The position numbers were made by a program, and so were the translations under genes. The notes under the pieces were generated by a model. The model made no database searches, had not been told where the DNA came from, and worked only from the letters and a program-made list of their open reading frames with translations. From contig BEHR01000007.1 of assembly GCA_002898555.1 (NCBI GenBank), positions 23,459 through 87,458 of the forward strand: a DNA stretch of 64,000 bases, given 5' to 3'. Of this stretch, positions 1 through 64,000 are shown piece by piece (position 1 is the first letter of the stretch; each line of letters begins with the position of its first letter). Origin of the DNA: a bacterium HR15. Lineage in GTDB: Bacteria > Armatimonadota > Fimbriimonadia > Fimbriimonadales > GBS-DC.

Positions 1-647
1 TTGCCCAGGTTGGGGTCGTAAATGTCGCGTACGACGGTGCTCCAGATGAACTCGATTTTGGGGTTGCGGAAGGCGCGTTCCTGCATAATTTTGGAGGCAC
101 GCAGTTCATCGCGACGATGCACGACATAGACCTTTTCGCAGTGGTTGGTCAGGTAGAGCGCCTCTTCCATCGCGGTGTCGCCACCGCCCACGACAATGAC
201 CTTCTTGCCCCGGAAAAAGAAGCCGTCGCAGGTGGCGCAAGCGGAGACGCCACGCCCTTTAAGCTTCTCCTCCGATTCGAGACCAAGCCATTTGGCGGAG
301 GCGCCTGTCGCGATAATGACCGCATGCGCTCGATACGCCTTGCCGCCATCGCTCCAGAGATGGAACGGGCGCTCGTGAAAATCCACGCGCGTAATGGTCT
401 CGTAAAGAATGCGCGTGCCGAACCGTTCCGCCTGCTGACGGAACAGCTCCATCAGCTCCGGTCCCTGAATGCCATCGGGAAAGCCGGGATAGTTTTCGAC
501 ATCGGTGGTAATCATGAGTTGACCGCCGGGCTGAATGCCAGCGAAAAGCAGAGGCGACAGGCTCGCGCGCGCTGCATAGAGCGCCGCCGTATAGCCCGCA
601 GGGCCAGACCCGATAATAATCACCTTTTCAACCCCTGTGGTTTCCAT
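1..647 (-). CDS. trxB: thioredoxin-disulfide reductase; C-terminal end runs off the window
   Basis: Absent from the ORF track because no stop lies inside the window. My reverse-strand translation from the ATG at 647 reads [27 protein letters not shown]...[35 protein letters not shown]. This shows the FAD GxGxxG motif, the redox-active CATC motif and the NADPH GGGD motif. The + strand ORF 117..677 is its antisense shadow. Confidence 0.9.
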
Positions 648-810
648 CGGCTATCATTTTACCCGCTGGCACCCTAAGCAAGTGGCGAGCAGTGCGAGGC
701 GAGACCTCCTGTTCACCGCGCGAATTCTCGGACATCCTCACCCCCATGGAAATTTGATTTTGCCCCGGGTAACTGCTCATGACATGCTGCCGTTTCGGCA
801 GGGAAGCGGC

Positions 811-2829
811 ATGGACTGGCGAAATTACCCCTTTTGTATGGCGGTCTTGGACGAATTGCAGCGGGCGCGGCGCACTGCCGAAGAGGTCGCTGCGGAGGAG
901 CATAAATTCGAGGACGGGTTCACTGTCCGCACCTTCCTTGGACTGCTGTTTGTGGCGTTCGTGATGCTGCCCGGCAGCATTTACATGGGGCTGGTGGCGG
1001 GGGTGGGCTTAGGCTCCGCCGCGGAATGGGTCACTATTGTGCTGTTTGCGGAAGTGATGCGTCGCTCGCTCCAGCCCCTGAAACGGCAAGAGATTTACAT
1101 GCTGTTTTATATTGCAGCCTCACTCACCGCGATGGGGCTGTACGGGCTGTCGGGCGGGCCATTACAATGGAAAATTTGGGATCAGTTCTTTGTGCAGTCG
1201 GCGCCCGCCACGCCCTTTGCGAGGGAGATTCCTCACTGGGCGGTGCCAGCCCCCGATTCGCCTGCCCTGCGTGAGCGTACCTTTCTCCATCCCGACTGGA
1301 CGCTCCCGCTGGTGCTGTTGGTTATTACGGAGATTCTGGGGCGTGCCAGCTGGATGAGCATGGGCTATCTGCTCTTTCGGATGACTTCCGATGTGGAGCG
1401 GTTGCCCTTCCCCCTGGCGCCTGTGGCGGCATCGGGCGCGCTGGCACTGGCAGAGGCGGGACGACGCGAGGAATCGTGGCGCTGGGGCGTCTTCTCCACC
1501 GGTGCCGTGGTGGGCATGGTGTTTGGCTTCTTCTATCTGGCAATCCCCGTGTTTACAGGTACGCTGTTTGGCAACGCGGTGCAGATTATCCCCATCCCCT
1601 TCCTGGACCTGACGCAAAATACGGAGAGCCTGCTGCCGACCGCCATCGTGGGCGTGTCGCTCAATTTGGGCGAGGTGCTGCTCGGCTTCGTGCTGCCCTA
1701 TCAAGTCGTGTTAGGCTCCACCATCAGCTCCGTGCTCACTTATATTGCTGCGAATCCCCTGCTTTATAAGCTGGGTCTCATTTCCCATTGGCAGCCGAAC
1801 TCACCCGCCATCCAAACCAAAATCGCCGTCGATATCGACTTCTGGCTGGCGATTATCGTGGGGCTGCAGGTGGCAGTCGCTGTGATTGGAATCGCGATGG
1901 TGATACGCACCATGCGTGAGGCGCGCGCCTCACGCGCTTTCCAGAGGCGCAATGCAGGGGCGCTTCCTCCGCCTGGACGCGGCGATCCACCCCTCTGGAT
2001 CCCAGCACTTGTCTGGCTCATCTCGGTGACCTCGTACATCCTGCTTTGTCGCTGGCTGGTGCCAGAGTTCCCGCTCTGGATTGTGGTGGGCTTCGGGCTG
2101 TTCTGGAGTCCGCTCAACAGCTATGTGTCTGCGCGTATGATCGGACTGACGGGACAAGGTGTGTCGGTGCCGTTTCTAAAGGAGGCAGCGGTTATCAGCA
2201 GTGGCTATCCGAAAGTAGACATCTGGTACGCACCGCTGCCTTTTCAGGACCATGGGTGGGCAGCCCAGCGATTCCGCGAGGTAGAGTTGACCGGCACCAA
2301 GTTCACCAGTATCCTGAAGGCAGAAGTGCTTATGCTGCCCACAATTTTCATCGCGAGCTTCCTGTTCTGGTCGTTCTTCTGGCGTGCCAGCCCCATTCCC
2401 TCGTCGATGTTCCCCTACGCGATGAACATGTGGCCCTATTTCGCGCAGATGGACGCCGTGTGGAAGCAGATTAACCGCCCGGAGAGCGAGATGCGCGAGC
2501 TGGTGCTGGGTGCGTTGAACCTGCCGCGTATTGGCATCGGCTTTCTGGCGGGGATGGGGTTGTACTGGCTGTTCAGCGCGTTTAAGATGCCCCTGCTGCT
2601 CTTCTATGGACTGGTGGGTGGTGTGGGCCAGTTTCCCCACTACCTGCTGCCACGCTTGCTGGGTGCATGGTTGGGGCGTCGCTATTTCCGCAAGCGTTTT
2701 GGCGAAGAGAACTGGATTCGCTATGCACCTGTGCTGTTGGCGGGATTCTTCTGCGGGCTGGGGCTGATCGGCATGTTCGCAATCGCACTTGCACTGATTG
2801 CCAAATCGGTGTCGGTGCTGCCCTTTTAA
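811..2829 (+). CDS. polytopic membrane transporter, OPT-superfamily-like (tentative)
   Basis: ORF 637..2829 is a long, very hydrophobic protein with many TM segments and a by-eye resemblance to bacterial OPT oligopeptide transporters. The 637 start overlaps the trxB start codon region, so I prefer the in-frame ATG at 811 (MDWRNYPF...). ATGs at 784 and 838 are alternatives. Confidence 0.5.
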   Translation: MDWRNYPFCMAVLDELQRARRTAEEVAAEEHKFEDGFTVRTFLGLLFVAFVMLPGSIYMGLVAGVGLGSAAEWVTIVLFAEVMRRSLQPLKRQEIYMLFYIAASLTAMGLYGLSGGPLQWKIWDQFFVQSAPATPFAREIPHWAVPAPDSPALRERTFLHPDWTLPLVLLVITEILGRASWMSMGYLLFRMTSDVERLPFPLAPVAASGALALAEAGRREESWRWGVFSTGAVVGMVFGFFYLAIPVFTGTLFGNAVQIIPIPFLDLTQNTESLLPTAIVGVSLNLGEVLLGFVLPYQVVLGSTISSVLTYIAANPLLYKLGLISHWQPNSPAIQTKIAVDIDFWLAIIVGLQVAVAVIGIAMVIRTMREARASRAFQRRNAGALPPPGRGDPPLWIPALVWLISVTSYILLCRWLVPEFPLWIVVGFGLFWSPLNSYVSARMIGLTGQGVSVPFLKEAAVISSGYPKVDIWYAPLPFQDHGWAAQRFREVELTGTKFTSILKAEVLMLPTIFIASFLFWSFFWRASPIPSSMFPYAMNMWPYFAQMDAVWKQINRPESEMRELVLGALNLPRIGIGFLAGMGLYWLFSAFKMPLLLFYGLVGGVGQFPHYLLPRLLGAWLGRRYFRKRFGEENWIRYAPVLLAGFFCGLGLIGMFAIALALIAKSVSVLPF

Positions 2830-2865
2830 AGGGAGCGAATCGAATCCGCTCACTGGTCATTGAGG

Positions 2866-2871
2866 TATAAT
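2866..2871 (+). promoter_or_regulatory. -10 box TATAAT placed 7 nt upstream of the methyltransferase ATG (leaderless arrangement)
   Basis: The sequence reads gaggTATAATcaaagcgATG. There is no Shine-Dalgarno between the box and the ATG at 2879. Confidence 0.45.
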
Positions 2872-2878
2872 CAAAGCG

Positions 2879-3778
2879 ATGAAACCGTCTACCCAATCAC
2901 AGGAGGAACAGGCACAGCCTTTAGACCTGGAGCTATTTTATGCTGAGGAGGTGTCCGAGGCAACGGTTCTCTATGATGCGCGGCGCGCTAATGAACTGGA
3001 TGGGGCGACTTGGACGCGCTATTCCATTTCTATCTGGAGCGACATTCGTAAGACAGCTGAAGAGGTTGCCCTGAAACATCCCGCCATGTTCCCTGCCGCA
3101 CTGCCTGCTCGGCTCATCGAATGCTACACGCGCCGTGGGATGACCGTGCTCGATCCCTTCTTAGGAGTAGGCAGTACCCTGATCGCTGCCAAACAGTTGG
3201 GTAGGCATGGCATCGGCATCGAGCTGAATCCTGAATATGCCCGCATTGCAGAAACCCGACTGGAAACGCTCACCCTGGAACAGGAGTGGAGCGAATCTGG
3301 GGAGAAAGTAGACTGTCGTGTTTATGTGGGCGATGCAAACGAATTGGATCAGTTCGTGGAACCCGAAAGCATCGATCTGGTTGTAACTTCTCCACCTTAC
3401 TGGGATATTCTGCTGGAAAAGCGTACGGCTGACTACAAGCCTATTCGCCACTACGGCGGGGAGGAAAAGGATTTAGGCAAGATTCGTGACTATAATCAAT
3501 TTCTGAAAGCGATTCAGTCGATTTTCCGTAAGGTGTATACGGTTCTCAAACCTGGAGCCTACTGCTGTGTCGTGGTGATGGACATCCGCAAAAAAAATCG
3601 TTTTTATCCCTATCACTCCGATCTCGCGATGCATCTTCAGGAAGTTGGTTTTATTTATGATGATCTTATTATCTGGGATCGACGGCATGAGTACAACAAC
3701 CTGCGCCCTTTGGGCTACCCTTCTGTATTCCGTATTAATAAAGTGCATGAATTTATCTTGATTTTGCAGCGACCGTAG
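2879..3778 (+). CDS. N4-cytosine or N6-adenine DNA methyltransferase (N6_N4_Mtase type, SPPY catalytic motif, permuted motif order)
   Basis: The AdoMet motif I (VLDPFLGVGSTLIAAKQLGRHGIGIELNP, preceded by HPAMFPAALPARLIE) lies N-terminal. The catalytic motif IV (DLVVTSPPYWD) lies C-terminal to it. The gene is visibly more AT-rich than its neighbours. Confidence 0.85.
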   Translation: MKPSTQSQEEQAQPLDLELFYAEEVSEATVLYDARRANELDGATWTRYSISIWSDIRKTAEEVALKHPAMFPAALPARLIECYTRRGMTVLDPFLGVGSTLIAAKQLGRHGIGIELNPEYARIAETRLETLTLEQEWSESGEKVDCRVYVGDANELDQFVEPESIDLVVTSPPYWDILLEKRTADYKPIRHYGGEEKDLGKIRDYNQFLKAIQSIFRKVYTVLKPGAYCCVVVMDIRKKNRFYPYHSDLAMHLQEVGFIYDDLIIWDRRHEYNNLRPLGYPSVFRINKVHEFILILQRP

Positions 3779-3787
3779 AAGAACGCC

Positions 3788-4714
3788 ATGGACTATTTCG
3801 ATGCAGATGTCGCTTACCTTGTGGGGCTTATCGTTGCCAGGGGGCAGCTGATTGAGCAGGGCGAGGAACGGCGCATCCTTGTTGAGTTTCCCGGCTCTAC
3901 CCTGCAAGTGGAGGGCACCCATTCTGCTTTCGATCAACCCACAGAAATCAAGTTGGGATTGGTCGATATTGCTTGGCGTCTGCGTAATCTACTAGAGACG
4001 GATATAGATATTATTAGCAGTACTCATGGAAACCATACACTATTGGTACACTTCCACAGAAACAACATGATATGGCGCAACCTCCGTCTAATATTAGGTA
4101 GTGCGACACATTTTGGAACATTTACACTACCTAATGTTCTGTTTGATCGAGATACTCCCCTGGAGTGGAAGCACGAGTTTTTGCGCGGTTTCGCTGATGT
4201 GGCGGGTAATATCCGCAGAGCCAACCGTTATGTGGACGGGCGCAATCGGGTGCGCTTGGATGTGCTGAACTATAAGGATAACTGGAAATTACCTGTTCAG
4301 CTCTGTGAACTCTTACAAGATCACTTAAGTATTCCTGTTCAGCTCATCGCTTGGGGGCATCCCAACATGGGCAGAGATTTTCGTGAACATCAACTGAACA
4401 TTTTTGCAGTTCCCTTTCGAAAAATAGGTTTTACCTTCCGACATAAGCAAATAGTTCTCGAAGAATTAGCCCAAGAAGATGAAAAAAACTTCCCCAACGC
4501 GCAGTATATGCCTTGTCCTGGGGAGCGTGCCCTACGACGCACAAAAGAATCCGATGAACGCGAAGCGGACACTCTCCATCTCCCACCAAAACTTTGCGGA
4601 AAACACTTTGACGCCTATTGGCAAATCTGTAGGCAGTTGGGCTGCCGAAAACGCCCTGCTGTGCAAGATATTTCCTATGAAGAGGATGTTGAACAGGAGG
4701 TAATACCAGAATGA
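3788..4714 (+). CDS. double LAGLIDADG-like protein with both catalytic acidic residues substituted
   Basis: Two LAGLIDADG-type helices are present: AYLVGLIVARGQL near the N-terminus and EFLRGFADVAGNIRR at about residue 131. Each is followed by sequence consistent with the beta-beta-alpha-beta-beta-alpha pattern. The C-terminal tail is Cys/His-containing (CPGE...LCGKH...ICRQLGC). The start lies 9 nt after the methyltransferase stop. Confidence 0.6.
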   Translation: MDYFDADVAYLVGLIVARGQLIEQGEERRILVEFPGSTLQVEGTHSAFDQPTEIKLGLVDIAWRLRNLLETDIDIISSTHGNHTLLVHFHRNNMIWRNLRLILGSATHFGTFTLPNVLFDRDTPLEWKHEFLRGFADVAGNIRRANRYVDGRNRVRLDVLNYKDNWKLPVQLCELLQDHLSIPVQLIAWGHPNMGRDFREHQLNIFAVPFRKIGFTFRHKQIVLEELAQEDEKNFPNAQYMPCPGERALRRTKESDEREADTLHLPPKLCGKHFDAYWQICRQLGCRKRPAVQDISYEEDVEQEVIPE

Positions 4715-5223
4715 CACTTCAGAAGGAGCAGGAGATGTATCCTGCAGTTGAGCAGTGGTTGCGAAGATATTTACAGCAGCGTTATCCTCGTCAGCGAATT
4801 ATAACACAAGTGTGTGCGTTCAGGAGACTTAATAAACTGATTAACCAACTCGGAATCGGAGCGTTGCTCCCTCATGAATGGGCGTCGTGGGATGTGCAGG
4901 TGGACATAGTAGGCTTCGTGTGTAGCGCGCAAAAAGCCTCGATTGTCTTAATTGAATGTAAAAGTAGACCTATTGCACTTCCCCATCTCTCCCAGATGAT
5001 CGGCTATTGCCGGGTGGTCAGACCAGCGATGGGGTTGATTCTCTCGCCAAAAGGTATTAGCAACTCGTTGAAAAGACTTCTCACCATCTTTGGTCGGCAA
5101 GATGTGCTGGTCTATGATCAACCTCATCAGCAAGCAGCGCGGTATGTGACCTTGGCTCGCTGGGATGCTCAAAGCAAGTCGCCTGATGCGAGCAGTGTAG
5201 TTCCGTCAGGCGGTTTGTCTTAA
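4711..5223 (+). CDS. small PD-(D/E)XK-fold nuclease-like protein
   Basis: Motif pattern is an N-terminal helix with E (YPAVEQWL), then VQVDIVGF (D), then IVLIECKSR (E-x-K). The ATG overlaps the upstream stop (ATGA), which implies translational coupling. Confidence 0.6.
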   Translation: MTLQKEQEMYPAVEQWLRRYLQQRYPRQRIITQVCAFRRLNKLINQLGIGALLPHEWASWDVQVDIVGFVCSAQKASIVLIECKSRPIALPHLSQMIGYCRVVRPAMGLILSPKGISNSLKRLLTIFGRQDVLVYDQPHQQAARYVTLARWDAQSKSPDASSVVPSGGLS

Positions 5224-5254
5224 CGGCGAGTCTATGCGCAACAACCCCTCTGAT

Positions 5255-6499
5255 CTAACGATCGGCAGCTCGGTGCCCATCAGCACCGCCTGCCCAGGAA
5301 ATCCGATAGATACGCCCCGTCATGTCGCAGCTGAAAAGCACGGAGCCATCGGGCGATTCCACACAATCCACAGGGCGTGCCAACACGCGCAGCTCAGGCG
5401 TGATGGTTTTGACTATCGTTAGACTGCCATAGGGTTTGCTCGTGACCTCGTCGAACAGCACGCGCTCGATACGATAGCCATCAGGAAGGCGACGATTCCA
5501 CGAGCCATGACACGCTGCGAACAGGTCGCCCTTATGATTCGGGAAATGATTGCGCGTCAGAAAGCAAAAGCCGTTGACTGCCCAGTGGGCGGGGAACGCC
5601 CAAGCGGGCGGCTCGGTACGGTCGGCTAACTCCAGAATGTCCTTCCGGTGCTGATATTCGATGCGCGGCAACTTCATCCCCACGATAAAGGGATGCCCAT
5701 AGAACTTGCCTTGCTGATAATGGTTGAGTTCATCGGGCGGATTGTAGTCGGTGATTGGCTGAAAACCGACGCGATCGCCTAATGGTCTGCCGAACCAATC
5801 GCTGCCATGGTCGATTCCCCAAACTTCGGAGGTGCCAGGGCGCAGGCGCAACTTCTCGGTGTTGCGGATGCCAGCGGCGAAAAGTGTTTTGCCCGTGCCA
5901 TCTTTGTTGAACCGCCAGATTTTCTGCCGCTCGGTGGCGGTCTCGTCATTAATGTTGCCCGAATCGCCGATGCCTGTGTAGATATATTTATCGGTCACCA
6001 GGATGGGACGCCACCAGTGCCCACCCCCTTTCGGCAACTTGCCTTCGGGGATGACCGTGACGACCTCATCTGCCTTGCCGTCCCCATCGCGATCACGCGC
6101 CTTGTGGATCGCGCCTGTCTGTGTGAACCAGAGCCAGCCATCGGCAAAATACATGCCGTGAACCGTCGGATAGCCTTTGACAAAGGTGCTGACAACGCGA
6201 TAGCGGTCGCCATGCAGGCGCAGCGCCAGGATGTCGCCCTTTTCTGGACGACTAACATAAAGCGTGCCCCTATCGTCGAATTCCAGAAAGCGAGCATTTT
6301 CGATATTGTCTGCCACCAGATCCACGCGATAGCCCGGTCGTACCCAGAAGTTCGGCACGCCCGCACCACGCAGCCCCATCGTGGGCTTTGCGGAGGGGGT
6401 ATTAACGCCGCGAGAACTGCTACGCTGCGCAGTCAGACAGCCCGCTATCAACAACCCAAGTATACCAACACCCAAAACAACATCCCTATTCATCCGCAA
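5255..6499 (-). CDS. PQQ-dependent sugar dehydrogenase (sorbosone/glucose dehydrogenase family), probable lipoprotein
   Basis: 414 aa with a signal peptide and lipobox (LLIAGC). The body is beta-propeller-like (DRGTLYVSRPEKGDILAL, GGGHWWRPILV, HGSDWFGRP), typical of the soluble aldose/sorbosone dehydrogenase family. Confidence 0.7.
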   Translation of the reverse strand: MRMNRDVVLGVGILGLLIAGCLTAQRSSSRGVNTPSAKPTMGLRGAGVPNFWVRPGYRVDLVADNIENARFLEFDDRGTLYVSRPEKGDILALRLHGDRYRVVSTFVKGYPTVHGMYFADGWLWFTQTGAIHKARDRDGDGKADEVVTVIPEGKLPKGGGHWWRPILVTDKYIYTGIGDSGNINDETATERQKIWRFNKDGTGKTLFAAGIRNTEKLRLRPGTSEVWGIDHGSDWFGRPLGDRVGFQPITDYNPPDELNHYQQGKFYGHPFIVGMKLPRIEYQHRKDILELADRTEPPAWAFPAHWAVNGFCFLTRNHFPNHKGDLFAACHGSWNRRLPDGYRIERVLFDEVTSKPYGSLTIVKTITPELRVLARPVDCVESPDGSVLFSCDMTGRIYRISWAGGADGHRAADR

Positions 6500-6559
6500 C
6501 CAGAGTGTACCTGAAATGATGATGCGGGTATAATCGCCCCAGAATGCTCATTTAAGACC

Positions 6560-8824
6560 ATGTTCACCCGCAATCCACAGAGCTGGCGCGAGATGGGACT
6601 GAGCGATGAGGAATATGCTCGCATCGTGGCGCTGATGGGGCGTGAGCCAACCGACACGGAGCTGGGCATGTTCGCTGTGATGTGGTCGGAACACTGCGGC
6701 TACAAATTTTCGCGCCCCGTGCTGCGCCTGTTCAAAAAGTATCGCGAGGCGCTGGAAGGGGCAGGCTTCGAAAACGCCGGCATCGTGCCGCTTGACGACC
6801 AGCTGGGCATCGCGATGAAGGTCGAAAGCCATAATCATCCCTCCGCGGTGGAACCGCATCAAGGCGCGGCGACAGGCGTCGGCGGCATCATTCGCGATAT
6901 CTTCACGATGGGCGCAAGACCGATTGCGATCCTCGACTCCTTGCGCTTTGGACCGCTTTCCGAATCACGCAACCGCTACCTGATCGAACATGTGGTGGAA
7001 GGCATCTCCAGCTACGGCAATTGCATCGGCGTGCCCACCGTGGCAGGCGAAATCTATTTTCACCCATGCTATTCAGGCAATCCCCTGGTGAACGCGATGG
7101 CGGTCGGTCTCGTGCCCTTGTCGCGCATTATTCCTGCCCGTGCCGATGTGCCAGGCAGCGCGGTGATGTATGTCGGCTCCAGCACTGGACGCGACGGGAT
7201 CCACGGTGCCACCTTCGCCTCCGAAACGCTCGGTGAAGATCAACAAGAGAAGCGCCCGAATGTGCAGATTGGCGACCCCTTTATGGAAAAGTTGCTTATT
7301 GAGGCGACGCTGGAAGCGATTGAGACGGGCGCGATTCTGGGTATGCAGGATATGGGCGCGGCGGGGCTGACCTGCACCACCTGCGAACCGACCTCCAAAT
7401 CGGGCACAGGCGTGGAGATCGATGTCGCGCTCGTGCCCACGCGCGAGCCAAATATGACCCCCTATGAAATCATGCTCTCCGAATCGCAGGAGCGCATGCT
7501 GCTCTATGTGCAGGCAGGGCGCGAGGAGGAGGTCGCGCAGGTGTTCCGCAAGTGGGGGCTGAACGCCGTTGTGATTGGGCGCGTGACGAGCGATGGGCTT
7601 GTGCGCGTACGCCATCGAGGCGAGATCGTGGCGGAAATCCCAGCGCACTACCTCACGAAAGAGTGCCCCACCTATTCCCTGCAAGCGGAGGAACCCGCTT
7701 ATCTGCGCGAGGTTCAACAGCTCACCATCGATGAGCTGCCCCAACCGTGCGACTGGAACGAGGTGCTGCTCCAGTTGCTACGCTCGCCGAGCATCGCCAG
7801 CAAGCGTTGGGTGTACGAGCAGTATGACTGGCTGGTTGGCGCACAGACGGTGCTGCCACCAGGCAAAGCGGACGCCGCTGTGCTGCGCCTCCGAAATAGC
7901 GAAAAGGGCATCGCGCTCAAGATCGACGGCAACGCACGCTATTGCTATCTGCATCCCTATCGAGGGGCACAATTAACGGTGGCTGAAGCTGCGCGGAATG
8001 TCGCCTGCACCGGTGCGATGCCCCGCGCCATCACCGACTGCCTCAACTTCGGCAACCCGCAACGCCCAGAGATTTTCTATCAGTTCGAACAGTGCGTGCG
8101 CGGCATCGCTGACGCCTCCGAATTTTTCGAAACGCCCGTTATCTCGGGTAATGTGAGTTTCTACAACGAAAGTGAGCGGGGAGCAATTTACCCCACGCCA
8201 ACTATTGGCATGCTGGGCATATTGGAGCGCGTGGAGGATTGTATCGGTGCAGGCTTTCCGGAGGCGGGACTTGCAGTGCTGCTTGTCGCGCCCTTGCAGA
8301 ACGACGATCCCCTGATGGGGCTGGGAGGGAGTGAGTATCTGGCGGTGGTGCATGGGCTGGAGCGTGGAACACCGCCCGCGCTGGATCTCCATGCCGAGAA
8401 ATCACTGCACCGCTTTCTGGTGCAGGCGGCACGACAACGCCTCATCCGTTCCGCCCATGACATCAGTGAGGGCGGGTTCGCTGTGGCACTGGCGGAATGC
8501 GCCCTCATTGAGGGTATCGGGGCACGGGTTCAGCTTCCGCTTCACCCCCATGGATTTTCGGCATGGCAGGCAACCCCGCCTCCAAGTGAAGGTTCACGCC
8601 ATGACGCGCTGCTGTTTGGGGAATCGCCTACGCGCGTTATCCTGTCAGCAGAACCTGCGCTTGTGTCGGCTTTGCAACAACTGGCTGCTGCGTATCGGCT
8701 CGCCTGCCACGCGCTGGGTTATACGGGAGGCGACAAGATAGTCATTCGAGTCGGCGACGCGCCGCTGATTGAACTCCCGCTCGCGCGCTGCCAGAAGGCG
8801 TATGAGGAGGCAATCACCCTCTAA
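6560..8824 (+). CDS. purL: phosphoribosylformylglycinamidine synthase subunit PurL
   Basis: 754 aa. It carries GMFAVMWSEHCGYKFSRP and VESHNHPSAVEPHQGAATGVGGIIRD, hallmark FGAM synthase II motifs. Confidence 0.95.
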   Translation: MFTRNPQSWREMGLSDEEYARIVALMGREPTDTELGMFAVMWSEHCGYKFSRPVLRLFKKYREALEGAGFENAGIVPLDDQLGIAMKVESHNHPSAVEPHQGAATGVGGIIRDIFTMGARPIAILDSLRFGPLSESRNRYLIEHVVEGISSYGNCIGVPTVAGEIYFHPCYSGNPLVNAMAVGLVPLSRIIPARADVPGSAVMYVGSSTGRDGIHGATFASETLGEDQQEKRPNVQIGDPFMEKLLIEATLEAIETGAILGMQDMGAAGLTCTTCEPTSKSGTGVEIDVALVPTREPNMTPYEIMLSESQERMLLYVQAGREEEVAQVFRKWGLNAVVIGRVTSDGLVRVRHRGEIVAEIPAHYLTKECPTYSLQAEEPAYLREVQQLTIDELPQPCDWNEVLLQLLRSPSIASKRWVYEQYDWLVGAQTVLPPGKADAAVLRLRNSEKGIALKIDGNARYCYLHPYRGAQLTVAEAARNVACTGAMPRAITDCLNFGNPQRPEIFYQFEQCVRGIADASEFFETPVISGNVSFYNESERGAIYPTPTIGMLGILERVEDCIGAGFPEAGLAVLLVAPLQNDDPLMGLGGSEYLAVVHGLERGTPPALDLHAEKSLHRFLVQAARQRLIRSAHDISEGGFAVALAECALIEGIGARVQLPLHPHGFSAWQATPPPSEGSRHDALLFGESPTRVILSAEPALVSALQQLAAAYRLACHALGYTGGDKIVIRVGDAPLIELPLARCQKAYEEAITL

Positions 8825-9789
8825 GCATCGCCCCTTGCCTGCTTGAGTTCCTCAATCAGTTGTGGCACGACCTCGTAGAGATCTGCCACCAGCCCATAGT
8901 CCGCCACCTGAAAGATGGGCGCTTCGGGATCGATGTTGATAGCGACAATCACTTTGGAATCTTTCATCCCTGCCAGGTGTTGCACCGAGCCGGAGATGGC
9001 GACAGCAATATAAAGTTCGGGCGCGACCGTTTTGCCTGTTTGCCCCACCTGCAGCTCGTTGGGGGCGATTCCCGCATCGACCGCGGCGCGTGTTGCCCCC
9101 ACCGCACCTCCCAGCACATCTGCCAGTCCACCGATATACTTCTCAAAGGTCTCTGGATCTTTCAGCGGTCGCCCGCCGGAGACCACCACCCGCGCTTGGG
9201 TCAGGTCGGGGCGTCCACCCGCGCTGCCCTGTAAACGAACCCACTCCGAGCGTGTCGGGATGCCCGTGGGCAGGGTAAGCGTTTGAACTGGTGAACGGCT
9301 GTCCACAGGATTGGGCTTGCCCCAAGCTGGTCCGCGCACCGTCAACACAAGAGGCGTGCCTTCCGCTTCAAAAGTGCCAATGAGATTCGCGGAATAAACA
9401 GGGCGCTTCACCAGATACCGCCCGTTCTGTGGCATAAATGCGATAATATCGCTCAGCATGGGCGCGTCAAGTAGCCCTGCCACACGCGCCAGCACATCGC
9501 GACTGAAGGTGCTGGTGGTCGCCACGACGAAATCTGCGCTTAGTTGCTGGACCGCGTGGGTAACCACCGGCGCATAACGCTCCGCCAGTGGGCGCGCCAG
9601 AATTGGGTCATCTGTTAGCCAGAGGCTTTGCGCCCCATAGCCCGCAAGGTTCTCTACTCCCTGCAATCCATGCCCAATCGCCAAAATGTGAAACTCCTCT
9701 GGAGCCACCTGTTGAGCAAAAGCAATAGCGGGCAGTGTCTTCTCTGAGATTTGCTGACCATTTGTTTCTGCAATCACGAGTATCTTCAT
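8821..9789 (-). CDS. etfA: electron transfer flavoprotein subunit alpha
   Basis: 322 aa with a C-terminal FAD-binding signature ([31 protein letters not shown]). It lies directly downstream of etfB. Its 3' end overlaps the convergent purL by 4 nt. Confidence 0.9.
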
Positions 9790-9811
9790 CGCTCAGCCTC
9801 CTTGTCATGCT

Positions 9812-10561
9812 TCAAATGACCCGTGCCTCCTCTTTGAGCAGGCGCACCAGCTCCCGTACATCTGCCACGCGCTTCCCTGCTTGGCGTGCAGGCGGTCGCT
9901 CCACGGCGAGGAGACGCACCCGCACTTGGGGAGCGATGCCCAGTTCGGCAAGGGGAAGCACCTCCAGGGGCTTGCTGCGGGCGCGGACGATGCCTGTCAA
10001 CGCCACATAACGCGGCTGGTTCAACCGCAAGTCTGCCGTAATGATTGCAGGGAGCGGCACCCGTATCGTTTCGATGCCCGCATCGGTCTCGCGCTCCACC
10101 GTTGCCGTGCCGTTCTCGATATGGATTTTTGAGGCGAAGGTTGCTTGTGGCAGGTCTAACAGCGCAGCGAGCATTTGCCCGACCTGATTATCGTCGGTGT
10201 CGATGGCTTGCTTGCCCATGAGTATCAGCTGAGGCTGCTCGCGTTGATATATGCGTGTTAGCACATGGGCGATGCTCGTTGGGTCCAGCCACTCGGTGAT
10301 TTGAATTAGTACCGCGCGGTCTGCACCCATCGCTAATGCGGTACGCAGTTGTTCTTGGCACTCATCGCCACCGATGGAAACGGCGACAATCTCGTTCGCC
10401 TTGCCCGCCTCCTTGATACGAATTGCCTCTTCTAATGCAATCTCATCGAACGGGTTGATCGCCCATTGCAGTCCTTCGCGTGCAATATCGGTGCCTGCTG
10501 TGTTTGGCACCACCTTGGCATAGGGATCAGGCACGCGCTTGACCGTTACGAGTATCTTCAT
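9812..10561 (-). CDS. etfB: electron transfer flavoprotein subunit beta
   Basis: 249 aa starting MKILVTVKRVPDP, the typical EtfB N-terminus. It is paired with etfA. Confidence 0.9.
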   Translation of the reverse strand: MKILVTVKRVPDPYAKVVPNTAGTDIAREGLQWAINPFDEIALEEAIRIKEAGKANEIVAVSIGGDECQEQLRTALAMGADRAVLIQITEWLDPTSIAHVLTRIYQREQPQLILMGKQAIDTDDNQVGQMLAALLDLPQATFASKIHIENGTATVERETDAGIETIRVPLPAIITADLRLNQPRYVALTGIVRARSKPLEVLPLAELGIAPQVRVRLLAVERPPARQAGKRVADVRELVRLLKEEARVI

Positions 10562-10590
10562 CTGCGGTTTTTCCTCCTTCGCATGGTAAG

Positions 10591-10596
10591 AGTATA
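10591..10596 (-). promoter_or_regulatory. -10 box TATACT upstream of etfBA
   Basis: The reverse strand reads gaggggTATACTcttaccatgcGAAGGAGGaaaaaccgcagATG, giving a -10 box followed by a strong SD and the etfB start. Confidence 0.4.
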
Positions 10597-10603
10597 CCCC
10601 TCG

Positions 10604-11644
10604 CTATTCGCTTAGCCCGATGCGCAAGATGTGGTCGTCGTCGGGATGGGGACGCCCACGCCCGTCACGGTTGGAGGTGGAAACATAGAGGTAGCCGTCG
10701 GGTCCGTAGGCAACCGCGCGTAGACGACCATACTCGCCTCGCAGCAGAGGCTCCTCTTTGACCACACGCCTGCCATCCAACACCACTCGGATGAGTCGCT
10801 CGCCACGCAAACAGGCGAAGAAGAAGTTGCCTTTCCACTCTCGGAAGCGGTTGCCCCGATAGAAAGCCGCGCCGCCTGGAGCAACGGAAGGGGTATATTC
10901 CAGCAGCGGAGCCTCCATCCCGGGCGCCGTTTGCCGGTGGTGAATGAGCGGCCAGCCGTAGTTTTTGCCCCGCTCCACGATGTTCACCTCATCGCCGCCG
11001 CCCGGTCCGTCGAAGCCTGAAGGACCATGTTCTGTTTGAAACATCAGCCCCGTGCCTGGCTGCCAGTCCATTCCCTGCGCGTTGCGGTGTCCGTAGGACC
11101 AGATTTCGGGGCGCGCGTTCGCTTTGCCCACAAAGGGGTTGTCCTTTGGTACGCTGCCGTCGTCGTTCAGACGCAGTGTTTTGCCGTTGAGGCTGTCCAG
11201 TCGCTGCGCCAACTCGCGTTTGGCAGCATCGCCTGTTGTGATGTAGAGCTTGCCGTCGGGTCCGAAGCCCAGCGCGGTGCCATCATGAACGAAGCTTCCC
11301 TCGATGCCTTCGATAATCACCTTTGGTTCCACAAGGCGGTCACCTGCCTCGCGATAGCGTACCACTTTCACCTTCAGCCCCCGATTCTCATAGAGATAGG
11401 CAAGGTAGAGCCAGCGATTACGGGTGAAATGGGGATGCACTGCAAGCCCCATCAGCCCGCCTTCTCCGCGATGGACGCAATCGGGAATCGTGGCAAGCGG
11501 CTGTGAACGCAGCTGCCCTTTTTCGATCACCCGCACGCGCCCCGGTCGCTCAGTGAAAATCATGCGTCCGTCGGGCGCAAAAACGATTGCCCAGGGCACC
11601 TCCAGCCCCTTGGCGACCACCTCCACCTTCACCTTGCCTTGCAT
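10604..11644 (-). CDS. PQQ-dependent sugar dehydrogenase (soluble aldose dehydrogenase family)
   Basis: 346 aa with GLEVPWAIVFAPDGRMIFTERPGRVRVI and HGPSGFDGPGGGDEVN, typical of the Asd/YliI-like beta-propeller family. Confidence 0.75.
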   Translation of the reverse strand: MQGKVKVEVVAKGLEVPWAIVFAPDGRMIFTERPGRVRVIEKGQLRSQPLATIPDCVHRGEGGLMGLAVHPHFTRNRWLYLAYLYENRGLKVKVVRYREAGDRLVEPKVIIEGIEGSFVHDGTALGFGPDGKLYITTGDAAKRELAQRLDSLNGKTLRLNDDGSVPKDNPFVGKANARPEIWSYGHRNAQGMDWQPGTGLMFQTEHGPSGFDGPGGGDEVNIVERGKNYGWPLIHHRQTAPGMEAPLLEYTPSVAPGGAAFYRGNRFREWKGNFFFACLRGERLIRVVLDGRRVVKEEPLLRGEYGRLRAVAYGPDGYLYVSTSNRDGRGRPHPDDDHILRIGLSE

Positions 11645-11690
11645 AACCGCAAGGATACCCGATGGGACAGGTATAATCTGTCCATCTCAG

Positions 11691-12860
11691 ATGGAGAAGC
11701 GGGCGACAAATTCTTCCAGCGATTGGGCGAGCCGCGCGCTCTGGCTGCTTATCACGCTGGCGTTGATAGGGACAGCGCTCTATGTGCTGTATGTGGTGCG
11801 CCATGTGATTAGCCTACTGTTCATCTGTGGCGCGATCGCCTATTTGCTCATCCCGCTGGTGGACTGGTTGTCCCGCTGGCGCCCGCCTCTCATCACGCCG
11901 ATGTTCTGGCGCGGTGTGGTTAGCCTGGTAGTGGTGCTGGGCTTTATCGGGGGCGTTGCCCTTTCCACGGTGGCGTTTATCACTCCATTTGTGCAGGAGA
12001 CGCGCGACTTCCTGAACGATCTGCCACGCTACGAAGGGCGCATCCGCCAAACCCTGACGGATTGGCAAACACGCTATCAGCAGTGGTACGCCGGTTTACC
12101 GCCCCAGGCGCAACGGTGGGTGGATCAGCAGCATGACGCGCTGCTCAATTCGTTAGAGGGCACCTCTGCCAGCCTACAGAAGGGCATTCAGCAGGTGCTG
12201 CAAAAAACCGGGCACTGGCTCGCCCTCCTGGTGGAGCTGTTCCTGATCCCTGTGGTGGTGTTCTATCTGCTGTTCGATTCGCACCGACTTAAGCGAGAAA
12301 CGCTACGCCTCGTGCCGCCACGCTACCTGCGCTTGACCCTCCACACGATGCGAGAGACTAACCGTGTGATGCGGGGCTATATCATCGGGCAGCTCATTCT
12401 GGGCGTGATTGCGGGCATCGCCACTTGGATCGGCTTGCAGGTGATGGGTGTAAAATACGCCGCGACACTCGCGCTGTTCGCCGGCATCGCCCGTGCCATT
12501 CCAGTGATCGGTCCGGTTATAGCGGCTGTGCCTATTGTGACGATGGCAGGGCTATTGGGTGGGCTGATACTGGCGATTAAAGCCGCCATCTTCATGACCG
12601 CGCTCTTTCTGATTGAACACAAAATGATTATGCCCAAGATTATTGGCGATCGGGTGGATCTGCATCCTGTGCTGGTGATTGTGGTGCTGCTGGTCAGTGG
12701 GAGCTTTTTCGGCTTGATGGGCATGTTTTTTGGCGTGCCGGTGGCAGTGATTGTACGCAATGTGGTGACCGAACAGCGACGGCGGGCACGGCGCCGCCCG
12801 CGCATTCACCGCCTGGTGGTGTTAGAAGCCGCTGAGACCACCGGTACAGGCGGAACATAG
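11691..12860 (+). CDS. AI-2E family transporter (PerM/UPF0118-like membrane protein)
   Basis: ORF 11424..12860. The upstream 89 codons overlap the convergently read dehydrogenase gene, so I chose the ATG at 11691. It lies 13 nt after a TATAAT box at 11672..11677. The protein has multiple TM helices and the typical layout of the family. Confidence 0.7.
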   Translation: MEKRATNSSSDWASRALWLLITLALIGTALYVLYVVRHVISLLFICGAIAYLLIPLVDWLSRWRPPLITPMFWRGVVSLVVVLGFIGGVALSTVAFITPFVQETRDFLNDLPRYEGRIRQTLTDWQTRYQQWYAGLPPQAQRWVDQQHDALLNSLEGTSASLQKGIQQVLQKTGHWLALLVELFLIPVVVFYLLFDSHRLKRETLRLVPPRYLRLTLHTMRETNRVMRGYIIGQLILGVIAGIATWIGLQVMGVKYAATLALFAGIARAIPVIGPVIAAVPIVTMAGLLGGLILAIKAAIFMTALFLIEHKMIMPKIIGDRVDLHPVLVIVVLLVSGSFFGLMGMFFGVPVAVIVRNVVTEQRRRARRRPRIHRLVVLEAAETTGTGGT

Positions 12861-12878
12861 GCAAACGGAGGCGACAAA

Positions 12879-13703
12879 TTGGAACTTATCCACGCGATCT
12901 GGCTGGGTATTCTACAAGGCGTCACGGAGTTTCTGCCCATCTCCAGCTCCGCCCATCTGATATTGATGCGCTACTGGTTCGGCTGGGAGATTGCTGACCG
13001 ACAGGCTGAGCTGATGTTCGATGTTGCGCTGCATGTGGGCACGCTGATGGCAATCTTGCTCTACTTCTGGCGCGACCTGCTGCGATTGGCAAGCGCTCTG
13101 GTCTCTCATCGCCATGAGCAGGTGGTGGAGCGTCGACTGGCATACAGCATCCTGATTGGTTGCCTTCCCGCTGCCCTCGTTGGCGCCTTGTTCGAGAAGC
13201 CAATTGAGGAGTTCTTTCGAACACAATATGAGCTGATTAGCATCTTGCTCATAGGCGTCGGTTTGCTGATGGCACTTGCAGACTGGCGCGGGCGTAAAAC
13301 GCGCACCATCGAATCGGTCGGACTGCTGGATGCACTGTTGATTGGTGTCGCGCAGGCATTTGCGCTGATCCCTGGTTTCTCGCGGTCGGGCATCACGATT
13401 ATCGCGGGGCTGGCGCTGGGGCTGCAGCGCGAAGCCGCTGCCCGATTCTCGTTTCTGCTGGCGACGCCCATCACCTTCGGCGCCGCCGTTTGGTCGTTTC
13501 GTCATGTGCTGAAAGAGGGCATCCCGCACGCGATGGCTGTGCCGATGCTCGCAGGCGCGCTCACCGCGATGGTGGTCGGCTGGCTTAGCATCGCCTTCCT
13601 GCTAAACTACCTGCGCACTCGCACGCTGATGCCCTTCGTGGTCTATCGCGTGGGGGTAGGAATAGCCACCTTGATTCGGTTGGTGATGGTGGTACCGAAA
13701 TGA
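12879..13703 (+). CDS. uppP: undecaprenyl-diphosphate phosphatase
   Basis: 274 aa with a TTG start. It carries LGILQGVTEFLPISSSAHL and PGFSRSGITI, the BacA/UppP signature motifs. Confidence 0.9.
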   Translation: MELIHAIWLGILQGVTEFLPISSSAHLILMRYWFGWEIADRQAELMFDVALHVGTLMAILLYFWRDLLRLASALVSHRHEQVVERRLAYSILIGCLPAALVGALFEKPIEEFFRTQYELISILLIGVGLLMALADWRGRKTRTIESVGLLDALLIGVAQAFALIPGFSRSGITIIAGLALGLQREAAARFSFLLATPITFGAAVWSFRHVLKEGIPHAMAVPMLAGALTAMVVGWLSIAFLLNYLRTRTLMPFVVYRVGVGIATLIRLVMVVPK

Positions 13704-14560
13704 AGGTGCTGATTACGGGCGCGGGTGGGATGCTGGGAGCAGAGATTGCCGAACGGTTTCGGCAGGCAGGGCATCTGGTCATCCCCACAGGACGCAAACC
13801 TCCCCTTGTGCCGATGGACATTACCAGCCCGCAGCAGGTACGGGCGGTGTTCGACCAATATCAGCCTGAACTGGTGATTCATTGCGCCGCGATGACCAAT
13901 GTGGACGCCTGCGAGCATCGCCCACAAGAAGCCTACCGGGTGAATGCCTTCGGCACGGAACTCATCGCGACGCATTGCCAGCGCATCGGGGCAATCTGCG
14001 TCGCGCTCTCCACCGATTATGTGTTCGACGGCACAAAGGGCAGCCCTTATCATGAGTACGACCTGCCGAACCCCCTCAGCGTTTACGGGCGTTCGAAATA
14101 TGCGGGCGAGCAGGCGGTGCAAGCACTGTGCCCACGCCACTATATCATCCGCACCGCGTGGCTCTATGGCATCCATGGCAGGAGCTTTCCCCATTTTGTC
14201 CTGGAGCAGGTTCGCGCAGGCGAGATACCCACCGTGATCGCCGACCAGATTGGCTCGCCCACCTACACCGCCGATGTTGCCGATTGCTTGCTACAGCTCA
14301 TCACGACCGATTGCTACGGAACCTATCACCTAACAAACACGGGTCCCGTCTCGCGCTACGAGTTTGCACAGGAGCTATTGCATCTGTCTCATCTGCCCGT
14401 GAATCTCACCCCGCTTTCCATGCGGCAGTGGCAAACACCTGCGCCGCGCCCCAGTTATTCCGCACTCATCTCGTGGCGATTAGAATGGGCAGGTGTGCCG
14501 CCGATGCGCCCCTGGCGCGAAGCCCTGACTGCCTTTGTCCAGCAGCTCACGAGTTCTTGA
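13700..14560 (+). CDS. rfbD: dTDP-4-dehydrorhamnose reductase
   Basis: 286 aa with an N-terminal Rossmann motif (MKVLITGAGGMLG) and STDYVFDG plus YGRSKYAGE (the YxxxK catalytic motif). The ATGA overlaps the uppP stop. Confidence 0.85.
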   Translation: MKVLITGAGGMLGAEIAERFRQAGHLVIPTGRKPPLVPMDITSPQQVRAVFDQYQPELVIHCAAMTNVDACEHRPQEAYRVNAFGTELIATHCQRIGAICVALSTDYVFDGTKGSPYHEYDLPNPLSVYGRSKYAGEQAVQALCPRHYIIRTAWLYGIHGRSFPHFVLEQVRAGEIPTVIADQIGSPTYTADVADCLLQLITTDCYGTYHLTNTGPVSRYEFAQELLHLSHLPVNLTPLSMRQWQTPAPRPSYSALISWRLEWAGVPPMRPWREALTAFVQQLTSS

Positions 14561-14619
14561 TGGGTATAATTTTATTGCGAGTGCAGGATGCACGCACAGG
14601 TGCAAGGAGGAGAACGACT

Positions 14620-15909
14620 TTGGAGAGCTACAAGATTATTGGCGGTATCCCGCTTCGCGGTTCGGTGGAGATAAGCGGCAGTAAGAACGCCGCGCTGGCG
14701 TTGATGGCAGGCGCCTTGCTCATCGAAGGGGAAGTGGTGCTGCACAATGTGCCTCAGATTGAGGATGTGAGCACGATGATTGCCCTTTTAGAGGGGCTGG
14801 GCGTGCAGCATGAGCGGCAAGGTTCCACGCTGCGCCTCTACACACGCGAACTGACCAGCGCGGAGCCTGACCCCAAGTTGGTGAACCGCATGCGGGCATC
14901 GTTTTATATCTTTGGGCCCCTCCTCACACGGCTGGGCTATGCCTATATGCCGCATCCAGGTGGATGTCAGATTGGGAGTCGCCCCGTGAACTTCCATCTG
15001 AACGGCTTGCGCGCACTGGGCGCCGAGATCCGCGAGGAGGAAACCCTTTATATCGCCCGTGCGAACGGGTTGCGCGGGGCGCGCATCTATCTGGATATGC
15101 CCAGCGCAGGAGCAACCCAACAGCTAATGACCGCTGCCGTCTACGCGCAGGGGCTAACCATTATCGAGAACGCCGCTATCGAACCCGAGGTGGTCAATCT
15201 GGCGAACTTTTTGAACGCCGCTGGCGCCCGTATCGAAGGAGCAGGTACCAGCACGCTCTATATCGAAGGCGTGCAGCAGCTGCGACCCTTTATCGAGTAC
15301 ACCGTCATTCCCGATCGGCTGGAGGCGGGCACTTTCGCGATTGCAGGCGCCATTACGCGTGGTGAGGTGGTCATCGAGCGCGTGATCCCCGAACATCTGC
15401 ACGCGCTACTGGCGAAGTTGAGCGAATCGGGCGTGCAGGTGCAGGAGACGGAGACCGCTCTCACGGTGCGCGCAAGCGATCCACTTCGTGCCGTGGACAT
15501 CCGCACGCTGCCCTATCCAGGCTTCCCGACCGACTTACAGCAGCCGATGTGCGCCTATCTCGCGCTTGCACAGGGCGCATCAGTTGTCCATGAGACCATC
15601 TATGAGAATCGGGTCCAACATGTGCCCGAACTCCAACGGATGGGAGCGGATATCATGGTGGAAGGGCGCACGATTCTCATTCGGGGCGTGCCGCGCTTGC
15701 GCGGAGCGCGGGTCAAAGCAACCGATTTGCGTGGAGGCGCAGCCCTTGTGCTGGCAGCGCTCGCAGCGGAGGGCGTCTCCTATGTGGAGGAGGTCTATCA
15801 CATCGATCGCGGCTATGAACGGCTGGATCACAAGCTACACGGGTTGGGCGCGCAGATTGAGCGCACCCATCCCTACGCTGCCGTGAACCCTCTCACCACC
15901 ACAGACTAA
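14620..15909 (+). CDS. murA: UDP-N-acetylglucosamine 1-carboxyvinyltransferase
   Basis: ORF 14128..15909. The homologous part begins at (L)ESYKIIGGIPLRGSVEISGSKNAALALMAGALL. The TTG at 14620 is preceded by AAGGAGG at 14604..14610. The earlier part of the ORF overlaps rfbD. Confidence 0.9.
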   Translation: MESYKIIGGIPLRGSVEISGSKNAALALMAGALLIEGEVVLHNVPQIEDVSTMIALLEGLGVQHERQGSTLRLYTRELTSAEPDPKLVNRMRASFYIFGPLLTRLGYAYMPHPGGCQIGSRPVNFHLNGLRALGAEIREEETLYIARANGLRGARIYLDMPSAGATQQLMTAAVYAQGLTIIENAAIEPEVVNLANFLNAAGARIEGAGTSTLYIEGVQQLRPFIEYTVIPDRLEAGTFAIAGAITRGEVVIERVIPEHLHALLAKLSESGVQVQETETALTVRASDPLRAVDIRTLPYPGFPTDLQQPMCAYLALAQGASVVHETIYENRVQHVPELQRMGADIMVEGRTILIRGVPRLRGARVKATDLRGGAALVLAALAAEGVSYVEEVYHIDRGYERLDHKLHGLGAQIERTHPYAAVNPLTTTD

Positions 15910-15923
15910 CCATTAAACGGTAG

Positions 15924-20430
<4,507 letters not shown>

Positions 20431-20623
20431 AGATTTGTATCGCCCAGAACTCCCTGCTTCTACCCTCCATAGATACGCGATTCGCTCCCAGCCAGTTCCA
20501 TGTTGTTCAAATAGCGTGTGTTGAATCGCTACTCACCTTCCTGTTTTGCGTTGCCATCATGGTATGGGGTACAATAGGTGGTGGCAGAGCGCGTGTTTGG
20601 CGCAACATCTGCCTGGTGAGAAC

Positions 20624-22873
20624 ATGGCAAAGAGCAACAGTGCGAGGTCGAGTGCGAAAATCAGAGTGCAGGCGCGGCGCAAAGCCGAGCCACCTAAAGA
20701 ACGCTCGCAACAGTTCTATGACCGCATCGCGATAGCACTGGTGGCGATTGGGCTCGTAATGCTGCTCAGTTTGACCGTGCCGAACAGCGGCGTGCTGGGC
20801 ACGGCTCTGCGCGACGGGTTGCGCCTGCTGTTCGGCAACGGCGCGTATCTGTTGCCCATCGTGTTGTGGCTGGCAGCGGGCGCACTGGTGTTCGGCTATG
20901 GCAAACTCTCGCTGCCCGAAGTGATTGGCGGCGGGCTGCTGCTCTACGGGGTGCTGCTCGGCTGGATGGCACAGCCCGAATCGAAAACCAACGATTGGTT
21001 CCATCCGGGCGCGCTGAAAGCGACGGGTGGCTACCTTGGCGCCGTGATTGGCTTCCTATTTCAGATGGCGCTGGGTGAAGCCAAAAAGCCGGTGCTGGGC
21101 ACACTGGCGCTGCTTGGGCTGCTGATGATGCTCAACTTGCCCCTCATTAGCCTCTTGCGAGGGCTGTGGCGCGTGCTGGGGACAGGCTGGCGCGGCGCAA
21201 CCATCGCGACGCAGGCAGTGGCGCAAGCGACCAGCGCAACGGTCGAAAAGGCAAGCAGCACGCTTAAGCGCAAGCCCGACCGCTCACCCGCACGCCCCTT
21301 GCCACGCCCTCAGCCGGAAGGAGGGACACCTCCCTCCGCTCGTGAGGCGGGACGCCGCACGGAGCCTTCATCTACCGGGGAAAGCGTGACCACCCCTGCC
21401 CCACGCGAACCACGCCCACTGCCCGTGCCCGCGCCGCCTCCTGCCAGCGAAGGGCAATATACCCTGCCACCCCTTTCACTGCTGCGCGAGCCAGCCCCCC
21501 CACCAAAGCGCACCCAAGCCGAACTCAAAGAAAAGATCGAAGTGCTGGAACGCACTCTCGAAGACTTCGGCATCGGCGCGAATGTGGTCGAAGTGGCGCA
21601 CGGACCGACCGTCACCCGCTACGAAATCCAACTCGATCCCGGCATCAAGGTCAGCAAGGTGGTCAATTTAGCAGACAATCTGGCGATGGCCCTGGCAGCG
21701 ATCGCCGTGCGCGTCGAAGCGCCCATCCCAGGCAAGAGCGCGATCGGTGTCGAAGTGCCCAACGATCGCCCACAGATTGTCACGCTGCGTGAAGTCATCG
21801 AGCGCGAGGAGTTCTGGAACTCGCCCAGTCTGTTGACGGTGGCGCTGGGCAAAGATGTGGCGGGCACGCCCAAATACACCGACCTGGCGCGTTTGCCTCA
21901 CCTGCTCATCGGCGGCGCGACCAATTCGGGCAAGAGTATGTGCCTGCTTTCTATGATTGCCTGCCTGCTGTTCCGCGCGACACCGCGTGAGGTGCGACTG
22001 GTGCTGATTGACCCCAAGCGGGTGGAGCTATCGCTGTTTGACGGCATTCCGCACCTGATGTGCCCCGTCGTGCGCGATGTGAAACACGCCGCAGGCGCAC
22101 TGCGTGCCATCCTCAAAGAGATGGACCACCGCTATGACCTGTTTGCCAATACGGGCGTGCGCAACATCCAAGGCTACAATGAGCGTGTGCCCGAAAATGA
22201 GCGACTGCCCTATATCGTGGTCATCATCGATGAGCTGGCGGACCTGATGATGCAAGCAGCCGCCGAAATCGAGACCTCCATCTGCCGACTGGCCCAGCTT
22301 GCTCGCGCCACAGGCATCCACCTGGTCGTCGCCACGCAGCGACCATCGGTCGATGTCATCACCGGCACGATTAAAGCCAATATCGCCAGCCGAATCGCCT
22401 TTGCCGTCTCCAGTCAGGTGGATAGCCGCACCATTTTGGATATGAACGGCGCGGAGCGGTTGCTGGGGCGCGGCGATATGCTCTTCCTGCCTATCGATGC
22501 CGCCAAGCCGACGCGCATTCAGGGCTGCTACATCTCGGAAGCCGAGATCGAAGCCCTGGTCGAGTTCTGGCGCGCCCAAGAATCGCCCGTCTACCTATTG
22601 CAACCCTCCGAGTTCGAGCCAGTGCCCGGCATCTATGATGAGGACGAAGAAGAGGACGAACTTTATCCGGCGGCGGTGCGGCTGGTCGTGGCGCATGGGC
22701 AGGCATCCACTTCGATGCTGCAACGCCGGTTCAAGATAGGCTATGGGCGTGCCGCGCGCCTGCTGGATTTGATGGAGCGGCGCGGGATTGTCGGTCCGCT
22801 GGACGGCGCGAAACCGCGCCAAGTGCTCGTCACCCGCGAGGAAGCGGAGCAGATACTGCGAGGCTATGAATAG
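20624..22873 (+). CDS. ftsK: DNA translocase FtsK/SpoIIIE
   Basis: ORF 20546..22873; I prefer the ATG at 20624 (MAKSNSARS...). It has N-terminal TM helices, a Pro-rich linker, Walker A (GGATNSGKS), a VVIIDELADL Walker B region and a C-terminal gamma domain (LYPAAVRLVVAHGQASTSMLQRRFKIGYGRAARLLD). Confidence 0.9.
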   Translation: MAKSNSARSSAKIRVQARRKAEPPKERSQQFYDRIAIALVAIGLVMLLSLTVPNSGVLGTALRDGLRLLFGNGAYLLPIVLWLAAGALVFGYGKLSLPEVIGGGLLLYGVLLGWMAQPESKTNDWFHPGALKATGGYLGAVIGFLFQMALGEAKKPVLGTLALLGLLMMLNLPLISLLRGLWRVLGTGWRGATIATQAVAQATSATVEKASSTLKRKPDRSPARPLPRPQPEGGTPPSAREAGRRTEPSSTGESVTTPAPREPRPLPVPAPPPASEGQYTLPPLSLLREPAPPPKRTQAELKEKIEVLERTLEDFGIGANVVEVAHGPTVTRYEIQLDPGIKVSKVVNLADNLAMALAAIAVRVEAPIPGKSAIGVEVPNDRPQIVTLREVIEREEFWNSPSLLTVALGKDVAGTPKYTDLARLPHLLIGGATNSGKSMCLLSMIACLLFRATPREVRLVLIDPKRVELSLFDGIPHLMCPVVRDVKHAAGALRAILKEMDHRYDLFANTGVRNIQGYNERVPENERLPYIVVIIDELADLMMQAAAEIETSICRLAQLARATGIHLVVATQRPSVDVITGTIKANIASRIAFAVSSQVDSRTILDMNGAERLLGRGDMLFLPIDAAKPTRIQGCYISEAEIEALVEFWRAQESPVYLLQPSEFEPVPGIYDEDEEEDELYPAAVRLVVAHGQASTSMLQRRFKIGYGRAARLLDLMERRGIVGPLDGAKPRQVLVTREEAEQILRGYE

Positions 22874-22886
22874 GGCAAAACCGTGC

Positions 22887-22978
22887 TGGCGGAGGGGGAG
22901 GGATTCGAACCCCCGTCCCACGCGAAGGTGGGATGCGGTTTTCAAGACCGCCGCCTTCAACCACTCGGCCACCCCTCC
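22887..22978 (-). tRNA. tRNA-Ser (anticodon UGA), CCA encoded
   Basis: The reverse complement reads GGAGGGGTGGCCGAGTGGTTGAAGGCGGCGGTCTTGAAAACCGCATCCCACCTTCGCGTGGGACGGGGGTTCGAATCCCTCCCCCTCCGCCA. It has a 7-bp acceptor stem, anticodon loop CTTGAAA, a long variable arm and a TTCGAAT T-loop. Confidence 0.9.
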
Positions 22979-22988
22979 GCGCTTAAGC

Positions 22989-22994
22989 ATTATA
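22989..22994 (-). promoter_or_regulatory. -10 box TATAAT upstream of tRNA-Ser
   Basis: The reverse strand reads caaaaggggTATAATgcttaagc and is followed directly by the tRNA 5' end at 22978. Confidence 0.45.
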
Positions 22995-23361
22995 CCCCTT
23001 TTGCACAACAATCCGTCCCGAAAAACACCTGATAGAACGCATACAGGCACTGCGGCGCTAACAGGATCTCATAGCCTGCAGCCATCATCTGTCGAAGGCG
23101 TTGCCGAACCGCCTCTCGCTCAGTCCATCCAAAATACCTCAGCGTTGCTTACGAGCCATCGCGCACCGATTCTACCTGATTCAAAGGCGCCATTGGCACC
23201 CGTGTCTGTTTCGATTCCTTGCCTTACTCTCCCGTGCAGGGTTAGGTAGAATTGATGCCCTTTACGGCGTCTCGCTAATCCACTTGCCTGTTAGTGCCGA
23301 TAATCCCTATTGTGGTGCGGAAGTCGGTAGCGAGTCAAGCAGGGTGTCGGAGGGATAAGCG

Positions 23362-25035
23362 GTGGTTCGGCGATTCACCGATGTGCTGATTGAAGAGGGC
23401 ATTCTGGATGCGCAACGGCTGGGCGAGCTCATCGCCGCGCGCACCGACCTGCAGGAGCCTGTGGAGGATTATCTGGTGCGTGTCGGTGCGATTGATGAGC
23501 GCACACGCGCCCGTGTGCTGAGCTTGATGTACAATGTGCCCCTGATCGATTTTCAGACCATTTCCATCCAGCCGGAAGCGGTCGCGGCGGTACCGCGCGA
23601 GGTCGCCCTGCGCTGCAAAGCGATGCCCATCGCCCTGAACGGCTCCCAGCTGGTGGTGGCGATGATGGACCCTGCCGATATCGTGGCGGTGGATGACCTG
23701 CGGGCCGCCTCCGGACGCGAAATCTCGGTTGCGGTCGCCTCACGCCCGCAAATTCAGGATGCCCTGATGCGCTACTACGGGCTGGATGAGGATGTGCGAA
23801 GCGTGGTGCAGCGCATCCGCACCGCCGAAGAGGAAGATGTCTCCGTCATTCGGCTGGTGGAAGCGCTGATTAATCGCGCGATCGCCGATCGCGCCAGTGA
23901 CCTCCATATCGAGCCGCTGGAGAACCGTACCCGCGTGCGTGAGCGCGTCGACGGCGTGCTGCGCGAAACCTCCGAAATCCCTCAAGAGCTACACGACGCG
24001 GTGGTGGCGCGAATCAAGATTATGTCCAATCTCGATATTGCTGAAAAGCGGGTGCCTCAGGATGGGCGCATCGCATATCAAATCGGCGGTCAAGCTTACG
24101 ATCTGCGTGTCTCCACCTATCCTTCCATCTATGGCGAAAAAGTGGTGCTGCGAATTTTAGAGAAATCCACCGAGCGGTTCGATCTGGAGAAGCTGGGGAT
24201 CGAACCGTCGCAACTAATGCGGCTAAAGCGTGTTATCGAGCGTCCCTACGGCATGCTCATCGTGTGCGGTCCGACGGGTTCAGGCAAGACCACCACCCTC
24301 TACGCCGCGCTCAGCCATCTGAACACGCCCGAACGCAACATCATCACGATTGAAGACCCGGTAGAGTATCAGCTGCCGGGCATCGTGCAGGCGAATGTGA
24401 ATCCGCGCGCAGGGCTGACCTTCGCGACGGGGCTGCGAGCGATGTTGCGCCAAGATCCCGATGTGGTGCTGGTGGGCGAGATACGCGACCGCGAGACAGC
24501 CATCATCGCGGTGGAAGCCGCGCTCACAGGGCATATGGTCTTTTCCACGCTCCACGCGAACGAGGCGGCGGGCGCACCGGGACGCCTCATCGAGATGGGC
24601 GTGGAGCCGTTCCTGCTGGCATCCGCGCTGGTGGGCGTGCTGTCGCAACGACTGGTACGCTTGCTGTGTGCCGAATGTAAGGAACCCGTGGAACCCGATT
24701 CGGAACTGCTGGCTCGCCTGCGACTGACACCAGCGATGCTGGCGCAGGCAACGGTCTATACCGCACGCGGTTGCCACCGCTGCCAGTTCACGGGCTATCG
24801 CGGACGCAGCGCCATCATGGAGCTGATGGATATCAACGACGCCATTCGGCACGGCATCATGCACCATCAACCAGCAGCCACACTGCGCGAAGCTGCCATC
24901 GAGAACGGCATGATCCCGCTCTATCAGGACGCGCTGCGCCTGGTGCGTGCAGGCAAAACCAGCCTGGAGGAGGTGCTGCGCGTAGTTGCCAACGATATCG
25001 ATGACTCGCCCTGGACCGAAAGCAAGGTTGCCTAA
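23362..25035 (+). CDS. pilB: type IV pilus / type II secretion assembly ATPase (GspE/PilB family)
   Basis: 557 aa with an N-terminal T2SSE_N-like domain, Walker A (CGPTGSGKTTT), the Asp box, Walker B (DPDVVLVGEIRD), the His box (GHMVFSTLHAN) and a tetracysteine cluster (CAEC...CHRC). Confidence 0.85.
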   Translation: MVRRFTDVLIEEGILDAQRLGELIAARTDLQEPVEDYLVRVGAIDERTRARVLSLMYNVPLIDFQTISIQPEAVAAVPREVALRCKAMPIALNGSQLVVAMMDPADIVAVDDLRAASGREISVAVASRPQIQDALMRYYGLDEDVRSVVQRIRTAEEEDVSVIRLVEALINRAIADRASDLHIEPLENRTRVRERVDGVLRETSEIPQELHDAVVARIKIMSNLDIAEKRVPQDGRIAYQIGGQAYDLRVSTYPSIYGEKVVLRILEKSTERFDLEKLGIEPSQLMRLKRVIERPYGMLIVCGPTGSGKTTTLYAALSHLNTPERNIITIEDPVEYQLPGIVQANVNPRAGLTFATGLRAMLRQDPDVVLVGEIRDRETAIIAVEAALTGHMVFSTLHANEAAGAPGRLIEMGVEPFLLASALVGVLSQRLVRLLCAECKEPVEPDSELLARLRLTPAMLAQATVYTARGCHRCQFTGYRGRSAIMELMDINDAIRHGIMHHQPAATLREAAIENGMIPLYQDALRLVRAGKTSLEEVLRVVANDIDDSPWTESKVA

Positions 25036-25041
25036 CCCACC

Positions 25042-26250
25042 ATGCCCATCTACGAATGTCGCGTCCGTTCGAAAAGCGGTGAGATGCGCCAGCTGAGCCT
25101 CGAAGCGCCCAGCGCCCAGGTGGCGGTGGAACGCCTGCATCGCGAGGGGCACTTCGTGCTGCAAGTGCATGAGCAGCGGGTGCGTTCGGAACGGCGCGGG
25201 TTCATCCTGTTCAAACGCGCGCGGCTGGATGAGCTGGTCGCCTTCAGCCGCGAGTTCGCCGTGATGATCCGCGCGGGCATCCCCCTCATGGAAGCGCTGC
25301 AGACCATGATCGAGCATATGAGACCCGGCGTATTGCGCGAAGCCTTGGAGAAAGTGCGCAACGAGGTGGAGGGCGGTATCCCCCTCTCCGAAGCGATGCG
25401 ACGCCAGCCGCACGCTTTCCCCGACCTCTATGTGAACCTGGTGCAATCGGCGGAGGCAAGCGGCAGCCTTGATGAAGTGCTGAAACGCGCCGCCGATTAC
25501 CTGAGCGACGCGCTCGCGCTGCAGCGGCGCGTCAAATCCGCCATGATGTACCCTGCCGTGGTGTTCATCGCGACGCTGTTTGTGATGGCGTATATGGTGG
25601 TGTTCATTATGCCCAAATTCTCCGAGATGTTCCGCCAGATGAATGTGAACTTGCCCATCACGACAAAGGCGCTGGTGTGGCTGGGCGATTTAGGCGGGCG
25701 GCATAAGCTGCCGGTGCTGTTGAGTCCGCTATGGGTGCTGGGCGGGCTTTGGGGCGCGTGGCAATCGCCTCGGGTGCGTGAACCGCTCCGCTACTGGATT
25801 GCCCGCTTGCCGTTGGTGGGCGATTTGACGCGCAAGGTGGTGCTGACGCGCACCTTGTCTGCGCTGCAGACCCTGATCGCCACCGGGGTCGCCCTGCCCC
25901 GCGCCCTCGATTTGGCAGCCGCCACCTCCGGCGACCACCGCATGCGCCACGCTCTGGCAACCATCCGCGCGGAAGTCGAAGCGGGCATCCCGCTGGCAAC
26001 CGCCATGCGTGAAACAGGTATCTTTCCCAGCCTCGTGGTGCAACTGGTCGCCGCAGGTGAAAAGACGGGCGCGCTGCCCGAAATGCTGGGCGAAGTGGTC
26101 ACCTTCTACGACGATGAAGTGCAGCAGAAACTCAAAGGCTTGACCTCCACGCTGGAACCCATCCTGATGCTCTTTCTGGGACTGGTGATTGGTATCTTCG
26201 CCTTCTCCGTCATTTCGCCCATTTACGACCTGATGGGCACCATCAAATAA
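25042..26250 (+). CDS. pilC: type II secretion system F family platform protein (PilC/GspF)
   Basis: 402 aa with two T2SSF repeats and three TM segments. It lies immediately downstream of pilB. Confidence 0.85.
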   Translation: MPIYECRVRSKSGEMRQLSLEAPSAQVAVERLHREGHFVLQVHEQRVRSERRGFILFKRARLDELVAFSREFAVMIRAGIPLMEALQTMIEHMRPGVLREALEKVRNEVEGGIPLSEAMRRQPHAFPDLYVNLVQSAEASGSLDEVLKRAADYLSDALALQRRVKSAMMYPAVVFIATLFVMAYMVVFIMPKFSEMFRQMNVNLPITTKALVWLGDLGGRHKLPVLLSPLWVLGGLWGAWQSPRVREPLRYWIARLPLVGDLTRKVVLTRTLSALQTLIATGVALPRALDLAAATSGDHRMRHALATIRAEVEAGIPLATAMRETGIFPSLVVQLVAAGEKTGALPEMLGEVVTFYDDEVQQKLKGLTSTLEPILMLFLGLVIGIFAFSVISPIYDLMGTIK

Positions 26251-26285
26251 GATGGAACCTCCCATTTACTCCCTTCGTCGAAGCG

Positions 26286-26321
26286 CATTAAGCAGGAATC
26301 GGCAAATGCATGGGGTATAAT
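26286..26321 (+). promoter_or_regulatory. conserved 16-mer CATTAAGCAGGAATCG plus TATAAT, 14 nt apart (pseudopilin promoter, copy 1)
   Basis: The 16-mer lies at 26286..26301 and TATAAT at 26316..26321. The identical 16-mer with identical spacing recurs at 29480..29515. Confidence 0.5.
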
Positions 26322-26386
26322 AAGGCAAGGCTGGCAATCTCACCATGCATTTGCCAGCACACTGGCATAATGGAGGAGGTCATACG

Positions 26387-27268
26387 ATGCGACATGGTAG
26401 AGGCTTTCGAGGCTTTACGCTGATCGAGTTGCTGGTCGTGATTGCGATTATCGCCATCTTGGCGGCGATCCTGTTCCCCGTGTTCGCTCAGGCGCGCGAG
26501 GCTGCTCGTACAACAAGTTGCTTAAGCAATAACAAGCAGATGGGAGCAGCCGTCCTTATGTACGCGAATGACTACGACGAAATGATTGTCCCCGTCATGG
26601 TCTATGCGCCCCAGGGCGCCACACGCTTCTCCCAGGCATACCGGACATGGATTGTACTGGTGCAACCATATATGAAGAACACTGGAATTATTATCTGTCC
26701 TAATGCTATTTACCAGAACAAAGACATAGACACCATTGATACATGGCTCTCGTACGGGATCATGGCAAGGACAGAAGTGTGCGGCTTGCGCCAGTACTGG
26801 AAAGTAGCTGATGCGGGGAGCACAAGGCAGTTAGGTATTGTGGGTGCCATCTACCAAGGCATTGCTGGATACGCTGGACCTCCTGTTTGGGGACTGCAGC
26901 GTGTCACACCCAGCATGACCCTTGGGCAGATTGCCCGCCCTGCCGAGGTTGCTATGGTTCAGGATAGCGGCAATTTCGACACTTGGCATGGTGTCTTTTG
27001 TGATCAAGGAGGTAGTGATGGCTACGGACTGGGCTATTGCGGAGCATGGATCGTTAATGGTCAACAACTAGAGTTCCAGCGTTTTGGTCCCCATCCACGC
27101 CATAAAAGTGGGGAGCGCACCTGTAGTGTGCAGGGCTTTGTTGGGGGTACGCTGGATGTCGTCTATGTGGATGGACATGCGAAGACCATTAAAAATGGCC
27201 AGTTTCTCCGTTGGGCAACTCTCCCGGATGGTCGTAAGTATCTCCCGAGCTATTGGCCTTTTGAATAA
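26387..27268 (+). CDS. prepilin-type N-terminal cleavage/methylation domain protein, DUF1559-like pseudopilin
   Basis: The ATG at 26387 follows GGAGGAGG. The N-terminus is [41 protein letters not shown], a class III signal (G/FTLIE). A C-terminal [11 protein letters not shown] motif is present. Confidence 0.85.
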
Positions 27269-27280
27269 GGAGGCGAAGCC

Positions 27281-27508
27281 ATGCACATGGAAATTCCGAA
27301 ACCCATTGCAGTTGCGATCATCGTCGTAATAGCAGCAGTAGCACTCTTTGTGGTCTACTACTTTGCTGGTGGACAACAGCAAACCGCTAAATCACCGGGC
27401 GTGCTGCCACCTAATGTACAGTTAGGACCAGGAGTAGGTGGTGGAGCGTCTACTCCTAATGCCACGCCTGCTCCACAAAATCCACAAGGGGCTGTCGAAC
27501 TGCGCTGA
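27281..27508 (+). CDS. small single-pass membrane protein with Pro/Gly-rich tail (pseudopilin-associated, copy 1)
   Basis: 75 aa, with AAGGAGG upstream. It has one TM helix (IAVAIIVVIAAVALFVVYYF) followed by a low-complexity P/G/Q tail. The layout matches the ORFs at 30451 and 31498. Confidence 0.6.
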   Translation: MHMEIPKPIAVAIIVVIAAVALFVVYYFAGGQQQTAKSPGVLPPNVQLGPGVGGGASTPNATPAPQNPQGAVELR

Positions 27509-27525
27509 AAGAACATCCAAGTCTA

Positions 27526-27566
27526 AAGCCTTGCCAACCGCCAAGTAGGGCTGGTTGGCAAGGCTT
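27526..27566. terminator. bidirectional hairpin between convergent genes
   Basis: A perfect 14-bp stem (AAGCCTTGCCAACC / GGTTGGCAAGGCTT) with a 13-nt loop. Short T-runs lie on both sides (TTT on the reverse-strand reading). Confidence 0.6.
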
Positions 27567-27594
27567 CGTTGACATATGTTCCGAGCGGACGCAA

Positions 27595-28941
27595 TTAACA
27601 ACCCCGCCCTAGGTTGATCAACACGATTAGCAGATCAGCATCGTCCACGCAACCATCCTGATTAATATCGGCAGAACCGCACCTGCCGCAACATCCCCAT
27701 GCCATAAGCACTGCTATCAGGTCCGCATCACTAACACACCCATCGCAGTCGATATCTCCAAAAGGTTCAAGGGGACAAACTGTATCTAAAGTATATCCCA
27801 TCTCTCTCATCGCCCCACGCGTAAGCACAAGGTTAAACCCCCAGCCTACAATATAGCGCCCATTAGGAGTGATAGCTGCTCCAGCGGCAAGATGCGAGAT
27901 CGGATCACCCGGCAGCAGGTGAGCATATGTCTGATTGAGATCCTCCATTCCTCGTGCTGGTGTCCAACGAAAAGCATGTAGCCGGCGATCAGAATTGCTC
28001 GCTTCGCCAACAACAATAAAGCCATCTGCAGAGACATCATAGGCACGACTATAACTGCCACCCGGTAAAATTCCGAGATCTTGCATACCATCTGTTGATG
28101 TCCATCGAAAAGCATGGATGGTACCTTCTGCCGTCTTAGATTCTCCAACTACAATTGTTCCATTTTCTGATATACCGTAGGCACAGCTATAGTTGCCTCC
28201 AAGAGTGCCTAGGTCTTGTACGAGATATACACCTGAACAGTCAGCGTACCAACGAACGGCATGAACTTCGCCATCAGGCGTTTCTGCACAGCCACTGATC
28301 CAGTGTCCATCCGCTGAGACTGCGTAAGCAATGCTTCGGCGTCCCCCTAAGGTACCCAAGTCCTGCATACGCCCGCAGGCTTCTTCCCAACGGAACGCTC
28401 TCATAACTCCTTCATTATTGTCTGCCCATCCCACCACAACTGCTCCATCTGCCGAGACATCGTAAGCCCAGCTAAGTTCACCTCCTAAGGTGCCCAGGTT
28501 CTGCATAGATCCTCCTACCCAGCGAAAAGCATTATGGACTACCCATGCCTCTGGACAACCAGATACACCTACAACTATAGAGCCATTTGCAGAAATGCCA
28601 AAGGCCCAACTCCAATTGTTTGCAGGGGGATCGCAAATTTCAAGGGTGCCTAAGTTACTTGACGGCGCTACGTATGATGTCCCATAGTTGGCGATCCAAG
28701 TCGAAGCATTAAACATCGATTCTAAACCTCCAAAGTATGCTTGGCCAACTACTAACAAACCATCTGGCGTAACGTGCTGGGCTCGGCTCCAGTTGCCACC
28801 ATGCATGGGATCATCTGGTGCTCCGTCGAAAGGAAGAAGCCATACCAGGCTCGGAGTCTGCGAACATGCAATGCCGGTCAGCAATATCGCTAGTAGTGTT
28901 GCCAGATTCAATCCGAAGTTGCGTTTCAGCGCTTTCATCAT
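27595..28941 (-). CDS. secreted HAF-family repeat protein with C-terminal Cys-rich dockerin-type module
   Basis: 448 aa with a signal peptide and lipobox-like LTGIAC. It has repeated GTLGG..S.AY.VSADG..VVG...HAFRW units. The C-terminus carries two Ca-loop-like segments (DIDCDGCVSDADL and DINQDGCVDDADL). The gene is markedly AT-richer than its flanks. Confidence 0.75.
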   Translation of the reverse strand: MMKALKRNFGLNLATLLAILLTGIACSQTPSLVWLLPFDGAPDDPMHGGNWSRAQHVTPDGLLVVGQAYFGGLESMFNASTWIANYGTSYVAPSSNLGTLEICDPPANNWSWAFGISANGSIVVGVSGCPEAWVVHNAFRWVGGSMQNLGTLGGELSWAYDVSADGAVVVGWADNNEGVMRAFRWEEACGRMQDLGTLGGRRSIAYAVSADGHWISGCAETPDGEVHAVRWYADCSGVYLVQDLGTLGGNYSCAYGISENGTIVVGESKTAEGTIHAFRWTSTDGMQDLGILPGGSYSRAYDVSADGFIVVGEASNSDRRLHAFRWTPARGMEDLNQTYAHLLPGDPISHLAAGAAITPNGRYIVGWGFNLVLTRGAMREMGYTLDTVCPLEPFGDIDCDGCVSDADLIAVLMAWGCCGRCGSADINQDGCVDDADLLIVLINLGRGC

Positions 28942-29053
28942 TTGTCCCTCCTAGCTTTACTGATCCCTTAGATCCTTACTGCAGCGACTACGCTGCGTCA
29001 ACGCATTACCCTAACAGTGCAGGGGAGTCAGACTCTCTGCAACACTGCCCCTC

Positions 29054-29088
29054 ATTATACCCCATTCCTTGGAGCATTTGTCAAGGGG
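29054..29088 (-). promoter_or_regulatory. sigma70-like promoter copy P1 for the HAF gene (TTGACA-19-TATAAT)
   Basis: The reverse strand reads ccccTTGACAaatgctccaaggaatggggTATAATg. Confidence 0.5.
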
Positions 29089-29119
29089 TTCAGGGAATTT
29101 TTCCCTTATTTTCTCTTCT

Positions 29120-29154
29120 ATTATACCCCATCTCTGGGGCATTTGTCAATGGGG
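29120..29154 (-). promoter_or_regulatory. sigma70-like promoter copy P2 (TTGACA-18-TATAAT), tandem duplicate of P1
   Basis: The reverse strand reads ccccaTTGACAaatgccccagagatggggTATAATag. It is a direct repeat of 29054..29088 with a few substitutions. Confidence 0.5.
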
Positions 29155-29181
29155 CAAGAGGGTGTTCAAAAATTCGCGTAG

Positions 29182-29348
29182 ACAATCACCACCCACACCC
29201 AACACACAAAATTACCCTCCCCAACCAACTGCACCAAACCCACTATGTTCCACAACACAAACATCCCCCACACCCACAATCGAGCACCCACCCACGAACG
29301 CGAACGCCATACGCTCCCATACGCACCCTGCACACCCACAAACACAAA
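29182..29348 (+). repeat. strand-asymmetric C/A-rich, G-depleted low-complexity tract
   Basis: By my count there are only 2 G in 29182..29280 and 11 G across the whole tract. It is built from CACCC/ACACA/CCAAC-type short motifs. The track ORFs across it translate to low-complexity P/T/H-rich strings. Confidence 0.7.
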
Positions 29349-29349
29349 T

Positions 29350-29389
29350 TTTTCTTTTCCGGGGTATCCCGCTGGGTCGGAAAAGAAAA
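29350..29389. terminator. perfect 12-bp A/T-rich hairpin with flanking T-run
   Basis: TTTTCTTTTCCG - 16-nt loop - CGGAAAAGAAAA, followed by TTTT on the + strand. It sits between divergent genes, directly after the C/A tract. Confidence 0.45.
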
Positions 29390-29479
29390 TTTTCCCGCTC
29401 TATCCAATAACGACCCCGCAACGCTCAACCATACACCTCCGCGCGTGCACACGCGCCCACTTGGCCACTGCTAATTTCC

Positions 29480-29515
29480 CATTAAGCAGGAATCGCAGGC
29501 AAAATGGTGTATAAT
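29480..29515 (+). promoter_or_regulatory. conserved 16-mer CATTAAGCAGGAATCG plus TATAAT, 14 nt apart (pseudopilin promoter, copy 2)
   Basis: The 16-mer lies at 29480..29495 and TATAAT at 29510..29515, the same architecture as 26286..26321. Confidence 0.5.
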
Positions 29516-29601
29516 AGACATGACCCTTGCCGCCCGGCGCATGCTGGGCGTATTTAGTGAACCTGCCAGCGCTGGGCGGATCGGGTGAAGGAGGTCAGGT
29601 A

Positions 29602-30441
29602 ATGCGATATAATAGAGGCTTCACTTTGATCGAGTTGCTGGTCGTGATTGCGATTATCGCCATTTTGGCGGCGATCCTGTTCCCGGTGTTCGCTCAGGCG
29701 CGCGAGAAGGGGCGGCAATCCACTTGCGCCTCTAACCACAACCAGCTGGGCAAAGCCATTCTGATGTATGCCAGTGATAACGAGGAAGTGCTGGTGCCCA
29801 GTCGCCTCGTACCCGGCAACAACCCAAACAGCCCTGGTGTCAGGATATGGCAGGAGTTGGTCGCGCCCTATGTGAAGAATGTGGATGTCTACTTCTGTCC
29901 CAATGGGCGCAAACCCCCTGGGAACAGTCCCTTTGTACCCAGTTGGGCGACACGCGGCTGGCCTTCTATCGGCTATAACGCGCATATCTCTGGCTGGTAC
30001 TGGGTCGGTGGGGGCTTACCGGGCGACCCGGATGAGACCCTGATGGTGCCCAACCGCTCCATGATTAAGAAACCTGCCCAGTTCGTGTTGCTGGCGGACG
30101 CGCCCAACGGCGACAATAATGCACCCTACAACTGCCGTGGCTACTTGACCGACAACAACTGGTATGGCGGTTGCAGTGGCGATCCGACAGGGCGGCAACA
30201 CCGTACGGACATTACATCCTATGTAGGTGTCGGCATTATGGCACGCCATTCAGGCGGACTGAACATCGGCTTTGCTGATGGGCATACCAAATGGTTCCGC
30301 CTCGAGCAGGTGCTGCCCTACACCCCACAGCAGTTCGCAGCCCTCTATCCAGGTCGCACCTGCCGCTTTGTCGACGAGTATCGCGATTTCAACGCGGCAA
30401 AGACGCACTGGGTCATCTTCAACACCTGCAACCCGGATTAG
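29602..30441 (+). CDS. prepilin-type N-terminal domain protein, H-X9-DG/DUF1559 pseudopilin
   Basis: The ATG at 29602 follows GAAGGAGG. The N-terminus is [58 protein letters not shown] is an exact H-X9-DG motif. Confidence 0.9.
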
Positions 30442-30450
30442 GAGACGGCG

Positions 30451-30648
30451 ATGCAGACCTTTCGTGACAGACCCGCTTTGGCGTGGGGCTTTCTGGTCAT
30501 AGCCTTGCTGGTGCTACTTGCCAGCTATTACTTCTTTGTGTTGCGTCCAAACCAGCCTTCTGCGCCCCCTGCGCCAGTACCGGCAACAGGTGGGCAACCT
30601 GCGGCGCCATCCCCTTCTTCAGGAGGTGGGCAGACCGTACCTTATTAA
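30451..30648 (+). CDS. small single-pass membrane protein with Pro-rich tail (copy 2)
   Basis: 65 aa: [44 protein letters not shown]... It is a paralogue of the ORF at 31498. Confidence 0.6.
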
Positions 30649-30671
30649 ATCACTCTGGAGGTGAGGCTCCG

Positions 30672-31493
30672 ATGAGAAGACAAGGCTTCACTTTGATCGA
30701 GTTGCTGGTCGTGATTGCGATTATCGCCATTTTGGCGGCAATCCTGTTCCCGGTGTTCGCTCAGGCGCGCGAGAAGGGGCGACAATCCACCTGCGCCTCC
30801 AATCAAAACCAACTGGGAAAGGCGGTGCTAATGTACGCCTCTGATAACGAGAACATACTGCCTCCGAACCGCGTCGTATTGGGTCCCACAGGCGGGCTGC
30901 CCGACGATCAGCGCAGGTTCTGGGCAGGACTGATCCAGCCCTATGTGAAGAACAAGGAGGTGGTCTTCTGCCCCAGCGGGAAAAAGCCACCGTTCGAGAT
31001 CGACCTCAACAACTGGTTCCACCGCGGTTGGCTCTCCATCGGTTACAACGCCCATATTGCTGGTTGGTACTGGATTGGCGGCGGCTTGCCCGGTGGTGCG
31101 GAGACCTTAATGGTGCCGAGCCTTTCGTGGATCAAGGCACCTGGGCAGTTTGTCATGCTGGCGGAGACCGCGAATGGTAACGCACCTCCACAAGGCAACT
31201 GCTTCGGCTCCTCGGCGGACAACAACGCCTACGGTGGCTGTGAAGGCGAACCCACCTTCCGCATGGTCATTCAGGGGTTAGCGCGCAGCCCGACAGTGGG
31301 CTACAGTCCGATATTGGCACGCCATATGGGCGGTTTAAACATCACCCTCATGGACGGACACACCAAATGGTTCAAGCTGGAAGCAGTGCTGCCCCGCCCA
31401 CCGCAAAACGCTGGCTGCACGAATCCAGAGGAGCTGCGCGACTTCAATGCGGCGAACCTGCGCTGGCTCATCTGGAACAACTGTGTGAGGTGA
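30672..31493 (+). CDS. prepilin-type N-terminal domain protein, H-X9-DG/DUF1559 pseudopilin (tandem paralogue of 29602..30441)
   Basis: The ATG at 30672 follows GGAGGTGAGG. The N-terminus is [79 protein letters not shown] is an exact H-X9-DG motif. Confidence 0.9.
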
Positions 31494-31497
31494 GCCT

Positions 31498-31668
31498 ATG
31501 CAAGCTTTTCGGAACAATCCTACCCTTGCGATTGGGTTGCTGGTAGTGGCGCTGCTGATACTGCTGGCAAGCTGGTGGTTCTTTATGCGCACGCCAGAAC
31601 CTAATGTGTCACCCGTGCAGCCGCCTCCCCCAGCACCCACCCCGGAAAAACAGGCTAATCCTATCTGA
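31498..31668 (+). CDS. small single-pass membrane protein with Pro-rich tail (copy 3; too short for the ORF track)
   Basis: My translation gives [56 protein letters not shown] (56 aa). The TGA lies at 31666..31668. The protein is collinear with the 30451 product. Confidence 0.55.
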
Positions 31669-31679
31669 GGAGGTTCAAT

Positions 31680-32618
31680 ATGATGAGAAGACAGGGCTTC
31701 ACTTTGATCGAGTTGCTGGTCGTGATTGCGATTATCGCCATCTTGGCGGCAATCTTATTCCCGGTGTTTGCCCGTGCACGCGACAGCGCTGTGCGTACCC
31801 AATGCTTGAATAATATCAAGCAGGTCGCTACCGGCGCGATTATGTATGTGCAGGACTACGACGAGAAGATGCCGTTAGCCATCAACATCCCCTATGGCAT
31901 CAACGAGCCTACCAACCCGAACGCAATGGGGCAGTACATTAACCTGTGGGTGCGCACTACTCCATGCTTCATCAACCCGCAAGGTACCGCCTGCTTGGCT
32001 TCAGGGACGGATGTGCGTCAACTACGCTACCTCCCCATTGGGCAGTATATCGGGAATGCCCCTGTTGCTCCAGCTACAGGTAACCCGCCACGCTATCCGC
32101 TCTACTTCCCGTCGCAGGTAGACCCCTACATCAAGGCAGGGGCGGGCGGTGTGCAGATGACCACCCGCAAGACTCGAACGCTGTGGGCATGCCCCGCCGA
32201 CTCCACTTCCGTCATCGGATACGGGAGCGAAAGCAGCCTGTTCGAACTGAGCGGACTGAACCACTTCCGCGTAATCGGACACGACTATATGTACAACACC
32301 TGGCTTATCTACACCTACACGGACCGCCTACGCGGAGGCAATCCTCAGCAGTGGACGCTGAATGTTCGCTCGATGGCAGGCGTCGCACGACCTGCCGAGA
32401 TTATCATCGTGTTCGACGCCTACGCCATGTGGCATGGGGAATCGCGTGCGCCCAACAACGGACCCATCCCCGATAACTGGAATGTGGCGTTTGTGGATGG
32501 GCATGCGAAGAACCTGCCACACGCCGTGTTCATGGATCAGTTCCCCGGTGTTGCGGGTGGCGGCGGCAACAAGCTGCGCCTGAACCAAGACCCCGGGGTG
32601 GACAACCCGAACACTTGA
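31680..32618 (+). CDS. prepilin-type N-terminal domain protein, DUF1559-like pseudopilin
   Basis: GAGGAGG lies 6 nt upstream. The N-terminus is [39 protein letters not shown]-terminal [11 protein letters not shown] motif is present. Confidence 0.85.
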
Positions 32619-32657
32619 GACCAACTGGGTGTCTAAGACCACTCTGGTCCTGTTGGC

Positions 32658-32698
32658 GAGGCGCCGACGCTCTCCGGAACCCGGACCGTCGGCGCCTC
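32658..32698 (+). terminator. GC-rich hairpin after the pseudopilin operon
   Basis: A perfect 12-bp stem (GAGGCGCCGACG / CGTCGGCGCCTC) encloses a second 5-bp stem (TCCGG aac CCGGA). The downstream T-run is weak. Confidence 0.5.
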
Positions 32699-32774
32699 CG
32701 CCATTTGGGAATGAAGGGAATGTCCCGCGAAAGCGAGAGTTTCGACCGATTTGCCGATAATTTAATCGGAGGCT

Positions 32775-34064
32775 GTGTCAGAACAGATTCTGCTGAAATC
32801 GGCGGGCACACCTTTAGAGGCGACGCATGTGCGGATGACCGACACCCGACGCGAGCCGCGGATGGACGCGCTTGCCAACGCTGGAGCGGCAGCGGTGGTG
32901 CAGCTCCCTTATCCGGGCGAACCCTTTGGCATCGCCTACCCCCTCCCTGTGCCCGACTTCGGATGCGTCTACCTCTGGGCGGATGGCAAGGGCTACACCG
33001 GTCGCGCGAAGGAACTGGTGCTGGAGCGCGAGCTGGCACATAGTCGCTATCAACGCAGCCTGGGGTTTATCCAGCATTATCAACGCAAGGGAGTGCCGCT
33101 TGCCGACGCGCAAGCGCGCCTCCACACGGCAAAACCCCAAGCAGACATGGAAAGTGTTCATCTCATGCAGAGTCTACGGGAGAGCTTGCTTGCAGGTGAG
33201 GACGCCGCACTTGCTGTCGCCCGCTTCCGCCTGGAGCGCATCGGCTGGCGCGAGGCGTTCCTCTGGGGCGTCGCGCTTACCAAGCCAGCAGCCCCCGTGT
33301 CATCCCTACATCCGCCTTTCAATCAGCTAAGCCTCTCGATGGCGCAGCAGCCACCTGAAGCGTGGGAATCCCTCGTGCAGCAGGCTCAACAAGAGCGTCT
33401 GCTGGTGCGAGGCGAATCGCTCATTAATGCCCAAACGATTCAGCAAGCGATGGAGCAGCCTGCCCCCGTGCTGGACAGCCTGATGAGCCACTTGCGCGAA
33501 GCATTAACGCTCTATCGTGGACGCATCCGCTATTGGGAGATTATTTCCGACCTGCCTCACAGCCTGCACCCGCTTGCGCATGAGCGCAAAGCGCTCCTGT
33601 CGCTGGTCGGCACCTTATGCGAAGCGGCAAGTGCCGTCGATTTCGGCATCGTGCGCCTGCTCGGTGTGAGCTATAGCCTGCACGCTCGTTGCGCCGCCTT
33701 CGACCTGCTGAATTACCTTGTGGAGAACGGCGTCCCCTTTGAAGGCGTCCACCTCCATCTGGATTGGCGCGATTTTGACCTGCTCGATTTGGATTGGGTG
33801 GTGGAACATTACGGTGATCTGGGCAAGCCCCTCCATGTGACCTTGCATCCGCCACCTGCCAATCCGGACGAGGCAGAGGGCTTTTTCTGGCATGCACCTG
33901 CCAACGCGGCAATCCAAGCCGAATGGCTACGATGCACCTTAACCCTTGCCATGAGCAAGCCCTTCATCGTGGGCGCACAAGTCGCGCTCGACGCAGTGGC
34001 CGATTCCACCATTCAGCATCTCCAGGAGCAGCGTCGAGTGTGGAAATCCTGCCCCACCCCTTGA
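32775..34064 (+). CDS. hypothetical protein (weak by-eye resemblance to a degenerate GH10-type TIM barrel)
   Basis: 429 aa with a GTG start. YRGRIRYWEIISD, NGVPFEGVHLHLDW and GKPLHVTLHPP resemble the GH10 blocks (WDVVNE, GIGxQxH, ITELD). The two catalytic Glu positions are not conserved. Confidence 0.3.
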   Translation: MSEQILLKSAGTPLEATHVRMTDTRREPRMDALANAGAAAVVQLPYPGEPFGIAYPLPVPDFGCVYLWADGKGYTGRAKELVLERELAHSRYQRSLGFIQHYQRKGVPLADAQARLHTAKPQADMESVHLMQSLRESLLAGEDAALAVARFRLERIGWREAFLWGVALTKPAAPVSSLHPPFNQLSLSMAQQPPEAWESLVQQAQQERLLVRGESLINAQTIQQAMEQPAPVLDSLMSHLREALTLYRGRIRYWEIISDLPHSLHPLAHERKALLSLVGTLCEAASAVDFGIVRLLGVSYSLHARCAAFDLLNYLVENGVPFEGVHLHLDWRDFDLLDLDWVVEHYGDLGKPLHVTLHPPPANPDEAEGFFWHAPANAAIQAEWLRCTLTLAMSKPFIVGAQVALDAVADSTIQHLQEQRRVWKSCPTP

Positions 34065-34089
34065 CAAGGGGCAATTTGCATGGTATACT
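34061..34089 (+). promoter_or_regulatory. near-consensus sigma70 promoter for infC-rpmI-rplT (TTGACA-17-TATACT)
   Basis: TTGACA lies at 34061..34066, followed by a 17-nt spacer and TATACT at 34084..34089. Confidence 0.6.
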
Positions 34090-34131
34090 ATCTCGCACGC
34101 AAAAAACCGAACAAGTGAGGGTGAGCCAGCT

Positions 34132-34806
34132 ATCCAGAGGGAACTGAGAGTCAACAATCGGATCCGCGCCAGAGAGGTGCGCGTGATTGACGAGAATGGG
34201 AAGCAGATCGGAGTGATGCACATTCGTCGCGCCCTGAAAATCGCGCAGGAACGCGGTCTCGACCTGGTGGAAGTCGCACCGAACGCGAATCCGCCTGTGT
34301 GCCGCATTCTGGACTACGGGCGCTATCGCTACGAGCAGGAGAAACTCGCCAAAGAGTCGAAGCGCAAGCATAAGCAGGCGGAGGTCAAAACCATTCGCCT
34401 GCGCCCCAACATAGGCGCACACGACATCGAAACCAAAGTGCGCAACGCACGCGAGTTCCTGCAGGATGGCGATAAGGTAAAATTCATCGTCATCTTCCGC
34501 AGCCGGGAGATCGGACGACCACAGATGGGTGAAACCCTGCTCAAAAAGGTCGCCGATGCCCTGCAGGAAGAGGGCACGATCGAGCGTCCACCATCGATGG
34601 ACGGGCGACAAATGGTGATGGTGCTGGCACCACGCAAGAAACCAGCTCACTCCGCCACTGCCCAAGCAGAAGGAGGCACACACCATGCCAAAAATGAAGA
34701 CGAGCAAGACAGCCGCCAAGCGATTCAAACGCACAGCGACGGGCAAACTGATGCACAAGAAAGCCGGGAACAGCCACCTGTTCCTGAGCAAATCACCCGC
34801 GCGTAA
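34132..34806 (+). CDS. infC: translation initiation factor IF-3, probable non-AUG (AUC) start
   Basis: The track ORF starts at GTG 34177 (RVIDENGKQIGVM...). The conserved IF-3 N-terminus continues in frame upstream (QRELRVNNRIRAREVRVID) with no ATG, GTG or TTG available. The ATC at 34132 lies 6-8 nt after GTGAGGGTGAG. The 3' end runs 122 nt into rpmI. Confidence 0.8.
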   Translation: MQRELRVNNRIRAREVRVIDENGKQIGVMHIRRALKIAQERGLDLVEVAPNANPPVCRILDYGRYRYEQEKLAKESKRKHKQAEVKTIRLRPNIGAHDIETKVRNAREFLQDGDKVKFIVIFRSREIGRPQMGETLLKKVADALQEEGTIERPPSMDGRQMVMVLAPRKKPAHSATAQAEGGTHHAKNEDEQDSRQAIQTHSDGQTDAQESREQPPVPEQITRA

Positions 34807-34882
34807 ACGCCGACTCGACCTCGAAGACGAACTCTTCAAGGGAGAGTACAGGCGCATCAACCGCTTGCTGGCAGGGCGATAG
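34685..34882 (+). CDS. rpmI: 50S ribosomal protein L35
   Basis: 65 aa: MPKMKTSKTAAKRFKRTATGKLMHKKAGNSHL..., preceded by GAAGGAGG. Confidence 0.95.
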   Translation: MPKMKTSKTAAKRFKRTATGKLMHKKAGNSHLFLSKSPARKRRLDLEDELFKGEYRRINRLLAGR

Positions 34883-34988
34883 CCCCATCGAGGACATGTA
34901 GAGACAGACCGGTGTGTCTGCCAAAATGGCGGACGAGTCGAACAACAAGAACCAACGATGCCCGATCCACTGAAGAAGGAGGACAACG

Positions 34989-35339
34989 ATGCGGGTCAAA
35001 GGTGGAACCGTTACCCGACGCCGACATAAAAAGATACTACGATTAGCCAAAGGCTATTACAGCGCGAAACGGAAGCTGTTCCGCAAGGCGCACGAGCAAG
35101 TGATGAAATCACTGCTTTATGCCTATCGTGATCGCCGTCAGCGCAAACGCGATTTCCGACGGCTCTGGATTACGCGCATTAGTGCCGCCTGCCGCGCGCA
35201 CGGTGTCCGCTATCACGAGTTCATTCACGCGCTGAGTGAGCAAGGCATTACCCTTAACCGCAAGATGCTTGCCGAGATGGCCGTCCGCGACCCCGACGCC
35301 TTCGCCATGCTGGTGCAAACTGTGGTCCGCTCATCCTGA
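34989..35339 (+). CDS. rplT: 50S ribosomal protein L20
   Basis: 116 aa: [34 protein letters not shown]..., preceded by GAAGGAGG. Confidence 0.95.
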
Positions 35340-35346
35340 GCTTTTT

Positions 35347-36351
35347 ATGGAAACTGTCCAGCAACTTCTGGATCAAGCGCGAGCTGAGATTGAGCGATGT
35401 GGCTCCACTGCGGAACTGGATGCGGTGGAGCTGCGTTATCTCGGCAAGAAAGGTGCCATAGGGGCGTTGCTGCGCCAGATTGGCAGCCTGCCCCCTGAAC
35501 AGCGCCCCACCTTCGGGCAGGCGGTCAACCAAGCGCGAGAGCAAATCGAGCAATGGCTGGATACGCGACGCGCCCAGCTGGAACGCCTTGAGCTGGCGCA
35601 ACGCCTACAAGCGGAGCGCATCGATATCACCCTGCCCGGCATGCCCATTCGCCCCGCACGCCTGCATCCCCTCACGCTCACTATGCGACGAGTCAAAGCC
35701 GCATTAATCGGGCTGGGCTTCGAGTTCGTGGAAGGTCCCGAACTGGAACACTTCCGCTATAACTTCGGGGCACTCAACTATCCCGAAGACCATCCCGCGA
35801 TGGACGAGCAGAACTCGTTCCATGTAGGCGATGGCTGGCTGATGCGCACGCAAACCACCGCCATTCAGGGACGCATCTTCGAGCAGGTGCAAGCGGGCGA
35901 GCGAACCCTGCCCCTGCGTATCGCCATCATCGGACGATGCTTCCGCTATGAAAATGTGGACGCCACCCACTCGCATACCTTCCACCAAGTGGACGCCTTC
36001 ATGGTGGACGAAGGGGTCAGCATGGCACATCTGAAGGGCACGCTCACCCAGTTCGCCCGCATGATGTTCGGGCAGGAGGTGCACGTGCGCTTCCGCCCAG
36101 ACTACTTCCCCTTCGTGGAGCCGGGGGTGGACTTTGCTATCTCCTGGAAAGGTGGCTGGCTGGAGTTGGGTGGCGCAGGGCTGATTCATCCGAACATTCT
36201 GGAAAACTACGGCATCGATTCGGAGCGTTATTCGGGCTTCGCGTTCGGACTGGGCATCGAGCGCATCCCGATGCTCCAATACGGCATCGATGACCTGCGC
36301 CTGTTTCTGGAAAACGACCTCCGCTTCCTCACGCAATTCCCATTGCTTTAG
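35347..36351 (+). CDS. pheS: phenylalanine--tRNA ligase alpha subunit
   Basis: ORF 35236..36351. The ATG at 35347 (METVQQLLDQARAEI) lies just after the rplT stop. The class II aaRS motifs FRYENVDATHSHTFHQVD and GFAFGLGIERI are present. No pheT follows. Confidence 0.9.
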   Translation: METVQQLLDQARAEIERCGSTAELDAVELRYLGKKGAIGALLRQIGSLPPEQRPTFGQAVNQAREQIEQWLDTRRAQLERLELAQRLQAERIDITLPGMPIRPARLHPLTLTMRRVKAALIGLGFEFVEGPELEHFRYNFGALNYPEDHPAMDEQNSFHVGDGWLMRTQTTAIQGRIFEQVQAGERTLPLRIAIIGRCFRYENVDATHSHTFHQVDAFMVDEGVSMAHLKGTLTQFARMMFGQEVHVRFRPDYFPFVEPGVDFAISWKGGWLELGGAGLIHPNILENYGIDSERYSGFAFGLGIERIPMLQYGIDDLRLFLENDLRFLTQFPLL

Positions 36352-36359
36352 AAAGTGGG

Positions 36360-36365
36360 TATAAT
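36360..36365 (+). promoter_or_regulatory. -10 box TATAAT (gtgggTATAATtcc) downstream of pheS
   Basis: It has the same GGTATAAT form seen at several other gene starts in this window. Confidence 0.4.
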
Positions 36366-36371
36366 TCCGCT

Positions 36372-36627
36372 GACCAGTTGCTGCCCTGTGCCGCCTGGTC
36401 TAAACCAACCACAAAGGGGGTGATAGGTGATGAGTAACCGTCACCGTACTGTGGAGGGGATGGCATTTTAGCCACCCGTAGACGGGTTGGCGATGCCGAC
36501 CGACCCGTGGGGGCGGAAGGTTAGCGACGCCCGCTGCGGAGTGCGGCGATGAATGCATCCTCTCCTGATGATGGCGCCGGGTGTGAACCCGGCGCTCCCG
36601 AATCTTGCCAACCGGGGGACGAGAACA
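36372..36627 (+). other. long GC-rich structured leader or unassigned ncRNA
   Basis: About 255 nt lie between the TATAAT box and the ATG at 36628. Several stems are visible: GACCAG...CTGGTC near 36372..36400, GGGGATGGC-atttta-GCCACCC, CCCG-taga-CGGG, and a perfect 9-bp stem with GTGA tetraloop at 36574..36595. I could not assign it to a known RNA family by eye. Confidence 0.3.
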
Positions 36628-37449
36628 ATGGCAAAACAATGGCTTAGTCAGATTACGCATTGGTGGAATATCGCGAAGGAACTTTCGCCCAAACAGGTGG
36701 AGCGGGAGCTGCTGACACCGTTCCGAATCGCGCTGGTGGGTCAACCTGATCGGGTGGAAGCAGTATGGCGCGTGCTGACCAGTGGTGCCAGTCCGCAAAC
36801 CCAGCAAATCGCCGCCGAATATGTCAAACGCTTCACAGGACCACCGCAGGAAGAGTTCGATTTCGTTCTCGCATGCGACGCGCTGGAAGTGCCCCAAGAT
36901 GCCATCGAAGCGATTGTAGACCATTTCCAAAGGCATGAGTTCCCCCTGGTCGCGTTGGCGCGGATACTGCCTGGCACGCGCGAGATGGTGGTCAATCGCT
37001 TGATTGAGGATGTCGCCTCGCTCAACGCGGGTATCGCGATGCTTTCGGCAGTGCCTTCCGTGTTCCCGCTGCTGGGGCTGCTGGCGCCACCTGCTGCGCT
37101 TGCCGATATCATCGTGCTAACGAAGAACCAGTTGTTAATGGTGTTGCGCATGGCGGCTGCGTATGGCAAAGCGCCTGATTGGCGCAAGCGACTGCCCGAA
37201 TTAGCCAGCGTGCTGGGGGCAGCGTTTGGTTGGCGTGCCGTCGCGCGAGAGCTGGTCGGCTTCGTGCCCGGAGGCGTCGGCATGGTGGTCAAGGGCATGG
37301 TCGCCTATGCAGGCACGCTCACCGTCGGACGCGCCGCCGCATGGTACTATGCCACAGGCAGAACGCCCGGCAGAGCCGAACGCGAACGGCTCTATCAACA
37401 GGCGTGGGAAGAAGCACGCGAGAAAAGCCAGGAATGGAATAAGCCGTGA
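36628..37449 (+). CDS. DUF697-like membrane-associated protein
   Basis: ORF 36553..37449. I prefer the ATG at 36628 (MAKQWLSQITHWW), though 36553 is possible. The C-terminal half (NQLLMVLRMAAAYGK...GAAFGWRAVARELVGFVPGGVGMVVKGMVAYAGTLTVGRAA) resembles the YcjF/DUF697 family. Confidence 0.5.
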   Translation: MAKQWLSQITHWWNIAKELSPKQVERELLTPFRIALVGQPDRVEAVWRVLTSGASPQTQQIAAEYVKRFTGPPQEEFDFVLACDALEVPQDAIEAIVDHFQRHEFPLVALARILPGTREMVVNRLIEDVASLNAGIAMLSAVPSVFPLLGLLAPPAALADIIVLTKNQLLMVLRMAAAYGKAPDWRKRLPELASVLGAAFGWRAVARELVGFVPGGVGMVVKGMVAYAGTLTVGRAAAWYYATGRTPGRAERERLYQQAWEEAREKSQEWNKP

Positions 37450-40139
37450 AGGGATGGTTCATCGCACTCCTTATCGCCACCACGGGCATGGGCAAGTGCC
37501 TTGCGCTGCGCCACCTTGATCCAGACAAGGGCATCGCGCCCATGCCCTTCGCGCAGCCCAAGCTGTTCGTTCACCCTGATCCGAGCGCACCGCTGGTCGC
37601 CATCGAAGTCTGGATACAAGCAGGCAGCGCGCACGAGACACGCGAGACCTCGGGCGCAGCGCACCTGCTGGAACACATGATTTTCAAGGGCACAGCGCAA
37701 CACCCACCAGGTGCGCTGGACGCAGCGGTCGAATCGGCAGGTGGCGTTCTGGAAGCCAGCACGGAGCGCGACTGGACACGCTATCGCATGGCAGTGCTGC
37801 CCGATCGGTGGGAAGCTCCTCTGGGTATGTTGATGGAGCATCTCTTTCATCCTGCCTTGCCCGAAGCCGACCTTGCACGCGAGCGCGCACTGATTCTGCA
37901 AGATGAGTATGCGTTCCACCGGGCCGACCCGCTTCGGGTTGCCCGCTATGCCCTGTATGCCCAGGCATATGGGGAACATCCCTACGCGCTGCCCCCGTTG
38001 GGCATCCCCGATTCGCTGGCAAGGCTTTCGCGCGAGCAACTGATGGCGTTCCACGCACGCTTTTACCGCCCTGACCGCATGGTGATTGTGGTGGTGGGTC
38101 CGGTGGAGCCAGAGCGTGTGCGGCAGGTCGTGTCACGCTTCTCCTGTGGTGAAGCTGCTCAAGGGCAAGCCGAGAAAGCATTGGGGCATGACTTGCTCAC
38201 TGCTTGGCAGGAGCCGCACCCTCCAGCGGAACTGGCTCGCACTGATGCTGCCGCGGAGAAGCCGCACGCATGCACCGTGGAGTTCGCCCAATCCCACCTG
38301 TTCACCATCGCCGTGCCTGCACCTGCAGCAACGCAACCTGAGGCGATGCTCGCGGCAGAAGTGATACGGCTCGCGCTTGCCGAGCCGTATCATGGACGGC
38401 TTTGGACCAGCGACGAGGGGCAAATAGATAGAACTTTCGCTTCGCTCCAAAGCGAGTACATCCCGCGCCTGCAGCCGAGCCTGATGCTCTTCTTTTTCCA
38501 GCCCTATCCTGACGCAGGGGAAGACTGGAAACAGAGGATTCGCCAACGCTGGCAGGCAGCTATTCAGCAGATTATCGAGGGGCGCGCCCGTCCACAGCTG
38601 GAACAGGCAAAGCAATGGCTCATCGCGCGTCATCAGCAGGCGATGCGCAACCCTCTGGAGCGCGCACGGCTCTACGCCTTCTACGCTACGCTGGGTCTGC
38701 CCAACTTGCCCGACGAGTATGCGCTGCGTGTCCAATCGCTCGCTATCGTACAAATCGAGCAGGTGGCACAGGCGATGTTTGGTTCAAGCGGGTGGCGAAT
38801 GACGAGTAGCGAGGAGCAAGTAGCGAGCGAAAATTTTACCAAGTGGGCCGGCGAAGAAAATTTCGGTGGTGAAGGACGAGGGGCAATCAGCGAGGGGCGA
38901 GCGGATAGGCGTTCAGAGAGTGAGATTTTTCGCCAGACCCTTGCCAGCGGGGTACGGGTGATTGCCCTGCGTCAGCCGGGCGCGAGGCAGATCGTGCTGC
39001 AGGTATTGATTGCCACAGGCGCCGATGCCGAGCGCGATTTTCCACCGGGCACAAGTGAACTAACCGCTCGCATGTTGTTCACTACAACGCTCAACGAAAC
39101 CCAAGCATCGCTTGCTTACCGTATCGCGCGATCGGGAGGTAGCCTCCAGCTGCACTGGGAGCCGATTGGCGTCCGCATCACCGCCCTTGCCGAACCCGCT
39201 ACCATAGAAAATGTGCTTTCTCTGCTCAGGGAAGGGCTGGTGCGTGCTGCCTTCGAGCCAGAGGGGCTGAACAATGCCCTGCAAGCGGCTCTTGCCGAGC
39301 GACACTGCACCGACGGCGCACACGAGCTGCCTCTCTATGAGATGCTGGTTCGCCAGCTCCGTCTCAAAGGCGGTCTCTACGCTTCCGCTGAGCAGTTGCA
39401 GCAGGTGCGCCTGGAAGATGTCAAGGCATTCTATCACCGCTACTATCGCCCCGACCGATTCGTGATCGTGGTTGCTGGCGACCTGCCTGTCGAACGGCTG
39501 ACCGAGTTGATGCTGCGATATTTTGGGGCCCAAGATGATTGGAAGGAGAGCCTCTTGACGAGTCGGAACCTGGAGGGTGAACCGCCTGGCGAGCTGAGAC
39601 ACAACCCCATGCCAACCGAGATGGTGGTGAGTGCCCTTTCATATCCTTCAACCGCGCCCACAATCTATATCGGCTTCGGAGTACCGATGCCCGTGCGCTC
39701 GCCGGAAGAGTACGCCGCGCTATTGGTGCGGCAAGCGATGCTTTGCGAAGGCAAGGGCAGTTTGCTGTTCCAACAGTTTCGAGAGGCACAGGGTATCGGC
39801 TATGCCTTCGGTGGTCGCGTGATTGTGTGGCGGGGCGAGGGACTGCTGCTCGGCTTTCTGCAGATGGGCGCAGGGCGTGAATCGCGATGCGAGGAGCTGC
39901 TCAACCACTTACGAGCAACGCTGCACCAGAAGGTCTCGGAACCTGACATACTGCGTCGTGCCATCGCGCTGGTGGAGGCACGCTGGCGACGCGACCAACT
40001 GGACCTTTTCGAGCGCACTCGCCGGCTGGCACTTGCTGAAGCGAGTGGTGTAGGCTACCTTGCTGAGCAGAACCTGCCCGACCTCCTCAAGAAAATAGGT
40101 CCCACCATAAAAATTGCGCCAGGGGACACCACGCTTTAG
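37446..40139 (+). CDS. fused double M16 (pitrilysin/insulinase-type) zinc peptidase
   Basis: 897 aa. The HxxEH zinc motif (AAHLLEHMIFKGT) is in the first module only. The second module is M16-like without HxxEH. A low-complexity linker (SSEEQVASENFTKWAGEENFGGEGRG) joins the two. The GTGA overlaps the upstream stop. Confidence 0.75.
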   Translation: MKGWFIALLIATTGMGKCLALRHLDPDKGIAPMPFAQPKLFVHPDPSAPLVAIEVWIQAGSAHETRETSGAAHLLEHMIFKGTAQHPPGALDAAVESAGGVLEASTERDWTRYRMAVLPDRWEAPLGMLMEHLFHPALPEADLARERALILQDEYAFHRADPLRVARYALYAQAYGEHPYALPPLGIPDSLARLSREQLMAFHARFYRPDRMVIVVVGPVEPERVRQVVSRFSCGEAAQGQAEKALGHDLLTAWQEPHPPAELARTDAAAEKPHACTVEFAQSHLFTIAVPAPAATQPEAMLAAEVIRLALAEPYHGRLWTSDEGQIDRTFASLQSEYIPRLQPSLMLFFFQPYPDAGEDWKQRIRQRWQAAIQQIIEGRARPQLEQAKQWLIARHQQAMRNPLERARLYAFYATLGLPNLPDEYALRVQSLAIVQIEQVAQAMFGSSGWRMTSSEEQVASENFTKWAGEENFGGEGRGAISEGRADRRSESEIFRQTLASGVRVIALRQPGARQIVLQVLIATGADAERDFPPGTSELTARMLFTTTLNETQASLAYRIARSGGSLQLHWEPIGVRITALAEPATIENVLSLLREGLVRAAFEPEGLNNALQAALAERHCTDGAHELPLYEMLVRQLRLKGGLYASAEQLQQVRLEDVKAFYHRYYRPDRFVIVVAGDLPVERLTELMLRYFGAQDDWKESLLTSRNLEGEPPGELRHNPMPTEMVVSALSYPSTAPTIYIGFGVPMPVRSPEEYAALLVRQAMLCEGKGSLLFQQFREAQGIGYAFGGRVIVWRGEGLLLGFLQMGAGRESRCEELLNHLRATLHQKVSEPDILRRAIALVEARWRRDQLDLFERTRRLALAEASGVGYLAEQNLPDLLKKIGPTIKIAPGDTTL

Positions 40140-40157
40140 CAGGGTGGGGAATGGTGC

Positions 40158-40186
40158 TTGCCTCCTTTCTTCACTTGCGGTATAAT
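40158..40186 (+). promoter_or_regulatory. sigma70-like promoter for tnpB (TTGCCT-17-TATAAT)
   Basis: TTGCCT lies at 40158..40163 and TATAAT at 40181..40186. GGGGAAGGAG follows, and then the GTG start at 40217. Confidence 0.5.
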
Positions 40187-40216
40187 TAGATTGACAAACA
40201 GAAGGGGAAGGAGCGC

Positions 40217-41455
40217 GTGTTCCGCACCTACAAGTACCGGTTGTATCCGACGCGAGTGCAAGAGAAGACGCTCGACTTTCTGCTCATGCAAGGGCGTCTG
40301 ATCTACAACGACGCGCTGGAACAACGCCTCAAAGTCTACCGCGAGACGGGGGAAAGCGTGAGCTATCCGCAGCAGTGGGCGCACTTCCGTGACCTGCGAC
40401 ACGCCCATCCCGACACGCTCGGTCGGTTGAACGCGACCAGCGTTCAACAGATCTTGCGCCGACTGGACAAAGCGTTCAAGGCGTTCTTCCGGCGCCTGAA
40501 AGCGGGGGAAAAACCTGGTTTTCCGCGCTTCAAGGGGTGCAACCGCTTCAACAGTCTGGAATACCGCTATGGCGACGGCTGCAAGCTGCGGTTTTCTGGC
40601 GGTCGGGCGCGGTTCTATGTTCAAAATGTGGGCGAGATCAAGGTCAAGTATCATCGCCCGCTGCCGGAGGGTGCCCAAATCAAGCATGTCATCCTCAAGC
40701 GGCGCAACCGCAGATGGTACATCTGCCTGATGCTTGAGTTGCCAGAACCTGCTGTTATCAAGGAACATCCTGGTCCTGCGGTTGGCATTGATGTGGGGTT
40801 GCATCACCTGCTGGCACTCAGCAACGGGGAGACGGTAGACAACCCGCGTTGGCTGCGTCGCTCGCTGGCGAAGTTGCGTGTTGCTCAGCGGCGTATGGCG
40901 CGTCGTCTCAAGGGCAGTCGTGGCTGGCGGGAAGCCGCCTACCAGGTCGCCCGCTTACACGAGCGCATCGCCCATCAGCGTCGCGACTTCTGGCACAAAT
41001 TCACTCGCAAACTGGTCGACACCTATTCGCTCGTTGTTCTGGAAGACCTCAATCTCGCCTTTATGACCGCCAATTCTCATTTGGCACTGAGTGCTCACGA
41101 TGCGGGGCTGGCGGAGTTCCGACAACTACTGGCGTACAAGGCTGAGAGTGCTGGTACGCGGGTAGTGTTTGTGAACCCTGCCTTCACCTCGCAGTTGTGT
41201 TCTTTCTGTGGCGCGGTGGTCGTGAAGGATTTGAGTGTTCGTGTTCACGAATGTTCTTTTTGTGGCTACACAGCGGACCGCGATGTGAATGCTGCTCGGA
41301 ACATCTTGTCTTCCGTCGCGGTCAAGTCGGCCTGGACGGGGCCGCCAGGCGTGTTGGGGCACGGCGTCGCCGTGCCCGTACAGCGGGCGTCGCCTGGGAA
41401 GCTCCCCGCTTTAGCGGGGAGAGTCGTCACTTGCGCGCCTTTTGGTGTAAAATAG
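40217..41455 (+). CDS. tnpB: TnpB (OrfB_IS605) RNA-guided RuvC-type endonuclease
   Basis: 412 aa with the N-terminal MFRTYKYRLYPTRVQEKTLDFLL signature. The RuvC triad candidates are GIDVGL, VVLEDLNL and ADRDVNAARNI. A zinc ribbon is present (CSFCG...CSFCG). Confidence 0.9.
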   Translation: MFRTYKYRLYPTRVQEKTLDFLLMQGRLIYNDALEQRLKVYRETGESVSYPQQWAHFRDLRHAHPDTLGRLNATSVQQILRRLDKAFKAFFRRLKAGEKPGFPRFKGCNRFNSLEYRYGDGCKLRFSGGRARFYVQNVGEIKVKYHRPLPEGAQIKHVILKRRNRRWYICLMLELPEPAVIKEHPGPAVGIDVGLHHLLALSNGETVDNPRWLRRSLAKLRVAQRRMARRLKGSRGWREAAYQVARLHERIAHQRRDFWHKFTRKLVDTYSLVVLEDLNLAFMTANSHLALSAHDAGLAEFRQLLAYKAESAGTRVVFVNPAFTSQLCSFCGAVVVKDLSVRVHECSFCGYTADRDVNAARNILSSVAVKSAWTGPPGVLGHGVAVPVQRASPGKLPALAGRVVTCAPFGVK

Positions 41456-41465
41456 AGGGTGGGCG
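41300..41465 (+). ncRNA. putative omega-RNA (reRNA) scaffold overlapping the tnpB 3' end
   Basis: Nested perfect stems are present. CCAGGCG (41345..41351) pairs with CGCCTGG (41391..41397), and these enclose GGGCACGGCG-t-CGCCGTGCCC (41357..41377). CTCCCCGC-ttta-GCGGGGAG follows at 41402..41421. The location matches where TnpB guide RNAs are encoded. The extent is a guess. Confidence 0.35.
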
Positions 41466-42125
41466 ATGCCATTCGATCCGCGACTGGATGCCTATCGGGA
41501 ATTAGGGCTTACGCCTGACGCCACACCGGAGGAGATTCGTCGGGCATATCGGAGGTTGGCGCGTCGCTACCATCCTGACCATGCGCCCGAAGGCAAGCAG
41601 CATGAGTATGAGGAGAAGATGAAGCGGGTGAACGCCGCTTATGCGGTGCTGCGTAATCCGCATCGACGCGCCCAGTATGACCAGCTGCGCCAGAACGGGG
41701 CGGTCACACCGCGTGGTCCCTCTGCCTCCCCCACGGCTCGTGCCACTGCGCCCAACGATCCCTATATGCAAATGCGCGTGGGCTATCAGCAACGGCTCTA
41801 TCGCATGCAGGTCAACACGCGCCAGCTACCTGTGTGGGCACAGCTGCTGTCGGGGCTGTTCGCGGGGCTGGGGCTGGTCATGGGTTTCCTGATGGGGTTG
41901 CCGTTCGGGATTGTGGGTTGCATTCCGGGCGCGTTGGTCGGGCTGATTGGGGGCATGCTGGTAGGGTTATTCGCGGTCTATCTGCTTCTTTTGGGGTTGC
42001 CTGTTGGGCTGCTGGCGTTAGGGGGCTACTGGGCGCTTGGCATGCCCGGTCTTTTGCTGGGCGCACTGGCCGGTGTCCCCATCGGCTGGCTCTGGATGCG
42101 CCGAGCTTTGGGAAGGAGCAGATGA
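41466..42125 (+). CDS. J-domain (DnaJ-like) protein with Gly/Leu-rich membrane C-terminus
   Basis: 219 aa with a J domain (YRELGLTPDATPEEIRRAYRRLARRYHPDH, HPD motif). Hydrophobic GxxxG-rich helices follow. Confidence 0.8.
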   Translation: MPFDPRLDAYRELGLTPDATPEEIRRAYRRLARRYHPDHAPEGKQHEYEEKMKRVNAAYAVLRNPHRRAQYDQLRQNGAVTPRGPSASPTARATAPNDPYMQMRVGYQQRLYRMQVNTRQLPVWAQLLSGLFAGLGLVMGFLMGLPFGIVGCIPGALVGLIGGMLVGLFAVYLLLLGLPVGLLALGGYWALGMPGLLLGALAGVPIGWLWMRRALGRSR

Positions 42126-42160
42126 TATATGAGGCTGTTCGAGCAAATAAAAATGTATTT

Positions 42161-42191
42161 AGGCGCGGCGGTGGGTTTCGCCGCCGTGCCT
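42161..42191 (-). terminator. intrinsic terminator for the beta-propeller gene
   Basis: An 11-bp stem (one G-U pair) with a 9-nt loop lies directly after the stop at 42197. On the reverse strand it is followed by AAATACATTTTTATTT. Confidence 0.6.
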
Positions 42192-42196
42192 ACCCG

Positions 42197-43240
42197 CTAC
42201 CGACGCAGACTGTGTACCGATAACATTTCAACCTCGCCCCTGCGCTGGATGACAAGTGTATCGCTGCCGCGCCAGTCCAGCCCCAGGATAGGATAACGAG
42301 TCTGCAATGACTCACCAAAGCCCCCAGAAACCTTGCGTGGCGATAAATCCAGTAGTTCAATCACACGCACAGTGTTGGTCTGCAAGTTCAGCACGCATAC
42401 ACCCTCTTCTGTCCAGTAGGCGAGTTTCATCCCGTCAGGCGAAAAGCGATAAATCACTCCTTCCTGTGCAAACGCTCCATTCTCCAGTAAGGCGAGGCGG
42501 CGCGGCATACGCTTCCCCAGCGGCGATTCGAAAACTGCCAGCCATTTGTCCCTGTGTTGCCGAACCCAACGCACGCTGCTCTCATCAGGTGCTACCCAGA
42601 ACGCCACGACATCGCCTGTGGTGGTGTAGGGCTGCCAACGATTTCCAGAGAACAGGTACAGGTTGTAGCCCTGTGGGAAGTTGTCGCTTGTATCAGTAGG
42701 TTTGCCCAATATTAGCACACGCTCATCGCGTAGCAGTTGTGCAATCACCGTGTCGCTGGCTTGATAGTTGAACGGACTTGGATAAGAGCGCACGCGCGTC
42801 CATGAAGCGGTGTCGTATAGTTCGTAGCGATCCTCTCCGTTCGCGGTGTTGAGTACAAGCAGCTGGCGACCGTCTCGACTCCAGCGCGCCAGACCAGGCG
42901 ACTCAACGGGTAACTGCGCCAACCGATGCGAGTCGACCTCGTAGAGCATCAGTGAGTATTCTCGCTCATGCGTCGCTACAAAACAGAACGCCTGTGAATC
43001 GGGACGCCACTGAATATCGTAAAAGTCCAGCGAGTCGTCCTTTGAGGTGTAAACTTCTGTGGTTTCGTGGGTATTCAGGTCATAAAGCAACAGCCTTGAC
43101 CTCGACTCATCACTATCGATGACCGTCAGGTAGCGCCCATCGGGGGATGTGCGCACCAAGTTCAGGAAACCGATGCATCCGAGTAGCGTTATCAGCAACG
43201 CCACCGCAATCAGTATGCGCAGGACAGTTGTTGCTTTCAT
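42197..43240 (-). CDS. PD40/WD40-like beta-propeller repeat protein, probable lipoprotein
   Basis: ORF 42197..43282. The ATG at 43240 is preceded by GGAGG. The N-terminus is MKATTVLRILIAVALLITLLGC (lipobox). Repeated ...DG..L.... strands are typical of TolB-like propellers. Confidence 0.5.
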   Translation of the reverse strand: MKATTVLRILIAVALLITLLGCIGFLNLVRTSPDGRYLTVIDSDESRSRLLLYDLNTHETTEVYTSKDDSLDFYDIQWRPDSQAFCFVATHEREYSLMLYEVDSHRLAQLPVESPGLARWSRDGRQLLVLNTANGEDRYELYDTASWTRVRSYPSPFNYQASDTVIAQLLRDERVLILGKPTDTSDNFPQGYNLYLFSGNRWQPYTTTGDVVAFWVAPDESSVRWVRQHRDKWLAVFESPLGKRMPRRLALLENGAFAQEGVIYRFSPDGMKLAYWTEEGVCVLNLQTNTVRVIELLDLSPRKVSGGFGESLQTRYPILGLDWRGSDTLVIQRRGEVEMLSVHSLRR

Positions 43241-43318
43241 GCGAATCGCCTCCAAGGATACTATACCAAGTGGGGAAGGCAAGGCGGTAGGGACTTTAGT
43301 CCTAATTTGGGGGGACGG

Positions 43319-43393
43319 TGGTGGGCAGTGCTGGACTCGAACCAGCGACCTCTTCGGTGTGAACGAAGCACTCTACCACTGAGCTAACTGCCC
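43319..43393 (-). tRNA. tRNA-Val (anticodon CAC), CCA encoded
   Basis: The reverse complement reads GGGCAGTTAGCTCAGTGGTAGAGTGCTTCGTTCACACCGAAGAGGTCGCTGGTTCGAGTCCAGCACTGCCCACCA. The anticodon loop is TTCACAC. Confidence 0.9.
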
Positions 43394-43395
43394 TC

Positions 43396-43481
43396 TGGTG
43401 CGCGGGGTGGGACTCGAACCCACACAGGCTAAGCCCACATGGCCCTCAACCATGCGTGTCTACCAATTCCACCACCCGCGC
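43396..43481 (-). tRNA. tRNA-Leu (anticodon GAG), CCA encoded
   Basis: The reverse complement reads GCGCGGGTGGTGGAATTGGTAGACACGCATGGTTGAGGGCCATGTGGGCTTAGCCTGTGTGGGTTCGAGTCCCACCCCGCGCACCA. It has a long variable arm and anticodon loop TTGAGGG. Confidence 0.9.
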
Positions 43482-43534
43482 AGCAAGCCAATCATGCCTC
43501 AAACGCGGTCTCGGTTTATCAAGGGGTTTCGAGG

Positions 43535-45814
43535 TCATCTACCGTTTGAGTCTTTCCCTTCATAACCAACCTGCGTTTCGAAAAGCGCCAGTTGCAGAGG
43601 CTCGCTTGAATGCTGAGGCATTTCCGATAAAGCCATATTGTGGAACATCATCAGCGCACTCAGGAACCACTCCTGCGACGGTTCCCAGCCCTCACCTACG
43701 CAACTGGCAGAGCGCAGCAACTCACCGACATAGTGCAGGTACAGCAAGTTGCGGTTACCGCTGTGTGGATACTGTCCGACAACCTGTTGTGCACGCGCCA
43801 ACGCGTCCTCAGGAGCATGAGACAACACCATATAGGGTTGCGACTGCTTCTGACACATTAGTACCAGATCCGCATCCAGTGCTTGCTTGTTGCGGATATG
43901 GGGGTTGACACGATACTCGCTCTGAACGGGGAAGAAGTCCACGATGCGGAAACCGCTCCGCCGGACGGCACAGAAAATCGTCCACCAGGCACGGGGATTC
44001 GTGTGATGGAAAGTGAAAATCAGCTGTCCTTGCTCCTTCAGCACGCGATGGCACTCGCGAAAAACCGCCGTGAGCAGATTCAGATACTCTTTCTCGCTCT
44101 TGCCTTGCCCTTTGTTCACAACAGCTTCACCCTCAGTAGGAACCAGCTCTGTACGGAAGCATGGGTCTCTCACTAATCGAGAGAGCCAAACATAGAAAAA
44201 GTTCGACAGCTCTGAGTAATGCACATTATCGTAGTAAGGAGGATCGGTAATCACAAGGTCGATGCTGGCATCGGGGATGGCTGTTAGCCGCGCCGAGTCA
44301 CCACACAAGAGCATCGCTCCTCGCTCGGTTTGCATGAGCGCTGCAAAACTTTCCACGAGCTGCGCCCCTATCCACTCTGTGTTAGCATACCGTGTAATCA
44401 CTTCGCCTGCGCGGCTCTTGTATCGCTCAAACGGCTTTTGGCAGTAGAGCTTCGCTTTTCGATAGCGCTGATAGCAATTAACAAAGGTACCCGCACCTTC
44501 TTCACCAACCCCCCACACATTGCTCTCCACAGGCATTGTAGTTAGCGGTAATGCATGATAGTTGAACAGGTGATGTAACTTGCGATGCGGATAATTGTAC
44601 GGTGTCATCATGTTATTGTATTCAAGCATGTTCGAAACAACGGTGTAGAAGCAGTTTTGGTACTCAGGGTCTTCAATCTGTTGGATGGCGCGTATCAGGG
44701 TATTCAGCGATAACAATTGACGCTTATTGAACAGGTCGCGATAGCGATGATAACCGTGTTGAATCCAACGACGCGAGGAGGTGCCTAATGGTATTTGTGT
44801 GTTGGGCAGAATGAGTTCAGATTCTTGCGTGTGAAACAACTGCTCTATCTGCTGGAGCCGTTCCCGGTCAACGGTGTCAGGCGATTTATACAGACGCGTG
44901 TTGCAGGTGGGGCACCAATATTCTATAGCGATAAGCATTTCACTCAAAGACGCGCCTTTGCGAATGGTCTCAAGCAGGTTGATGGGCTCAGAGGTGCAAC
45001 GGCAGTGGTAATAGCCATGAGTGTAATTCCCCTGTCGGGGATCGAAGACATGCTTGCACTGTGGGCATATCGCCAGTGAATCACCTCCCCATTGAAAAAG
45101 ACGGAGACATCGCGAGCAGAATACGGTTGCAGGATTAGCATGGGACAAAGGACGGTTTCTGCTCGCACCCTCGTTGAGCAAGGTGCGCTTATAAAGCAAA
45201 ACGCACTGCTGACAGTGCGGGCATGGAACATGGCGTATCCAAAATGCATAGAGGGTTTCGCCCACCGCACCGCATTCGGAACACTGCGTTTGATAGTATT
45301 GCTTGATTTGCTCGCCCGCGGTAGCAGCGATTTGCTGAAAGTAGGAGTCCAGCCGCTCGATATCTATGATTTTCAAGTTCTCGCGTCCAATCCAGTAGGC
45401 AACAGGATTAAGGTCACAGCCAATCACGCGCGCACCCATTCGGTTGGCTTCTACCAAAGTAGTTCCCCCGCCCATAAAGGGGTCAAGGATCACCCATTCG
45501 CTCAGATTGTGATTCTGAAAGTAAGGGGAGTGCGGTTCCAGATCCCCCAGCTGGTTCACTGTGAGAAGTGTCTCTCGCAGTTCAGGATGCGTTGCCAGCA
45601 GGATAATCGCGCGAAACAGGGTCCCGGGGCGCCGTGCCCACCATTTATGCAGGGAGTAAATGGGTCGATAATGCTGGCGCTTGCCTGTCTCGTCCTGCGC
45701 TAGCTTGCTAATGAGCTGTGCCACCTGCAAGCTCGGAGCCAATCGCGACAACTCCTTAGAAGGGGTCATCTTCGTAAAATACACAGCCATCTTCGGGTCT
45801 GGATATTTGGTCAT
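43535..45814 (-). CDS. Zn-ribbon-containing DNA methyltransferase (COG1743 / DUF1156-type, DPPY motif)
   Basis: ORF 43535..45886. The ATG at 45814 has a GGGAG SD. It carries the N-terminal IYSLHKWWARRP hallmark, motif I (LDPFMGGGTTLVEANRMGARVIGCDLNP), several CxxC pairs (CSECG..CPHCQ, CSRC..CPQCK, CPTC) and motif IV (DLVITDPPYYDNVHY). The gene is AT-richer than its flanks. Confidence 0.8.
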   Translation of the reverse strand: MTKYPDPKMAVYFTKMTPSKELSRLAPSLQVAQLISKLAQDETGKRQHYRPIYSLHKWWARRPGTLFRAIILLATHPELRETLLTVNQLGDLEPHSPYFQNHNLSEWVILDPFMGGGTTLVEANRMGARVIGCDLNPVAYWIGRENLKIIDIERLDSYFQQIAATAGEQIKQYYQTQCSECGAVGETLYAFWIRHVPCPHCQQCVLLYKRTLLNEGASRNRPLSHANPATVFCSRCLRLFQWGGDSLAICPQCKHVFDPRQGNYTHGYYHCRCTSEPINLLETIRKGASLSEMLIAIEYWCPTCNTRLYKSPDTVDRERLQQIEQLFHTQESELILPNTQIPLGTSSRRWIQHGYHRYRDLFNKRQLLSLNTLIRAIQQIEDPEYQNCFYTVVSNMLEYNNMMTPYNYPHRKLHHLFNYHALPLTTMPVESNVWGVGEEGAGTFVNCYQRYRKAKLYCQKPFERYKSRAGEVITRYANTEWIGAQLVESFAALMQTERGAMLLCGDSARLTAIPDASIDLVITDPPYYDNVHYSELSNFFYVWLSRLVRDPCFRTELVPTEGEAVVNKGQGKSEKEYLNLLTAVFRECHRVLKEQGQLIFTFHHTNPRAWWTIFCAVRRSGFRIVDFFPVQSEYRVNPHIRNKQALDADLVLMCQKQSQPYMVLSHAPEDALARAQQVVGQYPHSGNRNLLYLHYVGELLRSASCVGEGWEPSQEWFLSALMMFHNMALSEMPQHSSEPLQLALFETQVGYEGKDSNGR

Positions 45815-46064
45815 AGCCACGCTCCCTGTAGAACTCCAGAAAGTTTGCGCGATATTCAGAACTACAGAAAGGGAACTCATCGTCAAACTCGCGCCTTAGG
45901 TGTCTAAGCACCCTGCTTCCAAGCGATTCGGCACGTTGCTCGCTGAACGCCGCTTGATACCAGCTGATGAGCTGGCTCTCCTGAATGACGCCATTAATCC
46001 TGTGCCCTAACTGCTCAGCCACTCGTGTGATAGTGTCTACTTCTGCGTCGCGACAGACAATCAC
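45756..46064 (-). CDS. hypothetical small acidic protein upstream of, and overlapping, the methylase start
   Basis: 102 aa with a GTG start and no recognisable motif. It overlaps the first codons of the methylase in another frame. Coding status is uncertain. Confidence 0.35.
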   Translation of the reverse strand: MIVCRDAEVDTITRVAEQLGHRINGVIQESQLISWYQAAFSEQRAESLGSRVLRHLRREFDDEFPFCSSEYRANFLEFYRERGYDQISRPEDGCVFYEDDPF

Positions 46065-46132
46065 GATCTCGTCTGCGGTTGTGTCAGCCGCAACATCTTC
46101 GCTCTTGTTGTTTACGCGACATCAGCTGCCTA

Positions 46133-46138
46133 ATTATA
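46133..46138 (-). promoter_or_regulatory. -10 box TATAAT for the small ORF + methylase unit
   Basis: The reverse strand reads taagGGTATAATtaggcagc, about 70 nt upstream of the GTG at 46064. Confidence 0.4.
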
Positions 46139-46229
46139 CCCTTACCCATGCGGATACTCAACATGCATCCTGGCCTATATCCCTATTTTGAAGGTGTCCA
46201 GGAAGTGTTGGGCTGAGCGGCGGAGAAGG

Positions 46230-49200
46230 TCAGCGATGCTGGGGCGTTTTCAGTACCTGCTGGGTAAAGTAACGCAGCCAGCGCAAGAGGTCGTCTACCA
46301 GCGTATGCATAATGGGGATGTCCACTAAGGTCAAAATCGTGCCCATCAACAATCCGCCAATCACCGCGGTTGCCAGCGGCTGATAGGCGTCTGTGCCCAT
46401 TTTGGGAAAGAAGGCAACAGGGGCAAGCGCGGCAATCGTGACCATCACGGTCATTAAAATCGGGCGTAATCGGTCCACGCAGCCGTGCACCACCGCCTCG
46501 TCGCGCGGCATCCCCTGCGCTCGCAACACCAGAATCAGGTCGATCATTAAGATCGCCGCGGTGATGTCCATGCCCGTCAGCACAATAATGCCCAGCAGCG
46601 ACACCGTGCTGAATGCCTGCTTCATCAACCACAGAAAGATGAACACGCCCGACAACTCCAGCGGGAGGCTGAAAATCATCTGCAGAGGTTGTAGGAAACC
46701 ACCGAACTGCGCCACCAATACCAGGTACATCAGCAGCAGTGCGACCAGAAAGCCGACCATCATACGGCGGAACGAGTCCATCATCTGGGTCATATCGCCC
46801 CTCACTTCCATGCCGTACTCGCGTGGTGGCCAGTTGAGCTGCGCCATCGCCTTCATCATCACATCCATCGAGACATCCATTGAGGGGCGTGGTGGTCCCG
46901 GCAGCTCAAACAGGGCAGCATCCGCTTTGCCGTCGCCATCGGTGTCTATCCTTGGTGGTTTGTAGCTGCCCATTCGGTAGTAGCCCATCAGGCTCACCAC
47001 GCGGCGCAGCCCGTCGCGCTCGATGAGCGTAGGCGACAAGGCGTACTCTACCCGTGCGACCGCTTTTAGGGGGATGCTTTCACCGCGGCTGTTCACCAGC
47101 CACAACTGCTCCAAATCGCTGGGGTGCAGCCGTTGCGATTCCTCGTAGCGGATGAGGATGGTCGTCTGGCGGCGGTCGGCGTAATCGGGGAAGCGATAGA
47201 ACTGCTGCGTGTAGCCGCCTTTGAGCGCGTAGAACGCTTGCCGCGCAATCTCTTCGGGGGTTAAACCGAACTGTGCCGCTTTGGCGAGATCGATACGCAG
47301 CTTCCAGAGGGGGCGATTCATCGTCCACGAAGTGCCCGGCTGGAATAGATCAGGCACCTGCGCTTTGGCAATTTTGAGGCTCTCCTCGGCGAGTCGACTG
47401 GTCACTTCGAAGTCGGGTCCGTAGATAAGGATTTGAATGGGCGCGGCGGCAGTCGCCATCACATCCACACCCATCTCCTTAATCTGGAGCAGGCGGATGC
47501 CTGGGATGGTGGAGGTCGCCTCCGCCTGAATGGCGTCGATAATCTGCCAGATGTCGCGTTTGCGCTCATCTTTTGAGGTGAGCGAAATCATCGCGGTAGC
47601 GGTGTTCTCACGCATGGAGGCATATCCAGTGAAGTATGCGCCTTCATAGTAGCCCGGTCCACCTTCTGCACCCACCTCCCACGAGACATGGCGAATCTCC
47701 GGGTATTTCTCGATAATCTGTTGCAACTGGCGCACGGCGCGTTCAGTGGCAGCATAGGAAGTACCGGGCTGCATCTCCAGGCGCAGGTAGGCTTGCCCGA
47801 TATCGCCCAGCGGCATCATCTCGCTGCCGATAAAGTAGTAGAAGCCGAAACCGACCACCAGCGTCGCCAGGATGCGCATGAGGTTCGCGAAACGGTGGCG
47901 CAGCAGCCAGCGAATGAGCCGCGCGTAGCCATGCTCCAACCGGTCCAGCATGTGCTGGAATGGTAGAATCAGCCAGCGCTCCCATCGCGTAGGCTGTTCC
48001 GAGAGACCGCGTAGAAAGCGCGACGCCAGCGTTGCGGTCAGCGTCATCGAGACCAGGAACGAGGCGAGCAGCCCAAAAATCAGCGGCCAGACCAGTCCGA
48101 TGAACATCTGTTCCACAATCCCGCCTGCGAACAGCAGTGGCGTGAGCGCAATCACAATCATCAGCGTGCTGGCAGCTACAGAACGGCGCACCTCCGTAAT
48201 GCCGTCCACCGTTGCCTGTACGGGATCTTTGCCCATGCGCATATGGCGGCGCACTGCGTGCAGGTCAATAATCGCATCGTCCACCAATCGCCCGATGCCG
48301 AAGAGCAAGCCAATCAGCGTGCTGGAGTTCAAACTCATATTCATCGGCACGAGCGCCAGAACTGCCATCGCCATCGAAGTGGGGATAGCGGTGAGCGCGA
48401 TCAGTGTCATGCGCCACTCACCCAGAAAGAGCCACACCACCAGCCCTGCCAGAATCACCGCCAGAAAGAGTTCTTCCCACAAGTTGTGCAGCAGCACATC
48501 CACAAACTCGGCGTTGTTGTAGGCGATGTGGAATTCGAGCCCCGGATAGTCGCGCTTGATAGCCTCCAGCTCCTTCATCACTGCTTCGATGACGCGGGGC
48601 GAGCTTGCCCACGGGTTTTGTAAGATGTTCACGGCAATCGCCTCATCGGTTCGCCATCCGCCGTTTTGCTGCCACTGGTGGAAGTAGCCGCTGCGTTTCT
48701 CGTCGTAGGTATCGATCACGCGGGCAACATCGCGAATACGCACCACGCGATCCCCACTGGCTTTGAGCGGATAGCTTGCCACCTCATCGGCGTTGCGAGC
48801 GAGGGTGTCCATGCGCACAATCTCTTCGTGTTCGCCTGCGGTGAGGCGTCCGGCAGGCGCAGCAAGGTTGAAAGTGTCAATCGCTCGCTGCACATCCAGA
48901 ATGGACATCCCATAAGCAGTGAGTTTATTGCGGTCCACAATCACCTGGATTTGTCGGCGATAGCCGCCGAAGACCGAGACGGTGTAGATATCGCCGCTGG
49001 TGCGCTTGATGCGGTCGGCGATTTCGTTTTCCAGCACTTCGCGCATGCGAGCAGGTGTCCAGCGGTGGTCGCCCGTCACGGCAAGCGTCAACACGGGCAG
49101 GTTGAGTGGGTCGATCTGTAGCACCCACGAAGGCTGTGTGTTCGCGCCTTGCATCGGCAGGTCATCCTGCGCGGCGGTCAGCAGTGCCTGCACTTCGGTC

Positions 49201-49526
49201 AACTTTTTCTGTATGTTCGTGCCGTAGGGGAACTCCAGCACGACGATACTATAACCGTCCTGCGTGGTGCTACGGATATAGCGCACACCCGCGATGGCGG
49301 TCATACGCTGTTCGATGGGTTTGGTGTAGTAGGTCTCCATATCCTCCGCGCTCAAGCCGGGTGCGCGCGTCACGATGCCGATTTGGGGGCTTTCGATGTA
49401 GGGCATCATGCGGCGTGGCAGATAGGCGACCACCGCCCAGATTGCCAACACAATTACCGCGGTGTAGAACGCCAGCACCGCCGACGGATGCTTCACACTC
49501 CATTCTATCAGGTTGAAGGTTCTCAT
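46230..49526 (-). CDS. RND efflux pump inner-membrane subunit (CusA/CzcA heavy-metal efflux type)
   Basis: 1098 aa with AcrB/CzcA architecture (12 TM segments, two large periplasmic loops). AGGAGGTGA lies upstream. The heavy-metal assignment rests on the neighbouring HMA and HMBD-containing genes. Confidence 0.85.
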   Translation of the reverse strand: MRTFNLIEWSVKHPSAVLAFYTAVIVLAIWAVVAYLPRRMMPYIESPQIGIVTRAPGLSAEDMETYYTKPIEQRMTAIAGVRYIRSTTQDGYSIVVLEFPYGTNIQKKLTEVQALLTAAQDDLPMQGANTQPSWVLQIDPLNLPVLTLAVTGDHRWTPARMREVLENEIADRIKRTSGDIYTVSVFGGYRRQIQVIVDRNKLTAYGMSILDVQRAIDTFNLAAPAGRLTAGEHEEIVRMDTLARNADEVASYPLKASGDRVVRIRDVARVIDTYDEKRSGYFHQWQQNGGWRTDEAIAVNILQNPWASSPRVIEAVMKELEAIKRDYPGLEFHIAYNNAEFVDVLLHNLWEELFLAVILAGLVVWLFLGEWRMTLIALTAIPTSMAMAVLALVPMNMSLNSSTLIGLLFGIGRLVDDAIIDLHAVRRHMRMGKDPVQATVDGITEVRRSVAASTLMIVIALTPLLFAGGIVEQMFIGLVWPLIFGLLASFLVSMTLTATLASRFLRGLSEQPTRWERWLILPFQHMLDRLEHGYARLIRWLLRHRFANLMRILATLVVGFGFYYFIGSEMMPLGDIGQAYLRLEMQPGTSYAATERAVRQLQQIIEKYPEIRHVSWEVGAEGGPGYYEGAYFTGYASMRENTATAMISLTSKDERKRDIWQIIDAIQAEATSTIPGIRLLQIKEMGVDVMATAAAPIQILIYGPDFEVTSRLAEESLKIAKAQVPDLFQPGTSWTMNRPLWKLRIDLAKAAQFGLTPEEIARQAFYALKGGYTQQFYRFPDYADRRQTTILIRYEESQRLHPSDLEQLWLVNSRGESIPLKAVARVEYALSPTLIERDGLRRVVSLMGYYRMGSYKPPRIDTDGDGKADAALFELPGPPRPSMDVSMDVMMKAMAQLNWPPREYGMEVRGDMTQMMDSFRRMMVGFLVALLLMYLVLVAQFGGFLQPLQMIFSLPLELSGVFIFLWLMKQAFSTVSLLGIIVLTGMDITAAILMIDLILVLRAQGMPRDEAVVHGCVDRLRPILMTVMVTIAALAPVAFFPKMGTDAYQPLATAVIGGLLMGTILTLVDIPIMHTLVDDLLRWLRYFTQQVLKTPQHR

Positions 49527-49586
49527 GTCGGCTCACCTCCTGTCGAGGAGGCGACTTCAGTATGGTAAAATAGCGTCGGTGAAACT

Positions 49587-49703
49587 ATGCCTCGGCTAAT
49601 TATTGGGGTTGATGAGCGTGAATGGCACCAGCTTCGCGAGGAGGAAGTCGATGCGTATCTGCAGACGGAGCGCGACTCGTGGGAGAAGCGAGTTGAAGAA
49701 TAA
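49587..49703 (+). CDS. very small antitoxin-like ORF upstream of the PIN remnant
   Basis: My translation gives MPRLIIGVDEREWHQLREEEVDAYLQTERDSWEKRVEE (38 aa). It ends 5 nt before the PIN ATG, the classic toxin-antitoxin gene spacing. It is below the ORF-track cutoff. Confidence 0.3.
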   Translation: MPRLIIGVDEREWHQLREEEVDAYLQTERDSWEKRVEE

Positions 49704-49708
49704 AAGCC

Positions 49709-49987
49709 ATGCAGCGAATTTATTTGGACACAAATATCATCATCTATCTTGTTGAAAATACTCCGAATGCGCTTCAGGTGCGTGCCTACTTGCAAGCCCA
49801 AGGCGCACCCATCCTCTGCTCCAGCAATCTGGTATATCGTCTTGCTCAATGTCCGTGCCCTCCGTGTGAAGATTGGGATGGTTGGAACTGGGGCGGGTTG
49901 ATGTGGGCGGGTCCGCGTGCGGTCCACTCGGTGGGGAACACGGGGTCGCCCTCGGTCAGCGTGGCAAAGCCGAACACGATGACCTGA
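49709..49987 (+). pseudogene. truncated PIN-domain (VapC-like) toxin gene
   Basis: The N-terminus MQRIYLDTNIIIYLVENTP is a typical PIN first strand with the catalytic Asp. After about 45 residues the reading frame runs antisense into the adaptor gene, which ends at 49846, and loses all PIN features. Confidence 0.55.
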
Positions 49988-51567
49988 TCGCCCGGTACAA
50001 GCCCGCTGAGGATTTCGGTTCGCTCGCCGTTGGAAAGTCCAAGCTGCACTCGCCGCCTGCGCGCGACATAGTCCGCGGGCTGCTCCTTGGGCACCAGGTC
50101 CATCTTGCAAATGGGACACTTGCCAGGATGATCCTGCTCAATCTGAGGATGCATCGTGCAATAGTAGGTGGTGGGTGCACTGGTGTGGCGATGCGCCTTC
50201 TCCATCACCCACACATAGGGGCGTTGATGCTCGTCATATTGCACCGCGCGCTGTGGCACGGTGATAGCACGGGTTGCCTGTAGGCGCAGCCCGATGCGCA
50301 TCTCCGCATACTCGCCAACCATCAATCGTCCATCGGGGTTCGGCAGCACCGCCTCCACAATCATCGTACGGGTGTCTGGATCGGCTTCGCGGAAGACAGC
50401 GCTGACCCGTGCCCGATAGATGCGGTTCGGCTCGGCGTAGCGTTTGATCCAGACGGGGTAGCCTTCATGGATGCGGACAGCGTCCTGCTCGGCAACTTTC
50501 GCCTGCACGCGGATTTGGCTCGTGTTCTGCAGTTTGAACACGGGGGTGCCGGGCTGGACCAGCGTGCCGGGTTCGGTGAGGCGTTCGGTAATCGTGCCAG
50601 GATTCAGCGCGACGAGTCGGGTGTAATCCACCTGCAGTTGGGCGGCACGCTTTTTGCCTTGCTCGGCTTTAATCTGGGCTTCGGCACGCTGGCGTCGGGC
50701 ACGGACGGCTTGCAGCCGTGCGGCAGCTGCTTGCACCTCCTGCTCGATAGCACGCACTGCCGATTCGGCGCGTTGCACGCGGGCGCGCATTGCCTCACGG
50801 TTTGCTTTTAGCTGCTCGATGCGCGATAGCTGGGCACGTCGGGATGCCTGTGCCGATTGCAAGCTCTCACGCGCCTGTTTGAGGCGGGTCTCCGCTGCCT
50901 GAGCATCGCGTTTGGAGACGAAGCCCTTCTGCAGCAGCGCGTTCTGTCGATCCGACTCGGCTTGCCAGTATTCCACTTCCGCCTGGGCGGAGCGAATGGC
51001 GGTCTCGACCTGTTCCAGCTCGGTTTGCGCAGTTTGCAGTTCAGCTTCGGCAGCCTGCAGCATTTGGCGAGCTTCACTCACCTCCGCTTGCGCCTGCTGC
51101 AAACGCGCCTCTGCTGCCTGCAGAGCCGATTCCGCCTCGCGGGTCATCGACTGCGCCTCTTGTAGCTCCGCTTGCGCCGCCTGCAGGCTACCCTGTGCGC
51201 TCTGGGCAAGCGCCTGATACTCCTCTGGCTCGATCCGCGCGAGCAGTTGACCGGGACGCACACGGTCGCCCGGATAGACCCGCGCCTCCACCAGCTTGCC
51301 CGTGATTCGGGCGCGGATAATCTCCTCATTATAGGCGCGGAAAGTGGCGGGGTAGGCGACTGAGGGCAAGAAGGGGCGTGGCTGCACCTCTTCTATACCT
51401 ACGGGGAACGCGCCACGGGGTGGCTTCATCACGCTCATGTCCATCCCCTGCGCCTCCAACGGGGTCATCGCGCCCGGCGGGCGCTTCGTCTGCACCACCC
51501 ACCAGGTGCCCCAGGTCAGCACGATCAACAGAAGCAGGCTGGACATTATTGATATCCATTTACGCAT
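49846..51567 (-). CDS. RND efflux periplasmic adaptor (CusB-like) with long coiled coil and C-terminal heavy-metal-binding domain
   Basis: ORF 49846..51609. The ATG at 51567 follows a G-rich SD (MRKWISIMSSLLLL). It has an extended Ala/Gln/Glu coiled-coil hairpin. YYCTMHPQIEQDHPGKCPICKMDLVP is the HMBD signature. The C-terminal tail is His-rich. Confidence 0.85.
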   Translation of the reverse strand: MRKWISIMSSLLLLIVLTWGTWWVVQTKRPPGAMTPLEAQGMDMSVMKPPRGAFPVGIEEVQPRPFLPSVAYPATFRAYNEEIIRARITGKLVEARVYPGDRVRPGQLLARIEPEEYQALAQSAQGSLQAAQAELQEAQSMTREAESALQAAEARLQQAQAEVSEARQMLQAAEAELQTAQTELEQVETAIRSAQAEVEYWQAESDRQNALLQKGFVSKRDAQAAETRLKQARESLQSAQASRRAQLSRIEQLKANREAMRARVQRAESAVRAIEQEVQAAAARLQAVRARRQRAEAQIKAEQGKKRAAQLQVDYTRLVALNPGTITERLTEPGTLVQPGTPVFKLQNTSQIRVQAKVAEQDAVRIHEGYPVWIKRYAEPNRIYRARVSAVFREADPDTRTMIVEAVLPNPDGRLMVGEYAEMRIGLRLQATRAITVPQRAVQYDEHQRPYVWVMEKAHRHTSAPTTYYCTMHPQIEQDHPGKCPICKMDLVPKEQPADYVARRRRVQLGLSNGERTEILSGLVPGDQVIVFGFATLTEGDPVFPTEWTARGPAHINPPQFQPSQSSHGGHGH

Positions 51568-51644
51568 TGTTTCGCCCCCTGGAGAAGGGGACACGGGCAG
51601 GATGCCCATGTCCCTCCTTCGGTTATTAGGATGCGCTTTGCGGT

Positions 51645-52184
51645 TCAGTGATTGTGCCGATGTGTGTCGGAAGCCCTGACAGGGGCTAATGTTCCCCCTG
51701 CCTTCTTGACCGCCTGCTCGATCTGGGCGTAGCGCACGGAGGCATCGGGCTGGAACGCGATCAACAGCGTGTTGCGCTCCTGTCGCACTTTCGCAACGCC
51801 TTTCACTTTGCCCAGCGCTTGCGCAACCCTTTTCGCATCGCCCTTCGCCAGGGTGAGCATCAATTGGCCCTCGTACTTCATGTTCGAGCGCGGTCCCATC
51901 GCGTGCGGGATTTTGGGCAACGCAAGCACGATATGTGACGCAGGGATCTGTGCCTCGTCGTAGCGTACGATGGCAACAGCGGTCTTGAACTCCAGCTCCG
52001 CCGATTGCACGCCCTGCAGCTTACGCAGCCCTTGCACCACCGGGTCCACGCAGCCTTCGCAGTGCAAGCCACTGACCTTCAGGGCAATGGTGCGTACCTC
52101 CTGCTTCTGTTGAGCCGCTATCTGGCTCGCTCCAACGATCAGCACCAGCGCGCCGATCAATGTCCAGATGACCACTCGTGTCAT
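51645..52184 (-). CDS. membrane-anchored heavy-metal-associated (HMA) domain protein
   Basis: ORF 51645..52262. The ATG at 52184 follows AGGAGG (MTRVVIWTLIGALVLIV, a TM anchor). KVSGLHCEGCVDPVVQGLRKLQGV is the HMA CxxC motif. Confidence 0.8.
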   Translation of the reverse strand: MTRVVIWTLIGALVLIVGASQIAAQQKQEVRTIALKVSGLHCEGCVDPVVQGLRKLQGVQSAELEFKTAVAIVRYDEAQIPASHIVLALPKIPHAMGPRSNMKYEGQLMLTLAKGDAKRVAQALGKVKGVAKVRQERNTLLIAFQPDASVRYAQIEQAVKKAGGTLAPVRASDTHRHNH

Positions 52185-52253
52185 TGCTTTTTCCTCCTGT
52201 GTGATGGTTATCGTGCTCGTCAAACGAGCGCGGAAACTGGATAACGATGTTCG

Positions 52254-52276
52254 CATCACCACATTATGTGGTGATG
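52254..52276. promoter_or_regulatory. perfect 23-bp palindrome (11-1-11), candidate operator
   Basis: CATCACCACAT-T-ATGTGGTGATG starts 10 nt downstream of the reverse-strand -10 box at 52286..52291. It therefore covers the expected transcription start of the HMA-adaptor-RND genes. Confidence 0.55.
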
Positions 52277-52285
52277 ACAGGTGGG

Positions 52286-52291
52286 ATTATA
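52286..52291 (-). promoter_or_regulatory. -10 box TATAAT (gagTATATAATccc) upstream of the HMA gene
   Basis: Read on the reverse strand. It is located between the Cys-rich ORF stop (52295) and the palindrome. Confidence 0.45.
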
Positions 52292-52294
52292 TAC

Positions 52295-52681
52295 TCACAC
52301 AGGAGGGGCGCGGGGTGCCCTGGATAAGGGGAGAGGCGGGGGAATGGGGGGTGTTCTCTGAATTGGAAGCAAGCTGCGGGCAGGCAAAGCATACTCCTGT
52401 TCCAACGGCACAGGCAGCACCGCGACGAAGCTCGGTTCAGGCACAGTTAGCCCCGCCGTTATTAGAGCGGGGTTTGGTTGAGTTGCCTGACAGAGCTGGC
52501 AGTGGTTGCAGTTGGATCTGGCAGGGGGTGGCGTCTGTTTCGCGCAGCAGGCATGCGCCGCCACGGGTTGGTGGCAAGCACATGGGCGCGCCCACGCATA
52601 GCCCAGCGGGGCAAGCCCCAACCAGACCGCAATCAGCCAGAGGGCTGTCGGACGCAACCACTTCCACCGCAGCTCGCTCAT
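52295..52681 (-). CDS. small membrane protein with Cys/His-rich domain
   Basis: 128 aa with a TM helix (ALWLIAVWLGLAPLGYAWA). CACHQPVAAHACCAKQ...NCNHCQLC follows, and then a Pro-rich tail. It is the first gene of the metal-efflux cluster. Coding status is plausible but unproven. Confidence 0.5.
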   Translation of the reverse strand: MSELRWKWLRPTALWLIAVWLGLAPLGYAWARPCACHQPVAAHACCAKQTPPPARSNCNHCQLCQATQPNPALITAGLTVPEPSFVAVLPVPLEQEYALPARSLLPIQRTPPIPPPLPLSRAPRAPPV

Positions 52682-52688
52682 CTGTTGC

Positions 52689-52694
52689 AGTATA
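52689..52694 (-). promoter_or_regulatory. -10 box TATACT placed 7 nt upstream of the ATG at 52681 (leaderless arrangement)
   Basis: The reverse strand reads ttagggTATACTgcaacagATG. Confidence 0.4.
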
Positions 52695-52771
52695 CCCTAA
52701 TTCTCCGCTTTGGGTTCCCTTCCTGCAGGAGGGTGCGCCCCTCTGTCGAACAAACAGTCAGGAGGTGATGC

Positions 52772-53389
52772 GTGTTGAGAAGGATCGCAGGACGAGCACT
52801 GGGCATCGTTGTCGCGCTGGTGCTGGTTGCGGTGGCGGGCGTGCTGTTATGGTACTTCCTGATTTACACCAAATCGCCCGGCTACGCGCTGAATCAGTTC
52901 TTTGACGCCGCCAAAGCGAACGATGCGGAGCGTGTCGCTCGCTACACCGATACCTCAGGTCCATTGCTGATGCTCTTTCGGCAGTTTGGTGACCCGGTAC
53001 AAGTCATTTATCCGGGCTATGGGCGTCAGGACATGGGAAAGGTGGACAAAGTCGAGGTTGGCCCTATCACGGTCGAGGGTGAAACCGCCAAAGCTTCTGT
53101 GACGATGGAGGTGGTCTCGCCGCAGGGGAAGCGCTACACCATTCGTCCCACCTATGTCCTACGCAAGACTGATGAGGGCTGGAAGGTGGTCGTGGAGGCG
53201 ACCTTCGCTGGCTCCTTTAATGAGTTCGTGCCTCCAGCTGCGCAACAGATGATTCTGCAGCAGATTCGAAGGTTGCTTGCTAACCCTGGCGTGGCCCAGA
53301 TGGCACAGATGCAGCTGCAGGGGTTGCGGGCAGAAATAGACAAGTATCCGCAGTTGCGCGATTTCCTGAAGAGAGCCGGGCTATACTAA
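52772..53389 (+). CDS. hypothetical membrane-anchored protein (NTF2/DUF4878-like fold guess)
   Basis: 205 aa with a GTG start after CAGGAGG and an N-terminal TM. ALNQFFDAAKANDAERVARY...KTDEGWKVV is reminiscent of small NTF2-like lipoproteins. Confidence 0.35.
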   Translation: MLRRIAGRALGIVVALVLVAVAGVLLWYFLIYTKSPGYALNQFFDAAKANDAERVARYTDTSGPLLMLFRQFGDPVQVIYPGYGRQDMGKVDKVEVGPITVEGETAKASVTMEVVSPQGKRYTIRPTYVLRKTDEGWKVVVEATFAGSFNEFVPPAAQQMILQQIRRLLANPGVAQMAQMQLQGLRAEIDKYPQLRDFLKRAGLY

Positions 53390-54676
53390 ATGGCGACACG
53401 CGGGGAGCGGACGGGCGTCCGCTGGTACAGTGGGCTGACGCGCTATCACTGGCTGGTGCTGGCGGTCGCGGCAGCAGGCTGGATGTTCGACACGATGGAC
53501 CAGTGGCTCTATGTGCTGGCGCGCCAGCCCGCGGTGGCAGACCTGTTGAATAAGGGCACCACAGACCCGATGGTGGCTCGCTATTCGGGTATTGTGCAGA
53601 CTTGGTTCATTATCGGTTGGGCGACGGGGGGCTTTTTATTTGGCGTTATTGGCGATCGGTTGGGGCGCACGCGCACGATGGCGATTACCATTCTGATGTA
53701 CGCGGGTTTTACGGGGTTGAGCGCGTTGGCACAAAATTGGCAGCAGCTGGCGCTATTGCGTTTCTTGACGGGGCTGGGTATCGGGGGCGAATTTGCCGCG
53801 GGCGCGGCACTGGTGGCGGAGACTTTCCCTGCCCATGCGCGCCCCACCGCGCTGGGCATTATGCAGGCATGCTCCGCGATCGGCAATCTCATGGCGGCAA
53901 TGATTTATCGCGTAGTCGCCCCTGAGTTCGGCTGGCGCTGGGTGTTCGCGATCGGCTTTTTCCCCGCGCTGCTGGTGTTTATTATTCGGTTGTTCGTGCG
54001 CGAGCCGCAGCGCTGGGAGCAGGCGCGCGCGCTGGGACAGCACTTGGGGTCGTTGAGCGAGCTGTTTGGCGAGCCACTTTGGCGTCGGCACACCTTCATC
54101 GGGGTGGGGCTGGCAGCGGTGGGAGTGGTCGGCTTCTGGGGTATTGGCACATGGTCGCCCGATCTGCTCACCCGCGCGATTAACCCGACGGGTGATCCGG
54201 AGTTGCGTGCGTTGGTGGAGGAGCGCAAAGCCTATGCCGTGATGGTGCAGCAGGTCGGCGCGTTTTTTGGCATGCTGGGCTGGGCGATTTTGGCGCAGCA
54301 TATCGGCAGACGCCCCACTTTCGCGCTCACTTTTCTGTTGTGTCTGCTTATTGTGCCCACCACTTTTTTCCTGACCACTTCCTTCGAACGCGCGCTACTG
54401 CTCTATCCGCTACTGGGACTTTTCACCACCTCACTCTTTGCGGGCTATGCGGTTTATTTCCCGGAGCTGTTTCCGACGCGCCTACGAGCCACGGGGATAG
54501 GCTTCTGTTATAATGTCGCGCGTTATCTGGCAGCGGCTGCGCCCTACACTTTCGGCATGCTCACTGCTCGCTTTAGCATCGAATGGGCGGCGACACTCCT
54601 TTCGGGTGTATTCCTGTTGGGGTTGCTGATTTTGCTCGCCGCGCCGGAAACGAAAGACAATCCGCTGCCCGCTTAG
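53390..54676 (+). CDS. MFS transporter
   Basis: 428 aa with about 12 TM segments and the GDRLGRTRT loop motif between TM2 and TM3. TAAATG junction: the upstream TAA stop is immediately followed by this ATG. Confidence 0.8.
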   Translation: MATRGERTGVRWYSGLTRYHWLVLAVAAAGWMFDTMDQWLYVLARQPAVADLLNKGTTDPMVARYSGIVQTWFIIGWATGGFLFGVIGDRLGRTRTMAITILMYAGFTGLSALAQNWQQLALLRFLTGLGIGGEFAAGAALVAETFPAHARPTALGIMQACSAIGNLMAAMIYRVVAPEFGWRWVFAIGFFPALLVFIIRLFVREPQRWEQARALGQHLGSLSELFGEPLWRRHTFIGVGLAAVGVVGFWGIGTWSPDLLTRAINPTGDPELRALVEERKAYAVMVQQVGAFFGMLGWAILAQHIGRRPTFALTFLLCLLIVPTTFFLTTSFERALLLYPLLGLFTTSLFAGYAVYFPELFPTRLRATGIGFCYNVARYLAAAAPYTFGMLTARFSIEWAATLLSGVFLLGLLILLAAPETKDNPLPA

Positions 54677-54778
54677 GGGAAGCCTGCGTGCTGTGAAGCG
54701 GCTCGAAGATTCGCTCTTGGAAAGATTTTCAAACTCTCTCTCATCGGGTATACTCCTTGTGGGTCGCAGCAGGTGGGC

Positions 54779-54820
54779 AAAGAGTGGGATGTAGGTACAG
54801 CCCCACTCTTTTCTTTAAAA
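54779..54820 (+). terminator. intrinsic-terminator-like hairpin in the nusA upstream region
   Basis: A perfect 10-bp stem (AAAGAGTGGG / CCCACTCTTT) with a 13-nt loop, followed by a T-rich tail (TTTTCTTT). It lies downstream of a GGTATACT box (54747..54754) and 29 nt before the nusA ATG. Confidence 0.5.
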
Positions 54821-54848
54821 GCGTCGCTGCGCCCAAGGGGGTATATCG

Positions 54849-55964
54849 ATGCACTGTGAAGAGATTATCGTGGCACTGAGACAGTTGGAACGGGAGCGAA
54901 ATATCCCGTTCGATGAGCTGATGGCGACCCTTGAAGGGGCGTTTGCGAACGCCTATCGGCGTCAGAGGCATCTGCCCAGCAGTGCGCGTATTCAAGCGAA
55001 ATTCAACCCGGATTATCCCCATTGCTTCCGCGTGTTCGCGGAAAAAGAGGTCGTAGGACTGGTAACGGACGAGAACACCCAGATTAGCCTGGAGGAAGCC
55101 AAACAAATCAAACCGGATGCCGAGGTAGGTGAGGTTATCGAGGTCGATATGCCGGTGGAAGAGTTTGGACGCATCGCGGTGCAGAACGCCCTGCAGGTGC
55201 TGGTGCAACGACTGCGTGAGCTGGAACGCGAACATACGGTCAAGGAGCTGGTCGAGCGCAAGAAGGAGGTCATCCCCGCGCGTGTCGAACGGTTTATCGG
55301 TTCGAAGGTGCTGCTCTCCTACGGGCGGTTGGAGGTGGTGCTGCCCGAAAAGCATCAAAGCCCGCGCGATGTGTATGAGATCGGCGAGACCATCAAGGTC
55401 TATGTGCTGGAGGTCAAATTGCCACCGACGGAACCGGGGCGTGAACCCCGTCTGCGCGATGTGCGCGTTATCGCCTCGCGCACTGAGCCGAACCTCGTCG
55501 CTTGCTTGCTGAGGCAGGAAGTGCCTGAGATCGCCAGCGGCGATGTGGAGATTAAAGCCCTCGCCCGCGAGCCAGGCGAGCGCACAAAGGTCGCGGTGGC
55601 GTCGCGCAATCCGCTCATCGACGCTGTAGGCGCATGTCTCGGTTCGCGCGGCATGCGCGTTCAGGCAATCAGCAACGAGCTGTTCAACGAGCCGATCGAT
55701 GTGGTCAAGTGGAGCCATGACCCAGAGCAGTTCATTCGGGAAGCACTCAGCCCTGCCCGTGTGAACCGGGTCATTCTGAACCCCGAAAAGCGGGAGGCGC
55801 TGGTGGTTGTGCCAAACCATCAGATGCGTCAGGCAGTAGGCAAAGGCGGTGTCAATGTGCGCCTTGCCGAGCAGCTGACGGGCTGGAAGCTCGATGTGCG
55901 CTCGGAAGGGGATATCGCGCGTGGCGAGGCGAGCATGGGCATTCCCTCCGCCCGACGCCCATGA
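54849..55964 (+). CDS. nusA: transcription termination/antitermination factor NusA
   Basis: 371 aa with an N-terminal domain (IVALRQLERERNIPFDELMATLEGAFANAYRR), an S1 domain, and two KH domains (GACLGSRGMRVQAISNEL, AVGKGGVNVRLAEQLTGWKLDV). Confidence 0.9.
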   Translation: MHCEEIIVALRQLERERNIPFDELMATLEGAFANAYRRQRHLPSSARIQAKFNPDYPHCFRVFAEKEVVGLVTDENTQISLEEAKQIKPDAEVGEVIEVDMPVEEFGRIAVQNALQVLVQRLRELEREHTVKELVERKKEVIPARVERFIGSKVLLSYGRLEVVLPEKHQSPRDVYEIGETIKVYVLEVKLPPTEPGREPRLRDVRVIASRTEPNLVACLLRQEVPEIASGDVEIKALAREPGERTKVAVASRNPLIDAVGACLGSRGMRVQAISNELFNEPIDVVKWSHDPEQFIREALSPARVNRVILNPEKREALVVVPNHQMRQAVGKGGVNVRLAEQLTGWKLDVRSEGDIARGEASMGIPSARRP

Positions 55965-56281
55965 AACATGTGCCCATTCGGCGGTGCGTTAGCTGCCGAC
56001 GCACCGCCCCTAAGCACGAACTCCTCCGCTTCACCCGCCAGAGAGACCCTGCTACGGGTGCATGGCGGGTGATGCTGGATCCCACCCAAAAGTTGCCCGG
56101 ACGCGGCGCGTATCTCTGTCCGCGCCGTGAGTGCGTGCAACAAGCCATGAAGAAACGCCTGCTGGATAAAGCGCTGCGCACCGCCGTGCCACGCGAGCTG
56201 CTGGAACCGCTCCTGATGGAGGGCGTGGAGGGGCAGGCTTTCGTGTCTGCCAAAAAACAAAAACACTCAAATGGAGGGTGA
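55961..56281 (+). CDS. ylxR: YlxR/RnpM (DUF448) RNA-binding protein
   Basis: 106 aa carrying PIRRCVSCRRTAPKHELLRF...GRGAYLC. It overlaps the nusA stop. No infB follows. Confidence 0.85.
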   Translation: MKHVPIRRCVSCRRTAPKHELLRFTRQRDPATGAWRVMLDPTQKLPGRGAYLCPRRECVQQAMKKRLLDKALRTAVPRELLEPLLMEGVEGQAFVSAKKQKHSNGG

Positions 56282-56358
56282 GCCACCCGGTGAGCTGAAA
56301 CAAACCCTCCAGCAGTTTGGCAGGAAGCTCCGCCCGCCAGCAAACAGGACAAGACGCC

Positions 56359-57123
56359 TTAGAGCGGGAGGGTTAGCCCGAAACGGCGAGCGCATAGCGG
56401 CAGGTATTCACACACCTCGCAGTGCGGGATAGGCTCCGGCTGCAGCGTCTCAAAATCAGCGTGCAGAATCTGCTGAGCCACATCATCCAACAGCTGCGCG
56501 AACTCCTGTAGCTGGTCGCGCGTAAGAGCCACTGTGGCTTTCTCGCCTGCTCGCAGGGCATAGATGGAAACCCATAGGGGACGGTTGGGATAGTAATGCT
56601 GTAGGAGCAGCGCGTAGCAGTAGAGCGCGAGGTCGTTTGCCACTTGCTCCTGAGTCACCACCTCTCTTTGGCTCTTGTAATCGATAATCTCCAGCGTGCC
56701 GTCGGGATGCTCATCCACTCGGTCCAGTCGTCCGACCAGCACATAGTCGCCCCGATCCATGCGCAGCATTTTCTCGGTGAACAGGGTGCGAGACGGCGAG
56801 GGCTGCGTTGCTTGACGGTCATAATAATCTGCCATCAGTGCATGTCCCAGCTGCTTGTGTGCCTCGCTCTGTGCGGGCGTTTCGAAGCCCGCCGCACTCC
56901 AGAGCGTTTCCAGGGCGTGTGCGACTTGTTCCCGTGAGAGAGTTTCAGCCCCACCCAATTGATGGAACACCTGCAGCACGCGATGTAAATTCGCCCCCAG
57001 CGCCAGAGCCGGGTTCTGGCGACGAAATCGTCGCCCCAGTGGGGAAAGGTATGCCCAGTAATACTTCACTCGGCAGGTCAGATAGGTCTGGATGCGCGTG
57101 GGACTGAGAACGGGCTTTCGCAT
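56359..57123 (-). CDS. PD-(D/E)XK nuclease with Cas4/AddB-type Fe-S cysteine pattern
   Basis: 254 aa with Cys near the N-terminus (YLTCRVKYYW). It has GRLDRVD ... LEIIDYKS (D...D-x-K) and a Q/YxxxY-like ANDLALYCYAL segment. The C-terminus reads CEVCEYLPLC, so the overall cysteine pattern is C-Xn-C-X2-C-X5-C. Confidence 0.7.
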   Translation of the reverse strand: MRKPVLSPTRIQTYLTCRVKYYWAYLSPLGRRFRRQNPALALGANLHRVLQVFHQLGGAETLSREQVAHALETLWSAAGFETPAQSEAHKQLGHALMADYYDRQATQPSPSRTLFTEKMLRMDRGDYVLVGRLDRVDEHPDGTLEIIDYKSQREVVTQEQVANDLALYCYALLLQHYYPNRPLWVSIYALRAGEKATVALTRDQLQEFAQLLDDVAQQILHADFETLQPEPIPHCEVCEYLPLCARRFGLTLPL

Positions 57124-57141
57124 GGGTTCGGCTCTCCCGCA

Positions 57142-58665
57142 TTAGATATCCCTGATCGTCCGCCATTCGCTGCTCGCCTGCAAGTGCAACGCACCGAAGT
57201 TTGCCAGCATAAAGAGTGCCTCCACCTCCGCCAGAGTGAACTCGCGGGGCGCGGTCGTCAGAAGCAGGAGTGCCCCGAAGGCTTGCTCTGCGAGCTGCAG
57301 CGGCACCGCCAACGCGGACTGAAACCCCCCAGGCAGCGGTTCCTTGAGATTTTGTGGGTGGTGGGCAAGGTCGGGGGCAGCGAGTGGGGCATTAAACGCA
57401 TACACCCAGCCAGGCAGACTGTAGGGCACATCGGGATAGTGGTTCAGCAGCACATCCTCGGGCGGCGCGACCCACACAGGCTGAAGCCGTTGTATCGCGG
57501 TAGGCGAATAGCGAGCCATGCGTGTCAAGGGGTCATCGATGTTTCTCGCGAAGTAAATCACGCAGCAATCCGCCGGCACCAGCCGAAGCGCGTTCTCGGC
57601 AAGCAATGCAAGCCATGCTTCGACCGTGCGCGTTTCACCCAGCCGAAGCGAAAACTCATACAAGATCGCCAGATGCTGGGCACGGCGGGCAAGCTGCTCA
57701 TGGAGCAGGGCATAGCCTATCAGGAGCGCAACATGTCCTGCCAAAGTTTCAAGTGTCAGAGAGTGGGGTACACGGCCTTCGGTCATTTCCGCGGTTTCCT
57801 TTTCCCGAGTGCCCACCATCAGCACACCGAGCAGCCGCCCTGCCAGTTGCAGCGGAAACAGGTTCGCGCTCAACCCCTGCTCGGTGGGAATCGTACAGGG
57901 TGTATCCTGCCAGTCGCTGGCAGGTAAAGTGGCGGGCTCGATCGCTTCGGGGAGCAGCGGCGTGCCATAGCGTAGGGTGCAAAGCAAACGGGTGCGTTCC
58001 TCATCATAAAGCCAGATGCCACCTGCCAAGGGCGAGATCGCACGCAATATCGGCTCCACCACTTGTAGCACTTGCTGTAGGCTCAACTCCTCGCCTAACT
58101 GCTTCGGTAGCTGACACAGCCATCCCAGCGCATGCTCGCGCCATTCCAGAGTCTGTTTGAGCGCGTGCAAGTGCATTCCAAGAGTGAAGAACGGGGCAAT
58201 CTGGAGGAGCAATGCCTCATCTTCCTCGGTGAACGGTTCATGCTGGCGATGGTTAACCAGCACCAATGCGCTGCCGGGCATTCCTGGCAGGGGCACACCG
58301 ACCCCAGAGCGCAACCCCTTGAAGCCCCGTCGTATACCGCGTGAGTGAGGTACCTGCTCGCCCTCGTTATAGTACCGCCATGGAATGCCTTTTTGCAGCA
58401 GTTCGTCCAGCACGGTCTCCTCGGGGCGCAGGCGCAAGCCACGCAGTTCCTCCGCCCCTTGCCCCATCACCAGCACAAAATCGATCTCTTGTCCACCCCG
58501 TGCTGGGATCAGCAGCAGGGCGGTCTGTGCAGCGGTCTGCTTACGCGCCCATTCCAGGACATCATTTAGCAGAGCGAACGGGTCGGCACCTCCATGTAAA
58601 CGGCGCAACCAGCTATCCCATTCTGGGCGCACCCGCCCCGCGACTTGCCATTCGCTATTTGCCAT
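57142..58665 (-). CDS. multi-GAF-domain protein without recognisable output domain
   Basis: ORF 57142..58722. The ATG at 58665 (MANSEWQ) avoids overlap with the upstream gene. Three GAF-like segments each end in ...VPL..... G.L.L motifs. Confidence 0.6.
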   Translation of the reverse strand: MANSEWQVAGRVRPEWDSWLRRLHGGADPFALLNDVLEWARKQTAAQTALLLIPARGGQEIDFVLVMGQGAEELRGLRLRPEETVLDELLQKGIPWRYYNEGEQVPHSRGIRRGFKGLRSGVGVPLPGMPGSALVLVNHRQHEPFTEEDEALLLQIAPFFTLGMHLHALKQTLEWREHALGWLCQLPKQLGEELSLQQVLQVVEPILRAISPLAGGIWLYDEERTRLLCTLRYGTPLLPEAIEPATLPASDWQDTPCTIPTEQGLSANLFPLQLAGRLLGVLMVGTREKETAEMTEGRVPHSLTLETLAGHVALLIGYALLHEQLARRAQHLAILYEFSLRLGETRTVEAWLALLAENALRLVPADCCVIYFARNIDDPLTRMARYSPTAIQRLQPVWVAPPEDVLLNHYPDVPYSLPGWVYAFNAPLAAPDLAHHPQNLKEPLPGGFQSALAVPLQLAEQAFGALLLLTTAPREFTLAEVEALFMLANFGALHLQASSEWRTIRDI

Positions 58666-58687
58666 TCGCCATCCGCCGATTATACCC

Positions 58688-60238
58688 TTACTCCCCGCTT
58701 GAACCGAAGTTGAACAGCACAATCATCAAATCCGCGTCGTCTACATAGGCATCGCCTGTCAGATCCAGCGTGGGGTTCCAGGTATCATATGCTGTTAGGA
58801 TGGCAAGCAGGTCCTCGTCATCCACCACACCGTCACCGTTGATATCACCGTTGCCCAACACCACATACACATAGCCGGGCGAATCGGTCTCGATATGAAC
58901 ACCCTGTACCACGCCTGGCAACGAATTACGCAGGCGTATCTTAATGTCATGCTCGCCTACGGGCGTCTCCGATAGAAAGAAGTTCCCACTCGCATCGAGA
59001 GGGGCAATCATTTCGCACTTCAGTTCGCCATCCTGGTAGAACTGTACAACCGCTTCCATCCCCTCGTAGCCATTGTTCCAACCTTGTAGCTCCGCGCCGC
59101 CCAACAAGAAGCCACTCATGGGCCCGAAGGCATAGAGTAGCCCGCTATGGTTCAGAAGATACACCGTGCCATCCGCCCCTATAGCGGGCGCACTGTATGC
59201 CGCTGGGCCGACGCTGGCACGCCAGCGTGTTAGCCCATTGGCAGGGTTAATGGCGTAGAGAACTTGCCCATTATTACCCACCACATAGACCACGCCATCC
59301 GCTCCAATTGCTGGGGGCGAAGCAATGATGCCCAGCGATGCGCGCCACCCCAGCACTCCGGAGAGCGTATGCTTTCGCAGCGTTCCATCCCGCGACGCGA
59401 AAAACACGGCATCGCTATCCAGCGCGGGACCTGCCTCAAAAATGCTCGTTGTTAAGACTATCCATTGCTGCTGCCCTGATAAGTTAACACTACGAAAGGT
59501 CCAATCCCATGAACCAAAAAAGATTTGGTTTCCACTCCGCGCGACCGTACCCCATATGGGGTAGTAGGCGGGAAATCGCCAAAGGAGCGTTCCATGAGGG
59601 CGAACCGCATTCAGGTAGTTTGCCGAGCCGACATAGATAGTGCCATCCTCGCCAAAGCAGGGCGTGCTGTTGGCTTCCCAGCCCAGATAAAGTCGCCAGG
59701 CGACCGTTCCGTCCGGGTTGATGCAATAAAGGTAGCCTCCCGGCGTTTGCCCGTTGGTGACATAGATGCGTCCATCCGGTCCGATGGCAGGCGAGGAACG
59801 CACCTCCGTTCCCCCTAAATAGAGGCTCCAGCGCACCGTACCATTCGGATTAAGCGCGATGAGTTGGGCATCGTTGGGATTGCCAATCACATAGATGGTG
59901 CCATCTGCGCCTATTGCCGGGGTGCAAAATGGAACCCCGATACCTGCAGACCACCGCCAGCGGCGTGTGCCGTTTGGGTTTACGGCGTCGACCCCCGCAG
60001 CAGTTGGTAAATAAATCGTGCCATCTGCCGCGATAGCCGGTGAGGCAAAGGTACGGCTTCCTGCGTTATAGGTCCATCGGAGGCTCCCGTTTGTTGGTGC
60101 GCCCAGTGTGGTGCGACGGCTGTTTCGGTAGTCGCGTCCCAGCGAAGGCCAGGGCGCATTCGGCTGGAGCTGTGTCCAACCCCAGCTCTGGATCGCACAC
60201 AAAACGATGCCGATACCAACCCATTTCCACTTGTTCAT
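58688..60238 (-). CDS. secreted PQQ-like (BamB-type) beta-propeller repeat protein with C-terminal dockerin-type module
   Basis: ORF 58688..60436. The ATG at 60238 follows AAAGGAG (MNKWKWVGIGIVLCAIQSWG signal). It has repeated ADGTIY(V/L) blades. The C-terminus reads GDINGDGVVDDEDLLAIL...LTGDAYVDDADLMIVL. Confidence 0.75.
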   Translation of the reverse strand: MNKWKWVGIGIVLCAIQSWGWTQLQPNAPWPSLGRDYRNSRRTTLGAPTNGSLRWTYNAGSRTFASPAIAADGTIYLPTAAGVDAVNPNGTRRWRWSAGIGVPFCTPAIGADGTIYVIGNPNDAQLIALNPNGTVRWSLYLGGTEVRSSPAIGPDGRIYVTNGQTPGGYLYCINPDGTVAWRLYLGWEANSTPCFGEDGTIYVGSANYLNAVRPHGTLLWRFPAYYPIWGTVARSGNQIFFGSWDWTFRSVNLSGQQQWIVLTTSIFEAGPALDSDAVFFASRDGTLRKHTLSGVLGWRASLGIIASPPAIGADGVVYVVGNNGQVLYAINPANGLTRWRASVGPAAYSAPAIGADGTVYLLNHSGLLYAFGPMSGFLLGGAELQGWNNGYEGMEAVVQFYQDGELKCEMIAPLDASGNFFLSETPVGEHDIKIRLRNSLPGVVQGVHIETDSPGYVYVVLGNGDINGDGVVDDEDLLAILTAYDTWNPTLDLTGDAYVDDADLMIVLFNFGSSGE

Positions 60239-60324
60239 AGCGGCTCCTTTCCCAGCCTTTATTATACACCATTTCACATCGGGATGCACCTCGGTAAAAC
60301 CGCCAGAAATGGCTCTCCGCTGGG

Positions 60325-60330
60325 TATACT
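60325..60330 (+). promoter_or_regulatory. -10 box TATACT placed 9 nt upstream of the ispH ATG at 60340 (leaderless arrangement)
   Basis: The sequence reads ctgggTATACTgtggaatgcATGgaa, with no SD. Confidence 0.4.
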
Positions 60331-60339
60331 GTGGAATGC

Positions 60340-61287
60340 ATGGAAAAGGTGATTCTGGCGGCGCCGCGTGGATTTTGTGCCGGGGTCGCCTATGCGATTG
60401 AGGTGGTGAACCTTGCGCTGAAGGCGTTCGGGACACCCCTTTATGTGCGCCACGCGATTGTGCATAACGAGCATGTGGTGCGTTCGTTTGAGCAGCGCGG
60501 GGTCATCTTTGTGGAGGACTTAGCGGAAGTACCACCTGGCGCCACGGTGGTGTTCAGCGCACATGGCGTGCCGCCTGCGGTGCGTCAGCAAGCCGCTGAG
60601 CGTGGATTGCGCGTGATTGACGCGACCTGCCCACTGGTCAGCAAGGTGCATCGTGAAATCAGCCGCTTTGCTCGTCAGGGCTACCACATTCTTTATATCG
60701 GGCATCGCGGGCATGTGGAAGCCATCGGCAGCATGGGGCACGCTCCCGAACAGGTCACCTTAATTGACAACCTTGCGGAGGCGGAGCAAGTACAGCCGCC
60801 GCCCGATCGCCCACTCGCCGTCGCCACACAGACCACGCTGAGTGTGGACGAGGTGAACGCTATCTTGCAGGTGCTGCGCCGCCGATTCCCGCATCTGGAG
60901 CTGCCTCCCAAAGAGGACATCTGCTACGCGACCACCAATCGGCAAGCAGCGGTCAAAGCGCTCGCCCAGCAATCCGAAATGGTGCTGGTGGTCGGCAGTC
61001 GCTCCAGCAGCAACTCCAATCGCCTGCGCGAGGTCGCCGAGGCGCAGGGTGTGCCCGCCTATCTGTTGCTTGAACCCCACGAGGTGCAACCCAAATGGGT
61101 CCAGCGCTACCGCACCATTGGCGTCACCAGTGGTGCGTCCACACCCGAAGAATCCACCGAAGCCATCGTGGGTGAGCTGCTGCGCTATAGCCCGAACGCC
61201 ACCGTCGAAACGCTCCAGCTGATGGAGGAACAGATCGAATTCATTCCGCCCCGTACATTAATCGCCCAGGCGATGCAGGGACGATAA
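60340..61287 (+). CDS. ispH: 4-hydroxy-3-methylbut-2-enyl diphosphate reductase
   Basis: The track ORF starts at GTG 60331. I prefer the ATG at 60340 (MEKVILAAPRGFCAGVAYAIEVV), the typical IspH N-terminus with the first cluster Cys. Further conserved Cys lie in ATCPLV and ICYATTNRQ. Confidence 0.9.
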   Translation: MEKVILAAPRGFCAGVAYAIEVVNLALKAFGTPLYVRHAIVHNEHVVRSFEQRGVIFVEDLAEVPPGATVVFSAHGVPPAVRQQAAERGLRVIDATCPLVSKVHREISRFARQGYHILYIGHRGHVEAIGSMGHAPEQVTLIDNLAEAEQVQPPPDRPLAVATQTTLSVDEVNAILQVLRRRFPHLELPPKEDICYATTNRQAAVKALAQQSEMVLVVGSRSSSNSNRLREVAEAQGVPAYLLLEPHEVQPKWVQRYRTIGVTSGASTPEESTEAIVGELLRYSPNATVETLQLMEEQIEFIPPRTLIAQAMQGR

Positions 61288-61326
61288 CAGGTATTCTTAT
61301 TAGCAGGGAGGCAGGCGAGCCAGAGC

Positions 61327-63120
61327 ATGGCGCTAACAGGGAATGTGCTGGCAACCCGCTACGAACTGATCGAACGCCTATCGGAGGGGTTGCTGTTTGA
61401 TGTGTATCGCGCTCGCGACCTGGTTCAGGGGCGTGTGGTTACGGTCAAGTTGGTACGCTCGCCCTACCACCAGAATCCGCGCGTGTGCGAACGGCTGCAG
61501 CAAGTGGTCGATGCACGCTTGCGCCTGCGCCATCCCAACCTGATTACGCTGTATAGCTTAGAGGATGAGGACGGGCAGCTCTTTCTGGTCGAGGAGTTTG
61601 TACGCGGGTTGGACTTAGCGACGCGCATCCGACGCACCGCGCCCTTCACCGTGCCTATCGCGGTGGAAATCATGATTGGCATCGTGGAGGGATTGAACGC
61701 GCTCCATCGGGCAGGGCTGGTCCATGGGGACCTGCGTCCAGCGAATGTGCTGGTCGGCTCCGAATGGCATGTATGGCTGAACGGCAGCGAGATGCGTGGA
61801 GTGTATCAAGCCGATCCGACCTTGAGCGCAGCGCACGAAGCACGCATGGTCACCTACACCGCTCCCGAGGTGCTGCGAGGGGCAACGCCCAGCGTCGCCA
61901 GTGACCTGTACGCCTGTGGAGTGATATTTTTTGAGATGCTGGTGGGCGCACCCCCCTTTACCGGGGACACCCCGTTGATGATTGCAGAGGCTCATGAGCA
62001 TGAGCCTGTCCCCTCGCTCCGTGCGCGTAATCCTGCCGTGCCACGCGCGGTGGAGGGTATCGTGACAAAGTGCTTGCAGAAGTCACCGGAAGCACGCTAT
62101 CCCGACGCGCTCGCCCTGCTGAACGATCTCAAAGCGGTGCGCGATGCCTTGCGATTCGGCAGACCGCTGGGTTGGTCCCCGATGGAGACCGCCGCTCCCA
62201 TCGCGAGCTTGCCCACAGGCAGTGCCATTAGCTTCGCCGCGCAACCACCCCTCGCGCGACCTGCTACGGAGGAGGAAAGCGAAGAGGATATTCCCGGATG
62301 GCTCCGCACTATGTTGCGTGTAATGGTAATTCTGGTTGTCTTGGGCTTGATTATATGCGGCGCGATCATGCTCGCGCTGCGAGTCGCTCCCGAAGACCGC
62401 CCTGTGCCCCCTGTGGTCGGTAAAACGCTGCAGGAAGCGAATCAGATGTTGCTGAAAGCGGGCTTTGAGCCGGAGGTCAAGCAGGAGGGATATAGCGAGC
62501 AGTATCCGCCTGGCGTGGTCTATTCGGTCTCACCACCCGAAGGTCGGCTCATCAGTCGTGGCAGTAAGGTGTACCTGTGGGTGAGCAAAGGCTCGAAGTT
62601 CACGACAGTGCCCGATGTGCGCAACCTGCCCGAATCGCGTGCCCGTGCCGAGCTGGAGCGTGCAGGGCTGGCGGTGATGGACGCCACCGAGGAGCGCACC
62701 AGTGCGCAAATCCCGTTTGGCTTTGTGATTGGCACTATCCCACCTGCTGGCTCGCGCATCGACCGCTCACAGCCCATTAAGCTCATCATCAGCGTCGGGC
62801 AAGGAGCGTTCACCCCACCCGCAGAGGAGCCTTCCATCCTGGAGCAACCGTCTACTCCACCACCTCAACAAGGCGAGGATGAATCGTTGAATCCGCCGGG
62901 GCAACCGAAACTGCGCGAGTTTGTCGTCAAGGTGGACCTAACCGATCAGCCCGACCGAACGATTCGCATCGAAGTGGAGGATGCTCATGGGACGCGCACG
63001 GTGGTGAACGAGCGTAAGGTAGGAGGGAGCATCTACGAGTTCCCCATTCAGGCGCATGGCGAGCGTGTTCGCATTCGTGTCTTTGTGGATAACCAACTGG
63101 TGCAGGAGATCGCCCGATGA
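61327..63120 (+). CDS. Ser/Thr protein kinase with TM segment and two PASTA-like extracellular repeats
   Basis: 597 aa with a Hanks kinase domain (VTVKL, HGDLRPANVL, TAPE). It also has a TM helix (VMVILVVLGLIICGAIMLAL) and two PASTA-like units (VVGKTLQEANQMLLKAGF..., VPDVRNLPESRARAELERAGL...). Confidence 0.85.
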   Translation: MALTGNVLATRYELIERLSEGLLFDVYRARDLVQGRVVTVKLVRSPYHQNPRVCERLQQVVDARLRLRHPNLITLYSLEDEDGQLFLVEEFVRGLDLATRIRRTAPFTVPIAVEIMIGIVEGLNALHRAGLVHGDLRPANVLVGSEWHVWLNGSEMRGVYQADPTLSAAHEARMVTYTAPEVLRGATPSVASDLYACGVIFFEMLVGAPPFTGDTPLMIAEAHEHEPVPSLRARNPAVPRAVEGIVTKCLQKSPEARYPDALALLNDLKAVRDALRFGRPLGWSPMETAAPIASLPTGSAISFAAQPPLARPATEEESEEDIPGWLRTMLRVMVILVVLGLIICGAIMLALRVAPEDRPVPPVVGKTLQEANQMLLKAGFEPEVKQEGYSEQYPPGVVYSVSPPEGRLISRGSKVYLWVSKGSKFTTVPDVRNLPESRARAELERAGLAVMDATEERTSAQIPFGFVIGTIPPAGSRIDRSQPIKLIISVGQGAFTPPAEEPSILEQPSTPPPQQGEDESLNPPGQPKLREFVVKVDLTDQPDRTIRIEVEDAHGTRTVVNERKVGGSIYEFPIQAHGERVRIRVFVDNQLVQEIAR

Positions 63121-63812
63121 AGCGTCCCACGGCTGAATCGTCCAAGGTCAAAATCGCGCCCTCCATCTTGTCCGCCGATTTCGGCAGGATGCGGGAAGCT
63201 GTGGAAGCGCTCACGAGTGCCGGTAGCGACTGGATCCATTTCGATGTGATGGATGGGCATTTCGTGCCCAATCTCACCTTCGGTCCACCGATGATTGCCG
63301 CCTTGCGTCCCTACTCACCGTTGCCGTTCGATGTCCATCTGATGATCGAGCGGCCGTGGGAGCTGCTGCCAGCATTTGTAGAGGCGGGCGCGAACCACCT
63401 GATTGTGCATGTGGAGGTCTGCCCGCACCTGCATCGGGTGATCGAACAGATAAAAAGCTATGGCATTGCGGCGGGCGTTGCGCTTAATCCGCACACTCCG
63501 TTGGAAATGGTGATGTCCATCCTGCCCGTGCTGGATATTTTGCTCATCATGACAGTCAATCCGGGCTTTGGCGGGCAGGAATTCATCGAATTGATGCTGC
63601 CCAAGGTGGAGCGTGCCGCCCAGCTGATCGAGCGCGAGGCGCCCCATATCTATCTTTCAGTGGACGGCGGGGTCTCCCCTGCAAACGCAGCACGCCTTGT
63701 GGAAGCGGGCGCGCAGGTGTTGGTAGCGGGTGCCAGTGTCTTTAGCGCGCCCAGCATCACGATGGGCATCGAAAGCCTGCGCCTCGCTGCGACTGGGGGG
63801 CGAACCTCCTAA
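63117..63812 (+). CDS. rpe: ribulose-phosphate 3-epimerase
   Basis: 231 aa with IAPSILSADF, HFDVMDGHFVPN, MTVNPGFGGQ and VDGG motifs. The ATGA overlaps the kinase stop. Confidence 0.9.
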   Translation: MKRPTAESSKVKIAPSILSADFGRMREAVEALTSAGSDWIHFDVMDGHFVPNLTFGPPMIAALRPYSPLPFDVHLMIERPWELLPAFVEAGANHLIVHVEVCPHLHRVIEQIKSYGIAAGVALNPHTPLEMVMSILPVLDILLIMTVNPGFGGQEFIELMLPKVERAAQLIEREAPHIYLSVDGGVSPANAARLVEAGAQVLVAGASVFSAPSITMGIESLRLAATGGRTS

Positions 63813-63864
63813 TGGGGCGAGCACACCCTTCTAACCTGTCCGAACTGTTTGACCAGAACCGAAG

Positions 63865-64000
63865 ATGAGACTCAAACTGTCATACAAGGTGTGGATGACC
63901 ATTCTGTTCATCGCGCTGGTCGCGATGATTCCTGTGGCGGTGCTTCTGAAGCGTGCTGTGCCCGTGGAGGGCGATGAGGCGAAGCAGATGTGGCTGCGCC
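63865..64000 (+). CDS. N-terminal fragment of a membrane protein (runs off the window)
   Basis: The ATG at 63865 gives MRLKLSYKVWMTILFIALVAMIPVAVLLKRAVP.... Only about 45 codons are visible. Confidence 0.4.
   Translation, partial: MRLKLSYKVWMTILFIALVAMIPVAVLLKRAVPVEGDEAKQMWLR

Follow-up and report, generated by a model that had tools for sequence, protein, structure and literature searches.

A mobile gene cassette with a LAGLIDADG-fold protein, a predicted PD-(D/E)XK nuclease and a methyltransferase as a putative two-subunit restriction-modification system

The window, i.e. the complete stretch of 64,000 nucleotides of bacterium HR15 that was analysed here, harbors a cassette of three tightly packed genes on the forward strand (positions 2879-5223), which are designated g1, g2 and g3 (Table 1). 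A gap of 9 nt separates g1 from g2, and an ATGA stop/start overlap joins g2 to g3. The G+C content of the cassette is 48.7% compared to 58.7% +/- 2.5% in 570 segments of the same size elsewhere, which is the lowest value of the whole window; local values over 300 nt range from 44 to 57% inside the cassette. The downstream neighbor is a convergent glucose/sorbosone dehydrogenase gene (PF07995), and the upstream neighbor encodes a 730-aa membrane protein without any family match. The TATAAT hexamer in front of g1 may represent a -10 box, in which case the g1 transcript would have no leader or almost none, but the promoter claim is weak because a promoter scan detected no full -35/-10 site on the plus strand. 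The initial annotation, made from the sequence alone, had proposed three same-strand genes with precisely this spacing, placed behind a single TATAAT box in a region of low G+C content between a membrane transporter and a sugar dehydrogenase. The gene arrangement was confirmed by an ORF check, and the low G+C content and the dehydrogenase held as well. Its lower G+C value of 38% was too low, however, the "transporter" is merely a membrane protein without a family match, and the claim of a promoter held only insofar as the hexamer is present.

Table 1. Features of the three-gene cassette (positions refer to the window)
Feature	Position	Strand	Residues or length	Remarks
TATAAT hexamer	2866..2871	+		distance to the g1 ATG 7 nt; identified by inspection of the sequence
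g1	2879..3778	+	299 aa	DNA methyltransferase, N6/N4 amino-methyltransferase family (PF01555)
g1 motif I, DPFLGVGST	3152..3178	+	92-100	AdoMet-binding; aligned to motif I of 2zie
g1 motif IV, TSPPYW	3386..3403	+	170-175	catalytic; aligned to VVTSPPYW of 2zie
g2	3788..4714	+	308 aa	monomeric double-LAGLIDADG fold; proposed DNA-recognition subunit
g2 LAGLIDADG-like helix 1, YLVGLIVARG	3815..3844	+	10-19	invariant R18 at the catalytic Asp/Glu position
g2 LAGLIDADG-like helix 2, FLRGFADVAGN	4178..4210	+	131-141	invariant A139 at the catalytic position
g2 domain 2 beta1'-beta2' hairpin, GNIRRANRYVDGRNRVRLDVL	4205..4267	+	140-160	net charge +3.2
g2 GHPN...REHQxN block	4355..4399	+	190-204	beta3'-beta4' hairpin; kept in all sub-families
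g2 C-terminal basic tail	4514..4645	+		C243...H273...C281...C286 pattern; net charge +5.2
g3	4711..5223	+	170 aa	minimal PD-(D/E)XK nuclease (predicted); proposed cleavage subunit
g3 catalytic core	4903..4962	+	D65 (beta2), E82-C-K84 (beta3)	invariant in two alignments
g3 QxxxY motif	4993..5007	+	Q95...Y99	helix after beta3; invariant in two alignments

The match of g1 to the PF01555 profile lies far above the gathering score (7e-38, 131 bits, cut-off 26.7). Type II methyltransferase (MTase) models of PADLOC match with E-values down to 1.6e-50, and two collinear models of stand-alone Type II MTases (PDLC03363, PDLC03391) span the protein from end to end. The nearest solved structure is TTHA0409 from Thermus thermophilus (2zie; 1.5e-31), which is matched in two swapped segments. 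Motifs I and IV (FxGxG; TSPPYW) are shared with this protein and other beta-class N4/N6 DNA methyltransferases, but the AdoMet-binding and the catalytic half of g1 occur in swapped order and thus reflect a circular permutation. The computational analysis hence identifies g1 as a PF01555 amino-methyltransferase with intact AdoMet-binding and catalytic motifs, encoded beside a nuclease gene. Its SPPY motif might point to N4-methylation of cytosine, but this inference rests on the motif only and does not distinguish m4C from m6A.

The AlphaFold model of g2 is confident, and the top 50 of its 65 Foldseek matches with E<=1e-3, which were listed, comprise only LAGLIDADG proteins and no restriction endonucleases. 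They include I-Tsp061I (E = 5e-8, TM-score on target 0.68), bI3 maturase, I-AniI, I-DmoI and WhiA (3hyi, 3hyj). By sequence, g2 has no family match in Pfam, NCBIfam, PADLOC or PHROGs, and single-sequence and profile searches of the PDB with g2 and g3 yielded chance matches only. In LAGLIDADG enzymes each of the eponymous helices ends C-terminally with a metal-binding Asp/Glu (D21/E117 in I-DmoI; PMC3384342). Both residues are replaced in g2 in comparison with I-Tsp061I, I-DmoI, I-AniI and bI3 maturase, and the alignments document non-acidic catalytic positions in every sub-family (R18/A139 here, K/N and S/T in others). The loss of both canonical acidic residues is thus shown by alignment, and no known nuclease motif was detected in searches of Pfam, NCBIfam and PADLOC, but a non-canonical site is not excluded. 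Homing endonucleases reside in introns, inteins or free-standing homing loci. None of these settings applies to g2, whose partners are a methyltransferase and a separate nuclease, and in the trio loci its gene always lies between that of the MTase and the PD-(D/E)XK gene.

The protein is acidic overall (pI about 6), with a net charge of about -4.5 in the first domain. In 56 loci with a g1-type MTase the basic beta1'-beta2' hairpin of domain 2 hardly varies, but it is entirely different in each sub-family with another MTase complement, and the framework motifs remain unchanged. We propose this hairpin as a possible specificity element. DNA-binding data are lacking, and its association with the MTase complement is confounded by the overall sequence divergence. 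The Cys/His pattern of the C-terminal tail could form a zinc site, as inferred from the sequence pattern; the cysteines are missing from a distant branch of g2 on plasmids and phages. All sub-families have D137, R154, H191-P192-N193, E200-H201 and K220-Q221 in common, which, instead of contacting DNA, may build an active site of a non-canonical kind or an interface with another protein.

A similar set of properties is found in WhiA (DUF199), which is likewise a monomeric double-LAGLIDADG protein of about 300 aa with non-acidic catalytic positions (Arg/Gly), an acidic first domain and a more basic second one (PMC3384342). The LAGLIDADG domain of WhiA may not bind DNA at all (PMC3384342). According to the charge calculation g2, like WhiA, does not have the saddle of true homing endonucleases, which is basic throughout, and this counts against DNA recognition by g2. 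However, neither the WhiA N-terminal nor the LAGLIDADG_WhiA or HTH_WhiA domain was detected in g2 (Pfam, NCBIfam, E<=1), the tail is a basic Cys/His-containing segment unlike the helix-turn-helix of WhiA, and g2 has a different genomic context, in which an MTase and a nuclease gene are always present.

The AlphaFold2 model of g3 (pLDDT 95.7) and the alignments fit an alpha-beta-beta-beta-alpha-beta core with the D on beta2 and the (D/E)xK on beta3 (strands 66-71 and 76-83 of the model). The highest-ranking structures in Foldseek are nuclease domains, namely those of MspJI, PaqCI, AspBHI, NucS, McrC, EcoRI, BamHI and FokI. Their E-values are modest, starting at 4e-3, and none is at or below 1e-3. 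Among these structural neighbors, MspJI, PaqCI, FokI, McrC and others keep recognition in a separate domain or subunit. The profiles NA-iREase1, HSDR_N_2, NucS_C and PADLOC PD_DExK (E = 0.063) match below the threshold. The protein is basic (pI about 9-9.9). A word-index homology search with g3 only retrieved just one near-identical copy, and a profile built from the orthologues at the loci was required. Fold and motif make it very likely that g3 is a PD-(D/E)XK nuclease; this assignment is a model-based prediction with weaker support than the fold of g2, and cleavage itself is inferred.

About 80 genomes of archaea and of many bacterial phyla contain the trio with its gene order preserved, and the order g1-g2-g3 with gaps or overlaps of a few bases is found at all loci where the contig permits. 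A search around these loci for a further gene conserved with the trio revealed none. The pairwise protein distances of g1, g2 and g3 are correlated (r = 0.88-0.90, Mantel p = 0.001), with a mean identity of 49% for g2 versus 42% for g3. The conserved order, the correlated distances and the absence of a conserved fourth gene show computationally that the three genes represent a unit of inheritance. In 60 of the 61 loci the G+C content of the cassette is below that of its flanks. The chromosomal contexts of the trio are unrelated between genomes, and even the HR15 cassette and its closest relatives share the trio alone, without any common flanks that would define the insertion boundaries. The deviating G+C content, the unshared flanks and the spread over phyla and archaea document that this unit is horizontally mobile.

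Our comparison also revealed that g2 and g3 are combined with different methyltransferases. Four configurations were found, namely, one permuted PF01555 MTase, two PF01555 MTases, a fusion of an EcoRI-type m6A with a C5 MTase, and a PF01555 MTase together with a gamma-class N6 MTase. The pair is located on 6.5-8.8-kb plasmids of Lactiplantibacillus plantarum, where it adjoins toxin-antitoxin genes, and in phages, where an excisionase gene adjoins it in one case and a GmrSD gene in the other. The plasmid and phage branch of g2 is only 24-28% identical; its presumed specificity hairpin differs and the conserved polar residues are kept. One locus (L093) carries a separate MarR-like candidate regulator. 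This exchange of methyltransferases bears on the alternative that g2 represents a shared specificity subunit analogous to HsdS of Type I systems, which guides g1 and g3 to the same site in an ATP-independent M-S-R system. The small size of g1, which can hardly accommodate a large target-recognition domain, its co-divergence with g2, which is as tight as that of g3 (r = 0.90), and the g1-g2 gap of only 9 nt are compatible with this scenario. However, the collinear stand-alone models cover g1 completely, the MTases that accompany g2 and g3 belong to unrelated classes, among them the C5 type, which usually has a recognition domain of its own, and no fusions of an MTase with g2 were found, so that we regard a shared specificity subunit as very unlikely. 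Proteins of 900-1300 aa that contain g2 were considered as MTase-g2 fusions and rejected, because they harbor neither an MTase nor any other Pfam domain.

An exhaustive search recovered real g2-g3 fusions, i.e. natural single-chain g2-linker-g3 proteins of 539-557 aa in about 20 clusters, whose two parts were recognized by hhalign with probabilities of 100% (g2) and 99.8% (g3). An extra g3 paralogue without the ExK motif accompanies the fused forms. Two further candidates were dismissed. P0108 (491 aa) is a frameshift or assembly artefact with the g3 N-terminus in another frame, and P0145 (L081) was not relied on, since it consists of a C-terminal g2 remnant plus g3 on a 1.6-kb contig. The swapping of methyltransferases and the natural fusions, both shown by computation, fit a division into a recognition and a cleavage subunit. 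In the lineage L088/L089 an unrelated protein of 348 aa takes the place of g2 beside the g3 homologue, so that g3 is able to function with another partner or alone. The latter touches on the alternative that g3 is a self-sufficient homodimeric Type IIP enzyme and g2 a WhiA-like or C-protein-like controller, which delays expression of the nuclease after entry into a new cell. A length of 170 aa falls among the known small restriction endonucleases such as PvuII, the transcription factor WhiA has R and G in place of the catalytic residues, and the location of g2 upstream of and overlapping with g3 is often seen for C genes. Single-chain fusions are, however, poorly reconciled with a regulator and its enzyme, g2 is with 308 aa large and better conserved than g3, and the structural neighbors of g3 are cleavage domains without recognition function. 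Moreover, two MTases or a fused double MTase in several sub-families are the signature of an asymmetric target, which a small homodimer would not recognize (PMC4081073), and L093 has its own candidate regulator. We thus consider the controller scenario unlikely.

On balance, and by a modest margin only, we favor the interpretation of the cassette as a mobile Type II-like, more precisely IIS/IIT-like, restriction-modification (R-M) system with a two-subunit endonuclease, the functions of which are inferred without biochemistry or genetics. In this model g1 would methylate the target site wherever it occurs in the host DNA, the modified position probably being N4 of cytosine; protection of the host is an inference. 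The g2 protein, putatively the scaffold of a LAGLIDADG homing endonuclease whose active site was lost, would bind the target mainly via the basic, highly conserved beta-sheet of domain 2 and the basic C-terminal tail, and it would recruit g3, a small basic nuclease without a recognition domain of its own, although DNA binding and the g2-g3 contact in the split form are predicted only. Unmethylated DNA would then be cut by g3, and a role in phage defence is likewise inferred. The architecture would correspond to a recognition module plus a generic cleavage module of Type IIS/IIT enzymes, split over two polypeptides. It counts against this model that only one MTase accompanies a DNA-binding subunit that is presumed to be monomeric and asymmetric, which calls for an explanation.

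Most functional claims of the initial annotation stood up to this analysis. The amino-methyltransferase with its two motifs was confirmed by the PF01555 match, the two LAGLIDADG-type helices of g2 by model and Foldseek, and the E / D / ExK layout of g3 is supported, less strongly than the fold of g2, by alignments, model and structural neighbors. Horizontal acquisition held in view of G+C content, unshared flanks and wide taxonomic spread, and so did, within the databases and literature searched, the statement that no R-M system with a LAGLIDADG partner is known. It had named as possible refutations that g2 and g3 match known R-M or defence subunits, that the trio does not co-occur elsewhere and that structure prediction rejects the folds. 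None of them was borne out: Pfam, NCBIfam, PADLOC, PHROGs and PDB provided no such subunit, the trio co-occurs in essentially all of the about 80 genomes where the contig allows, and the predictions confirmed the LAGLIDADG fold and placed g3 next to PD-(D/E)XK nucleases. Its "modification-dependent or modification-protected" nuclease system can be refined, on computational grounds only, to a modification-protected, classical R-M system, and the proposed recognition by the LAGLIDADG scaffold and cleavage by the small nuclease is supported by MTase swapping and fusions, with the function being inferred.

A further alternative is a function outside of defence, either as a selfish homing-type element, in which g2 and g3 cut the empty site to spread the cassette, or as a Vsr-like repair module linked to methylation. 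The descent of g2 from homing endonucleases and the possible selfish behavior of R-M cassettes (PMC3384342) are in line with the former, and Vsr is a small nuclease encoded beside a methyltransferase. However, the insertion contexts vary by genome and no conserved target gene was seen, g3 does not match the Vsr family and its D...ExK site is canonical, the pair is found with m6A-type MTases, where repair of deamination is irrelevant, and the genes beside it on mobile elements serve defence or addiction. Non-defence functions are therefore all but ruled out.

For the favored R-M system no precedent was found. No characterized R-M or defence subunit matched g2 or g3 above threshold in Pfam, NCBIfam, PADLOC-DB v2, PHROGs and PDB sequences, and a description of such a system is lacking in these resources and in the literature searched, where we also found no published restriction enzyme that pairs an inactivated LAGLIDADG fold with a small separate nuclease. 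Restriction endonucleases adopt PD-(D/E)XK, HNH, GIY-YIG, PLD or half-pipe folds. A review on homing endonucleases lists relatives among restriction enzymes for the PD-(D/E)XK, GIY-YIG and HNH folds only and connects LAGLIDADG just with maturases and WhiA (PMC3384342), and the fold is not mentioned in a large Type II review of 2014 (PMC4081073). In the literature searched, LAGLIDADG is the one major homing-endonuclease fold for which we found no reported restriction-enzyme counterpart. A bolder reading, which is slightly more likely to hold than to fail and in which the function is inferred, is the domestication of LAGLIDADG as recognition subunit of widespread R-M endonucleases, with hundreds of clusters in bacteria, archaea, plasmids and phages. 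One half of the saddle of the catalytically dead scaffold would read a short and probably asymmetric site, and the scaffold would deliver a detachable generic PD-(D/E)XK nuclease, thereby representing a natural analogue of engineered meganuclease-nuclease fusions. If confirmed, the system would provide a new recognition fold for restriction enzymology and a second, independent domestication of LAGLIDADG, in which a scaffold for targets of about 20 bp was re-tuned to short defence sites. It would also offer compact, thermostable and naturally modular recognition and cleavage parts, both split and fused, of possible interest for enzyme engineering, and assign a function to several hundred clusters of "hypothetical proteins", including plasmid genes of L. 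plantarum and genes of human-gut phages.

Among the known systems, the Type IIS/IIT enzymes BspD6I/BstNBI, BtsI and BsrDI resemble the cassette in having two different endonuclease polypeptides, the small one being a bare PD-(D/E)XK domain (186 aa in BspD6I compared to 170 aa in g3; PMC4081073; PMC1950550). They are also accompanied by one, two or fused methyltransferases, and BsrDI and BtsI have single-chain relatives in BsrI and BsmI (PMC4081073; PMC1950550), as g2 and g3 have in their fusions. The layout of a large recognition and a small nonspecific subunit would fit the architecture, the fusions and the covariation of hairpin and MTase, with recognition by g2 being only inferred. Their large subunits, however, are PD-(D/E)XK proteins of 480-600 aa with a catalytic site of their own, whereas g2 has a LAGLIDADG fold, no canonical site and no sequence similarity to them. 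Neither PDB sequence searches nor the listed Foldseek matches of g2 indicated homology of g2 or g3 to known Type IIT large or small subunits. A Type IIT heterodimer is defined by two different catalytic sites, one per subunit (PMC4081073), and g2, which lacks the canonical acidic residues and a detectable nuclease motif, does not meet this definition, unless a non-canonical site exists. In the corresponding alternative both subunits are nucleases as in BspD6I, BtsI and BsrDI, with g2 recognizing the site and nicking one strand via residues such as H191, N193, E200, H201, D137 and K220, and g3 cutting the other. In favor of it, even the distant plasmid and phage branch shows no variation in these polar residues, which are located on a beta-beta-alpha element of the model, the large subunit of known large-plus-small heterodimers has its own catalytic site (PMC4081073), and the g3 paralogue without ExK beside the fusions is a hint that one active g3 domain might be insufficient, or might not need to dimerize. 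Against it, no known nuclease motif was detected in g2, the canonical acidic residues are replaced in every sub-family, and a structural role, contacts to the DNA backbone or an interface with g3 would explain the conserved residues just as well; we hold a second nuclease to be unlikely. For the preferred division into recognition by g2 and cleavage by g3, the modular logic is shared with FokI-type Type IIS enzymes. Their recognition module is of the helix-turn-helix/winged-helix type rather than LAGLIDADG, and the two modules are separate genes in the window, but the nuclease domains of FokI and PaqCI are among the structural neighbors of g3, and the g2-linker-g3 chains of about 540-557 aa exhibit exactly the FokI-type layout.

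The three-gene cassette is best read as an R-M system, the endonuclease of which consists of a domesticated, catalytically degenerate LAGLIDADG scaffold (g2) and a separate minimal PD-(D/E)XK nuclease (g3), encoded together with a DNA methyltransferase (MTase; g1). The positions of the three same-strand genes in the initial annotation were confirmed exactly; g1 and g2 are separated by 9 nt, and the g2 stop and g3 start overlap in ATGA. The cassette fills the gap between a 730-aa membrane protein without family match, which ends at 2829, and a convergent glucose/sorbosone dehydrogenase (PF07995), leaving spacers of just 49 nt and 31 nt, respectively. Its low G+C content, also claimed in that annotation, was confirmed: it amounts to 48.7%, compared to 58.7 +/- 2.5% in segments of the same size elsewhere, and no other stretch of the 64-kb window has a lower value. 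The proposed TATAAT box is present as a hexamer, but the full promoter consensus is not matched, and a consensus scan of the + strand retrieved no complete promoter. The location of the hexamer 7 nt before the g1 ATG, without a Shine-Dalgarno sequence in between (2866-2879), suggests that the transcript may be leaderless, a possibility inferred from sequence alone.

Features of the cassette in the window, and gene content of loci (L handles) retrieved with divergent g3 homologues
Feature	Position	Strand	Length	Remark
TATAAT hexamer	2866-2871	+		7 nt upstream of g1 ATG; sole promoter-like element there
g1	2879-3778	+	299 aa	ORF reading
g2	3788-4714	+	308 aa	ORF reading
g3	4711-5223	+	170 aa	ORF reading
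L086/L075				two PF01555 MTases + g2 + g3
L090				one PF01555 MTase + g2 + g3
L092				fused m6A+m5C MTase + 290-aa protein without Pfam match (no direct comparison with g2) + g3

The g2 product is identical to protein HRbin15_00772 and has no match in Pfam, NCBIfam, PADLOC, PHROGs or the PDB sequences. The protein is a member of a well-conserved ~310-aa family with 418 matches in a word-index search and 323 representative clusters at E<=1e-3 in an exhaustive search. Based on 32 sequences, AlphaFold2 produced a confident model of g2 (pLDDT 87.3, pTM 0.88), and its Foldseek comparison with the PDB yielded 65 matches at E<=1e-3, the best 50 of which are without exception LAGLIDADG proteins; the matches comprise I-Tsp061I (5e-8), bI3 maturase, I-AniI, I-DmoI, E-DreI, PI-SceI, I-SceI and WhiA. 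The LAGLIDADG-type helices of g2 read YLVGLIVARG and FLRGFADVAGN. Active LAGLIDADG enzymes harbor metal-binding Asp/Glu residues (D21/E117 in I-DmoI; PMC3384342), the positions of which are occupied in g2 by the invariant R18 and A139 and are non-acidic in all sub-families examined. Non-acidic residues at the catalytic positions are a common trait of g2 and WhiA, which has Arg and Gly (PMC3384342). We regard the rival view of two cutting proteins, g2 as well as g3, as unlikely, and a non-canonical catalytic site in g2 is left open. The second domain of g2 is far better conserved than the first (37 vs 20 invariant columns). The charge distribution comprises an acidic first domain (-4.5), a basic beta1'-beta2' hairpin in the second (+3.2) and a basic C-terminal tail (+5.2), whose pattern C243...H273...C281...C286 might bind zinc, as far as can be inferred from the sequence; the cysteines are absent from the distant branch of the family. 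All sub-families share the residues D137, R154, H191-P-N193, E200-H201 and K220-Q221, whose role is unexplained.

The profile of the g3 family shows an invariant D65, E82-x-K84 and Q95xxxY99 and a nearly invariant E6, and the very confident structural model (pLDDT 95.7) has D65 where beta2 begins and the ExK motif on beta3. In structure, g3 comes closest to the nuclease domains found in MspJI, PaqCI, AspBHI, NucS, McrC, EcoRI, EcoT38I, BamHI, FokI, Cap4 and Can2, with modest E-values (4e-3 to 0.5), and the HMM matches (NA-iREase1, HSDR_N_2, NucS_C, PADLOC PD_DExK) are all sub-threshold. Many of these structural neighbors are cleavage modules of enzymes that place recognition in another domain or subunit. 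The model-based prediction of g3 as a minimal PD-(D/E)XK nuclease is very likely correct, its cleavage activity being inferred. At two loci (L088, 2927-4489; L089, 1556-3118) a g3 homologue behind a PF01555 MTase has as its partner an unrelated protein of 348 aa, which carries a C-terminal 'D...IEGK' PD-(D/E)XK-like motif and no detectable similarity to g2 (hhalign probability 0.09%). This pair occupies a Macro/fumarase-C site, and the same site harbors an MTase-MTase-g2-g3 cassette in locus L086. Because g3 is paired here with a protein other than g2, the small nuclease is in all likelihood able to switch partners.

The g1 product is a DNA amino-methyltransferase (PF01555, 131 bits), and many Type II MTase models of PADLOC match it as well. 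Its motif I (DPFLGVGST) lies before motif IV (TSPPYW). Compared with the beta-class profile and with Thermus thermophilus TTHA0409 (2zie; E = 1.5e-31), the closest protein of solved structure, g1 has its two halves in exchanged order; some REBASE-derived PADLOC models are collinear with g1 despite this arrangement. The SPPY motif suggests that g1 may methylate cytosine at N4, a base specificity inferred from sequence alone.

Natural fusions connect g2 and g3 directly. An exhaustive profile search retrieved ~20 cluster representatives of 539-557 aa, and P0189, P0198 and P0225 are single chains. In each, residues 3-338 correspond to g2 (hhalign 100%), domain 1 of which carries an inserted zinc ribbon, and a linker rich in Lys and Glu connects this region to an entire g3 domain (hhalign 99.8%, residues 404-555) that has kept D...E-A-K...QxxxY. 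Their layout is the same as in Type IIS endonucleases. Given these single chains, g2 and g3 very likely function together as a single enzyme, the activity and the contact in the split form being inferred. The competing explanation, with g2 as a regulator and g3 as a self-sufficient enzyme, is unlikely in the presence of such fusions. On the contig of P0189 (L093), a MarR-like gene adjoins the fusion gene, and two MTases, one with PF01555 and one of the gamma-class N6_Mtase/Eco57I/TaqI_C type, are located on the opposite strand. An extra g3 paralogue that has kept the Asp and lost E-x-K follows the fusion in L093 (2857-3354) and L081 (1147-1596) and could conceivably be an inactive dimerisation partner. 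Larger proteins of 900-1300 aa (P0206, P0210, P0213, P0214, P0243, P0281, P0293) have a LAGLIDADG region resembling g2 at their C-terminal end; no Pfam family matches the 600-1000 aa that precede it, and this architecture is unexplained.

The g2+g3 pair is constant and the MTase partner varies. Distant g2 homologues (24-28% identity over ~90% of the length) are located on 6.5-kb and 8.8-kb plasmids of Lactiplantibacillus plantarum and in two human-gut phages; each overlaps a following g3 homologue (hhalign probability 99.8-99.9%) and is preceded by a fused MTase of ~700 aa, in which an EcoRI-type N6-adenine domain (PF13651) is joined to a C5-cytosine domain (PF00145). In RefSeq and GenBank, these plasmid and phage copies carry the label hypothetical protein. 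The plasmid module has a YafQ toxin-antitoxin as neighbor, that of one phage an excisionase, and that of the other phage a GmrSD type IV restriction enzyme. Searches begun from divergent g3 homologues revealed a similar variety of MTase partners (see table). Two MTases, or two fused in one chain, are the usual partners of asymmetric-site enzymes (PMC4081073). Set beside this exchange of MTases, the proposal that g2 is a specificity subunit common to MTase and nuclease appears very unlikely. In the Anaeroplasmataceae phage NatCom_34063 (L085, 4202-6295), the gene directly after the MTase-g2-g3 module codes for a type IV restriction enzyme of the GmrSD family, and the two probably form a small phage-borne cluster with an inferred defence function.

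The framework motifs RGxADxxG, GHPN and REHQ are kept in every g2 sub-family. In domain 2, the beta1'-beta2' hairpin, AGNIRxANRYVDGRxRVRLDVL, is almost unvarying in the 56 loci with a g1-type MTase and unrelated in the two-MTase group (SSMPSEKDQDQFKRNRIVLQIP), the fused-MTase group (TGYIRKSNIAFGQxGxHRVYIEIP) and the single-chain group. These hairpins make the base contacts in LAGLIDADG enzymes (PMC3384342). The covariation of hairpin and MTase is compatible with a role of g2 in target choice, which remains only a possibility in the absence of binding data and because overall divergence is a confounding factor.

A locus scan with one genome per species revealed 80 loci with the g2 family in bacteria (Armatimonadota, Chloroflexota, Poribacteria, Acidobacteriota, Myxococcales, Gemmatimonadales, Zixibacteria, Latescibacterota, Binatia, Hydrothermota) and archaea (Bathyarchaeia, Caldarchaeum, Nitrososphaerales, Jordarchaeia). 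The order g1-g2-g3 is conserved in every locus with sufficient contig, mostly with intergenic gaps of -35 to +30 nt, and the sole fully flanked exception is L079. The closest relatives, L023 (75-81% identical proteins), L001, L004 and L030, have nothing in common with the window beyond the trio, the G+C content of which is below that of the flanks in 60 of 61 loci (mean difference 8.8 points). The pairwise distances of the three proteins are correlated (r = 0.88-0.90, Mantel p = 0.001; 57 loci). Conserved order, lack of shared flanks, lower G+C and correlated distances are thus indicative of a self-contained, horizontally transferred unit, which we consider very likely. Locus L079 (4312-7362) lacks a recognisable g1 and harbors, upstream of g2, a 389-aa protein without family match and a 161-aa protein that clustered with g3 fragments. 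No conserved fourth gene was found around the trio in the scanned loci outside ~15 syntenic Poribacteria genomes (including L010, L013, L019-L022, L025, L026 and L028), which carry the trio at one chromosomal site with conserved genes on both sides. Although mobile elsewhere, the cassette has very probably been stably inherited within this sponge-symbiont lineage.

In the proposed mechanism, g1 would methylate sites in the host DNA, and g2, devoid of a LAGLIDADG active site, would bind unmethylated sites chiefly via domain 2 and the basic tail. The basic g3 (pI ~9-10) would be bound to g2, possibly via the acidic domain 1 or the tail of the latter, and would cut; dimerisation of g3 and the cut position relative to the site are left open. 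All computational tests that could be run supported the reading of the initial annotation as a LAGLIDADG-containing nuclease cassette. We have high confidence that it is an R-M-type unit with g2 and g3 working together, a function inferred computationally, and moderate confidence in the specific division of labour, which we favor by a modest margin without experiments. The closest systems in inferred function are the heterodimeric Type IIT/IIS enzymes BspD6I, BtsI and BsrDI and the FokI-type modular enzymes, and g2 structurally comes closest to WhiA and to LAGLIDADG enzymes from archaea and organelles. The cassette is placed outside all of these families, lacking homology-based membership and their defining catalytic features. 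Neither a 2012 review of homing-endonuclease relatives (PMC3384342) nor a 2014 Type II review (PMC4081073) reports an R-M or defence system with a component of the LAGLIDADG fold, and full-text literature searches for LAGLIDADG in an R-M or anti-phage context yielded no such system (REBASE itself was outside their scope).

Two further low-G+C patches (~50% each) are present in the window. The first (43535-45886, - strand) holds the gene for a DNA methyltransferase of 783 aa, which contains DUF1156 and N6_N4_Mtase domains and has its best PADLOC matches in PglX-, HmaB- and DUF1156_MTase-type models; no partner nuclease was recognised beside it, and it adjoins a 361-aa protein that matches no family as well as an RND efflux pump (AcrB, HlyD families). 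In the other (26345-28941), a gene for a 448-aa protein without family match lies on the opposite strand to that of a protein of 307 aa that has a prepilin-type methylation motif at its N-terminus and DUF1559.

What the first reader, a model, noticed from the sequence alone, without database searches (positions are those of the whole stretch)
3788..4714. LAGLIDADG-like protein in which both catalytic acidic positions are replaced
Seen: aligning LVGLIVARG and LRGFADVAG to the LAGLIDADG consensus places Arg and Ala at the metal-binding eighth position of motifs 1 and 2. The glycines and hydrophobic packing residues are kept. A Cys/His-containing C-terminal tail follows (CPGE, LCGKH, ICRQLGC). 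Known: LAGLIDADG homing endonucleases need the conserved Asp/Glu at the end of each motif for catalysis. WhiA is an established example of a catalytically dead double-LAGLIDADG scaffold reused for DNA binding. Inference: this protein is probably a DNA-binding specificity or regulatory module rather than a nuclease. That makes its coupling to a methylase and a separate nuclease unusual.
Basis: partly seen in the sequence, partly recalled or inferred. Interest (0 to 1): 0.7.

Follow-up and report, generated by a model that had tools for sequence, protein, structure and literature searches.

The report
Dead LAGLIDADG protein in restriction–modification cassette
The gene encodes a homing-endonuclease-shaped protein that has lost both usual catalytic residues and is always paired with a small separate nuclease and a DNA methylase, so it most likely aims a two-part restriction enzyme of a kind not described before.

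Summary
ORF 3788-4714 (308 aa) contains LVGLIVARG and LRGFADVAG. A confident AlphaFold model shows two alpha-beta-beta-alpha-beta-beta-alpha repeats. Its best PDB and viral matches are almost all LAGLIDADG homing endonucleases, inteins and WhiA.

Among 285 distinct family members, none has Asp or Glu at the eighth position of either motif. Motif 1 has mostly Arg and motif 2 mostly Ala.

The gene is the middle of a horizontally acquired, low-GC, three-gene operon:
- An N4/N6 DNA methyltransferase (2879-3778).
- This protein (3788-4714).
- A 170-aa PD-(D/E)XK nuclease (4711-5223), translationally coupled, with invariant D65, E82-x-K84 and Q95-xxx-Y99.

The trio occurs in the same order in about 65 species from at least eight phyla. 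The middle protein and the nuclease are fused in some relatives. In a Lactiplantibacillus plasmid and a gut phage the pair sits beside a different methylase, a fused N6A+C5 enzyme.

Best reading (confidence about 0.6): a two-subunit Type II restriction enzyme with a catalytically dead LAGLIDADG scaffold as recognition subunit and the small nuclease as cutter. A non-canonical active site around the invariant GHPN...EHQ motif is not excluded.

No database or paper I searched describes this. I rate it a new variant of a known kind.

The parts
2879..3778 (+). DNA methyltransferase (299 aa) of the N6_N4 family. Motif I (FLGVG) at nt 3158-3172 precedes motif IV (SPPY) at nt 3389-3400, so the order is permuted relative to the Pfam beta-class profile. 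SPPY suggests N4-cytosine methylation; that step rests on general knowledge, not on a test here.
   Evidence: PF01555 at 7e-38 and PADLOC Type II MTase models down to 1.6e-50. The best solved relative is TTHA0409 (2zie) at 1.5e-31, followed by N4C MTases. Motif positions.
3788..4714 (+). ORF2, the finding: a 308-aa protein with a double LAGLIDADG fold and no canonical catalytic acids. Proposed DNA-recognition subunit.
3818..3844 (+). Degenerate LAGLIDADG motif 1, LVGLIVARG (residues 11-19). Arg18 occupies the catalytic position.
   Evidence: R253 K16 N8 H3 G3 S1 Q1; no D/E.
4181..4207 (+). Degenerate LAGLIDADG motif 2, LRGFADVAG (residues 132-140). Ala139 occupies the catalytic position. Asp137 at motif position 6 is conserved in 282/284 members.
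4355..4393 (+). GHPNMGRDFREHQ (residues 190-202), the beta3-beta4 turn of domain 2. It is the most conserved motif of the whole family and its role is unexplained.
   Evidence: H191 279/286, P192 285/286, E200 270/281, H201 272/280, Q202 259/281.
4514..4645 (+). Cys/His tail (C243, H273, C281, C286), a probable structural zinc site. The cysteines are lost in the Firmicutes plasmid/phage subfamily.
   Evidence: Invariant in A1. Model confidence over this region is 82-95. Loss of the cysteines is seen in L075 and L076.
4697..4714 (+). Translational coupling between ORF2 and ORF3: a GGAGG Shine-Dalgarno sequence lies inside the end of ORF2, and the ORF2 stop overlaps the ORF3 start (ATGA, 4711-4714).
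4711..5223 (+). ORF3: a 170-aa basic (pI 9.85) minimal PD-(D/E)XK nuclease. Proposed catalytic subunit.
   Evidence: Alignment A2; AF2 pLDDT 92.8. Foldseek hits are MspJI nuclease domain, NucS/EndoMS, AF1548, McrC, AspBHI, PaqCI, EcoRI, BamHI and FokI. pI.
4903..4905 (+). ORF3 catalytic Asp65 (the 'PD' element).
   Evidence: Invariant in 32/32 orthologues and in 36/36.
4954..4962 (+). ORF3 catalytic Glu82-Cys-Lys84 (the '(D/E)XK' element).
   Evidence: E82 and K84 are invariant in A2.
4993..5007 (+). ORF3 Q95-xxx-Y99 motif, which follows the ExK element as in RecB-type PD-(D/E)XK nucleases.
   Evidence: Q95 and Y99 are invariant in A2. The comparison with RecB-type nucleases rests on general knowledge.

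Best explanation
The three genes form a horizontally mobile Type II restriction-modification cassette whose restriction enzyme is split into two subunits.

ORF2 is a monomeric, pseudo-dimeric LAGLIDADG scaffold. It has lost the metal-binding acids: Arg18 probably fills the former metal site, and Ala139 replaces the second acid. It serves as the sequence-recognition subunit. It probably reads DNA mainly through the exposed face of the beta-sheet of its basic second domain (N141, R143, R154, R156, D158, E200, Q202, N204) together with the basic Cys/His tail.

ORF3 is a minimal PD-(D/E)XK nuclease with no recognition domain of its own. ORF2 recruits it and it cuts at or next to the bound site. 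A double-strand cut probably needs two ORF3 domains.

The methylase modifies the same site, probably at N4 of cytosine, and so protects host DNA.

Shown here: the fold, the loss of the catalytic residues, the intact ORF3 active site, the obligate linkage, the fusions and the exchange of methylase partner. Inferred: DNA binding by ORF2, recruitment of ORF3, the cleavage geometry and protection by methylation.
For: 1. ORF2 has the LAGLIDADG fold but 0 of 285 members carry D/E at either catalytic position.
2. ORF3 has a PD-(D/E)XK fold with D65, E82, K84, Q95 and Y99 invariant in 32 orthologues that average only 39% identity.
3. The order MTase-ORF2-ORF3 on one strand is found in essentially every one of about 65 genome loci whose flanks are present. 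These come from Chloroflexota, Armatimonadota, Poribacteria, Acidobacteriota, Latescibacterota, Myxococcota, Planctomycetota and Hydrothermota, inserted between unrelated housekeeping genes.
4. The identity matrices of the three proteins correlate at r = 0.89-0.92.
5. Proteins of 540-557 aa are single-chain fusions of an ORF2-like and an ORF3-like part, a Rosetta-stone link.
6. The ORF2+ORF3 pair changes methylase partner. In Lactiplantibacillus plasmid p9 and a Lachnospiraceae phage it follows a 700-aa fused N6A(NPPF)+C5(PPCQGFS) methylase. There the ORF3 model still matches at about 1e-41 and the ORF2 model at 1e-49 to 1e-55. Giant proteins of about 1300 aa with a C-terminal ORF2-like domain are again followed by the same MTase family and a small PD..ELK ORF.
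7. More distant members show the same neighbours.
8. ORF2 and ORF3 are translationally coupled.
9. The cassette has 48.7% GC against 58.7% for the rest of the window, and GC3 of 45-53% against about 70%.
10. Charge is asymmetric: domain 1 pI 5.4, domain 2 pI 8.9, tail pI 9.2. In domain 2 the strands alternate polar and hydrophobic residues (R-V-R-L-D-V; E-H-Q-L-N-I), which places R154/R156/D158 and E200/Q202/N204 on one exposed face.
11. Positions 141, 156, 158 and 204 switch between discrete states across subfamilies (N/F/Y, R/Y/F, D/E/Q, N/K/R), as expected for specificity determinants.
12. There are precedents. In heterodimeric Type IIS enzymes the small catalytic subunit works only with the large subunit (PMC3017599). 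Engineers have fused inactive I-SceI to PvuII or MutH (PMC3627573).
Against: - There is no experimental evidence of DNA binding, cleavage or the methylation target.
- ORF2 as a whole is mildly acidic (pI 6.0), unlike typical DNA-binding homing endonucleases.
- The residues conserved most strongly across subfamilies with different methylases (H191, P192, E200, H201, Q202, K220, R154, D137) are not what one expects of variable specificity contacts. By fold topology (sheet order 1-2-4-3, from general knowledge) they lie near the canonical active-site end of domain 2, so ORF2 may retain some chemistry.
- ORF3 is about the size of the smallest stand-alone Type IIP enzymes, such as PvuII at 157 aa (general knowledge). 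It could in principle recognise DNA itself.
- The Foldseek scores for ORF3 are weak (best E 7.6e-4, TM 0.3-0.4).
Confidence: 0.6

Rival explanations
1. ORF2 is not dead. It keeps one non-canonical active site in domain 2, built from residues such as D158, E200, H191, H201 and K220. [quoted passage not shown]
For: GHPN...EHQ, K220 and D137 are the most conserved polar residues family-wide, more so than the putative base-contacting positions. By topology, the beta3-beta4 turn and the C-terminal end of beta2 lie at the same end of the sheet as the C-terminus of the LAGLIDADG helix. K220 and D158 (D/E/Q) sit where I-CreI K98 and Q47 would be; that comparison is from general knowledge and was not measured. 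A single ORF3 active site cannot by itself make a double-strand break. A precedent exists for a large nicking subunit working with a small catalytic subunit (PMC3017599).
Against: Neither canonical acid is present in any of 285 members, and Arg or Lys fills the motif-1 position in 269 of them, which looks like deliberate occlusion of the shared metal site. The strand pattern puts H201 on the core-facing side (H-L-I alternation), which fits a buried structural or metal site with C173 better than a catalytic site. In locus L073 the fused ORF2-ORF3 protein is accompanied by a second free ORF3-like protein, which suggests that the second cut comes from a second PD-(D/E)XK domain.
Confidence: 0.2
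2. ORF3 is a complete small Type IIP restriction enzyme. ORF2 is an accessory DNA-binding regulator, a functional analogue of a controller (C) protein or an antitoxin-like inhibitor, that times or restrains nuclease expression or activity.
For: ORF3 is similar in size to the smallest stand-alone restriction enzymes (general knowledge) and evolves fast, as restriction enzymes do (39-44% mean identity against 52-62% for ORF2). No separate C protein is present in the cassette. WhiA shows that a dead LAGLIDADG scaffold can act as a transcription factor (PMC3240954, listed).
Against: Covalent ORF2-ORF3 fusions occur in several lineages, and the pairing is obligate in every architecture seen. A 308-aa protein more conserved than the enzyme it would regulate is unlike known C proteins. 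ORF3 has no evident recognition elements beyond the nuclease core and an N-terminal helix. No conserved operator-like repeat was found at the cassette borders.
Confidence: 0.1
3. ORF2 is a shared specificity subunit, a Type I/IIB-like 'S' subunit of LAGLIDADG fold, that targets both the methylase and the nuclease.
For: The methylase is small (299 aa) and has a permuted motif order that leaves little room for a large target-recognition domain. All three genes co-evolve tightly.
Against: Colinear stand-alone Type II MTase models of the same length exist in PADLOC (for example PDLC03363, matching residues 34-294 of the protein to 23-288 of a 294-position profile). The ORF2+ORF3 pair also associates with a large N6A+C5 fusion methylase, a type that normally carries its own recognition domains.
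Confidence: 0.05

Closest known systems
Monomeric double-motif LAGLIDADG homing endonucleases (I-Tsp061I, I-DmoI, I-AniI, PI-SceI endonuclease domain)
   Same: Two tandem alpha-beta-beta-alpha-beta-beta-alpha domains, two glycine-containing packing helices and a beta-sheet saddle. These are the best structural matches.
   Different: No Asp/Glu at the end of either motif in any of 285 members. No Pfam LAGLIDADG profile hit. The gene is not in an intron or intein and is not a free-standing homing gene; it is the middle gene of a methylase-nuclease operon. It has an added Cys/His tail. Domain 1 is acidic and poorly conserved on its sheet.
WhiA (catalytically dead double-LAGLIDADG DNA-binding transcription factor)
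   Same: A LAGLIDADG scaffold that has lost its catalytic residues and been reused for a non-homing role. WhiA structures 3hyi and 3hyj are among the fold hits.
   Different: No WhiA Pfam or NCBIfam match and no C-terminal helix-turn-helix domain. The genomic context is entirely different. WhiA is vertically inherited in Gram-positive bacteria (general knowledge), whereas this family is sporadic and mobile.
Heterodimeric Type IIS/IIT restriction enzymes (BspD6I/BstNBI, BtsI, BsrDI)
   Same: A large DNA-recognising subunit works with a small PD-(D/E)XK subunit of about 18-25 kDa. The small subunit is encoded by the adjacent ORF and is active only in the complex (PMC3017599).
   Different: In those enzymes the large subunit is FokI-like or PD-(D/E)XK and itself nicks DNA. 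Here the large subunit has a LAGLIDADG fold and lacks the canonical active site. There is no sequence similarity to any PADLOC or Pfam restriction-enzyme model.
Engineered nucleases that fuse inactive I-SceI or I-OnuI to PvuII, MutH or I-TevI
   Same: The same design logic: a dead LAGLIDADG scaffold addresses a separate nuclease (PMC3627573). Natural single-chain ORF2-ORF3 fusions exist.
   Different: Those are laboratory constructs that recognise 18-bp sites. This is a natural family linked to methylases. Its site length is unknown and is probably shorter.

Membership tests
LAGLIDADG homing endonuclease superfamily (fold level) | Two alpha-beta-beta-alpha-beta-beta-alpha domains related by pseudo-twofold symmetry | tested here: met
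   AF2 secondary-structure order. Foldseek against the PDB: 57 hits at E<=1e-3, top I-Tsp061I at 3.7e-8 with TM 0.70. BFVD: 92 hits.
LAGLIDADG homing endonuclease superfamily (fold level) | Two interface helices carrying the conserved small-residue (Gly) packing pattern of the motif | tested here: met
   G13 and G19 in 285/285, G134 in 282/284, G140 in 251/284.
LAGLIDADG homing endonuclease (functional enzyme) | Asp/Glu at the C-terminal end of each motif helix, binding the catalytic metals | tested here: not met
   R18 and A139 in the window protein. No D/E at either position in 285 members.
LAGLIDADG homing endonuclease (functional enzyme) | Sequence-profile membership (Pfam LAGLIDADG_1/2/3, Hom_end) | tested here: not met
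   No Pfam, NCBIfam or PHROG hit, even at E<=10 for Pfam and NCBIfam.
LAGLIDADG homing endonuclease (functional enzyme) | Location in a group I intron or intein, or as a free-standing homing gene | tested here: not met
   Always the middle gene of an MTase-ORF2-ORF3 operon.
WhiA | C-terminal helix-turn-helix domain and WhiA-specific profiles | tested here: not met
   No WhiA-family Pfam or NCBIfam hits. The C-terminus is a Cys/His tail.
WhiA | Degenerate double LAGLIDADG core without catalytic acids | tested here: met
   (3hyi and 3hyj among the hits).
Type II restriction-modification system | DNA methyltransferase encoded next to the nuclease gene(s) | tested here: met
   PF01555 at 7e-38 and PADLOC MTase_II at 1.6e-50. 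Adjacent in all loci examined.
Type II restriction-modification system | Nuclease with an intact catalytic motif | tested here: met
   ORF3 D65, E82-x-K84 and Q95-xxx-Y99 are invariant. The fold hits are PD-(D/E)XK nucleases.
Type II restriction-modification system | Sporadic, horizontally mobile distribution; nuclease module exchangeable between methylase families | tested here: met
   At least eight phyla, a plasmid and a phage. Low GC and GC3. An N6A+C5 methylase partner in Firmicutes.
Type II restriction-modification system | Sequence-specific cleavage that is blocked by the cognate methylation | not testable with these tools
   Needs biochemistry or in vivo restriction assays.
PD-(D/E)XK nuclease superfamily (ORF3) | alpha-beta-beta-beta-alpha-beta core with D...(D/E)xK on the second and third strands | tested here: met
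   AF2 pLDDT 92.8, with D65 and E82/K84 at or adjacent to the ends of strands E66-71 and E76-83, followed by helix H90-103. Foldseek hits are weak, as are profile hits to HSDR_N_2, NucS_C and NA-iREase1 (E 0.02-0.2).

The most novel reading that the evidence does not exclude
ORF2 and ORF3 define an unrecognised class of restriction endonuclease. A catalytically dead meganuclease (LAGLIDADG) scaffold supplies sequence specificity to a detachable minimal PD-(D/E)XK cutter. This would be a natural counterpart of engineered meganuclease-nuclease fusions. It occurs in split, fused and giant multidomain forms in bacteria, plasmids and phages (with ORF3-type relatives also in an archaeal MAG), and it can swap methylase partners. 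If the asymmetric two-domain scaffold reads long or asymmetric sites, the family could provide new rare-cutting or re-engineerable enzymes.
Probability: 0.5. Interest if true: 0.8.

Novelty: new variant of a known kind. Interest (0 to 1): 0.68.

Why it matters
The Type II restriction-enzyme surveys I checked list the catalytic or architectural folds PD-(D/E)XK, HNH, GIY-YIG, PLD and half-pipe. The two large surveys found by the search (PMC4081073 and PMC2441816) contain no occurrence of the word LAGLIDADG. No solved restriction-enzyme structure appeared among the 50 listed fold hits to ORF2.

If the model is right, it would:
- add the homing-endonuclease scaffold to the folds used in restriction-modification;
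- give a second natural example, after WhiA, of a dead LAGLIDADG protein being reused;
- show an evolutionary link between the two great classes of selfish site-specific nucleases;
- provide natural templates, both split and fused, for the design that genome engineers built by hand.

It would also assign a function to a family of more than 300 sequence clusters that carry no functional annotation in any source examined.

Tried and rejected
- Sequence-only searches of ORF2 found nothing. This covers Pfam, NCBIfam, PADLOC and PHROGs and PDB sequences with a single sequence and with a profile (only chance hits at E about 0.3). Fold recognition was needed.
- A word-indexed homologue search with ORF3 alone found a single close relative. 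Orthologues had to be taken from the loci and the search repeated with a profile.
- A profile of ORF3 against PDB sequences gave only chance hits.
- I looked for terminal direct or inverted repeats or a target duplication at the cassette borders and found nothing convincing. The promoter and terminator scan was no better than shuffled sequence.
- I considered and rejected membership in WhiA and in any Pfam or PADLOC restriction-enzyme family.
- I considered a Vsr-like repair role. It is unlikely, because the pair goes with N4/N6 as well as C5 methylases and always includes ORF2.
- I considered a modification-dependent (Type IV) role, because MspJI is the top fold hit for ORF3. I rejected it because a cognate methylase is always encoded alongside.
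- I considered identity with the Eco31I/Esp3I/BsaI group, which also pair with A+C5 fusion methylases. From memory, those enzymes are reported to be HNH. I found no similarity between ORF2/ORF3 and any PADLOC or Pfam restriction-enzyme model.
- I did not attempt to infer the recognition site from k-mer avoidance. Only about 0.5 Mb of heterogeneous sequence was available and there was no control set.
- I could not measure distances in the model (coordinates are not exposed).
- Five literature searches found no description of a LAGLIDADG-fold component of a restriction-modification system. The library is open-access only, so this is absence of evidence.
Full report
**1. What is at the coordinates**

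ORF 3788-4714 (+ strand, ATG start, 308 aa) is real. It is identical to a deposited 'hypothetical protein HRbin15_00772' of the hot-spring metagenome bin 'bacterium HR15'.

The quoted strings are all present:
- LVGLIVARG, residues 11-19.
- LRGFADVAG, residues 132-140.
- The Cys/His tail CPGE...LCGKH...ICRQLGC, residues 243-286.

No Pfam, NCBIfam, PADLOC or PHROG profile matches the protein, even at permissive thresholds. PDB sequence searches with the single sequence and with a profile return only chance hits.

**2. The fold**

I predicted the structure with AlphaFold2, without templates, from a 32-sequence alignment (A1). The model has mean pLDDT 88.7 and pTM 0.88.

The secondary structure is two copies of alpha-beta-beta-alpha-beta-beta-alpha:
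- Domain 1: H6-18, E19-24, E27-34, an extra small hairpin, H50-69, E72-77, E83-89, H94-103.
- Domain 2: H125-139, E140-143, E154-159, H168-180, E184-188, E201-206, H218-234.

Foldseek against the PDB gives 57 hits at E<=1e-3. The top of the list is almost purely LAGLIDADG: I-Tsp061I (3.7e-8, TM 0.70 on the target), I-AniI, bI3 maturase, I-DmoI, E-DreI, PI-SceI and WhiA. The viral library gives 92 such hits, mostly intein endonuclease domains and free-standing LAGLIDADG enzymes.

R18 and A139 are the last residues of the two motif helices, immediately before the first strand of each domain. That is where the catalytic Asp/Glu sits in this fold (general knowledge of I-CreI D20 and I-DmoI D21/E117).

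**3. The catalytic positions across the family**

The family is sizeable. There are 418 hits in the 90%-clustered collection and 326 representatives at 50% clustering. I aligned 285 distinct members to a family HMM.
- Motif-1 position 8: R253, K16, N8, H3, G3, S1, Q1.
- Motif-2 position 8: A227, T18, S13, C11, G8, I4, V3.

Not one Asp or Glu occurs at either position, while the packing glycines are essentially invariant.

**4. The neighbours**

*Upstream (2879-3778).* This is a 299-aa N6_N4 DNA methyltransferase (PF01555 at 7e-38; PADLOC Type II MTase models down to 1.6e-50). Motif I (FLGVG) precedes motif IV (SPPY). SPPY suggests N4-cytosine methylation; that inference rests on general knowledge.

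*Downstream (4711-5223).* This 170-aa ORF starts at an ATG that overlaps the ORF2 stop (ATGA), with a GGAGG nine bases upstream.

An alignment of 32 orthologues taken from other genomes averages only 39% identity. It keeps Y10, W16, D65, E82, K84, Q95 and Y99 invariant. These include the D...ExK signature of PD-(D/E)XK nucleases followed by a QxxxY motif.

The AlphaFold model (pLDDT 92.8) has the expected alpha/beta core. Its PDB fold hits are weak (best E 7.6e-4) but almost all nucleases of that superfamily: the MspJI nuclease domain, NucS/EndoMS, AF1548, McrC, AspBHI, PaqCI, EcoRI, BamHI and FokI. Pfam gives only sub-threshold hints in the same direction: HSDR_N_2, NucS_C and NA-iREase1.

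*The cassette as a whole.* Its GC content is 48.7% against 58.7% for the rest of the window. GC3 is 45-53% against about 70% in flanking genes. Only 0.3% of cassette-sized windows are as GC-poor or poorer. This indicates horizontal acquisition. No terminal repeats were found.

**5. Conservation of the arrangement**

A scan of one genome per species found 65 loci. They come from Chloroflexota, Armatimonadota, Poribacteria, Acidobacteriota, Latescibacterota, Myxococcota, Planctomycetota and Hydrothermota.

In essentially every locus with enough flank, the order MTase-ORF2-ORF3 on one strand is kept, set between unrelated housekeeping genes. A few copies are frameshifted or reduced to remnants (L057, L067, L069, L072), as is common for restriction-modification genes. 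Over 49 loci (48 from other genomes plus the window) the pairwise-identity matrices of the three proteins correlate at r = 0.89-0.92.

More distant relatives show the same logic in other forms:
- **Fused form.** Proteins of 540-557 aa are fusions of an ORF2-like part (with a zinc-ribbon insert in domain 1), a charged linker and an ORF3-like part. In locus L073 one such gene is followed by a second free ORF3-like gene and a same-family methylase.
- **Giant form.** Proteins of 900-1300 aa carry the ORF2-like domain at their C-terminus. In L074 the gene is followed by the same methylase family and a 155-aa ORF with a PD...ELK motif.
- **Different methylase.** In Lactiplantibacillus plantarum plasmid p9 and a Lachnospiraceae phage, ORF2-like and ORF3-like genes follow a 700-aa fusion of an N6-adenine (NPPF) and a C5-cytosine (PPCQGFS) methylase. 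The HMM matches are 1e-49 to 1e-55 for ORF2 and about 1e-41 for ORF3.
- **Other distant members.** These again sit beside an N6_N4 methylase and/or a 156-167-aa ORF.

ORF2 and ORF3 are thus an obligate pair that can exchange methylase partners. That is how the restriction half of a restriction-modification system behaves.

**6. How it most likely works (confidence about 0.6)**

ORF2 is the recognition subunit and ORF3 is the cutter.

The sequence offers some detail on how ORF2 might read DNA.
- Domain 1 is acidic (pI 5.4) and has few conserved polar residues on its sheet. Domain 2 and the tail are basic (pI 8.9 and 9.2).
- In domain 2 the strands alternate polar and hydrophobic residues (R154-V-R156-L-D158-V; E200-H-Q202-L-N204-I). 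This puts R154, R156, D158, E200, Q202 and N204, together with N141 and R143, on one exposed face. That is the face which contacts DNA in LAGLIDADG enzymes.
- Positions 141, 156, 158 and 204 switch between discrete states among subfamilies, as specificity determinants would.

A reader that uses mainly one domain would recognise a short site. That suits restriction better than the roughly 20-bp sites of homing enzymes. This last step is inference.

ORF3 is basic (pI 9.85) and has no recognition domain. Two copies are probably needed for a double-strand break. The extra free ORF3-like gene beside the fused form fits that idea.

Arg at the motif-1 catalytic position probably occupies the former shared metal site; this too is inference.

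**7. What remains open**

The most conserved polar residues across all subfamilies are D137, R154, H191, P192, E200, H201, Q202 and K220.

By the topology of the fold (sheet order 1-2-4-3, from general knowledge), the beta3-beta4 turn that carries GHPN...EHQ lies at the same end of the sheet as the canonical active site. K220 and D158 sit roughly where I-CreI K98 and Q47 would be.

Three readings are possible:
- A relocated active site, giving a nicking subunit as in BtsI, BsrDI and BspD6I (PMC3017599).
- A buried structural metal site with C173.
- The docking surface for ORF3.

I could not measure distances because model coordinates are not exposed. I give the nickase rival about 0.2, the regulator/accessory rival about 0.1 and the shared-specificity-subunit rival about 0.05.

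**8. Comparison with what is known**

Structurally the protein belongs to the LAGLIDADG superfamily. It fails the defining functional features of homing endonucleases: the catalytic acids, profile membership, and an intron, intein or homing context.

It resembles WhiA only in being a dead double-LAGLIDADG scaffold. It lacks WhiA's HTH domain, profiles and genomic context.

In mechanism the closest natural analogues are the heterodimeric Type IIS enzymes with a small catalytic subunit. The closest artificial ones are inactive I-SceI fused to PvuII or MutH (PMC3627573).

Reviews and classifications of Type II enzymes found by the literature searches do not mention LAGLIDADG. No restriction enzyme appears among the fold hits to ORF2. 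Five literature searches found no description of such a system. The library is open-access only, so prior description elsewhere, for example in REBASE, cannot be excluded.

**9. Verdict**

I rate it a new variant of a known kind: a restriction-modification system whose restriction enzyme uses a dead homing-endonuclease scaffold as a separate recognition subunit. Interest is 0.68. The key uncertainty is experimental: whether ORF2 binds DNA specifically and is truly non-catalytic.

Noticed in passing
L073:1187-3354 (protein P0161 and the next ORF): A single-chain ORF2-ORF3 fusion (557 aa, with a CPxC...CxxC zinc-ribbon insert in domain 1) is followed by a second, free ORF3-like gene of 165 aa. 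In that gene the ExK element reads N-R-E-L-K, so it may be shifted or degenerate. This could be a heterodimeric nuclease pair.
   Followed up: partly
L074:306-5736 (protein P0184; also P0178, P0181, P0185): Giant proteins of 900-1300 aa with no Pfam domain carry the ORF2-like dead LAGLIDADG domain at their C-terminus. In L074 the gene is followed by the same methylase family and a 155-aa ORF with a PD...ELK motif. The roughly 1000-aa N-terminal region is uncharacterised.
   Followed up: partly
L075 (Lactiplantibacillus plantarum plasmid p9, NZ_CP060181) and L076 (Lachnospiraceae phage PV036410): A diverged ORF2/ORF3 pair (24-28% identity, Cys/His tail lost) sits behind a 700-aa fused N6-adenine + C5-cytosine methylase. 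Such fusions are typical of systems with asymmetric recognition sites (general knowledge). The plasmid comes from a cultivable host, which would suit experiments.
   Followed up: partly
L057, L067, L069, L072: In three genomes the ORF2 homologue is split by a frameshift while the methylase and ORF3 look intact. Candidatus Fervidibacter sacchari keeps only an ORF2 fragment. The system appears to be decaying in some lineages.
   Followed up: no
window 43319-45886: A second low-GC stretch lies next to tRNA-Val and tRNA-Leu genes (43319-43481, minus strand). It encodes a 783-aa DUF1156 + N6_N4 DNA methylase (43535-45886, minus strand) with no obvious nuclease partner; the next gene is an AcrB-type transporter. 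It may be an orphan methylase or a remnant defence gene.
   Followed up: partly
window 26345-30441: A low-GC region (about 52%) with strongly negative GC skew holds two prepilin-type N-terminal-methylation/DUF1559 proteins (26345-27268 and 29527-30441, + strand) and a 448-aa ORF with no Pfam match (27595-28941, minus strand).
   Followed up: no
window 4355-4393 (ORF2 residues 190-202): GHPN...EHQ is more conserved across the whole family than any putative base-contacting residue. The loop between the two halves takes insertions of up to about 16 residues in relatives. Its role is unexplained.
   Followed up: partly
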